DNA of 32,000 nucleotides from Opitutales bacterium (GTDB lineage Bacteria > Verrucomicrobiota > Verrucomicrobiia > Opitutales > UBA9783): positions 1-32,000 of the forward strand of contig JAKSVZ010000006.1 in NCBI GenBank assembly GCA_024407725.1, read 5' to 3'. Below, in pieces: positions 1 through 32,000 of the stretch. The first letter of the stretch is position 1. Each line of letters opens with the position of its first letter. The position numbers and the translations under genes are program-made. The notes beneath the pieces are model-generated. The model made no database searches, was not told where the DNA came from, and saw only the letters and a program-made list of their open reading frames with translations.

Positions 1-822
1 TCCTACTGATCCATCAAGCGGACTTTCAATCCATTCAAACTGCTTAATCCAATCCTTGGCGTTTCTTAAAAGCCACGCTTTTGCATGTGAAAACTGATGA
101 TATAAGCCCGATGCTTGCTCTAAATCCTTCTGCCATTGATTGCAATCTTCCCCTGTCGATTGTTTTCCCCACTCCCGTAGATAAATCCTAAAGTGATTCA
201 CGCTCCCATATTCCTGCCAATCCAGCCAAGCGCTCATCAAAAGCGGCAATGGGGTTTGTCTTAAAGGCGTTAGGTCGACCACCTCAGGACTTTGCGAACC
301 GATAATCATCTGCTGATTGGATTGCGTGTTGTGCATCATCCAAGCATAACCAAGCCCATCGCTTGCAATCGGTTCAGCGGATAAGGGAATTGCTGGCGCA
401 TCAGGCTCTAATTTCCGTTCAATATAAACCCATTCGGTAAAAACACCCGAAAACCGTTGAACTACTGTCTTGAGATTTTTTTCTGAAAAATAACCGAACA
501 AAACGCATCCTGTGGGTTGAATCGCTGCTGTTTGAGCTTCCCCTTCATGCTGATGCTGCCTCACATACTGCTCGAATGCTTCCTTCCAAGGAGCGTTGTT
601 TTTAAACAAATCGAACAACGCAGGGTCTTTACCCCCATGATAATGCTCATCCCAAGCAGCCCATGCCTCATAATCCATCCCATACAACGCCTTGCCTAGC
701 GACTGTGGCGTATCAATCGATACCGTTGCTCCTAACTCATCCGATGGGTAAGTTGCAAGGAACTGCTTTCGAAAAGCCTCATCCGGAACCACAATCCTCA
801 TTCCACGATGCACAGAATCCAT
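1..822 (-). CDS. hypothetical protein; the C-terminal part runs off the window edge
   Basis: I checked every minus-strand codon by hand. The frame is open from position 975 down to position 1, with no stop in 324 codons. The ORF track omits it because it runs off the edge. In-frame ATGs lie at 972, 918, 894 and 822. Translation from 822 reads MDSVHRGMRIVVPDEAFRKQFLATYPSDELG...WLDWQEYGSVNHFRIYLREWGK. I recognise no family. The start is uncertain. Confidence 0.6.
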   Translation of the reverse strand, partial: MDSVHRGMRIVVPDEAFRKQFLATYPSDELGATVSIDTPQSLGKALYGMDYEAWAAWDEHYHGGKDPALFDLFKNNAPWKEAFEQYVRQHQHEGEAQTAAIQPTGCVLFGYFSEKNLKTVVQRFSGVFTEWVYIERKLEPDAPAIPLSAEPIASDGLGYAWMMHNTQSNQQMIIGSQSPEVVDLTPLRQTPLPLLMSAWLDWQEYGSVNHFRIYLREWGKQSTGEDCNQWQKDLEQASGLYHQFSHAKAWLLRNAKDWIKQFEWIESPLDGSVG

Positions 823-859
823 GAGCCTTTGAAAAGCTTCCTTTGCTGATAGGCAAGAA

Positions 860-1612
860 ATGCGCTTGATTTCTAAAAAATTCTCAGCATTCATAAAAGA
901 GAAGGTTTCTTCTATCATGATAGTTAAGAAATTCTCGGTAAGACAATCCAACAAAAGTACTACCGTACGCATTCCCTACTGCAAAGGACTACAAAAGTGT
1001 TTTGGATTTACGCTCACCGAGCTTATGATTGTGCTATCTATCATAGGAATTTTGATGTCGAGCCTCTTTCCTCTGGGAAACAAAATCCTGCGAAAGGCGT
1101 ACATTTCCATCGACCTACAAAATGTTCATCAAGTGGCGCTTATCTATAGTGAAGTTTGGGGAGCGCATAGTATGCCCGATGATCAACCTATTACCAGCAG
1201 CAAACCGTTGATTTTCGAACTGGCTTATCGGCATCATTTAAACAACATCCGCTATTATTGCTCCAATCTACGCGCCCGAAAAAATTTGGCGGTTGTGGAT
1301 AAGGAAGGCCATGATTTAGGCAATCTCCAGCACAGCGATTACATCTTCTTATACCCTATTCCATCCGATGGCTCAGCGGATACCACCCCCATTTTGTTTT
1401 CAAAAGGCCTGCAAATTGATGGCACTTGGTCATCTGAAAGCCCCTATGGAGCTAGCGGCGGAATCATCGTATTCTTGGACGGCCATGCTAAATTTTGTAC
1501 CAATGCACAAGAAGTCTTAGTGGATTACCACACAGGCGAACCCATTCAAACCATGCAACAGGCAGTTCCTACGGGAGTCCATGCGTATGGATTCAACGGA
1601 ATGTTGTGGTAA
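860..1612 (+). CDS. prepilin-type N-terminal cleavage/methylation domain protein (pseudopilin-like)
   Basis: 250-aa ORF. It has the class-III signal motif KCFG|FTLTELMIVLSIIGILMSSLF (G-F-T-L-x-E plus a hydrophobic helix). The C-terminal GGIIVFLDGHAKF resembles the conserved tail of PVC-type pseudopilin-like proteins. The leader is long, and an alternative start exists at ATG 917. Confidence 0.7.
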   Translation: MRLISKKFSAFIKEKVSSIMIVKKFSVRQSNKSTTVRIPYCKGLQKCFGFTLTELMIVLSIIGILMSSLFPLGNKILRKAYISIDLQNVHQVALIYSEVWGAHSMPDDQPITSSKPLIFELAYRHHLNNIRYYCSNLRARKNLAVVDKEGHDLGNLQHSDYIFLYPIPSDGSADTTPILFSKGLQIDGTWSSESPYGASGGIIVFLDGHAKFCTNAQEVLVDYHTGEPIQTMQQAVPTGVHAYGFNGMLW

Positions 1613-2626
1613 ATGCAGAATCCCGCTACTACCAACCTAATCGCTTGGTTTAAGCAACACGCACGCCGCTTGCCGTGGCGTCAAAATCCATCCGTCTATA
1701 AAACCGTTGTGTCGGAATTTATGCTGCAGCAAACCCAAATTAAAACCATGCTGCCTTATTTTGAACGATGGATGCAGGAATTTCCATCCTTCCAAGCGTT
1801 AGCACAAGCTCCTCTGACCTCCGTTTTAGCCTTATGGTCGGGGCTCGGATACTATACACGGGCAAAGCACCTGCATGCGTTTGCGCAAACCTTTATCCAT
1901 CGACCCATAACCACCTATGCAGAATTACTGACCTGTACCGGCATAGGACCTTACACAGCCGCAGCCATTGCCAGCATTGCGTTCAACGAACCCGTCATGA
2001 CCATCGATGGCAACGTTATCCGTGTGTTAGCACGCTTGCTCAACCACTCAGAAGTGTTTACGAGCCAAGCAACTGCTCGCACTTGGGTACAACCTTATTT
2101 ACAACGGTATTTCGACAAAACCCACCCAGGAGTATTTAACGAAGCTCTGATGGAATGCGGCGCTACCGTTTGTACCAAAACGCATCCTTTGTGTCCCCAA
2201 TGCCCCTTACGCGTTGATTGCCAAGCTTTTAAGCACCATACCCAAAGCGCTTGCCCGCAGTTTCTTAAGACAAAGGAGCTTCAAAAGCAAAAACACCGCT
2301 TGTGGCATCTTAACACCAACGCCCTATTATTAGCCCCTTCTACGATTGCAACCCGCACCTCGGTAACCTTGCTCGAACTGCCTGAGTTAAGTCCTGAGCA
2401 GCGCACCCAATTACCGGAATTACAGCCCATTTTTACCGGAAAACGCCGCATCGGTAACACAACTTATACCGAAACGCTCTACCGCCTGCCTCCCTCTACC
2501 CCACTACCGACCAAGGTCATTCATCAATGGAAGGCTCAATGGCTTCCGATCCAAGCGCTCAACCAATACCCATTGAGCGGCCCGCATAAACGATGGATTC
2601 AAGCCATTTTAGCCTCTCTTAGCTAA
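1613..2626 (+). CDS. mutY: A/G-specific adenine DNA glycosylase MutY
   Basis: 337 aa. Contains LPWRQNPSVYKTVVSEFMLQQTQ, the HhH region LWSGLGYYTRAKHLH and the 4Fe-4S Cys cluster CTKTHPLCPQCPLRVDC. Its ATG directly abuts the upstream stop (TAAATG). Confidence 0.9.
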   Translation: MQNPATTNLIAWFKQHARRLPWRQNPSVYKTVVSEFMLQQTQIKTMLPYFERWMQEFPSFQALAQAPLTSVLALWSGLGYYTRAKHLHAFAQTFIHRPITTYAELLTCTGIGPYTAAAIASIAFNEPVMTIDGNVIRVLARLLNHSEVFTSQATARTWVQPYLQRYFDKTHPGVFNEALMECGATVCTKTHPLCPQCPLRVDCQAFKHHTQSACPQFLKTKELQKQKHRLWHLNTNALLLAPSTIATRTSVTLLELPELSPEQRTQLPELQPIFTGKRRIGNTTYTETLYRLPPSTPLPTKVIHQWKAQWLPIQALNQYPLSGPHKRWIQAILASLS

Positions 2627-2689
2627 CGTAAACAACACAGGGCATTTTAAACTTGCAACTTCGCCCAATGGTACTGCATTAATAGGATT

Positions 2690-2941
2690 ATGCCTACTTA
2701 CGATTATATCTGCAAAGCGTGTAACGAACGGTTGGAAATAAGTCATTCCATGTCTGAGGCACCTAAAACGATATGCCCCAAATGTAAGAAACCAACATTA
2801 AAAAAGCAATGGGGAACCGGAGCAGGGTTTATCTTTAAAGGCACTGGGTTTTATGAAACGGATTTCAAAGGCAACTCATCCTGTTCGAACTGCTCTAAAG
2901 GCTGCGGTAGTTCATGTTCGCAGTGCCATAAGACGGCATAA
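2690..2941 (+). CDS. FmdB-family (CxxC_CxxC_SSSS) zinc-ribbon protein with a Cys/Ser-rich tail
   Basis: 83 aa. The N-terminus MPTYDYICKACNERLEISHSMSEAPKTICPKCKKPTLKKQ is the canonical FmdB zinc ribbon. The tail is SSCSNCSKGCGSSCSQCHKTA. Confidence 0.8.
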   Translation: MPTYDYICKACNERLEISHSMSEAPKTICPKCKKPTLKKQWGTGAGFIFKGTGFYETDFKGNSSCSNCSKGCGSSCSQCHKTA

Positions 2942-2996
2942 TTTAGGACAAAGTTTTACGCATCTTAAGCCCCATCAGGCTAAGGATGCATTCCTT

Positions 2997-4043
2997 TTGC
3001 TAAACCAACTGGGATTTCATTATCAATCCGTTGGGGATAATACTTATGTTTTATACGCACCTAAGGGGATTCAGGTGCAAGATTTACAAGCGCTCGAATG
3101 GGCAACCGATTGCCATTGGGTTTTGGCAGAAAAGTCGTCTTTTTTAGAAAATCAAACGGAAGGTCCCGCCCCCACATTGCCCATTAAACCGTTATTTCAA
3201 GAGGCTCTTCAATTAAAAGCCTCCGATATTTTCATCAACCTAAGTCCTCCCAACGCTACCCTACAATTTCGCTGCCAACGTACGTTAACTGAACCCAAAC
3301 CGTTGGAATTTAAGCAAGGGCTCACCTACATCCGCAGTTTGTTGGCCATCAGCAACCTGACGCCGAACGAAAGCGTTAATCAACAGGAAGGGCATTGCCG
3401 CTATACCGACCACAACCAATCGTATTTTTGCCGCGTATCTTACTTATCTACTGCACATTCGCAAACCATCAACCTGCGTCTCTTCAACCCATCACTTTTT
3501 TCGTTCGACCTCCAGCGGTTAGCGCTCCCACCAGAATTATTACAGTTGTTAACCCAATCGCTGCCCCAATGGCGCAATGGAATGATCCTCATTTCCGGAA
3601 CAACCGGCAGCGGTAAAACCACCACGCTCTATACCCTAGGGCAATTTTTGTCGCGGCAAGGGAAACAGGTTATCTCGATAGAAGATCCGATTGAAGCCAT
3701 TCAGGATGATTGGGTACAAACGGAGATCAAGGAATCGATTGGTTATACCTTTGATGAAGCGCTTAAGTGCATTCTGCGGCAAGATCCCGATGTGGTGATG
3801 GTGGGTGAGGTGCGTGATAAACAAAGTGCCCAAGCCGCTTTTTACGCCAGTTTGGCTGGTTATTTAGTAATCGCAACGCTCCATGTTAACCACTTAGGGC
3901 TTACCGCAACCCGTTGCCAAGAATTAGGAATTGATTTAGGGGAATTCAAAAACAGTGTTCGTTTGCAAATTCACCAAACTTGGGACCCTAATACCCCTGA
4001 AAAACAACCCACGTTTGAGTGGGAGTTAACTTCAACCGACTAA
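2997..4043 (+). CDS. GspE/PilB-family secretion NTPase, short form
   Basis: Walker A is SGTTGSGKTTT, the Asp box is ISIEDPIE, Walker B is DPDVVMVGEVRD and the His box is ATLHVN. ASDIFIN sits upstream. The ORF opens at ATG 2853 but would then overlap the zinc-ribbon gene by 89 nt. The in-frame TTG at 2997 is preceded by AAGGA 9 nt upstream and is my preferred start. The stop is fixed at 4043. Confidence 0.75.
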   Translation: MLNQLGFHYQSVGDNTYVLYAPKGIQVQDLQALEWATDCHWVLAEKSSFLENQTEGPAPTLPIKPLFQEALQLKASDIFINLSPPNATLQFRCQRTLTEPKPLEFKQGLTYIRSLLAISNLTPNESVNQQEGHCRYTDHNQSYFCRVSYLSTAHSQTINLRLFNPSLFSFDLQRLALPPELLQLLTQSLPQWRNGMILISGTTGSGKTTTLYTLGQFLSRQGKQVISIEDPIEAIQDDWVQTEIKESIGYTFDEALKCILRQDPDVVMVGEVRDKQSAQAAFYASLAGYLVIATLHVNHLGLTATRCQELGIDLGEFKNSVRLQIHQTWDPNTPEKQPTFEWELTSTD

Positions 4044-4047
4044 TGTT

Positions 4048-4593
4048 ATGAAGCACTTCAACCAATACCGCCGCTATTTCATTTTGGCTCTAATGGTCTT
4101 AGGTTATCCGAATTTACACGCTGACGACCTTTTCGACGCCCTTAAAACCTATAAAAATCAACAGCACTTTGTTCTAGAAGACTTTCAGCCGGCTCATTAT
4201 CCCTATCGCTATCAGGGATGCATTGCGGGACTCAAAGGTACGCAATTTATTATCAAATCCGATGATGGTTCGGTAGGTATGCTATCGCTTAAGGAAACTT
4301 ATAAGGATATCACCTTGCTTCGTTACCTAAAGGATAGCGATTCCCTTGAGGTTAAAAGCTCAACGAGCGGCGTGTGTTATACACTCAAACTCAACTGCTA
4401 TACGTCGATTCCAAACCGTTTTACAGCAACGTTACGTGATAAGCGCTCGAACCAAACCTATCCTGTATCCGACCAACAGCTGGAAATTCCTCAAAGAGCA
4501 ACGGTTGTTCCCGCGCAAAACGGCACTGTGTTTTACATTGTGGAACATGAACCGGACAAAAATCCCTTAGCGTACAAAGCCTTAGAATTATAA
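4048..4593 (+). CDS. hypothetical exported protein
   Basis: 181 aa. The N-terminus looks like a signal peptide (MKHFNQYRRYFILALMVLGYPNLHA|DD). The ATG lies 4 nt after the ATPase stop. I recognise no family. Confidence 0.55.
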   Translation: MKHFNQYRRYFILALMVLGYPNLHADDLFDALKTYKNQQHFVLEDFQPAHYPYRYQGCIAGLKGTQFIIKSDDGSVGMLSLKETYKDITLLRYLKDSDSLEVKSSTSGVCYTLKLNCYTSIPNRFTATLRDKRSNQTYPVSDQQLEIPQRATVVPAQNGTVFYIVEHEPDKNPLAYKALEL

Positions 4594-4640
4594 TTTTTTA
4601 TATTTCCTTTTCCCCCGCAATCTCTACGCTAAGGTTGATT

Positions 4641-5741
4641 ATGTTAAGTGTAGGGATTGTTGGTCTACCGAACGTTGGCAAAAGCACCTTGTTCAACGCC
4701 ATCACAAAGGGTTATAACGCAGAAGCCGCTAATTATCCATTTTGTACGATTGAACCAAATGTGGGAACTGTAACCGTTCCGGATGATCGTTTGGGCGAAT
4801 TAGCACGGTTGGTTCATACCGAAAAAATCGTCCCAGCCGCTATTGAATTAGTGGACATAGCAGGTTTGGTTAAAGGAGCCAGCCAAGGAGAAGGCCTCGG
4901 TAACAAATTTTTAGCTCATATCCGCGAAACCCATGCGATTGTCCAAGTTGTTCGTTGTTTTGAAGACTCCAACATAACGCATACCCTAGACTCCATTGAT
5001 CCTGTCCGCGATATTGAAGTGATACAGACCGAACTTTTGCTCGCCGACCTTCAATCCATTCAAAAACAGCTCGATTCATGGGAGAAAAAAGCCAAATCGA
5101 ACGATAAGGTGGCTAAAAAAACGCTCGAATTACTCAAAAAACTAAATGAGCATTTAAATGCGGGTCAACCGGCGCGTACCTTACCGTTAGATCCAGAAGA
5201 AACAGAATATATTAAATCCTTCTGTTTGCTGACCCAAAAACCGACCCTATACGTCGGTAATGTGGCTGAATCTGATTTGCAAGATTTGAACGCCAATCCG
5301 CATGTACGTCAGCTGCAAGCGTATATAAAGGATCCCAATAGCCTTTGTTTCATATCCGGTAAGCTAGAATCAGATTTGCAATCACTGGCGCCCGATGAAG
5401 CCGCTCAATACCTTCAAGAGTTAGGGGTAAAAAACAGCGGTGCTCAGCAATTGATTCAAAGCGCCTATCACCTCTTGGGGCTTGCCTCTTATTTTACAGC
5501 AGGGCCTAAAGAAGTACGCGCTTGGACTTTTAAACTCGGCATGAAAGCCCCAGAATGCGCCGGTATTATTCATACCGATTTCCAAAAAGGATTTATCAAG
5601 GCTGAAATCCTATCCTACGAAGACTTTATTGCCTACAATGGATTTTTAGGCGCACGGGATAAGGGAAAGATTCGTTTAGAAGGTAAAGATTACGTATTCC
5701 AAGAAGGCGATATCGCCGTCTTTAAATTCAACAAAACTTAA
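4641..5741 (+). CDS. ychF: ribosome-binding ATPase YchF (Obg-like GTPase family)
   Basis: G1 motif [16 protein letters not shown], followed by [12 protein letters not shown], and a C-terminal TGS-like region [29 protein letters not shown]. The ORF track starts at TTG 4635. ATG 4641 with AAGG at 4631-4634 is more likely. Confidence 0.92.
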
Positions 5742-5852
5742 AACATACCAATCAGCTTACCTAGGTATGCTCGTTCGCTAAGCTAACCCCCTAATCATCT
5801 CAATGCTTAGCGCCTTAATACTAAAATGCTCGTACGCATTCAAACTAAAAGA

Positions 5853-5881
5853 TTGACAGGTAGTCCGTCCTCTATTATAAT
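5853..5881 (+). promoter_or_regulatory. perfect-consensus sigma70-type promoter (TTGACA-17 nt-TATAAT) with no downstream ORF
   Basis: ttgaca at 5853-5858, an exact 17-nt spacer, and tataat at 5876-5881. The next gene (6027-7100) is on the opposite strand and converges on it. Confidence 0.5.
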
Positions 5882-5964
5882 CTTTTTGGATAGAAATTTC
5901 AGAGGACTAATAAGTTTATTATCTAAAATTATTTTTATTAGTCAATCTTAAAATACCTAAGAAA

Positions 5965-5987
5965 CGCGATCTAATGAGTATTTCGCG
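5965..5987. terminator. weak GC hairpin in the convergent gap; possible bidirectional terminator
   Basis: cgcga (5965-5969) pairs with tcgcg (5983-5987) across a 13-nt loop. On the plus strand ctcttttg lies a few nt downstream. On the minus strand tttctt follows. The stem is short, so this is weak. Confidence 0.3.
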
Positions 5988-6026
5988 AACCTCTTTTGAT
6001 TAAACAGCCCCTAAAAAAACAATCGT

Positions 6027-7100
6027 TTAATGAGCAGGCTGCGGGTAAATTTCAATCGAAGCGTTGTTGCGCAACTGTTCTACGAATTCACGATAACGCT
6101 TTTGTCCACTTTGCCGCTTTAAATAACGATCAATTTCGCTATAAACATCCGTATAAGCTTTTACATGAGCTTCTTGCTTATCTACCAGCGTACTAACCAC
6201 CCACAGATCGCCACTCTTTTGATACTGCGTATGACCCCCAACGGGTAATTTGCATAGCTCCGGATCAAGTTCCGTTTCATCATACCAAACCGGCTTGTTC
6301 TTAAAGCTATCTAAAAGCTTTTGCATCTTATCCAGCGCCATCTTCTTCATCAACAATTTCCGGAAGTAATTCCCCTTGGTCATTTCTCCGCTATCCGTTT
6401 GGATACTGTCAGAATCTTTAAATCCACTGTGTTGAATGCAGTAGCGCGCATTCACTTTAAATTGATCCAAATGGGTATCATAATACCGGCGAATCTTATT
6501 AGGCGCCACATGGGTTCCTTCGCGCATAATTTGTCCGCGCACAACATCAATAATAATGGAATTACGGATGTTTGTTTTAATGCCATACAAGGATTGCCCT
6601 TCGCTGCTCAATGCTTGATGCAAACGGCTGCGATCTCCTCTGAAATTCTTCTCCTCGATTCCTTCTAGTTCCAACTCAACATGGGCTTCAGGAATCTTTC
6701 CTTTGTTCTTTTCGAAATACTGTAAAACGAGCTGCGCTTCGATCAAGCTATCCAATGCCTTAGCGTACGACACATTCCAAGCATTCATGCGGTCATACAC
6801 CTCATTACAAAGAATAATCTTATCGTTAACCTGAGCAGCTTTTATCGCAAATGAATCAACCGGCGCAGTTGCTTTTGCAGGCATTTCAGGCACTTCCTGC
6901 TCAACTGGCTGCGGCTGTGCAGGCTTTTGTTCAGCGGCTGCCAAAGCCTTTTCTACCTCTTGCTTCTCTTTAACCTTGTCAGCGACTTCCGCTCTTGCTG
7001 CATCTGCTAACGCATTAATGGTTGCTGCTTGTAAGGCTCCCATTTGGAATAGCCCAACCAATACCCATGCAATAGATTTTAGCAACCTCATGTTATTCAT
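6027..7100 (-). CDS. SurA/PpiD-like periplasmic chaperone (parvulin-family-like, catalytic motifs not evident)
   Basis: 357 aa. It has a signal peptide (MNNMRLLKSIAWVLVGLFQMGALQA) and an Ala/Glu/Pro-rich linker. The N-terminal region is SurA-like (AAQVNDKIILCNEVYDRM..., IRNSIIIDVVRGQIM, VAPNKIRRYYDTH). The C-terminal helix is YREFVEQLRNNASIEIY. Confidence 0.55.
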   Translation of the reverse strand: MNNMRLLKSIAWVLVGLFQMGALQAATINALADAARAEVADKVKEKQEVEKALAAAEQKPAQPQPVEQEVPEMPAKATAPVDSFAIKAAQVNDKIILCNEVYDRMNAWNVSYAKALDSLIEAQLVLQYFEKNKGKIPEAHVELELEGIEEKNFRGDRSRLHQALSSEGQSLYGIKTNIRNSIIIDVVRGQIMREGTHVAPNKIRRYYDTHLDQFKVNARYCIQHSGFKDSDSIQTDSGEMTKGNYFRKLLMKKMALDKMQKLLDSFKNKPVWYDETELDPELCKLPVGGHTQYQKSGDLWVVSTLVDKQEAHVKAYTDVYSEIDRYLKRQSGQKRYREFVEQLRNNASIEIYPQPAH

Positions 7101-7130
7101 TTATTCTTAACAATCGACCGGAAAATTCGC

Positions 7131-7394
7131 TTATTTAGCCTTAAAAATAAGTGCGGACAAGCGGCTCTTCGTACGATTGGCTTTATTGCGATGCAAAACC
7201 CCATGTTTACGAGCCTTATCGGTTAAGGACATCACTTTAATCGCCAAAGTTTTGATTTGATCGGAATTTTTTGCTTCCTGAGCTTCCTTTAAATACTTCG
7301 TGTAGGTCTTTAACCGTGTCTTTTCGGCCTTATTTTTAGCCGTTAATTTTGCTATCTTACGAACAGATTTTTTCGATGATTTAAGGTTTGGCAT
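7131..7394 (-). CDS. rpsT: 30S ribosomal protein S20
   Basis: 87 aa and very basic. MPNLKSSKKSVRKIAKLTAKNKAEKTRLKTYTK...HRNKANRTKSRLS is typical of S20. Confidence 0.9.
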   Translation of the reverse strand: MPNLKSSKKSVRKIAKLTAKNKAEKTRLKTYTKYLKEAQEAKNSDQIKTLAIKVMSLTDKARKHGVLHRNKANRTKSRLSALIFKAK

Positions 7395-7520
7395 GAATAA
7401 TCTTTTCTAAAAAATTTTTGTTTCATTTCCCCAAACTATCCCACCCTTGTCAAGAGTGTTTTGCAAACAAGAAAAATTTAATAGCGTTTTATTTCGAAAG
7501 GTTTTTTGACTAAAAACATT

Positions 7521-10500
7521 TTATTTAAGTGCGGTTTTTATTAAACCGAAAAACTTATCAAAAAACTCTTTCAAACGTTTCCAAATGGCGTCTTGTCGCG
7601 CAAAATTGCCCCTATCTTTTAAGCTTTGGAGGTCTGCTGGTAAACAATTTATAAATCCGCTGCCTTCGCGGCTTAAATCTTCTTCTCGTTCGAAGGCATT
7701 TTCTACAAATGCTTTTGTTTTTTCAGGGTCTAAGCGCGCTTCTCGGATGATGGTACTCAATGCTTTTTCTTTTTGCTCACGAACGAAAGATGGCCATTTT
7801 TGAGAAGATTTCTTAAGCTTTATAAACTCTAAGATAAGGTCTTTCTTATTGCGAAGGAAGGGGGTGGAATCGATCATACGATTGATATGGTCAGTGAATT
7901 CGGGTTCATTTTTTGATGCACGCTGTTGATCGTTGAGGGCAAGGATATAGTCGATATCGACAGCAAATTCTTGCACCAATTCCATTGAAAAGAGCACATC
8001 TTCTTTAATACTTTCAGCATTTTCCTTGCGTTCCTGTTGAAATTGCTGATAGAGGGTAATGTAAAGCGATGTGTAATCTTGGCGTTCCCCCTCGGTGAGG
8101 CGCTTTTCTTCTGTAAATTCATCGAAAGTTATTAAAAAACTGTGTGTTTTTAAGAATGTATTGAAAAGTTCGATAAATTCTTTTTGTTTTTGTTCACCCA
8201 CAATGTCCTGTTTGGGTGAAAATGCTCTCAATTTTTGGATGATTTCTTGGTAACCCAAATGATGGCCGGTTTCATCCTCATACCCTTCGTAATAATCCTT
8301 AAACGATCGCATGAGCACAAAGCGTTCTGTGTCTGCATTACCGAACAACCGAAGGGCGTTGGATAAATCGTTGTTTAAATCGCGGAAGCATACAATATTG
8401 CCTGCTTGTTTGTGCTCATTTAAAATGCGGTTTGTGCGTGAAAACGCTTGAATAAGGCCATGATACACAAGCGGTCGATCTACAAAAAGGGTATTTAACC
8501 GTGGGGCATCGAAGCCGGTTAAGAAGATGTTTACAACAAGCGTTAAATCGACTTCCCCATTCTTAATTCTTCGAGCAAGATCGGTGCGATACCCATCACA
8601 ATCGGAAATAGCGTACTGGGTATTAAAAGTACGGTTGTAATCCTGAATGGCTGTTTCGAGTGCTTCACGCGCAGAAGGTTCCATGCGTTCTGCTTGAAAC
8701 TCACTGCCATTGTCCTGATCAGGGTCTTCATTCGCAGGGTAGGTAAAGATGGTTGCAAGTTTCAATGAGCTTTTGGCTGTTTGCAATTGGTTTTTAAACT
8801 CTTTGTAATAAAGGCGCGCGGAGGTGATAGAATCAACAGCGAAAAGTGCGTTAAACCCGCGCGCCTTTTCTTGTTTTCCATTCGAGTTTGAAACGGTATA
8901 AGTTTTATCCCGCTTGGTTTTATCTTCAAAGACCTCTAAGATCTTTTGTACGACGTTCTTAATCCGTTCGGGTGCCTGATACGCCTCTTCGCGATTGATA
9001 GCTCTAACGCGTTTATCTTTAATCGCCTCCTTGGGTGCAAAGGTTTGATATTGCTGGAACAAGAACTTTAGGACGCTTTGATCGCGAATAGCGTCTACAA
9101 TCGTATACGTGTGCAAACAAGAACCAAAAACCTGTTCGGTTGTTATCATTCCCTTAAAGGCATTTTCTTTAAAAATAGGGGTTCCGGTAAAACCAAAGCA
9201 GATATGGTCTTTAAAGCGATCCAGGATACCCCGATGCAGCTCGCCAAATTGGGAGCGGTGGCATTCGTCGAAGATAAAAACAACCCGTTTTGAGTAAGCA
9301 GAATGTGTTTTGTATCTTTTAATCAAGAGCCCCAATTTTTGAATCGTCGTAACGACGATTTTCGTGCTTTTATCTTCGAGGTGTTGATTTAAAACGTCGG
9401 TTGAAACGCTCCCTGCGACGCAGTTTTTTTTAAACTTATTGTATTCTGCTACTGTTTGAGCATCGAGATCCTTGCGATCGACAACAAACAGCACTTTATC
9501 AATACTGGGCAAATCTTTCGCGAGCTGCGCCGTTTTAAACGACGTCAATGTTTTTCCGCTGCCGGTTGTGTGCCAAATATACCCACCTGCTTTTTTCGTT
9601 CCGATGGTTTTACAGCTGGTTGCCATGCAAATGCGCTGCAGGATTTTTTCACATGCTGCAATTTGATAAGGGCGCAGGATTTTCAAATCCTGAGTGGTAT
9701 CAAAAACGCAGTACCGAAGTAGCAGGTTCAACAACGTATTGCGGTTAAAAAATGTTTGCGTGAAATCTTCTAAATCATGAATGGGGTGATTTTTTTGATC
9801 GGCCCAATGAAAGGTAAATTCAAAACTTTTGCGCGTGCGGGTTGGCGATGCTTGATCGTATTTTATTTTGCCCAGACGCAAGGTGTTGGAATAATACCGC
9901 GTGCGCGTTCCATTGGAGATTACAAACAATTGCACCCAATTGAAAAGTCCATCGCCGCTCCAAAAACTGGTGTCTTGATAACGTTTGATTTGGTTGAACG
10001 CTTCGTGAAGGCTATCTTCTCCCCCTTTCCCACGGCGCTTTAACTCGATGTGCACCACGGGTAATCCATTGAGTAAAATCGTCACATCGTAACGTGATTT
10101 GCGCCCTTCATGTTCCTCTTCGTACTGATGCAATACTTGCAGGATATTTTCATTAATGTACTTTTTATCAACCAGCTTGAGATTGCGAAAGAGTTTACCC
10201 TTGCGCTTTAATGCCCATTCTGGGTTTTGTTGAAAACGCTCTGTTTTTTCAACTACCCCTTCTCGCTTGTTGGCTAAAACTTCTGAGTAAAATTTTTCCC
10301 ATTCGCTATCCGTAAAATGAAAACCTTCCGGTCCATCTTCTTTGTGCGTGTTGAGTCGCTCCATTTGCTTCCGAAGGTTCGCTTTCAAACCGTCTTCGTT
10401 GTGTACCTTCAAGAACTCATACCCTAGATCTTTTAAAGCTTGAATAAAGGTGGCTTCCAATTCCGCTTCGCTTTGATAGGCCGTGTCCGTTCGCGGTTTC

Positions 10501-10595
10501 GGCTCAAAAGACGCTAGCACAGTCCAAGAGAAAGGCTTTTCTGAAGCAACCAAACCGTCATCCAAAGGTGTTTTTTCCAAAACGTGTTTTAACAT
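7521..10595 (-). CDS. hsdR: type I restriction enzyme, R (endonuclease/translocase) subunit
   Basis: The 1024-aa ORF is intact. It has the SF2 helicase motifs HTTGSGKT and DECHRSQ, then TGTPIF, and a nuclease-type N-terminal region. It lies directly downstream of hsdS. Confidence 0.92.
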   Translation of the reverse strand: MLKHVLEKTPLDDGLVASEKPFSWTVLASFEPKPRTDTAYQSEAELEATFIQALKDLGYEFLKVHNEDGLKANLRKQMERLNTHKEDGPEGFHFTDSEWEKFYSEVLANKREGVVEKTERFQQNPEWALKRKGKLFRNLKLVDKKYINENILQVLHQYEEEHEGRKSRYDVTILLNGLPVVHIELKRRGKGGEDSLHEAFNQIKRYQDTSFWSGDGLFNWVQLFVISNGTRTRYYSNTLRLGKIKYDQASPTRTRKSFEFTFHWADQKNHPIHDLEDFTQTFFNRNTLLNLLLRYCVFDTTQDLKILRPYQIAACEKILQRICMATSCKTIGTKKAGGYIWHTTGSGKTLTSFKTAQLAKDLPSIDKVLFVVDRKDLDAQTVAEYNKFKKNCVAGSVSTDVLNQHLEDKSTKIVVTTIQKLGLLIKRYKTHSAYSKRVVFIFDECHRSQFGELHRGILDRFKDHICFGFTGTPIFKENAFKGMITTEQVFGSCLHTYTIVDAIRDQSVLKFLFQQYQTFAPKEAIKDKRVRAINREEAYQAPERIKNVVQKILEVFEDKTKRDKTYTVSNSNGKQEKARGFNALFAVDSITSARLYYKEFKNQLQTAKSSLKLATIFTYPANEDPDQDNGSEFQAERMEPSAREALETAIQDYNRTFNTQYAISDCDGYRTDLARRIKNGEVDLTLVVNIFLTGFDAPRLNTLFVDRPLVYHGLIQAFSRTNRILNEHKQAGNIVCFRDLNNDLSNALRLFGNADTERFVLMRSFKDYYEGYEDETGHHLGYQEIIQKLRAFSPKQDIVGEQKQKEFIELFNTFLKTHSFLITFDEFTEEKRLTEGERQDYTSLYITLYQQFQQERKENAESIKEDVLFSMELVQEFAVDIDYILALNDQQRASKNEPEFTDHINRMIDSTPFLRNKKDLILEFIKLKKSSQKWPSFVREQKEKALSTIIREARLDPEKTKAFVENAFEREEDLSREGSGFINCLPADLQSLKDRGNFARQDAIWKRLKEFFDKFFGLIKTALK

Positions 10596-10718
10596 ACTGA
10601 TTTACTTGGGTTTTTCAAAAGATAACAATTGATCGCGATAGTAGGCGTACTGCTTTTTACGCCCCTCAATTTCCGCCGGAAGACCATCAATAAGGTCGTT
10701 GCAAAGCGCATCAAAACG

Positions 10719-10770
10719 ATCTAGAATACGCACAATGCGCGCTTGTTCGGAAAGAGGCGGGAGAGGGATG
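10719..10770 (-). repeat. hsdS conserved-region direct repeat, copy 1 (partner at 11303-11354)
   Basis: Two exact 18-mers, atctagaatacgcacaat and agaggcgggagagggatg, occur in both copies with the same 34-nt offset. The copies are 584 bp apart in the same orientation. Confidence 0.85.
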
Positions 10771-11269
10771 CGAATGGAAGCAAATTTACTTTTTGACAAT
10801 CCAAAACGTGTTAGACCTGTTGCTAGCTGATAAATCTGTTTTTGTACATCCGAACTCTCGAAGAGGTAACACAAATAAAATGCTGTTGTAAGATTCTTTT
10901 CGTTTAAACGAAAACGCATAAGGTGATAGCTGTAACAAGCATTTTTTATCGTTTCAATTGCAACTGCTGCGTGCCCAATATCATCACGCGTTTCTGAAGT
11001 CGGTGTGATAAACAAATCACCTGCCTCAACCGTACAAGCTGCAATTTTTCGTTCGGATGCTGTTACCATCATCTTTGGAATAGATACATCTAGCCTTTTA
11101 TGACGATATACATCCATATAATTAAACAGTATCACTGCTTTTTCGTTAGCTCTTATTTTTTTATCTACTCCAATGCTTGAAAAAATACCAAGCTCCCCCA
11201 ACCTTACCCGTGGGCATTCCCGCCAAAGGTCAGGAGTTTATCGCGGTAATACGCAAACTGTGCGCGCCT

Positions 11270-11293
11270 CTGTGTAAGCTCCTGTGTAAGCTC
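11270..11293 (-). repeat. perfect 12-bp x2 tandem repeat in the hsdS central conserved region (encodes ELTQ-ELTQ)
   Basis: On the plus strand, ctgtgtaagctc at 11270-11281 is repeated exactly at 11282-11293. The minus strand reads GAGCTTACACAG twice. Confidence 0.85.
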
Positions 11294-11302
11294 CGTAAAA
11301 GT

Positions 11303-11354
11303 ATCTAGAATACGCACAATCTCCTCTTGAATCGGCAGAGGCGGGAGAGGGATG
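11303..11354 (-). repeat. hsdS conserved-region direct repeat, copy 2
   Basis: See the copy at 10719-10770. It has the same two 18-mers with the same spacing. Confidence 0.85.
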
Positions 11355-11789
11355 GGAATACCATCTACATCTGTTTTATTAATGGCAGTGATACTTCCAT
11401 GCGCAACAAACGTATCCATCATATGCTGCTCTTGCGTTTTCAGGTAATAAAAAACGAATTTTGTTAAAAGCTCATTATCGCTCCTAGAACGATACGGATA
11501 ACACAAACCCCCTGCCCAGAAAGGTTCTGCTATAAAACTTACAAAGCCTGCATTCCCACGCGCAGCAATACAAAACGCATTACCTTCGTTGTTGTAATGT
11601 CCGTAATAACCGTAAAATTCACGGCTAGAATTTACCACAGGATAAGGGTATCGTTCATTTCGTTCTGCTGAAACTTCATGCTGTTTTAACGTTTCTTTCT
11701 TCAGAGATACGCACACCTCACCCAATGCCCTCCACTCCACACCGTTCGGACAATACATCCGCAATAGTTGTTGCAAGGGATGCATGGGA

Positions 11790-13372
11790 TTAGTTTCCGC
11801 CTTCTAGCTCGGCTATAATTGCATCAATTTTTTCGCGCAATGCCGTCTCTTTTTTAACTATTTCCGCCAGCTGGTTATTGAGCACACGAATATCCACCTT
11901 TTCACGCGTATCGGGTTTTTCTACATAGGACGAAACTGACAAGTTAAAATCCTTCGCTTCAATCTCTTCAGGGGATACCAAGCGAGACTTATGGGGTTGA
12001 TCTGTATGCTCCCGATACAAGTTCAAAATCGTTTGGATGTTTTCCGGCGCTAATTTATTGCTGTTGGTTACTTTGACACATTCGCTGCTCGCATCGATAA
12101 ATTGCACGCGATTTTCATTGCCCTTATGCTTTCGTAAAATCAAGATGCAGGTTGCAATCGACGTCCCATAAAACAGATTGGAAGGCAGTTGAATGACCGC
12201 ATCGATAGCATTGATGCGCAACAAATACGACCGAATGATCTTTTCGGCGCCCCCGCGGTAAAAAATCCCAGGGAAACAAACAATCGCGGCTGTTCCGGTT
12301 TGTTTTAAATAATAAAGCGCATGCAAAATAAACGCGAAATCCGCATTGCTCTTTGGTGCTAATGCACCAGCAGCCGAAAACGCTCATCTGCCTGTAAGGT
12401 TGGGTCGTCTTTTCCAGCCCATTTGATCGAATAGGGTGGATTTGAAACAACCGCATCGAAGCGAAGCTCCTGCTCGTCTTCGGAACAGGTACTAAATCCC
12501 CCATACTGTTTTTTGAGGAAAGCGTGCCCATCGGTCAAGGTATCCCCATGGTAAATTTGGAATTTATCATAGCCGATTCCATGAAGAAGAAGGTTGATAC
12601 GACACAGATTGTACGTGGTTAAATTGAGCTCTTGTCCGTAGTACTCCACATAAGGATCTTGGATAAACTTCTTAAATTTCAACAACAAAGAACCGCTTCC
12701 GCAGGCTGGATCGTAAACATTTTTAATGGTCTTCGTATGTACTTGTGTGCATTGAACAAGCAGCTCAGATACTTCCGGCGGCGTGTAATATTCACCCCCG
12801 CTTTTCCCAGCGTTCGAAGCATACATTCCCATTAAATACTCATAGACATCCCCAAAAAGATCAATGGTGGTTTGCCCTGCTTCCAATTGCATATCCGCTA
12901 CTGCTTGCATCACTTTTAGTAGCTTTGCCTTGCACTCTTTTGGATTATTCCCCAAATGCTTGCTGCTAACATCGATGCTATCAAATAAGTTTTTGAAGTT
13001 TTCTTTACACGATTCATCGAATGCATTAAAAATGGTTTGCAGCGTTTCAGCTAAATCATCAATCGATCCTTCGTGCGCTTGCTTCAACACATTCTTAAAT
13101 AGATGTTCCGCAGGAATAAAATATCCCTGAACTTCCATAATGCGTTGACGCGTTTCTTCATCCACCGCCTGGGTTCCCTGAGACCAACCTTCCAGCGCCC
13201 TATCATGCTCTATGTAATACGTTAAACGTTCTGAAAGATACCGGTAAAAAAGCATCCCTAACACATCCTGCTTGAAATCCCAACCATCAACACTACACCG
13301 CCAGTCATTTGCGATAGACCAAATAGTACGGTATAATTCTTCCCGTTCTGATTCGCGATTTGTATTCGTCAT
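11790..13372 (-). pseudogene. hsdM: type I R-M N6-adenine DNA methyltransferase HsdM, interrupted by one frameshift
   Basis: The N-terminal ORF (13372-12359) has the HsdM N-domain (DWRCSVDGWDFKQDVLGMLFYRYLSE), motif I DPACGSGSLL and motif IV VVSNPPYS. It ends ...ADERFRLLVH*. A shifted frame continues [51 protein letters not shown]..., which is the canonical continuation, through to 11790. Confidence 0.85.
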
Positions 13373-13381
13373 AACAGCGTT

Positions 13382-13409
13382 ATATTACAAATATAAAAGC
13401 CGTTGTCGA
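13382..13409 (-). promoter_or_regulatory. candidate hsdM promoter (TCGACA-16-TAATAT), which would give a near-leaderless mRNA
   Basis: The minus strand reads tcgaca (13409-13404), a 16-nt spacer, then taatat (13387-13382). The -10 ends 9 nt before the hsdM ATG at 13372. Confidence 0.25.
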
Positions 13410-13426
13410 TTCATTTAAAGCTATTT

Positions 13427-14338
13427 TTACGCGCGCGTATGATAACGGTCGTAGGTTTCGCGCAACTGCGTTGGGTTGAGGTGCGTATAAATTTGCGTGG
13501 TAGAAATATTGCTATGCCCCAGCATCGCCTGAATACTGCGTAAATCCGCGCCATTACACAGCAAATGCGTTGCAAAGGTATGGCGCAACTCATGGGGTTT
13601 GACGGAATGACCTAAGCCGACCGCCTGCCCATAAGCTTTGAGATAGCACCAAAGGGTTTTGCGGGAAATGGGCGTACCGCGTTGGGTCAAAAACACAAAA
13701 TTACCGCTTTTGGGGCGCAACAATTTCGGGCGTCCATGAACCAAATAATACTGCAAATGCTCTTTCGCAACTGACCCCAACGGTACCCAACGCTCCTTGC
13801 TGCCTTTACCGTAAATTTTGAGCGCATCCTCCTCAAGGAACAGCGCCTGCAAGGTTAATCCGCAGACCTCCGAAATACGCAACCCACAGCCGTACATCAA
13901 GGAAATCATGGCGCGATTGCGCATCCCTTGAGGGCTTACCAAACTCATGCTTTTCTGCAAGGCTTCCACCTCATTGACTGACAAGGTTTGCGGCAAAGGA
14001 CGCGTGCATTTAGGAGCAACCGCCTGAGCCATTGGATTCGCTTTTAATTGCCCATTTTTAGACAAAAAGTTAAAAAAACGCCGCAAACAGGCCAATTTTC
14101 GTGCGCGCGAGGTTGGACTCATCGACAGTAACGCTTGCTGCCATTGGTCAATATGCTCTGGGGTGATACGCTCTACCGAAACGCCTGCGGTTAGCTCACA
14201 AAACTGCTGCAAATCATAACGGTAGGAAGCTTGTGTGTTGGCCGACAAACCACATTCAATCGCTAAATAACCCAAGAAGGATTCGATTAATGCGCTCCAT
14301 TGATCCTTACCAACGCATCGCTTTCGTTCCGTCACCAT
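13427..14338 (-). CDS. xerD: site-specific tyrosine recombinase XerD (XerC/D family)
   Basis: 303 aa. Contains ECGLSANTQASYRYDLQQF, GLRISEV, GKGSKERWVPLG, HELRHTFATHLLCNGADLRSIQAMLGHSNISTTQIYTHL and the catalytic Y. Confidence 0.8.
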   Translation of the reverse strand: MVTERKRCVGKDQWSALIESFLGYLAIECGLSANTQASYRYDLQQFCELTAGVSVERITPEHIDQWQQALLSMSPTSRARKLACLRRFFNFLSKNGQLKANPMAQAVAPKCTRPLPQTLSVNEVEALQKSMSLVSPQGMRNRAMISLMYGCGLRISEVCGLTLQALFLEEDALKIYGKGSKERWVPLGSVAKEHLQYYLVHGRPKLLRPKSGNFVFLTQRGTPISRKTLWCYLKAYGQAVGLGHSVKPHELRHTFATHLLCNGADLRSIQAMLGHSNISTTQIYTHLNPTQLRETYDRYHTRA

Positions 14339-14344
14339 CGTACG

Positions 14345-15655
14345 TTAAGCAGAATGAGACGTCGTATACGCCAAGGTTTCGCCTTCGGTTCGCGCAATAA
14401 TCACCGTTCCACAGGTATCATTAAAGACATTAACCAGCGTACGGAACATATCCAATAAGCGTTCGACCACCCAAATCACCCCGATGGATTCGATTGGTAA
14501 GCCAACCGAGCTGACAATCATGGTAATCGCGATTAGGGCAGACGCCGGAATTCCTGCAACCCCAACAGACGTTAATAACGCCATCAGCACCACAATCCAT
14601 TGATCGAGCACCCCGAAAGGAATCCCCTGAGTCACTTGGTACAACTGGGCAATGAATAGCACCACCACGCATTCATACAACGCCGTACCGCACATATTGA
14701 TGGTAATTCCCAAAGGCAAAGTAAAGCGTGCGATACGCGGCGATACCTTCGATACGGTTTCCACTTTATCTAAAGCTAAAGGCAAAACGGCTGCTGATGA
14801 GGAGGTTGAAAACGCCATCAACATAACCGGAAACATGGCCTTATAATGCGCCCAAGGCTTTATTTTGCCGACAAAGCGCAACAAAAGATACAAAACACCG
14901 AACATATACAGGGCAAACCCAAGCAACACGGTAATAACAAAATACAACAGAGGGCGGATAACCCCGATACCGGTATGCAGCAAGATGGGAGTCACCAACC
15001 CAAACACCCCAATAGGTGAAAATGCAATAACAATGCGGGTAATATCGCGCAAAACATGCTGGATTCCTTCCCAAAACACCAATTGCGGTTTCCGTAAGTC
15101 CTCAGGTAAACGTCCGACAAAGAAACCAAACAGCAACGCAAAGGTAATGATACCCAAAATTTGGGTATTATCCGAAGCCGCATGAATCACGTTGGAAGGG
15201 ATAATGCGCAAAAAGAAGTCCGATATACGGGAAGAATCCATGTGCGCCAATTGAATAAACTGCTGAGGCAACACATTGGCTTGCCCTAGGATTTTAGCCG
15301 CCAAATCCTTTTCAACGCACCCTGGGCGCAACCCATTGACCAAGCACAATCCAATCAAAACAGCCGAAAAACAGCTTAAAAAATAGAACAAAAAGGTTTT
15401 TAATCCCAAGCGTTTAAATTCGGATTTCGATCCGAACCCCATCATGCCACAGATAAGGGAAACCGCAATCAATGGCACAACGAGCATTTTGAGCCCGTTC
15501 ATAAAAACTTTTCCGATGAGCTCACATACCTGCACAAAATCTTGCGTTAGGGGCATATTCTGCCAGCCACAGCAACGCAAAACGCAGACCACGATAATAC
15601 TGACACAAAGCGCCAGAATTACGCCAAATTGACTGAGCCATTTTTTCACATCCAT
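14345..15655 (-). CDS. dicarboxylate/amino acid:cation symporter (DAACS/GltP family)
   Basis: 436 aa and polytopic. It carries the family motifs GLKMLVVPLIAVSLICG, STSSSAAVLPL, and GIPASALIAI followed by MFRTLVNVFNDTCG. Confidence 0.85.
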   Translation of the reverse strand: MDVKKWLSQFGVILALCVSIIVVCVLRCCGWQNMPLTQDFVQVCELIGKVFMNGLKMLVVPLIAVSLICGMMGFGSKSEFKRLGLKTFLFYFLSCFSAVLIGLCLVNGLRPGCVEKDLAAKILGQANVLPQQFIQLAHMDSSRISDFFLRIIPSNVIHAASDNTQILGIITFALLFGFFVGRLPEDLRKPQLVFWEGIQHVLRDITRIVIAFSPIGVFGLVTPILLHTGIGVIRPLLYFVITVLLGFALYMFGVLYLLLRFVGKIKPWAHYKAMFPVMLMAFSTSSSAAVLPLALDKVETVSKVSPRIARFTLPLGITINMCGTALYECVVVLFIAQLYQVTQGIPFGVLDQWIVVLMALLTSVGVAGIPASALIAITMIVSSVGLPIESIGVIWVVERLLDMFRTLVNVFNDTCGTVIIARTEGETLAYTTSHSA

Positions 15656-15697
15656 CTTTTACTCTTTTTCTCAACAAACAACAAGCTTTTACCCCCG

Positions 15698-16828
15698 TTA
15701 CACGCATAGCTCGTAAGAGCAGTCCGATAACCGTTCGCAGCCCGTAGGGGTTACCACCACATCATCTTCAATACGAACCCCTCCGATAGTTTGGAAGTAC
15801 AAACCCGGTTCAACCGTAATCACCATACCCGCTTCCAACGTAATCGCTTGCGCACCTACGGATGGGTATTCATGAAGCCCTAATCCTAGCCCATGACCTA
15901 CGCTATGAATAAACCCTTCACAACCTTGGGCTGTTTGCTTCAACCCAAACCCAGCACGCTCAAAAAAATCCAGTGCAAAATGCATCAAATCCGATGTTAA
16001 TACCCCTGAGTGTATACGCTCAATCAACGCCTGCTGACAATCCCGTACGCATTGATACATCCGCATCTGTTCAGGATTTGCATGTCCTTTCACAAGCGTT
16101 CGGGTCATATCCCCATAATAACCGGATTGCTTTAAATAAGGAAAACAATCGAGCACAATCAATTGACCTTCGTACAAAGACCCTTCGCCCCTATGATGCG
16201 GCTGCGCAGCTTGTTCGCCCCCTGCTACAATCGTATCCTCTGCACACGCGCCGTGATTAAAACCATACTGTTCCATCAACATCCGCAGCCGTTCAGACGT
16301 TAACACAGAACCTTCGTACTCCAGTTGATGATTGCGAACCGTACTTTGATGCACAATACTTTTGGCGTACTCCAAAATATCCGCTGTAACCTTACACGCC
16401 TTACGGATTTCATCAATTTCCGAAGCACTTTTAATCGCCCGCGTGGTTTCAAACGCAGCAGCATCAAATCCCAAAGGCACCGTTTGATAACACTGAGCGT
16501 ACACCGTTGCCGGAAAATCATTCGGAACCACAAAGCGATCAATCGCATACTGTTGCTGCAGATACCGGAAAAAGGCAGACCATGGTGTCCCCTGCGGATA
16601 GGCTAATGCAGAACGTTTTTGCACATCAGACCTCAAAAAAACTTCGTCAAACGTACTGCTTGCCTTGCATCGGCCATATTCCAATTCCGATACAAATGCC
16701 AACTTTTGCTCGCCCACTTTTAACGCAAAAAATGGATCCGGTGCATCAAAATGACCCCAATAAAGTAAGTTTTTATCCTGCTGAGGAGTGTTATAAATAA
16801 CGTAGGCAATACGATCACCCATAAACAT
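15698..16828 (-). CDS. pepP: Xaa-Pro aminopeptidase (M24B metallopeptidase)
   Basis: 376 aa. The motifs are DCFPYLKQSGYYGDMTRT, HSVGHGLGLGLHEYP, and GMVITVEPGLY followed by GGVRIEDDVVVT. Confidence 0.8.
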   Translation of the reverse strand: MFMGDRIAYVIYNTPQQDKNLLYWGHFDAPDPFFALKVGEQKLAFVSELEYGRCKASSTFDEVFLRSDVQKRSALAYPQGTPWSAFFRYLQQQYAIDRFVVPNDFPATVYAQCYQTVPLGFDAAAFETTRAIKSASEIDEIRKACKVTADILEYAKSIVHQSTVRNHQLEYEGSVLTSERLRMLMEQYGFNHGACAEDTIVAGGEQAAQPHHRGEGSLYEGQLIVLDCFPYLKQSGYYGDMTRTLVKGHANPEQMRMYQCVRDCQQALIERIHSGVLTSDLMHFALDFFERAGFGLKQTAQGCEGFIHSVGHGLGLGLHEYPSVGAQAITLEAGMVITVEPGLYFQTIGGVRIEDDVVVTPTGCERLSDCSYELCV

Positions 16829-17861
16829 CCATTTGGTAACGGCTTTCGCGTCGCAAATCCTTTAAGTAAATTTGAGCTTCTGCTAACGACAAGCGTTCTT
16901 CCTGCTGAATAATACTCAATAACGTGCTTTCAACATCCTTTGCCATTCCCCGAGCATCACCGCAGATATAAAAATACGCCCCCCGACGGAACCAATCCCA
17001 TAGCTCCTTAGCATGTTCCATCATACGGTGTTGAACGTACACCTTATGTTCTTGGTCGCGCGAAAACGCTAAATCCAAACGGGTTAAAATCCCATCCGCC
17101 TGCAACGATTCCAAAAAATCCTTTAAGATAAAATCATTCGCCTGATGCCGGCCGCCAAAGAACAACCAATTGGGACCCGATGCACCGACTGCCTTACGAT
17201 ACTCCAGAAAGGCTTTAAAGGGAGCAATACCGGTTCCTGGACCCACCATAATCACCGGCCGCGAATCATCCTTTGGCAGCCGAAACTTAGAAGCAATGAT
17301 ATGCAAAGGCACTTCATCACCCACCTGAATCCGTTTACACAAAAATCCACTGGAAAGCCCCTCGCAGATACCGCCTTCAACCGTTCGGTAGGTAACCAAG
17401 GTAACCACCAAATCCAAGCTATCAGGAGCTAACTTTTGCGCCGATGCAATGGAATAAGCACGTGGACGCATCGGCAATAAATAACGGCCTAAATTGGTCA
17501 CAATCGACTGCTGTTGATACCAAGCTAAGCATCCCCAAAAATCATCCTTCAATTCGGAGGGCGCCTGTTCCCAAACACTGGCTTTAAAACGCAGCTCATA
17601 ATGCTCCGACAAAGCTTCTTCTAAGCTCCATTGTGCTCCATTAGAGCCTGTAACCTGCTCTTTTCCAGTAGCTTTTAAAACCGATAACGCTCGCTGCACC
17701 CACTTAGGGTCGTTTTTGGCATGCACAAAGACCACATCGCCCGGTTCAAATGTATAGCCCTTGGGGCATGAAAACCGTATGCAATAAATCGGTTTTTCCG
17801 TTGATCCTTGAGACAAAAGGCTACGGTTCAATACGCGCGCTGTAAAAACATTCGATAGCAT
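16815..17861 (-). CDS. CysJ/cytochrome-P450-reductase-like FAD/NADPH oxidoreductase, stand-alone (no flavodoxin domain)
   Basis: 348 aa. Contains RPRAYSIASA (the RxYS FAD motif), MVGPGTGIAPFKAF, YVQHRM, and FYICGDARGMAKDVESTL followed by RYQMDVY. It overlaps the pepP start by 14 nt. Confidence 0.8.
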   Translation of the reverse strand: MLSNVFTARVLNRSLLSQGSTEKPIYCIRFSCPKGYTFEPGDVVFVHAKNDPKWVQRALSVLKATGKEQVTGSNGAQWSLEEALSEHYELRFKASVWEQAPSELKDDFWGCLAWYQQQSIVTNLGRYLLPMRPRAYSIASAQKLAPDSLDLVVTLVTYRTVEGGICEGLSSGFLCKRIQVGDEVPLHIIASKFRLPKDDSRPVIMVGPGTGIAPFKAFLEYRKAVGASGPNWLFFGGRHQANDFILKDFLESLQADGILTRLDLAFSRDQEHKVYVQHRMMEHAKELWDWFRRGAYFYICGDARGMAKDVESTLLSIIQQEERLSLAEAQIYLKDLRRESRYQMDVYG

Positions 17862-17973
17862 AGCCTTTTAATCGTTTACCCTCTAACCTGAAAAGGAAAA
17901 ATTCGATGGTATTTTAACATATCCTCCCTATCGACACCAAGCGAAATTGCATCAAGTAGCGACCGATGCGCTG

Positions 17974-20067
17974 TTACCAAGAACTCAAATTCAAGCCAAA
18001 CAACAGCTGCCACTTATACAATTTATCCCACTTACATTCCGTGCTAAACCACCAAAGATGCGAAATAATCGTTTTCCACATAAACGATTGCGATACAAAA
18101 CCCAATTTCTTGAAGGTAAGAACCGTATTAGCCAACAATTGGTTTCGGGAATTAAGGTAATAGGTTCCGCCAAAGGAACATTGGTGCTCAATACCCCCTG
18201 TATTCCTCAAGTAAATATGACCGATGCGAAATTCCCACAAATCGCTTTCCTTGAACGTTACCCCCGTATTAGCCCATTTTAAGCGCTTATTGCCTAAATC
18301 GAAGTACAAACTTTGATCAAAGGATAAAAAGTCGGCAGGCCGCCATTCAACCTTCGTGCAGGTACCCCCCAAATGATGCTGTTGCTGCCCATTGACCCAA
18401 TTGCGCTTCATCAGTACATCTTGGTAAATATGCGCCGATAACCATTCGCGTTCATTGCCATCCCAGCCAAAGGCATATAAGAAATTCTCCAATCCGAAAC
18501 GCATTAAATGCATATCGTTCATATCATCGATATCCCGCCGGTTCAACAGATCGATTTCGCTCAACGAACACGTATTTTCGCCCCCATCTACCTCACGATC
18601 GATAGCAGGAACAAACGCATGCCCTTGATGCCCATGCGGCATATAGCGGTATTGAATGACCGGCTGAATTAAATGACGGAAGTCGTAAATATTCCAATAC
18701 TTGTTTTTGTAGGCGTAATCCCCATAAGCATGAAAACGCACATCCGCTCCTAATTGCCCTAAATAACGCGTGTAGGTACTCTTATTATCCGGATTGTTTA
18801 AGCCAGCATAAGAAATCATACGCCCACTCGCCAATGGAGTAATCGTGCATGCCTTAGAAACAGACATCGGCAGCGATAAACCATAATACAGATCGCCGCG
18901 TTTAAGGGTACGACGGGTCTTATCGCCCGACCGGCGTTCGCGAACATGCGATACCCCGCCGCCAAATTGATGATGAAGCGGACTATCCCCAATCGGCACC
19001 GGTAAGTACTCAAAACGGGCTTCCGGCAAACGTTCTTGAACGGTATGAAAGCGGTTCAATTGGTGCCGCGTAACCACATTAGCCACAAATTCATCGCCGC
19101 GATAAACCGCTTCGGCAAAATTATCCGCCTGTTGGCGCATTCCATCATTCTCATTGGGACGCACATCGCGAATTACCTCTTTATCGCGCATCCACTCAAC
19201 CTGAGCGCTTATATCCACTCGGTCTTCAACGTGCCCTTGATGCCGCCATTCAAACCAATGACGTTTACTTTTGACATTCGGTTGATTCCGATAGCTTTTG
19301 TCATTCAATCCAGCCGCTCGAACCCCACCGTTTCCATAAGGCGTATCATAACGAAGCAAACCACCCACTAATGGTCCGCGTTTGTGATAATAATCGAGCA
19401 TGATTCCCGGACGAATCCGCCCATAATTCAACACCAAATCATTGCGTATATGCCGGTTGCTGCTCAACACCTCTGCTTCGGTACTCCACGTATAATCCTT
19501 CTGTTCGCTAGACCGATCCTTAAGATGATAGGTAGGTAAATACCACACCGGAATCTTACCAATTTTGACCGTTGCTTTTTTCAAAATCGCATCGTGCGGA
19601 TGCACTTCTACTTCTTTGGCATGAATGTGAACCCCTGCCAAATCCCGTTGCGCTCCACGAACATCGATTTCAACATCTTTTGCATACGCGCAATCCCGAG
19701 TTCCATGCATCGAAGACCCACGCACTCCATGGCCAAATGCAGCCATGCGAAACGAATCCACCGCAAAGGTTTTATCATTCACATAATAGAACCCCGAATT
19801 ACTGGCAATACGCCCTAAGGCATGCGTCAGGCGCACCCTTCCGTCTGCCAATCCCTTAGCGTTTTCCGTTACATAACAAATGCGATCAGCTTGTAAACGT
19901 GCATCATCGCTTAACAATTCTGCATTACCTTCGGCAATCGACGTACGGGTTTTATGGTCATACACAACCGGTTGATCGGACGATAAAGCCAGAGCTGACA
20001 AAATACCAACCGGAGCCATTATCCCTCCGATTAACAATAACAACTTAGGCTGTTGCAATGGAACCAT
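17974..20067 (-). CDS. lptD: LPS-assembly outer-membrane protein LptD (OstA family)
   Basis: 697 aa. It has a signal peptide and an OstA-like N-terminal domain (TSIAEGNAELLSDDARLQADRICYVTENAKGLADGRVRL). The long C-terminal region is beta-rich and aromatic. Confidence 0.7.
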   Translation of the reverse strand: MVPLQQPKLLLLIGGIMAPVGILSALALSSDQPVVYDHKTRTSIAEGNAELLSDDARLQADRICYVTENAKGLADGRVRLTHALGRIASNSGFYYVNDKTFAVDSFRMAAFGHGVRGSSMHGTRDCAYAKDVEIDVRGAQRDLAGVHIHAKEVEVHPHDAILKKATVKIGKIPVWYLPTYHLKDRSSEQKDYTWSTEAEVLSSNRHIRNDLVLNYGRIRPGIMLDYYHKRGPLVGGLLRYDTPYGNGGVRAAGLNDKSYRNQPNVKSKRHWFEWRHQGHVEDRVDISAQVEWMRDKEVIRDVRPNENDGMRQQADNFAEAVYRGDEFVANVVTRHQLNRFHTVQERLPEARFEYLPVPIGDSPLHHQFGGGVSHVRERRSGDKTRRTLKRGDLYYGLSLPMSVSKACTITPLASGRMISYAGLNNPDNKSTYTRYLGQLGADVRFHAYGDYAYKNKYWNIYDFRHLIQPVIQYRYMPHGHQGHAFVPAIDREVDGGENTCSLSEIDLLNRRDIDDMNDMHLMRFGLENFLYAFGWDGNEREWLSAHIYQDVLMKRNWVNGQQQHHLGGTCTKVEWRPADFLSFDQSLYFDLGNKRLKWANTGVTFKESDLWEFRIGHIYLRNTGGIEHQCSFGGTYYLNSRNQLLANTVLTFKKLGFVSQSFMWKTIISHLWWFSTECKWDKLYKWQLLFGLNLSSW

Positions 20068-20089
20068 TTACACCTTAAAAAAACGTAAC

Positions 20090-20124
20090 GATGACCATTT
20101 GCCAAACTTTATTACTCGGTCATC
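20090..20124 (-). terminator. hairpin between the NTT gene and lptD, flanked by an A-run and a T-run (bidirectional-terminator-like)
   Basis: gatgacc (20090-20096) pairs with ggtcatc (20118-20124) across a 21-nt loop. The A7 run at 20077-20083 gives a T-run downstream on the minus strand. tttttt lies 5 nt downstream on the plus strand. The loop is large, so confidence is modest. Confidence 0.35.
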
Positions 20125-20144
20125 CTCCCTTTTTTGTTAACATT

Positions 20145-21650
20145 TTAGGACAATTCTCGATTTCTTTGGATTTGGCGATTCAACCGGAACACCGAAATAA
20201 CCCACACGGTCGCACAGGTCAAAAACACCACAAACGCATAGATCGCAATGCTTTCGTAGGTTGCTTTAACACCCGATAAGGCACTTACCAAGGACAACAG
20301 AATAACCTGCAAGCCCGAACCAAAAGATTTTCCAAAGCGATAACCAAATACATCGGCAATTGCCTTACCCTTTACCTTGAGCTCATCATCCAAGGGGATA
20401 AACGCCATCTCTTTGCTCATATCGAAAAAGGACATTTTAAATCCTTTATCAAGCACCAACGTTATCAATCCAACATACACAATGGTCGTTTGAATCCCTG
20501 CCATCATTCCCACGCTCCCCGATAAGAACTGTTCACCCAAGAACGACAGAAATAAGCAAACTCCTCCCACTAACACAACCATAGGAGTTAGCATAGCCCC
20601 TACTCCCCATTGGAATCGCCGGAATATGTAGCCGGTAATGAGCACCACAACCATCGAAAGTACACCGTATATAAACGTGTACGCGCTCATAAAGGTATTG
20701 TAATCGTTGATGTTGGGATAAATAACCTTAACCGCATGCTTCCAGAAATTCTCCAAGATGTTATCGCAGACGCTGTAACAGAACACCAAGAAAATGAGCA
20801 AGCGAACATAATGCGAACGCACAACCACCTTTAAACTGTTCCAAAGACTACTTTTCTTTTTGTCTTTTACGTGAAATCCGGGCAATTCCGGCTTATTATA
20901 AAAGCGTTTGTCGGTCAAAACATGCCGATAAATCCAATGATAAATACACATCGACAAAACGCTGGTTACCGTCACCGATCCAATCAACCAATAAAGCGTT
21001 ATTTGCCAAGGATCCGCACAGGACACCTTTTCGCGGATATTTGAAGCGATAAAACCAACCCCTCCTGAAATCGTTACCGCTCCCTGCCCCAACAACAACA
21101 AAACCCCATAAATACGCTTTGCTTCCTGCAACTCCGTAATTTGGTTCATAAATTGCCAAAACGAAAGCGACAAAATAAACGTACTCCACAGCTCTGCAAA
21201 GATAAAGAACAGCGCATAAGGCCAAACCCCAATAATCGCAAACGCCAACCCACACGATGGGAATTGCGCTTGAAGCTGAGCAATGCTATCCGCCGATGGA
21301 CACACATAATGCTTGAGGGGGTACAAAACCAATACAAATACGACGAAAAAGCTAACAAACGACCCCAAAGTAGCATAGTATAAATGCTCGTTCTTCAAGC
21401 GATCGCTGATCTTGGTATACGCCAGCATGAATAAAATCGCTGCCGGCGGCACCAAAAATAATTTGATAAAGGCAATTGCTTCCGCCCCCACAGCCGTTAC
21501 CACCAAAGAATCCTTGATGTTTTTGAGGCAATAATGGTTAAAAAGCGAAAAGAATAAAATACAGGCTAAAGGAACGATTTTTTTGAGCTCATAAGCATGT
21601 ACAGGAAAAAAGATTCCCCTAAGCTTTGAAAACTGACCGGTCTCCTCCAC
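20145..21650 (-). CDS. nucleotide transporter, ATP/ADP translocase (NTT/TLC family)
   Basis: 501 aa and polytopic. The N-terminus FSKLRGIFFPVHAYELKKIVPLACILFFSLFNHYCLKNIKDSLVVTAVGAEAIAFIKLFLVPPAAILFMLAY closely parallels the N-terminus of chlamydial and rickettsial Npt/Tlc proteins. Confidence 0.9.
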   Translation of the reverse strand: MEETGQFSKLRGIFFPVHAYELKKIVPLACILFFSLFNHYCLKNIKDSLVVTAVGAEAIAFIKLFLVPPAAILFMLAYTKISDRLKNEHLYYATLGSFVSFFVVFVLVLYPLKHYVCPSADSIAQLQAQFPSCGLAFAIIGVWPYALFFIFAELWSTFILSLSFWQFMNQITELQEAKRIYGVLLLLGQGAVTISGGVGFIASNIREKVSCADPWQITLYWLIGSVTVTSVLSMCIYHWIYRHVLTDKRFYNKPELPGFHVKDKKKSSLWNSLKVVVRSHYVRLLIFLVFCYSVCDNILENFWKHAVKVIYPNINDYNTFMSAYTFIYGVLSMVVVLITGYIFRRFQWGVGAMLTPMVVLVGGVCLFLSFLGEQFLSGSVGMMAGIQTTIVYVGLITLVLDKGFKMSFFDMSKEMAFIPLDDELKVKGKAIADVFGYRFGKSFGSGLQVILLSLVSALSGVKATYESIAIYAFVVFLTCATVWVISVFRLNRQIQRNRELS

Positions 21651-21802
21651 GAGATTTATTATTAAGAACTATATTAAGTAGTAAAAATAATACCTCCGTC
21701 AATATATTTAACAATCGATGCTTCCCTATTGTTGGAGCATGGTTCTCGATAAATATACTACGCGCAACCCGCTTGAATACTTAAGAAAACCACACAAAAA
21801 GC

Positions 21803-21831
21803 TTGCCAAACCGCTTAGATTCGCTTATTAT
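21803..21831 (+). promoter_or_regulatory. promoter-like module P+1 (AAAGC-TTGCCA-17-TATTAT)
   Basis: ttgcca at 21803-21808, a 17-nt spacer, and tattat at 21826-21831. It is preceded by aaagc, forming the 11-mer aaagcttgcca shared with P+2. Confidence 0.35.
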
Positions 21832-21850
21832 AAAATATGTAAGCAGAAAA

Positions 21851-21894
21851 TCATGTTCGTTTCAGAAAATCTTCATATTCGTTTCAGAAAGTTT
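21851..21894 (+). repeat. 22-bp x2 tandem direct repeat
   Basis: tcatgttcgtttcagaaaatct (21851-21872) is followed by tcatattcgtttcagaaagttt (21873-21894). By eye 19 of 22 positions are identical. It starts about 13 nt downstream of the P+1 predicted transcription start. Confidence 0.8.
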
Positions 21895-22152
21895 TATTGA
21901 TTTCTCTCTAGAATCTTACGGTATGCATTGCAACCAAATGAAGAAAATAGACACACTTTATAGGGATTTTGGATCTAATGTTACTCTGTACAAAACGATA
22001 CAACCTAACTAAAATCCACCCCCAAAAATCTAATTGCTATCTTCAAAATGGGATTACATTAATTATAATATACAAATATTTTTGAGTCAAACAAATTTGA
22101 TACCAACGCTTAAACAACACCCTTATATAGCCCAACTTACAAATAATAAAGC

Positions 22153-22180
22153 TTGCCATGGAAACAAATATAGGTATAAT
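22153..22180 (+). promoter_or_regulatory. promoter-like module P+2 (AAAGC-TTGCCA-16-TATAAT)
   Basis: ttgcca at 22153-22158, a 16-nt spacer, and tataat at 22175-22180. It lies antisense within the 22043-22249 minus-strand ORF. Confidence 0.4.
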
Positions 22181-22352
22181 ATTTATGTCTATTACAGGCA
22201 ATTTGTTTAAATATACCTCATCCCAAAAAGACGAAAATAGAAGAACCATCTAATGTAATAAAATCTATACACCCTATAAGGTCTTGCTATCGCGTTTCAA
22301 TAGATAAAACCAAAAACTTTGCCAACCAGATTCAGGATCTTCTTCTAAAAGA

Positions 22353-22381
22353 AATTTAACCCAAAAAGCCTAGGACGTCAA
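22353..22381 (-). promoter_or_regulatory. promoter-like module P-1 (CCAGAATTGGC-TTGACG-17-TAAATT)
   Basis: The minus strand reads ttgacg (22381-22376), a 17-nt spacer, then taaatt (22358-22353). The -35 is embedded in the exact 16-mer gtcaagccaattctgg (22377-22392, plus strand). Confidence 0.4.
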
Positions 22382-22450
22382 GCCAATTCTGGTAGAGAAG
22401 CCGGATTTTACACAAAAATTCTTCTTATATCCATACTACACCTATAAAAT

Positions 22451-22470
22451 GCCCTTTAACCTAAAAGGGC
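22451..22470 (-). terminator. rho-independent-type terminator hairpin (minus strand)
   Basis: gcccttt (22451-22457) pairs with aaagggc (22464-22470) across a 6-nt loop. On the minus strand the hairpin is followed by ATTTTAT. It lies about 340-360 nt downstream of the P-2 predicted start. Confidence 0.5.
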
Positions 22471-22569
22471 AATGCGCGTTAACAACCGTTAAAGCTCTTT
22501 CACTATCGGTACTGCATTTTGCCAGCCCGATCTCTGCCACTCATTCAATCGATTAGCTAAATAAAAAGC

Positions 22570-22597
22570 TTGTCAATTTAAACGGTATATGGATAAT
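22570..22597 (+). promoter_or_regulatory. promoter-like module P+3 (AAAGC-TTGTCA-16-GATAAT)
   Basis: ttgtca at 22570-22575, a 16-nt spacer, and gataat at 22592-22597. It is preceded by aaagc, as in P+1 and P+2. Confidence 0.35.
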
Positions 22598-22814
22598 AAA
22601 AATGTTATTTTGGAAAATTTATTTTTAAATGATAAACAAGCCGTGCAAAGCATTTATCTTAAAAGTCGTTTTCTTCTAGATAATTGAAGTAGATACAAGG
22701 ATAATCTAATAGTACGTGATAGATGCACAATATATGGATTTATCATCTCGCTTCAGATTCCAGTAAGTTGAAAAAGCGCATTTTTCAAATCCTTCAATAA
22801 CAAAGAGCAGGCAT

Positions 22815-22843
22815 AATTAATCAAAAACCCCAGAGGATGTCAA
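22815..22843 (-). promoter_or_regulatory. promoter-like module P-2 (CCAGAATTGGC-TTGACA-17-TTAATT)
   Basis: The minus strand reads ttgaca (22843-22838), a 17-nt spacer, then ttaatt (22820-22815). It is embedded in the second exact copy of gtcaagccaattctgg (22839-22854). Confidence 0.4.
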
Positions 22844-22865
22844 GCCAATTCTGGAGCGATAAGAC

Positions 22866-22886
22866 GGTGTTTTCCTTGTAAACACC
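22866..22886 (-). terminator. hairpin just downstream of the sua5 stop; possible weak terminator
   Basis: ggtgttt (22866-22872) pairs with aaacacc (22880-22886) across a 7-nt loop. The minus-strand tail GTCTTAT is only weakly U-rich. Confidence 0.3.
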
Positions 22887-22907
22887 CAGCCACCATTCAA
22901 CTTTATT

Positions 22908-23899
22908 TCAGCTTAAATCCCGAACAGCAGCACGTGACAAGCGGTCATTAATCGCTTTCCCTATACCGGAATCTGGCGCCTTTTCCATCCAAATAGATTG
23001 CCACTGTTGGTTATCCAAGCGTTGCAAGCAATCAAACAATGAGGCAGCCACTTCCGACAAATCCCTCTTGGGACTCAAAACAAACTCATTGGACGCCAAA
23101 GGACGGCACGGTGGATATAAAAACACATGCGCAGCACCCACTTCAAAAGTCTTTTGGAGCTCAATCGGCGCCTGAAATTGCTCTAAATGGCGCACTAAAT
23201 ACAGCAGGGTTTTCGGGCTATAATGGCGTTTATAAAGTCCTGGAGACAAATGCACTCCATTAACGGGTACGGACGAAAGCGTTTGGATAGGACGCTCCAA
23301 AAACGCCTCCAATGCCTCTTGGGTGATGGGTCCTTGGCGCAACAAAGTAGGTTGTTCTTCCGATACCAAAGAAAGAATGGTTGATTCCAACCCAAAGGAA
23401 CACGGACCTCCATCGAGTATGTAGGCCACTACATCCCCCATTCCTTGCGCAACATGCTGAGCCGATGTAGGGCTAACCTGCTGAAAACGGTTAGCGCTCG
23501 GGGCCACCAAGGGTTCTCCCATTAACTCAATAACTGCTCGAAATAAAGAACCTGATGGGCAACGCACCGCCACTGACGGTTGACCTGCCGTTACGCAAGC
23601 TGGCACACAGGCTTTTTTTTTAACACCAAGGTCAATGGACCGGGCCAAAAATGCTTTACCAAACGCAACACCAAAGGGGTAACCTCAGCCACCAACCGTA
23701 ACTGTTCCACGCCTAATACGTGAACAATCAATGGATTTTCTTGAGGACGCTGCTTGAGCGTATAAATTTTCTTAATCGTATCAACCGCAGATAAAGGGGC
23801 GGCTAACCCATAAACGGTTTCGGTTGGCAATGCTACCGGTTCTCCTTTGGACAACCACGCAGCTGCTTCTTTAGGACTTACCCCAACCTGCGCCCGCAT
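22908..23899 (-). pseudogene. tsaC: threonylcarbamoyl-AMP synthase Sua5/TsaC (long form), split by a frameshift in an A9 tract
   Basis: The N-terminal ORF (23899-23591) reads ...ALPTETVYGLAAPL...KQRPQENPLIVHV...FWPGPLTLVLKKKPVCQLA*. The second frame continues ...KKKACVPACVTAGQPSVAVRCPS...PLVAPSANRFQQVSPTSAQHV...ILDGGPCSFGLESTIL plus a Sua5 C-domain. The frames switch at T9 on the plus strand (23613-23621). A10 would give one product of about 330 aa. Confidence 0.85.
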
Positions 23900-23906
23900 A
23901 AAAGGA

Positions 23907-24119
23907 TTACAGCAACGCTAACATATTACGAGCCCGTTTGATGAGCTTCGTAACATAACGCTGTTCCATAGCGCTTAAACGCGTAATACGACGCGGCAAA
24001 ATTCTACCTGATTCCGTCGTGTATCGCTTGAGCTGTTCCACATCCAACCACGTTAATTCCCATACGTTAACGCGTTCTTTTTTACTTTCAGTATTTTCTT
24101 CTTTACTCACAGTACTCAT
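23907..24119 (-). CDS. rpsR: 30S ribosomal protein S18
   Basis: 70 aa. LKRYTTESGRILPRRITRLSAMEQRYVTKLIKRARNMLALL matches the S18 core (GKIxPRRxTG...QR...AIKRAR..ALL). Confidence 0.75.
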   Translation of the reverse strand: MSTVSKEENTESKKERVNVWELTWLDVEQLKRYTTESGRILPRRITRLSAMEQRYVTKLIKRARNMLALL

Positions 24120-24163
24120 AGCTCTTAACAGAAAACCATTACAAATGATGCAGGTATCGTAAA

Positions 24164-24200
24164 GCTTTTATTTTGAAAACCGCAAGCGAAAAATAAAATG
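24164..24200. repeat. AT-rich imperfect inverted repeat in the rpsR/nusA divergent spacer
   Basis: gcttttatttt (24164-24174) and aaaataaaatgc (24189-24200) can pair over 11 bp with one bulged base. The loop is 14 nt. Confidence 0.5.
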
Positions 24201-24330
24201 CTGCCTTTCATCCACCCTATCCATTCTCCCACCCCACTCCGCTGAACGCTTTTCTTAAGCTCATCTGGGCTTACTTGGGGAAAGTTTGACAAATAGCGTC
24301 TGATTTTATTGAGTAAGGGCAATAGTTTTT

Positions 24331-25599
24331 ATGAAAGACGATCTGTTGCCCATTTTTGAATACATGGAACGCGAAAAAGGTATTAGCCGCGAAGACATGA
24401 TCGCTGCGATTGTTAATGCCATTAAAAAAGCTGCCCTGAAAGACAATCAGGATGCGAAAGAAATTCGTGTAGACATCGATCCAAAAACCGGAGTTTTACA
24501 AGCCTATGCTCAGTATAAAGTCGTAGATTCGGTTCTTAACGACAACATCGAAATACATATCAGTAAGGCTTTGAAGAAACACCCAAAAGCCAAACTGGGG
24601 GACATTATAGAAGAACCGCTTAAATTAGAATCGTTGGGACGTATTGCAGCGCAAACGGTTCGTCAAATGATCAACCAAAGCGTTCGTCGTTTTGAAAAAG
24701 AGCATATTTACGAACAATTCCAAGATCGGGTAGGCACTATCATCCAAGGGGTGATGCGCTACAGCGAACATGGGAATTTAATCATCGATTTCGGAAAAGC
24801 AGAAGGAACCTTGTTTCATAAACAGGCTATTTGGTCCGATAAATTCCAACCCGGCGATCCCGTTGATTGCTTATTACAAAGCATCAAGGAAACCCCTCAT
24901 GGTCCTGAATTGGTATTATCCCGTACCGCACCAGCCTTTGTTATTAAATTATTAGAGCGCGAAATCCCAGAACTCGTTTCGGCAGATGGACGCCCTGCAC
25001 GTATTCAAATCAAAGCCATTGTAAGAGACCCTGGGTATAGAACCAAAATTTGCGTTACATCGCCCGATTCTAGCATTGATCCCGTTGGTGCGTGCATCGG
25101 ATCGCACGGCTCACGCATTAAATGCGTTCTTAAAGCATTAGGGGAACAGGAAAAGATCGACATTATCCGTTATTCGGATGACCTGCGTACCTTTATTAAT
25201 GAAATTACACGGCCAGCAGTTCCCCAATCCCTATCGATTGATGATGCCGCGCACACAATCCAATTTCAATTACCTGAAAAAGACTTCGCTATTTTCGTAG
25301 GTAAAAGCGGACGCAATCTAAAGTTAGCAAGTCAATTGCTCGGATACGAAATCAAAGTAGAGCACGCGGATAGCATCAACCTAAGCTTTGAAGATAAAAA
25401 GATTCAAGCGATGCAAACATTGATCCAATTTACAGGTATATCAGATGCAGCCGCCGCTAAATTGGTAGACATAGGTATCAATAGCCCAGAAGTACTGAGT
25501 AGCTTAACCGCCGATGATTTTAAGGCTGCCGAACTCAACATGGAGGATTACGATAAGATCATCAATAAACTTCAAGCTCAAGGGAAGCAAAGCAACTAG
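24331..25599 (+). CDS. nusA: transcription termination/antitermination factor NusA
   Basis: 422 aa. The N-terminus MKDDLLPIFEYMEREKGISREDMIAAIVNAIKKA is NusA-like. It has an S1-like region, KH-region motifs (DPVGACIGSHGSRIK) and a C-terminal HhH-like region. It sits upstream of infB. Confidence 0.92.
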   Translation: MKDDLLPIFEYMEREKGISREDMIAAIVNAIKKAALKDNQDAKEIRVDIDPKTGVLQAYAQYKVVDSVLNDNIEIHISKALKKHPKAKLGDIIEEPLKLESLGRIAAQTVRQMINQSVRRFEKEHIYEQFQDRVGTIIQGVMRYSEHGNLIIDFGKAEGTLFHKQAIWSDKFQPGDPVDCLLQSIKETPHGPELVLSRTAPAFVIKLLEREIPELVSADGRPARIQIKAIVRDPGYRTKICVTSPDSSIDPVGACIGSHGSRIKCVLKALGEQEKIDIIRYSDDLRTFINEITRPAVPQSLSIDDAAHTIQFQLPEKDFAIFVGKSGRNLKLASQLLGYEIKVEHADSINLSFEDKKIQAMQTLIQFTGISDAAAAKLVDIGINSPEVLSSLTADDFKAAELNMEDYDKIINKLQAQGKQSN

Positions 25600-25619
25600 T
25601 AAGTAATTAAAAACGCGCC

Positions 25620-27794
25620 ATGACCGTTAGCATTTATCAATTAGCTCATCAACTGCATAAGGATATTAAAAGTGTCCGCTTATTGATTAAACAGCACGGT
25701 ATTGCACTACCAGATACGGCTTCTACCCTATCGGATACCGACGCAAATGCGTTATTGAAGAAGGTACAAAGCAATACTCAATCAGCTCCTGTTGCTTCTC
25801 CTGCGCTCAAAAAACCTTTAATGGGGAGCGCTCCTGTACGCATTGCCTCCCCTAAAAACCTAGGGGGTTCTCAATCCATAACCGCCTTAAATGCGTTTAA
25901 GAAAAGCTTTGCGCCGGCTGCACCCATCGCTGCTCGCCCCGCACCCATAACTGCTCCAAAAGCTGTTACAAAGCCCGAAAACACACCAAGCGCAGCAGGT
26001 TCGGTTACAAAGGATGCTGTCAAAACAGACCAAAATCGGGTCATAAAGCCCCCAATTACCTTAACCGAGCTGGCCAACCTATTAGGGGTTAAGCCCTTTA
26101 CCCTCATTAGGGATTTAATGGATCAAAAGATTTTTGCATCCATGGGGCAGGTTTTGGACGAAAATGGCTTAAAAGTACTAGCAGATAAGTATAACTTTAC
26201 GGTTGAAACCAAACGCCGTTCTCAGGAACGCAAAGTTCAACCAGCTCCTGTTAAACCCAAAGTTGAACCGTCCGAGCACTTAGAGCCACGCCCACCGATT
26301 GTGTGCATTTTAGGCCACGTCGACCACGGGAAAACTACCCTGTTAGATACATTGCGTAAAGCCAATGTGGCCGCCAAAGAAGCGGGTGGAATCACCCAAC
26401 ACATTGGAGCTTATCAAGTAGAGGTAGAAGGGAAAAAGATTACCTTCCTCGATACTCCGGGACATGCCGTATTTTCAAACATCCGCCAACGCGGAGCAAC
26501 CGTAACCGACATCATCATTTTGGTTGTTGCGGCTGATGATGGCTTTATGCCTCAAACCAAAGAATCCCTGCAATTGGCGCAAAAAGAAAACGTACCTGTG
26601 GTGGTTGCCATCAACAAAATGGATGTTAAGGGCGCCAACATTGATCGCATTAAACAACAGATGCAAGCAAACGGGATTGCCCCCGAAGAATGGGGAGGCG
26701 ATACGCTATGCACTGAAATTTCGGCTCTCAAAGGAACCAACCTTGATAAATTACTCCAGTTGGTGTTATTGCAGGCTGAAATGATGGAGTTAAAAGCCAA
26801 TCCTAAAGGAACACCGGAAGGCGTGGTAGTTGAATCCCGCATGGAAGAAGGTCAAGGGATTGTAACAACCGCCATTATTACCAGCGGAACGTTAAAGGCA
26901 GGAGATGCGCTTGTTAGCGGCGCTCATGTCTGCAAAGTTCGCTGTTTGTTGGATGAACATGGCAAGCGCATGGCTCAAGCTACACCGGCAACACCCGTTC
27001 AAATTACGGGATGGGTCACCATGCCTTCTGCAGGCTGTACCTTCCGAGGCTCTAAAAACGAAAAAGAAGCCCGTAAGGAAGCAGAAGCATGCGAGCGCGA
27101 ACTGAAACAGAACCAAAGCAACAATGTTCATAAAATTTCCAGCGTTGAGGATTTGATGGCTGCTATGGAAACCCAGCAGCAAAAAACTCTGAAAATCCTG
27201 CTTCGTTCCGACGTCCATGGTAGTTTAGAGGCGCTAGAAGCCTGCCTAAAGAGCATTCATAGCGATAAGGTGGCGCTCAATATTATCGATACGCGCGTCG
27301 GACAAATTACGCTCAACGATATTCAAACCGCCCATGCGGGTAAAGCGATTATCGTTGGATTCAACACTAAACCAGCGAATGGCGTGCAAGCCGCAGCTAA
27401 GCAAAAGGGTGTGCGCATGATTCAGCATAACATTATCTACGAACTCATTGAGCAGGTAAGAAATGCCATGCGTGAATTGCTGGATCCTGAATGGAGCGAA
27501 ACCAAGCTTGGTTCAGCCGAAATCCGTAAGGTTATTACTTTATCTAAAGGTACGGTTGCCGGATGTATGGTGGTATCGGGACAAATCGTTCGCGATGCGT
27601 TTGTCCGCTTGATTCGCAAAGGAAAAATCATTACCGAAACCAAAGCTTATACCCTCAAACACTTCAAGGATTATGTGGCAGAAGTAAAATCCGGAAACGA
27701 ATGTGGAATTGGATTGGAAGACGCTGCATCCGATTGCCAAGAGGGTGATTTGATTGAATGCTACAAGAAGGTTTCAAGTTTGCCGGAATTATGA
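25620..27794 (+). CDS. infB: translation initiation factor IF-2
   Basis: 724 aa. The N-terminal part is Ala/Pro-rich. The GTPase motifs are [17 protein letters not shown] and NKMD. The C-terminal domains are conserved. Confidence 0.95.
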
Positions 27795-28189
27795 CCAATT
27801 TGCGCATCATTCGGGTGAATGAGTTACTCAAACGCGTTATTGGCGATTATTTGCTTAAGCATTACGCATCGGAAGCCATGAGTATCACTATTACACACGT
27901 GACCGCTGCGGATAACTTAAAAGTCGCTGATGTCTATTTTTCCGTCTATCAAATAGAGCAGAAAGAACAAGCACTTAAGTTGCTCATCAAACTCCGCAAA
28001 AACATACAGGACGCTATTGGGAAAGAAGTACGGATGAAACAAACCCCACGGCTTTCGTTCGTATGGGATAAGGAGCTGCAAAAAGCTCACCGTACCTTTG
28101 CCTTGTTACAAGAAGTTGACCAGTCATTGCCCGAAAGCGCTCCCACAAGTTTTGGAAGTACCCTACCCCCTCCTAATGAACTCCGCTAA
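27791..28189 (+). CDS. rbfA: ribosome-binding factor A
   Basis: [21 protein letters not shown]...ITITHVTAADNLKVADVYFSV...TPRLSFVWD. The ATG at 27791 overlaps the infB stop (ATGA). The ORF-track start at 27758 lies inside infB and is less likely. Confidence 0.85.
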   Translation: MTNLRIIRVNELLKRVIGDYLLKHYASEAMSITITHVTAADNLKVADVYFSVYQIEQKEQALKLLIKLRKNIQDAIGKEVRMKQTPRLSFVWDKELQKAHRTFALLQEVDQSLPESAPTSFGSTLPPPNELR

Positions 28190-29621
28190 CGATTCTTTTT
28201 TTGATACCCCTTCCGCATTTCAAACGGCTTTCAAGGAGCTCAATCCTTCTATTAATGACCTTTTGAAGTGCTTAAATCCTGACCAACAGCAGCATTTTTG
28301 GTCTTCGGCGCAACAAGTACCCTTAAACGAATGGAAGCGCTTAATCAACACACTAAGCGAAACCGCTGAGGAATTAGATGGAACGCATTGGGTTGAGCCA
28401 ACCAGCTTGCATCCTGACACCCTAGCTGCTCAGGGATATGACCCCCAAAGCACGTTACAAGCAGGAATCGGTTGCTTCAGTAAGGGAACCGTTGCATTTT
28501 TAACCGTTGCCGGTGGATTGGGCTCACGCTTAGGATTTAACGGCCCCAAAGGGTTGGTTCCCGTAACCCCCCTACAGCATAAACCGCTTTATCAGGTTTT
28601 TTCCGAAAAGCTACAAGCGCTTCAACGCCGCTACCAACGTCCTTTCCATTGGTTTATTATGACCAGTGAAGAAACCGATGCCGCTACGCAAAACGCCTTT
28701 GCTGAACAAGCGTGGTACGACCCGCATTATATTCACTTTTTCAAACAAGGCAGCATTCCTGCGTTTTTGAAGGATGGTCAGTGCGCTTTAAAAGAAGATG
28801 GCAGCATTTGTTTTCTACCCAATGGACATGGTGGGTTGTTTAAAGCCTTAGAACACGCTGGGTACATCGAGCTTTTCAAGTCCTTAGGAATTACATCGAT
28901 TTATTATTTTCAAGTAGATAATCCCCTGATTCATTTGGACGACCCCCTGTTTTTAGGCACTCACTGCTTATCCCAATCCTCTTTTTCAACCAAAGTCGTG
29001 GTTAAAACCGACCCACAAGAACGCGTAGGATTGTTGGTGCAGGACTACGGTCAATTGCGGCTGATTGAGTACAATCAATTTCCCGAAGCCTTATCGCAAG
29101 AAGTGACCGCAACAGGCGCGCTTCGTTACCGCTTTGGAAACACCGGAATCCATCTCATTACAACCGATTTTATTCAAAAATGCGCGCAATTGGCACTTCC
29201 TTACCATGTGTGTCGGAAAAAAATACCTGTTTGGGATCCTCAATCTCAAACGACCTACACAACCGAAGGTTATAAGTTAGAACAGTTCATTTTTGATGTA
29301 TTACCGGTCGCTACCCGCCCGCTTTTATGGGAAGTAGACCGCAAAGATGAATTTAGTCCGGTTAAAAATGCTGTTGGTAAGGATACGCTCGAAACCTGTC
29401 AGCGCGACCAAATCAATCGCTGGCATCGGTGGCTTCAAGCAGTTGGGGAACCGCTCGAATTAAGCGCTAGCGACAGCGAGCCTTCAACAAATCTGCCGAC
29501 GCCCCTCATGGAAATTGGCGCGTTATTTGCTGATAATCAAGTAGATTTCATTCAAGCTTGGAAACGGCTGAATCCGAAACCTAAAACCTTACAGGGATTG
29601 TATTTGCATGACGCATCTTAA
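28176..29621 (+). CDS. UDP-sugar pyrophosphorylase, UDPGP family (eukaryote-type UTP:hexose-1-P / GlcNAc-1-P uridylyltransferase)
   Basis: VAFLTVAGGLGSRLGFNGPKGLVPVT is the L(x)2GGQGTRLG...PKG signature. It is followed by PNGHGGLF and YYFQVDNPL. ATG 28176 overlaps the rbfA stop by 14 nt and is preferred over the ORF-track start at 28098. Confidence 0.8.
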   Translation: MNSANDSFFDTPSAFQTAFKELNPSINDLLKCLNPDQQQHFWSSAQQVPLNEWKRLINTLSETAEELDGTHWVEPTSLHPDTLAAQGYDPQSTLQAGIGCFSKGTVAFLTVAGGLGSRLGFNGPKGLVPVTPLQHKPLYQVFSEKLQALQRRYQRPFHWFIMTSEETDAATQNAFAEQAWYDPHYIHFFKQGSIPAFLKDGQCALKEDGSICFLPNGHGGLFKALEHAGYIELFKSLGITSIYYFQVDNPLIHLDDPLFLGTHCLSQSSFSTKVVVKTDPQERVGLLVQDYGQLRLIEYNQFPEALSQEVTATGALRYRFGNTGIHLITTDFIQKCAQLALPYHVCRKKIPVWDPQSQTTYTTEGYKLEQFIFDVLPVATRPLLWEVDRKDEFSPVKNAVGKDTLETCQRDQINRWHRWLQAVGEPLELSASDSEPSTNLPTPLMEIGALFADNQVDFIQAWKRLNPKPKTLQGLYLHDAS

Positions 29622-31563
29622 TGTAACCGCTTCTGTCGAAGAAGCACTTCATAACCACCAACTCTCCTCATCGGCCGCTCAATTTATTTGCCAATTTCTC
29701 GCTATGCCTGACTTGCCCAATTGGGCATCAGATAGCTTGCATGAGCTCATTGAACAGCAGCAATGGCATGAGTTAAACGAACGCTTTTTCAAAATCATTG
29801 CGTTTGGAACGGCTGGAATGCGCGGACGCACCATTGGTTCGGTCACTACAAGCGCAGAAAAATCAGGCAATTCCTACCAGCATGCAGCCGTTGGGACTTA
29901 CTGCATCAACGATTTCAACGTTATACGGGCGACCCTTGGACTATTTGCTTACTGCAAACAGCACTTTAGCGATTATCCGCGCCCCCCATCCTTGGTTATT
30001 TCTTACGATTCACGCTATTTTTCAAAACACTTTTGTGAACTCACCGCATCAACTTGGTTAAAATCAGGCGGAATCGTTTATATTTTTAATGGCCCACGAT
30101 CAACGCCCCAATTAAGTTTTTCGGTACGTTATCTAAGAGCCACAGCGGGCGTTATGATTACCGCTAGCCACAATCCCTTTTACGATAACGGCTATAAGGT
30201 GTATTTGGAGGACGGCGCGCAAATCAATGGTTCCTGTGCCGATGGCATTATCAAGTCAATCGAGCAAGTATCTTACGAAGCCACTCCTCCATTTTTAACA
30301 CCCTCTATCGATGGCTGTTTCTATGTCCCCGAAAGCGTTGAACAAGCGTATCGCGAAACCTGCAAAAGCGTCCTATTAGACACCCAATTGTTGGCGGACA
30401 AAAGCTGCGCTCCCAAGGTGGTTTATACGCCCTTGCACGGCACTGGCTCGGTTTGCATCATGCCCCTCATGAAAGAGCTAAGCGGGTCATTTCAAATCGT
30501 TGAATCGCAAAAAGAATTCAACGGCGCATTCCCTAACCTTACCACGCTTGACCCAAGCAACCCAAGCGCATTGGCCGTTGCGTTGGAGGAAGCCAAAAAA
30601 AGCCAAGCGGATGGTATTATTGCAACCGATCCGGACGGGGATCGCATGGCAATGATGCTGAAGGATGCGCAAGGGCAATGGCAACTGTTAAGCGGCAATA
30701 CCATTGCAGTGCTATTGACTGAATACCGTTTAACCACGCTCATGAAATTAGGGCGTATTCCTCCCAAAGGCGCCAAGCTTGCGATTATCAAATCCTTTGT
30801 AACCACCCCCCTACTCGATGCTATTGCAAACACCAATGGAATCCGTTGCATCAATACCCACACGGGCTTTAAGTGGATTGGGGGTAAATTGCTCCGTTAT
30901 GAGCAGCAATGGTTGCAGCATGAACTGGCTACGCAAGGTATTCAGGTGGATTATATGCGATGCACGCCGGAAGCTCGATTTAACAACTTACTGCGCCACT
31001 CAACTGCTCTCCTGTTGTCAGCCGAAGAAAGCAGTGGATTTTTGGCCAATGATGCGGTACGGGATAAGGATGGCAATGCAGCTACCTTAATGGCTTACGA
31101 ACTGATTGCGTTCTTCAAGCGCGAAGGTATCGCCTTTTCCGATTACCTCAATACTATTTATCGAAAATACGGTTATTTCAAAGAGGCGCTGTTAAGCCAC
31201 ACGTTTGAAGGATCAGAGGGTATGGCAAGCATTCAAGCGTTGATGCGCTCTTATCGGCAACAACCTCCGGCTACCATTGCACAACAGGCGGTTAAAGAAA
31301 GTATTGATTATCTCAACGAGCACAATGCAAACGATGAAGATGGCGAACGGGTTCCCAAAGCCGACTTTATCCGATTCCGCCTAGCCAATAACTTTGAAGT
31401 AGCTGTGCGCCCCAGCGGAACTGAACCAAAAATCAAATGGTATCTGTTCGGGACAGCTCCGGTTAACAATGGGGATGTAAGCGCTGCCCAACAAAGCGTT
31501 AAGGAGCAACTTGAGGCGATTAAAACCGCAATCGAACAAAACATCCAAAGGCGTTTGGGATAA
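29608..31563 (+). CDS. alpha-D-phosphohexomutase (phosphoglucomutase/phosphomannomutase family)
   Basis: 651 aa. The active-site loop is GVMITASHNPFYDNGYK, the Mg site is ATDPDGDR and the sugar loop is AEESSGF. RPSGTEPKIK lies near the C-terminus. It overlaps the upstream gene by 14 nt. Confidence 0.88.
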   Translation: MTHLNVTASVEEALHNHQLSSSAAQFICQFLAMPDLPNWASDSLHELIEQQQWHELNERFFKIIAFGTAGMRGRTIGSVTTSAEKSGNSYQHAAVGTYCINDFNVIRATLGLFAYCKQHFSDYPRPPSLVISYDSRYFSKHFCELTASTWLKSGGIVYIFNGPRSTPQLSFSVRYLRATAGVMITASHNPFYDNGYKVYLEDGAQINGSCADGIIKSIEQVSYEATPPFLTPSIDGCFYVPESVEQAYRETCKSVLLDTQLLADKSCAPKVVYTPLHGTGSVCIMPLMKELSGSFQIVESQKEFNGAFPNLTTLDPSNPSALAVALEEAKKSQADGIIATDPDGDRMAMMLKDAQGQWQLLSGNTIAVLLTEYRLTTLMKLGRIPPKGAKLAIIKSFVTTPLLDAIANTNGIRCINTHTGFKWIGGKLLRYEQQWLQHELATQGIQVDYMRCTPEARFNNLLRHSTALLLSAEESSGFLANDAVRDKDGNAATLMAYELIAFFKREGIAFSDYLNTIYRKYGYFKEALLSHTFEGSEGMASIQALMRSYRQQPPATIAQQAVKESIDYLNEHNANDEDGERVPKADFIRFRLANNFEVAVRPSGTEPKIKWYLFGTAPVNNGDVSAAQQSVKEQLEAIKTAIEQNIQRRLG

Positions 31564-31621
31564 TGGCATCTTTTGAGCTTACCACTGAAGTAACTACACA
31601 AATCGTTAGCTGTTGAACTCT

Positions 31622-32000
31622 ATGAATTGGGATGCGTTTCAAAAACAGTTTATACCCCTACCTAACTTAGACATGGCTTTGGATACCAGCCGAGTTAAGT
31701 TTACAAACGACTTTCTGCAATCCTTTCAGCCTAAAATCACGAAAGCACTGGAAGACATGGAAGGTCTTGAAGCAGGTGCCATCGCTAATCCCGATGAACA
31801 TCGGCAGGTAGGCCATTATTGGTTACGCAACTTCTCACTGGCGCCAACAACCAGTATTTACGACGAATTGAAGCACAATTGGGAACAACTGCACACGTTT
31901 ATCCATTCGGTGCTTCAGGATAAGCCTTTTACCCATTTACTGTGCATCGGAATTGGAGGATCGGCGCTCGGTCCCCAATTGCTCATTGACGCCCTAGAGC
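31622..32000 (+). CDS. pgi: glucose-6-phosphate isomerase (N-terminal part, runs off the window)
   Basis: The ORF track does not list it because it runs off the edge. My translation from ATG 31622 is MNWDAFQKQF...LEAGAIANPDEHRQVGHYWLRN...LLCIGIGGSALGPQLLIDALE. This matches PGI N-terminal signatures. Confidence 0.85.
   Translation, partial: MNWDAFQKQFIPLPNLDMALDTSRVKFTNDFLQSFQPKITKALEDMEGLEAGAIANPDEHRQVGHYWLRNFSLAPTTSIYDELKHNWEQLHTFIHSVLQDKPFTHLLCIGIGGSALGPQLLIDALE

Follow-up and report, generated by a model that had tools for sequence, protein, structure and literature searches.

The island between sua5 and NTT in this Opitutales genome is best explained, at a probability of roughly 60%, as a lineage-specific expansion of an ancestral intergenic spacer of ~200 nt, which carries orphan promoters and has no conserved function. 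The lack of conserved function is concluded because the island is absent from relatives and the searches are negative. The host is a gut member of the Verrucomicrobiota and not a chlamydia, uncultured and represented by a metagenome-assembled genome (MAG), and the window is the whole stretch of 32,000 nt that was analysed. The whole spacer (21651..22907, unstranded) measures 1257 nt from the NTT start (21650) to the sua5 stop (22908), which agrees with the gap given by the sequence-only reading. Its G+C content is 32.9%, as against 44.8% in the remaining window. The 60-nt lines of the spacer have a median of 32% and a minimum of 20% G+C, and the 20-22% reported earlier is too low for the island as a whole. 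Roughly 900 nt of the island is unique sequence.

In five close strains (L002, L028, L029, L030, and L031), the sua5-NTT spacer is only ~190-210 nt long. These strains are 88-94% identical and comprise both a sister clade and an outgroup clade. Flank identity is 92-94% for L002 and L031 and 88-89% for L028 and L029, and the flank tree is ((window,(L002,L031)),(L028,L029)). More distant syntenic relatives have a gap of 135-391 nt, and in none of the relatives does a gene separate sua5 from NTT. The island is regarded as a gain because sister and outgroup both have a short, mutually alignable spacer, and this common spacer also rules out a deletion of the island in the relatives. By sequence comparison, the island is private to one strain among the compared genomes. 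The sequence-only reading had listed absence from relatives as evidence against its own view, and the five close strains and the distant syntenic relatives are all of the short-spacer type. Such absence alone is without power to exclude a strain-specific function.

BLASTN against L002 aligns the flanks at 93% identity, breaks at 22911 and resumes at 21702. Positions 21703-22910 are thus unaligned to L002 9793-9948, and profile or local alignment recovers short segments only. With an nhmmer profile of the relatives' spacers, realignment starts at 21723. The lineage-specific part is 21724..22907 (unstranded), which replaces ~150 nt of the close relatives. The NTT-proximal segment (21648..21723, minus strand) is conserved, matching the relatives' spacer profile at E = 7.9e-12 in nhmmer, and it contains the region of the start codon together with the likely NTT core promoter (TTGACG...).

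The minus strand of the island contains the exact 16-mer CCAGAATTGGCTTGAC at 22377-22392 and again at 22839-22854. The repeat extends to 20/21 positions and shows 75% identity over 40 nt. An exact repeat of 16 nt is found in 0 of 500 shuffles, with a shuffle maximum of 15, and the earlier claim that the 16-mer exceeds chance is upheld. The copy of this repeat family (R1) that lies next to sua5 is m2, previously P-2 (22815..22854, minus strand). It is the ancestral CCAGAATTGG segment in approximately its orthologous place, 53 nt past the sua5 stop compared with ~44 nt in L002. A single CCAGAATTGG is retained in all five close strains and in the distant syntenic relatives. The m2 region folds into an 8-bp hairpin (22827-22857), followed by UUUUUGAUU. 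This hairpin and U-run at the approximately orthologous position make m2 the probable, predicted sua5 terminator. The predicted structure has the attributes of an intrinsic terminator, which are a G+C-containing hairpin, a U-run, closeness to the stop codon, and orthology to the terminators of relatives. In the relatives, the sua5 terminator hairpin has CCAGAAUUGG at its top, and UUUAUUAC or UUUUAUUAC comes after it. A second hairpin lies directly past the sua5 stop (22866..22886, minus strand) and comprises 7 bp, GGUGUUU...AAACACC, without a U-run. The gene itself, the essential sua5/tsaC, has a conserved A9 frameshift.

The other copy, m1, previously P-1 (22353..22392, minus strand; TTGACG-17-TAAATT), is a direct repeat of m2, with 16/16 positions in its core. 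It aligns with the relatives' terminator region (nhmmer E = 0.009). Together with ~60-80 nt downstream (22310..22392, minus strand), it forms the island's best match to the ancestral spacer of L002 and L031. The local alignment score there is 18.5, whereas the null from 200 shuffles has its 95th percentile at 14.5 and does not exceed 18. Both copies had been taken for promoters. The m1 score is 9/12, and chance alone would give ~5.6 sites at that level; m2 (TTGACA-17-TTAATT) fails the -10 criteria of the scan. The AAAG extension of the native -35 is absent from both. Judged from these motifs, neither m1 nor m2 has a sigma-70-type promoter match above chance. The supposed minus-strand promoters are explained by their homology to the terminator segment, as duplicated copies of the ancestral piece that tops the sua5 terminator hairpin. 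A sigma-54 reading of TGGCAAGCTTT was rejected by eye only, as the -12 GC is absent from all copies.

An intrinsic-terminator-like hairpin also occurs at 22443..22471 on the minus strand, where 8 bp with 4 G-C pairs are followed by UUUUAUAGG. The minus-strand terminator described earlier is thereby confirmed and located at 22450-22471. The hairpin is preceded by TTAACGCGCA, which is present in the relatives' sua5 terminator too, and its likeness to the L002 spacer is marginal (score 16.0 vs a null 95th percentile of 14.5).

The plus strand contains three R2 modules of the form AAAGCTTGYCA-16/17 nt-TATTAT/TATAAT/GATAAT at 21803, 22153, and 22570, and these stand as first described, with scores of 10-11/12. 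Copy 1 (P+1; 21796..21841) consists of AAAAAGCTTGCCA, 17 nt, TATTAT, 5 nt, and ATGT. Copy 2 (P+2; 22141..22212) has AAAGCTTGCCA, 16 nt, TATAAT (11/12), 4 nt, and ATGT, and copy 3 (P+3; 22559..22630) has AAAGCTTGTCA, 16 nt, GATAAT, 4 nt, and ATGT. Copies 2 and 3 are homologous over ~75 nt (local alignment score 21.5, P = 0.01). Each copy has an ATG 4-5 nt after a near-consensus -10. The ATGs are 348 and 417 nt apart, both multiples of 3, and no gene lies downstream of any module.

Sites scoring at least 10/12 are enriched in the island, with 5 found and 0.98 +/- 0.98 expected from 500 dinucleotide shuffles (P = 0.002), and of all sites at this level across the 32-kb window, one half lies in the island. 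This composition-preserving control and the 16-mer repeat together bear out the claim that the island is non-random. The 11-mer repeat offered earlier as a further argument against chance is by itself not rare, as a three-copy 11-mer with at most one mismatch is present in 71% of shuffles.

The R2 modules are credible as predicted native sigma-70-type promoters because the same extended -35, AAAGnTTGnCA, precedes rpsR, nusA, and lptD. It sits 41-50 nt before these genes, is correctly oriented, and is conserved in L002, L028, L029, and L031; the nusA motif is present in L016 too. In the window, 7 of the 11 matches to AAAGnTTkbCr are intergenic, and intergenic DNA accounts for only ~12% of the window. 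In this Opitutales group, the native promoter form thus pairs AAAGnTTGnCA with leaders that are very short and lack a Shine-Dalgarno sequence. A search for small ORFs guided by Shine-Dalgarno sequences is uninformative here, because these are absent before the genes of this genome.

Two smaller features accompany the R2 modules. Just downstream of P+1 are two tandem 22-nt copies (21851..21894, plus strand; TCATrTTCGTTTCAGAAArTyT; family D4) with 86% identity, each of which contains the palindrome TTTCAGAAA. A back-to-back promoter-like pair (22042..22090, unstranded) shares one TATAAT/ATTATA core, with TTCAAA-16-TATAAT on the plus strand and TTGACT-17-TATAAT (11/12) on the minus strand.

The modules had been combined into two tandem convergent-promoter units, and this arrangement dissolves on alignment. 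Only short modules of 40-75 nt repeat. The intervening stretches of 420-620 nt are not similar to each other (semi-global P = 0.39), and their best local match is the promoter module itself. Neither tblastx nor nucleotide alignment of the putative units detects homology at the unit level, and the segments X1 and X2 of the island are mutually unrelated outside the R2 module.

An expansion of the old spacer would account for these features as follows. About 1.05 kb of AT-rich, non-coding DNA would have come in as two or more pieces, with the sua5 terminator on one side and the NTT core promoter on the other. The first would be a 462-nt segment between 21-nt direct repeats of the terminator-loop sequence CCAGAATTGGCTTGACRTCCT, and the second a segment of ~575 nt with only a few bases of microhomology at its ends. 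The two R1 copies would be the 21-nt repeats, and the sua5-adjacent copy most likely still serves as the sua5 terminator. The R2 modules are copies of a 45-75-nt unit that has the native promoter architecture, with an ATG where short-leader genes start. If these orphan promoters fire, they would yield untranslated RNAs that head for the sua5 3' end and are antisense to it. The minus-strand terminator at 22443-22471 would halt read-through ahead of NTT, which would go on using the conserved promoter at 21648-21723. Transcriptional noise, interference, or insulation is the most that would result. Even so, three same-strand native-type promoters and an exact 16-21-mer represent more order than is expected of pure junk.

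Searches of the island for coding, RNA, and mobile content are uniformly negative. The six-frame translations have 0 Pfam matches at E <= 10, and the concatenated six-frame query has none at E <= 1 among 5.8 billion proteins. A decayed protein gene, which the sequence-only reading had itself raised as a counter-explanation, is not supported, as no protein similarity appears in any of the six frames and relatives are geneless at this place. Rfam 15 gives 0 matches over the whole window at gathering thresholds. A permissive search of 21400-23100 gives only matches with E = 2.3-8.9, scoring far under gathering, one of which (SpF51) is the terminator hairpin; the Rfam check proposed for the island thus identifies no family. 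RNA structure z-scores in sliding windows are unremarkable (66 tests, -2.9 to +1.5), and a tRNA/tmRNA scan finds none. Comparison of the island with ~600 kb of related loci and with the remaining window returns chance matches only. A replication origin was also considered. The island has 1 DnaA box (with 1 mismatch), the window has 6 vs 7.6 expected, and the cumulative GC skew is monotonic across the island. The origin is rejected because there is no DnaA-box cluster and no skew switch, and because the island is absent from relatives.

The alternative that fares best, though still unlikely, is a decayed remnant of integrated or mobile DNA. The 462-nt segment would then be the leftover of an element integrated site-specifically into the sua5 terminator, with attL/attR-like repeats, and the promoter and ATG modules would be the 5' ends of small cassette genes since lost. 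The 21-nt direct repeats (20/21) bound exactly one insertion, and the site occurs once in relatives. A position at a housekeeping gene's 3' end and a lowered G+C are both typical of acquired DNA. From motif start to ATG, the R2 copies measure 37-39 nt, near the 41-50 nt of native start codons, and the spacings of their ATGs are multiples of 3. The gain of a 6-kb type I restriction-modification island by the same strain points in the same direction. However, the six frames contain no integrase, transposase, or protein remnant, and BLASTN against plasmid and phage collections gives no match to the island. Viral contigs yield 23 matches to the 16-mer, all by chance and in unrelated coding DNA, and 0 matches to the full plus-strand module pattern. 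A 21-mer scan of JGI metagenomes finds one contig, without further similarity. The island boundaries lack terminal inverted repeats, and nothing beyond microhomology bounds the second insertion. Had genes decayed after a gain younger than the ~7% flank divergence, their remnants should have stayed recognisable. A transposon, MITE, phage, or plasmid fragment is rejected on the missing boundary inverted repeats and the missing similarity to mobile elements. L041, the sole viral locus with two 16-mer matches, is an unrelated coding repeat. Inspection by eye finds no direct repeats at the boundaries of the 6-kb restriction-modification island.

Less probable is the view of the sequence-only reading, in which the island is a strain-specific small-RNA/antisense locus or a type I toxin-antitoxin-like locus. 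Its most concrete version involves a 68-aa ORF with a hydrophobic stretch (22043..22249, minus strand), with P+2 inside it on the opposite strand. The ORF would be transcribed from P-1 and repressed by the P+2 antisense RNA. A second RNA, ~360 nt long, would start at P-2, extend as far as the terminator at 22450-22471, and be opposed by P+3. The plus-strand promoters are credible and of native type, the minus-strand terminator is clean, and P+2 lies antisense to an ORF whose hydrophobic stretch reaches 11/15. A strain-specific spacer of 1.2 kb vs 0.3 kb also recalls the anatomy of zor-orz (PMC2887945), and a long spacer of this kind may also fit the look of some type I toxin-antitoxin loci.

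The 68-aa ORF is the only one in the island with a gene call, which comes solely from the Logan contig that covers the locus. It qualifies the earlier statement that the island has no credible ORF, but it is an orphan. A HMMER search of 1.84 billion representatives returns only the ORF itself, and among ~15 billion proteins it occurs on a single contig. By the authors' own estimate, the island's composition would give ~1-2.5 ORFs as long as this by chance. The published toxin criterion asks for a small ORF (16-70 aa) with a predicted transmembrane stretch, in which 10 or more out of 15 residues belong to I, V, L, F, C, M, and A (PMC2887945). Three of the 25 ORFs of 16-70 aa pass it, including the 68-aa ORF, and AT-rich DNA gives such peptides by chance. 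The C-terminus (...YLYIIINVIPF) has no polar/aromatic cluster, the ORF has no homologues in other genomes, and the 30-aa ORF of the second "unit" is not hydrophobic. No tandem homologous toxin ORFs are found, the best same-strand pair having BLOSUM62 local scores of 26-33 over 7-17 residues. On the minus strand, the supposed promoters score low (9/12 and below threshold), terminator homology accounts for them, and the putative units are not mutually homologous. The island falls short of the published search criteria for type I toxin-antitoxin loci (PMC2887945), and there is no Rfam, structure, or protein signal in support of a small-RNA or toxin-antitoxin locus.

It is similarly doubtful, and marginally more so, that the recently gained insert is a functional strain-specific module, either a new type I toxin-antitoxin-like pair, made of the 68-aa ORF and the native-type promoter antisense within it, or leaderless micro-ORF/proto-gene transcripts, which the ATG close behind the -10 of each R2 copy would allow. 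Either version could spread via a duplicated, portable promoter cassette of 45-75 nt. The same strain has a second AT-rich replaced spacer at about 5752-6025, which contains a perfect native-type promoter and shows no similarity to the island. If the functional-module explanation were true, this second spacer would point to a genome-wide process in the strain.

An assembly or binning artefact, such as a chimeric join in the MAG, is very improbable, even though the genome is a MAG and the island is known from one sample only: the independent Logan assembly of SRR17543914 has a 100% identical spacer sequence, with one 3200-nt contig (L056) at 100% identity through sua5, the island, and the NTT 5' end, conserved synteny continues beyond both flanks, and diverged copies of the local ancestral spacer are present inside the island.

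As an expanded spacer, the island is ordinary accessory intergenic DNA of one strain, and it illustrates that AT-rich insertions and duplicated regulatory pieces can mimic a small-RNA locus. Should the orphan promoters be active, it would be a small natural example of promoter duplication giving rise to new transcripts beside a nucleotide-transporter gene. Of greater use than the island are two by-products, the native promoter form and the A9 frameshift in sua5/tsaC.

Cis-mobilizable elements of streptococcal ICEs include gene-less remnants between att-type direct repeats. The island resembles them in its short segment with ~20-nt direct repeats at the 3' end of a housekeeping gene, and in the single site where the segment is absent. 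It differs in that no related element, integrase, or further repeat is found, and in that the second insertion has no repeats.

The ibs-sib, ldr-rdl, and zor-orz loci (PMC2887945) share with the island a long strain-specific spacer, facing promoter-like sites, a terminator, and a small ORF with a hydrophobic stretch that is overlapped by an antisense promoter. The zor-orz spacer measures 1.2 kb in E. coli O157:H7 vs 0.3 kb in K-12 (PMC2887945). There, homology extends over the full length of the repeats, which code for paralogous toxins that have a transmembrane helix and end in a polar C-terminus, whereas here 40-75-nt modules alone repeat, the ORFs are unrelated, and the single candidate is an orphan.

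The promoter islands of E. coli are AT-rich, horizontally acquired, and have little productive transcription (PMC3661553, PMC7054387). The present island is likewise AT-rich and lineage-specific; promoter-like sites are in excess on both of its strands, and it has no evident product. The E. coli islands are defined by PlatProm start-point density and by RNA polymerase and H-NS binding, whereas the present one is known from a motif scan and has a few discrete, repeated, near-consensus promoters instead of a continuous smear.

Conserved gene pairs that have non-homologous, "switched" intergenic regions between them have been described (Piggy, PMC5890482; PMC5019451). The present locus has the same flanking pair and no significant BLASTN match between the spacers, as such regions do. 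Two non-homologous sequences occupy the sua5/NTT locus in strains that are ~93% identical elsewhere, and the region lies upstream of a gene and differs in promoter content. In contrast to a plain switch, the change here is mainly an expansion (1257 vs ~200 nt), in which the gene-proximal 76 nt are kept and pieces of the old spacer are re-used.

The NTT gene (a TLC-type ATP/ADP transporter; 20145-21650, minus strand) starts 1257 nt from the sua5 stop (22908, minus strand). The G+C content of this island (21651-22907) is 32.9%, against 44.8% in the remaining window. Its 60-nt lines have a median of 32% and a minimum of 20%, and the 20-22% given by the sequence-only reading is thus too low. Strain UBA3869 (L002; 92-94% DNA identity to the window) aligns at 93% as far as the sua5 stop (22911) and picks up again at 21702, with 1208 nt of the window against just 156 nt of L002 between the breaks. 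The spacer is also ~190-210 nt long in the close strains L028, L029, L030 (Logan and ENA assemblies) and L031, which were found via the NTT protein cluster. The sua5-NTT gap is 135-391 nt in more distant relatives keeping that neighbourhood, and the upstream gap of all other NTT orthologues is 52-571 nt. Flanking-gene identity gives the tree ((window,(L002,L031)),(L028,L029)). The short, mutually alignable spacer is common to the sister clade and the outgroup, which on comparative grounds makes the island a gain in the window's lineage and rules out its loss in relatives. We put at roughly 0.6 the probability that it is a lineage-specific expanded or "switched" intergenic region, made of imported AT-rich DNA and duplicated local regulatory pieces.

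A profile of the relatives' spacers matches two parts of the island, 21648-21723 (E = 8e-12) and 22361-22393 (E = 0.009). The first comprises the last 76 nt next to NTT and contains TTGACG and a start region, and is therefore the probable NTT core promoter. In the relatives, CCAGAATTGGTTTArCG lies ~44 nt past the sua5 stop and forms the tip of the predicted sua5 terminator, a hairpin with a U-run behind it. The repeat copy m2 (22815-22854, minus strand) has a similar position, 53 nt past the sua5 stop, and folds as a hairpin with an 8-bp stem (22827-22857) ahead of UUUUUGAUU. The copy m1 (22353-22392, minus strand), together with ~60-80 nt downstream, is the part of the island that aligns best locally to the ancestral spacer, with a score of 18.5 where the null has its 95th percentile at 14.5 and its maximum at 18. 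These likenesses identify the two supposed minus-strand promoters as copies of the old terminator segment. As promoters they are weak, since one scores 9/12 (~5.6 such sites are expected by chance) and the other fails the -10 rule. Both contain the 16-mer CCAGAATTGGCTTGAC, whose two minus-strand copies lie 462 nt apart and can be extended to 20/21 matches, then to 40 nt at 75% identity. The minus-strand hairpin and T-run described earlier are present at 22450-22471; TTAACGCGCA just before them also occurs in the relatives' terminator, a marginal similarity.

A 462-nt insertion is bounded by the copies m1 and m2. In our reading, another one of ~575 nt would extend from 22310 to about 21735 and have no more than a few bases of microhomology at its ends. 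The island is unlikely to be what remains of an integrated element, in which the 21-nt repeats would be the att-like ends. Phage and plasmid records contain no match to it, and viral and metagenome k-mer scans gave chance matches only.

The three plus-strand modules are found at 21803, 22153 and 22570 and score 10-11/12 in a consensus scan. The island is partly non-random, with five promoter-like sites of at least 10/12 against 0.98 +/- 0.98 expected (500 dinucleotide shuffles; P = 0.002), and half of the ten such sites in the 32-kb window. An exact 16-nt repeat was attained in none of the 500 shuffles, whereas an 11-mer in three copies with one mismatch was found in 71% and is unremarkable alone. 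Copies 2 and 3 are alike over ~75 nt (local score 21.5, P = 0.01), and the stretches between modules are otherwise unrelated (semi-global P = 0.39). Repetition is thus limited to short modules, and the proposed duplicated unit of facing promoters falls away. The motif AAAGnTTkbCr occurs 11 times in the window, seven times in intergenic DNA, which makes up only ~12% of the window. Outside the island there are four intergenic matches, and three of these precede rpsR, nusA and lptD, correctly oriented and 41-50 nt from the start codon. AAAGnTTGnCA appears to be the native promoter form of this Opitutales group; these sites, 20110 (-), 24168 (-) and 24281 (+), are kept in L002, L028, L029 and L031, and the nusA site also in the relative L016. 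Such distances imply leaders of only ~5-10 nt, and the genes of the window all lack a Shine-Dalgarno sequence. In the island, an ATG stands 4-5 nt past the -10 box of every module, at the expected gene-start position. The codons after it differ from module to module, giving a stop codon, a frame of 8 codons or one of 22 codons, with no resemblance among them. The plus-strand modules plausibly are real promoters of this organism, with predicted activity; this part of the sequence-only interpretation stands, and the remainder is unsupported. Directly downstream of the first plus-strand module are two tandem 22-nt copies (21851-21894), each with the palindrome TTTCAGAAA, an operator-like layout carried by one genome only.

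A small-RNA or toxin-antitoxin locus, the earlier view, is more doubtful still than an integrated element. In its favour, the second plus-strand module lies within a 68-aa ORF on the opposite strand, and the zor-orz spacer likewise differs between E. coli strains (1.2 kb in one, 0.3 kb in another; PMC2887945). The type I search criteria of that study, however, revealed no clear defining feature: among 25 ORFs of 16-70 aa, three have a hydrophobic stretch, no two are related, and the C-terminus of the 68-aa ORF is not polar. The absence of the island from close strains, with their ~190-210-nt spacers, also counts against that view by its own terms. Rfam gave no match over the island at gathering thresholds (noise only, E >= 2), the scan found no tRNA or tmRNA genes, and sliding-window folding z-scores of -2.9 to +1.5 (66 tests) are unremarkable. 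Pfam had no match in any of the six frames, nor did any of 5.8 billion proteins match the concatenated six-frame translation at E <= 1, so a decayed protein gene, proposed as a refutation, is not supported, very short or very old remnants aside. The 68-aa ORF (22043-22249, minus strand) is the sole one accepted by a gene caller, in the Logan contig; it occurs in a single contig among ~15 billion proteins, and none of 1.84 billion representatives is homologous to it. An assembly artefact is hardly credible because that contig, independently assembled from SRR17543914, is 100% identical across 20842-24041.

The flanking sua5/tsaC gene is split into 102-aa and 246-aa ORFs by a frameshift (23591-23660, minus strand) in an A9 run (~23606-23620; GTG TTA AAA AAA AAG CCT). 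Run and split recur in 5/5 close strains (88-94% identity; L002 at ~9070-9090, and L028-L031). The heptamer A_AAA_AAG, like the dnaX -1 slippery site, is in phase, and reading on in the -1 frame matches exactly what follows in the intact orthologues of L016 and L017. The gene thus looks less like a dead one than like a case of programmed -1 frameshifting or transcriptional slippage (reviewed in PMC5009743). The NTT had been taken to point to chlamydia-like bacteria, but the host is an Opitutales (Verrucomicrobiota) metagenome-assembled genome. Its translocase relatives, many at 53-68% identity (loci L002-L019, L024, L025), belong to Opitutales and Puniceicoccales MAGs, not Chlamydiae, with record names indicating human (Hadza), rumen and other host-associated samples. 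Such a distribution suggests that this group of Verrucomicrobiota lives by energy parasitism, possibly in association with protists.

A second AT-rich spacer (5752-6025; G+C about 0.36) lies between convergent genes, its 274 nt taking the place of 71 nt in L002. On its plus strand, at 5848, is a perfect, AAAG-extended TTGACA-17-TATAAT, and two more sites score 10/12 or higher on the minus strand. Its sequence does not resemble that of the main island, and it may be a small-RNA gene or one more orphan promoter. In L002, 26 nt stand in place of a 6-kb type I restriction-modification island (7468-13425) of the window. This island comprises hsdR (7521-10595), two half-size hsdS (10602-11201 and 11204-11785) and an hsdM split into two ORFs (11790-12326 and 12359-13372), and adjoins a Xer-type tyrosine recombinase gene (13427-14338).

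In the favoured reading of an expanded intergenic region, AT-rich DNA from an outside source would have been joined with duplicated local regulatory pieces. The three orphan promoters would fire towards sua5, m2 would still terminate sua5 transcription, and NTT would retain its own conserved promoter. The island would then belong to the "switched" intergenic regions already described (PMC5890482), and is similar in character to the promoter-dense, horizontally acquired stretches of E. coli (PMC3661553, PMC7054387).

Follow-up and report, generated by a model that had tools for sequence, protein, structure and literature searches.

In the DNA analysed here, a stretch of 32,000 nucleotides from an Opitutales bacterium (the window), the gene for TsaC (Sua5) is broken in two, and the question is whether this break is real and, if it is, how the enzyme can be made. 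TsaC makes the TC-AMP used for the t6A37 modification on ANN-decoding tRNAs, including tRNA-Lys(UUU). No single uninterrupted Sua5 ORF is present at the locus, where the frame changes at a run of nine A's. The preliminary description of the locus had left three explanations side by side: a sequencing or assembly error in the homopolymer, a true frameshift for which slippage on the poly(A) compensates, and genuine gene decay.

The run stands as T9 on the plus strand at 23613-23621, that is, as A9 on the minus strand, and it is the sole homopolymer of at least nine bases in the 32-kb window. Two ORFs of the minus strand overlap there: ORF1 (23899..23591) encodes 102 aa with the C-terminal end ...LVLKKKPVCQLA, and ORF2 (23648..22908) lies in the other frame (-1 relative to ORF1). 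The frame switch falls exactly within the A9 run, as had been proposed. The N-terminal coding segment in frame 1 (23613..23899, minus strand) extends from M1 to K95 plus 2 nt and carries K49-x-R51 and Pfam/NCBIfam matches, and the C-terminal segment in frame 2 (22908..23612, minus strand) extends from A97 to S330 and the stop and carries S135-x-N137, the SUA5 domain and the linker motifs P220-G221 and H226-Y227. In the 0 frame the codons at the tract are GTG TTA AAA AAA AAG CCT, and ORF1 then reads on (...FWPGPLTLVLKKKPVCQLA) to a TAA stop (23591..23593, minus strand) six codons past AAG, which ends the unshifted 102-aa product; the position of this stop is identical across all haplotypes described below. 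One A added to A9 joins the two frames as ...LVLKKKACVPACVTAGQPSVAVRCP... in a protein computed at 330 aa, in agreement with the earlier estimate of about 330, and a tract of A7 restores the frame too, giving 329 aa.

The gene upstream is rpsR (ribosomal protein S18; 23907..24119, minus strand; Pfam PF01084), which lies 7 nt upstream of the tsaC ATG and is probably co-transcribed with it. The rpsR-tsaC order is kept in most of the relatives and outgroups examined (L020, L024, L027, L028, L054). Elsewhere in the window a TLC ATP/ADP translocase is encoded, a T8 run within the hsdR ORF is in frame, and hsdM, which belongs to a mobile island, has a genuine frameshift in a T4/T5 run.

The preliminary description had read the two ORFs as two parts of one Sua5/TsaC with the hallmark motifs shared out between them, and this reading held in the A10-repaired protein. 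Its residues 16-190 match Pfam Sua5_yciO_yrdC (PF01300; 1.3e-53) across the junction at residues 96/97, and residues 192-325 match Sua5_C (PF03481; 1.2e-21). The score of the repaired protein against the equivalog model TIGR00057 is 156.6 bits (curated cutoff 123.2), and its alignment with S. tokodaii Sua5 (PDB 2eqa) is gapless through the junction. In the AlphaFold (AF2) model of the repaired protein, which has a mean pLDDT of 94.8, the junction K96/A97 is placed at the end of a core strand formed by residues 89-95. Sua5 is defined by a KxR/SxN catalytic tetrad and by the linker motifs PG(M) and HY (PMC6004061). At this locus the tetrad is split, with K49 and R51 in ORF1 and S135 and N137 in ORF2; in an alignment of 38 sequences all four residues, as well as P220, G221, H226 and Y227, occupy invariant columns, and L takes the place of M as the third linker residue. 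By domain, score and motif tests, the repaired product is a predicted long-form Sua5 (threonylcarbamoyl-AMP synthase). The unslipped 102-aa fragment is presumably inactive, because it carries only half of the KxR/SxN tetrad.

Comparison of the tract length in related genomes, a check suggested in the preliminary description, revealed the same A9 and the same frameshift in all 12 fetched loci in addition to the window, across about ten independent datasets and several assemblers. These loci derive from UBA3869 (DGGR01), GCA_003521725.1, AUXO01, ERZ12302818, ERZ28612953 and ERZ914904, together with the runs SRR873605, SRR873608, SRR29277947, SRR25030071 and SRR17543914. Their contig names show the SPAdes NODE_ and MEGAHIT k87_/k141_ styles, and Logan contigs, UBA and other MAG pipelines are also represented. 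The exact string GTG YTA A8 G CYT GTG TGC C, which contains the A9, is found in the 12 fetched loci, and the 90%-identity clusters hold more 102-aa ORF1 proteins from additional contigs, the longest contig being 285 kb. The A9 sequences form six haplotypes with a DNA identity of 88-98%, and the haplotype of the window was independently assembled from SRR17543914. Over about 18 kb the window is colinear with locus L054 at 93% identity; nearly all coding indels between them net to in-frame lengths, the remainder being at gene ends, and the two assemblies are without general homopolymer trouble. Homopolymers are error-prone on some sequencing platforms, but because the identical A9 and frameshift recur in about ten datasets and six diverged haplotypes, with coding indels that mostly net in-frame and an hsdR T8 run that is in frame, an error that conceals a true A10 genome is hardly credible and we reject it.

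The distribution of the split gene has a sharp boundary. In the protein search, matches at 90-94% identity are all split, and the next ones, at no more than 66%, are full length. In the five outgroups whose DNA was examined (59-66% identity) the gene is in frame and the Lys runs are interrupted, with the tract codons CTG AAA AAG AAA; TTA AAG AAA AAA; TTG AAG AAG AAA; TTG CCA AAG AAG; and CTT CCC AAA AAA. Since the close matches are split and the outgroups are in frame, the A9 frameshift is, judged by this distribution, a derived character common to one genus-level clade. Within the clade, locus L061 (SRR24912631) has an in-frame allele, CTA AAA AAA AAA TCC (A10 then T), which encodes 332 aa (LVLKKKSCVPACV). 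This locus looks like a revertant, because it is nested inside the A9 haplotypes in a neighbour-joining tree. Its sequence confirms the predicted joining point of the two frames in a working protein, and it shows that reversion would be accessible, yet A9 predominates. Locus L050, from the sister clade, has A7 at the same site, one A short of an in-frame A8; as a lone 1.6-kb contig it was set aside as a second conserved event. Among short Sua5 fragments of other phyla that cover the N terminus (P0126-P0140), most look like contig-end truncations and no clear recurrent frameshift was seen, and P0056 and P0060 were rejected as split genes, being in-frame contig-end fragments.

The homologues bear the names Opitutae, Puniceicoccales or Verrucomicrobia. 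These names spoke against a chlamydial origin, to which the TLC transporter had pointed at first. The sheep rumen metagenome AUXO01, with its runs SRR873605 and SRR873608, is the source of near-identical loci, and the other loci come from assemblies with sample labels that suggest sheep and cattle rumen studies. The lineage is one of uncultured Opitutae (Verrucomicrobia) of the sheep and probably the cattle rumen, and not an insect symbiont.

Selection was assessed on each half of the gene. Between the A9 haplotypes, dN/dS (Nei-Gojobori) is 0.05-0.09 in the N half; in the C half it is 0.07-0.12 for diverged pairs and 0.23 for the near-identical L001-L020 pair, and dS among these haplotypes reaches up to 0.5. 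In the operative frame, 33% of third positions are variable vs 6.5% of the others, and the substitution pattern of the A9 haplotypes gives Fisher p values from 2e-8 to 6e-23. No extra stops or indels are present in 989 nt across the six haplotypes. Both halves are under purifying selection. Moreover, the frame in which the protein is conserved changes at the tract itself. In the 24 codons before it, the frame-1 peptide differs by no more than one H/R change and frame 2 is scrambled; from the first codon after it, five of the six haplotypes have an identical frame-2 peptide, ACVPACVTAGQPSVAVRCPS, and frame 1 varies. The GCC/GCT difference just after the tract, for example, is synonymous in frame 2 and would be Pro vs Leu in frame 1. 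Protein-level constraint acts on frame 1 before the A9 tract and on frame 2 after it. The third of the original explanations, namely that tsaC is a plain pseudogene and that a host-dependent lineage is on its way to losing t6A synthesis, could draw on the TLC ATP/ADP translocase of the window as a hint at host dependence and on hsdM as another window gene that is truly frameshifted. However, because dN/dS has stayed at 0.05-0.12 in both halves since the frameshift arose, without a further lesion in any haplotype, gene decay is rejected; we regard it as most improbable.

With the artefact and the decay options rejected, rescue by slippage is the one of the three original explanations that is left. 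The frameshift is real and inherited, and we consider it probable that recoding at the A9 yields the 330-aa enzyme, most likely through transcriptional slippage and possibly with a contribution of -1 ribosomal slippage. Both the occurrence of slippage and the machine responsible for it we infer from sequence. The genomic tract, one A short of the in-frame length, has been kept through speciation-level divergence. In the proposed mechanism, RNA polymerase would slip on the T9 template and add one A, and the resulting A10 mRNA would be translated in the ordinary way as ...LVLKKKACVPACV..., yielding the full-length 330-aa enzyme. A second route could lead to the same protein, namely -1 slippage of tRNA-Lys on the in-phase A_AAA_AAG. 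Expression without any slip would give the 102-aa fragment.

Runs of nine A's or nine T's are reported to cause efficient slippage of bacterial RNA polymerase, mostly with A additions, as in T. thermophilus dnaX (PMC5009743, PMC3711429), and an A/T homopolymer of about 8-9 nt or more has been used as the length criterion for transcriptional slippage (PMC3711429, PMC5009743). The A9 is long enough by this measure for programmed transcriptional realignment, and, as such realignment also demands, the slip site and the frameshift are conserved and both ORF parts are under purifying selection. Transcriptional slippage fits this locus because A10, the commonest slippage product, is the one that restores the frame here. 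The Leu codon that precedes the tract has A in its third position in all haplotypes despite a TTA/CTA switch, so that the run stays at nine; A-ending codons make up 33% of the Leu codons in the window genes, and this constancy weakly favours a requirement for tract length. It points weakly the same way that among the 16 Pfam-supported ORFs of the window there is no other in-phase A_AAA_AAG, and that the only other KKK is encoded by AAA AAG AAA. It could also be that the A9 is merely tolerated, as a neutral 'good enough' state, rather than selected. Full-text literature searches found no report of a tsaC/sua5 frameshift or recoding site, and neither Sua5 nor YrdC is mentioned in the main text of the GeneTack cluster paper (PMC3711429). 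Matched public sheep-rumen DNA and RNA runs contain a sister haplotype (PMC4158751).

Recoding is not the only way in which a conserved A9 might be compatible with a working enzyme. One alternative places the switch in the DNA: replication slippage would toggle the tract between A9 (off) and A10 (on), and assemblies would show the majority state. Homopolymers are indeed indel hot spots, and one A10 allele (L061) and one A7 allele (L050, in the sister clade) are at hand. However, no ON/OFF variation in tract length was seen among related strains, the 12 fetched loci and the window being all A9, and if A9 were a true null in a gene under such purifying selection, populations should consist mostly of cells in the ON state. 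The A10 of L061 is furthermore accompanied by an additional G-to-T change, which makes it a fixed haplotype and not a simple toggle. We therefore find a phase-variable switch very improbable.

Nearly as hard to accept is an enzyme in two pieces, in which ORF1 (about 96 useful residues) and a re-initiated ORF2 product would assemble non-covalently. Purifying selection on both pieces would be expected of such an enzyme, and a conserved GTG two codons past the tract is taken as a start by gene callers (P0002). Against it, the break falls within the TsaC-like domain, where a core beta-strand ends, and separates KxR from SxN, and instability has been reported for truncated Sua5 pieces (PMC6004061). 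Read in frame 2, the codon that separates the tract from the GTG shows synonymous changes only (GCC/GCT), and a fused in-frame allele exists within the clade (L061). Slippage at an A9 tract is in any case predicted by known biology. It seems that two separate pieces are very unlikely to be the functional form.

The rival that survives best shares with our preferred reading the idea of recoding and differs in the machine: the rescue would be mainly -1 programmed ribosomal frameshifting (PRF) in the style of E. coli dnaX, and not transcriptional slippage. At 23612..23618 (minus strand), A_AAA_AAG follows the X_XXY_YYZ pattern of -1 PRF sites; it is a canonical slippery heptamer for -1 shifts, and its phase is exactly that of the upstream (0) frame. 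E. coli dnaX has A_AAA_AAG as its own -1 site (PMC5009743, PMC3711429), and E. coli ribosomes in vitro slip backwards on consecutive AAA codons (PMC9207662). The run is followed by G in all A9 haplotypes, and the 0-frame stop comes soon after the heptamer, at the six-codon distance given above. In the codon phase TTA AAA AAA AAG CCT, a -1 shift on the heptamer would lead to ...K K K A C V..., that is, to the same ...LVLKKKACVPACVTAGQPSVAVRCP... product. The two routes are inseparable by sequence, because the protein is the same whether it comes from an A10 mRNA or from a -1 ribosomal shift.

The surroundings of the heptamer speak less for a ribosomal site. No conserved SD-like element was found upstream: the GGTG that stands just before the run in the window is absent in L020 and in L001, the latter having CTTGTGCT in its place. 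The downstream fold of the single sequence has an MFE of -23.5 kcal/mol and is no better than shuffled versions (z = -1.19), and the alifold consensus contains a single compensatory pair and, 12 nt downstream, a weak inner hairpin of 6 bp, whereas a stimulatory stem-loop or pseudoknot would be expected at 5-9 nt; with this z value and the single covarying pair, the downstream fold was not taken as evidence for a PRF stimulator. Synonymous variation near the tract shows a modest dip only, with several other regions more conserved, and synonymous-site suppression around the tract was thus rejected as a signal. A search of the window against Rfam gave no match at the gathering threshold, and within 21600-24400 none reached E<=1. 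Scans of the window and of ten larger related loci for tRNA genes found none. We see no sign in the sequence of a stimulated, high-efficiency PRF signal. In addition, the run is held at nine A's, while the heptamer requires only six. Mainly ribosomal rescue is thus unlikely in our view, although it deserves to be taken seriously.

Several known recoding sites resemble the tsaC locus. In Thermus thermophilus dnaX, as at tsaC, the coding strand has a run of nine A's, the polymerase adds A's and the edited mRNA is read in a different frame (PMC5009743, PMC3711429). However, slippage at dnaX adds a shorter product beside that of the unedited transcript, whereas the genomic frame of tsaC gives the 102-aa fragment only, and slippage would be needed for the sole plausible functional product. 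E. coli dnaX shares the identical slippery heptamer in the correct phase, but it is flanked by an SD-like stimulator upstream and a hairpin downstream; at tsaC, nothing like the former is conserved and no convincing counterpart of the latter was found.

Another parallel is found in insect endosymbionts, with which the preliminary description had compared the locus. Poly(A)-interrupted genes of Buchnera and Blochmannia are rescued by polymerase infidelity, according to work as cited in PMC5009743. There, as here, housekeeping genes lie out of frame in poly(A), are retained across strains and are (at tsaC, putatively) rescued by slippage, but those genomes are tiny and very AT-rich and hold many such tracts. 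The window has a GC content of about 44% (37-47%), its relatives lie on contigs of up to 285 kb, and no other conserved gene of the window is interrupted at a homopolymer. The analogy is apt as to mechanism and fails as to the genome and the host, since this segment of a rumen Opitutae lineage is neither AT-rich nor littered with poly(A) tracts.

In mxiE of Shigella flexneri, two ORFs overlap at a T9 run, and one extra nucleotide in the transcript gives the functional fusion. The tsaC locus resembles mxiE in having a 9-nt homopolymer at an ORF overlap, with a fusion obtained (at tsaC, presumably) via slippage (the Shigella case is mentioned in PMC5009743); unlike mxiE, which encodes a virulence regulator, tsaC encodes a core tRNA-modification enzyme. 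The likeness to prfB (RF2) is conceptual only, in that the gene product could control the recoding needed for its own synthesis. The two differ in direction (+1 vs -1) and in mechanism, and feedback at tsaC is purely hypothetical.

Such a feedback is conceivable because the product of TsaC goes into modification of the tRNA-Lys that decodes the AAA AAA AAG of tsaC itself. Native tRNA-Lys modifications cut frame loss on AAA runs up to 25-fold in the E. coli in vitro system (PMC9207662), and yeast t6A mutants show raised +1 and -1 frameshifting (PMC4717488). By analogy with prfB, the frameshift might then be a homeostatic t6A sensor, an autoregulatory loop built on tRNA modification. When t6A is scarce, under-modified tRNA-Lys would hold the frame poorly, and more -1 slips would produce more full-length TsaC; when t6A is replete, most ribosomes would terminate after 102 aa. 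We offer this as an improbable speculation, though one that lends itself to a direct test. If rescue is partly ribosomal, low t6A would raise TsaC synthesis, and if the out-of-frame state is beneficial, the persistence of A9 would be expected, though A10 is one easy mutation away and occurs in L061.

At present the NCBI names at the locus are a hypothetical 102-aa protein and a truncated TsaC, and with such annotation metabolic reconstructions would score this lineage as being without an intact t6A pathway. If our reading is correct, tsaC/sua5 would join the small number of non-mobile chromosomal genes in bacteria for which poly(A) slippage is required, and it would do so outside the insect endosymbionts, in a lineage that is not very AT-rich. 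The comparative data point to a selection-maintained recoding site in a near-universal gene of translation fidelity, and this site may serve as a testable case of a possible feedback between tRNA modification status and recoding.

Within the A9 clade, i.e., the related haplotypes that share the A9 run and the frameshift in tsaC, we found a natural in-frame allele of this gene (related locus L061, positions 1474-1489, source SRR24912631). Its tract reads CTA AAA AAA AAA TCC, which is A10 followed by T as compared to A9 followed by G, and its product is 332 aa long, with LVLKKKSCVPACV; this allele is an apparent revertant. Another tract, A7 (TTG AAAAAAA GCC; L050 1100-1140, source ERZ914824), lies at the same KKK site as in the A9 clade, namely the Lys codons where the two reading frames join. 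It is one A below the in-frame A8, and one more A would yield a perfect Sua5. This A7 tract is a single observation, made on one 1.6-kb contig from a sister clade (about 70% identity); it may reflect either an error or a frameshift that arose independently at this hot spot.

The conserved tsaC frameshift contrasts with the one in hsdM, which is split into two ORFs on the minus strand (12359-13372 and 11790-12326, break region 12326-12400), apparently through the loss of one nucleotide from a short run of T. The break reads CGTTTTCGG, and CGTTTTTCGG at this point would give RFSAAGALAPKSNADFAF. The hsdM lesion is an ordinary inactivating frameshift on a mobile island. This type I restriction-modification island of roughly 6 kb (7465-13425) also comprises hsdR (7521-10595) and two hsdS ORFs, each half-size (10602-11201 and 11204-11785), and it adjoins a tyrosine recombinase gene (13427-14338). 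Since the island is missing from the otherwise colinear locus L054, it is a strain-specific insertion.

A further difference between related loci concerns RbfA (27758-28189), whose end in the window is located 14 nt past the likely ATG (28176) of UTP-glucose-1-phosphate uridylyltransferase (region 28144-28189). Gene calls in L054 (4279-6105), L055 and L056 give a single fused protein of 608-619 aa for this pair, and the separate and fused forms differ by a pair of indels, of 5 nt and 1 nt, in the RbfA tail.

The gene neighbouring tsaC encodes a TLC-family ATP/ADP translocase (20145-21650, minus strand; Pfam PF03219, 2.4e-137). The AT-rich spacer between them (21706-22906, GC about 37%) is about 1.2 kb long, while in L054 the gap is only about 150 nt, and it contains no Pfam-supported ORFs and no Rfam hits. 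A 40-nt direct repeat, 75% identical (22353-22392 and 22815-22854), forms a second copy of the sequence that directly follows the 3' end of tsaC and points to a small duplication or insertion event. The position of the translocase gene is kept in relatives and in a 66%-identity sister clade (loci L020 1598-3103; L021 4778-6280; L051 1899-3404; L054 11345-12703). TLC translocases, which are unusual in Verrucomicrobia/Opitutae, mark organisms that live as energy parasites or inside cells. Together with the rumen origin of the related contigs, the presence of this gene suggests that the lineage is associated with a eukaryotic host, e.g., rumen protists.
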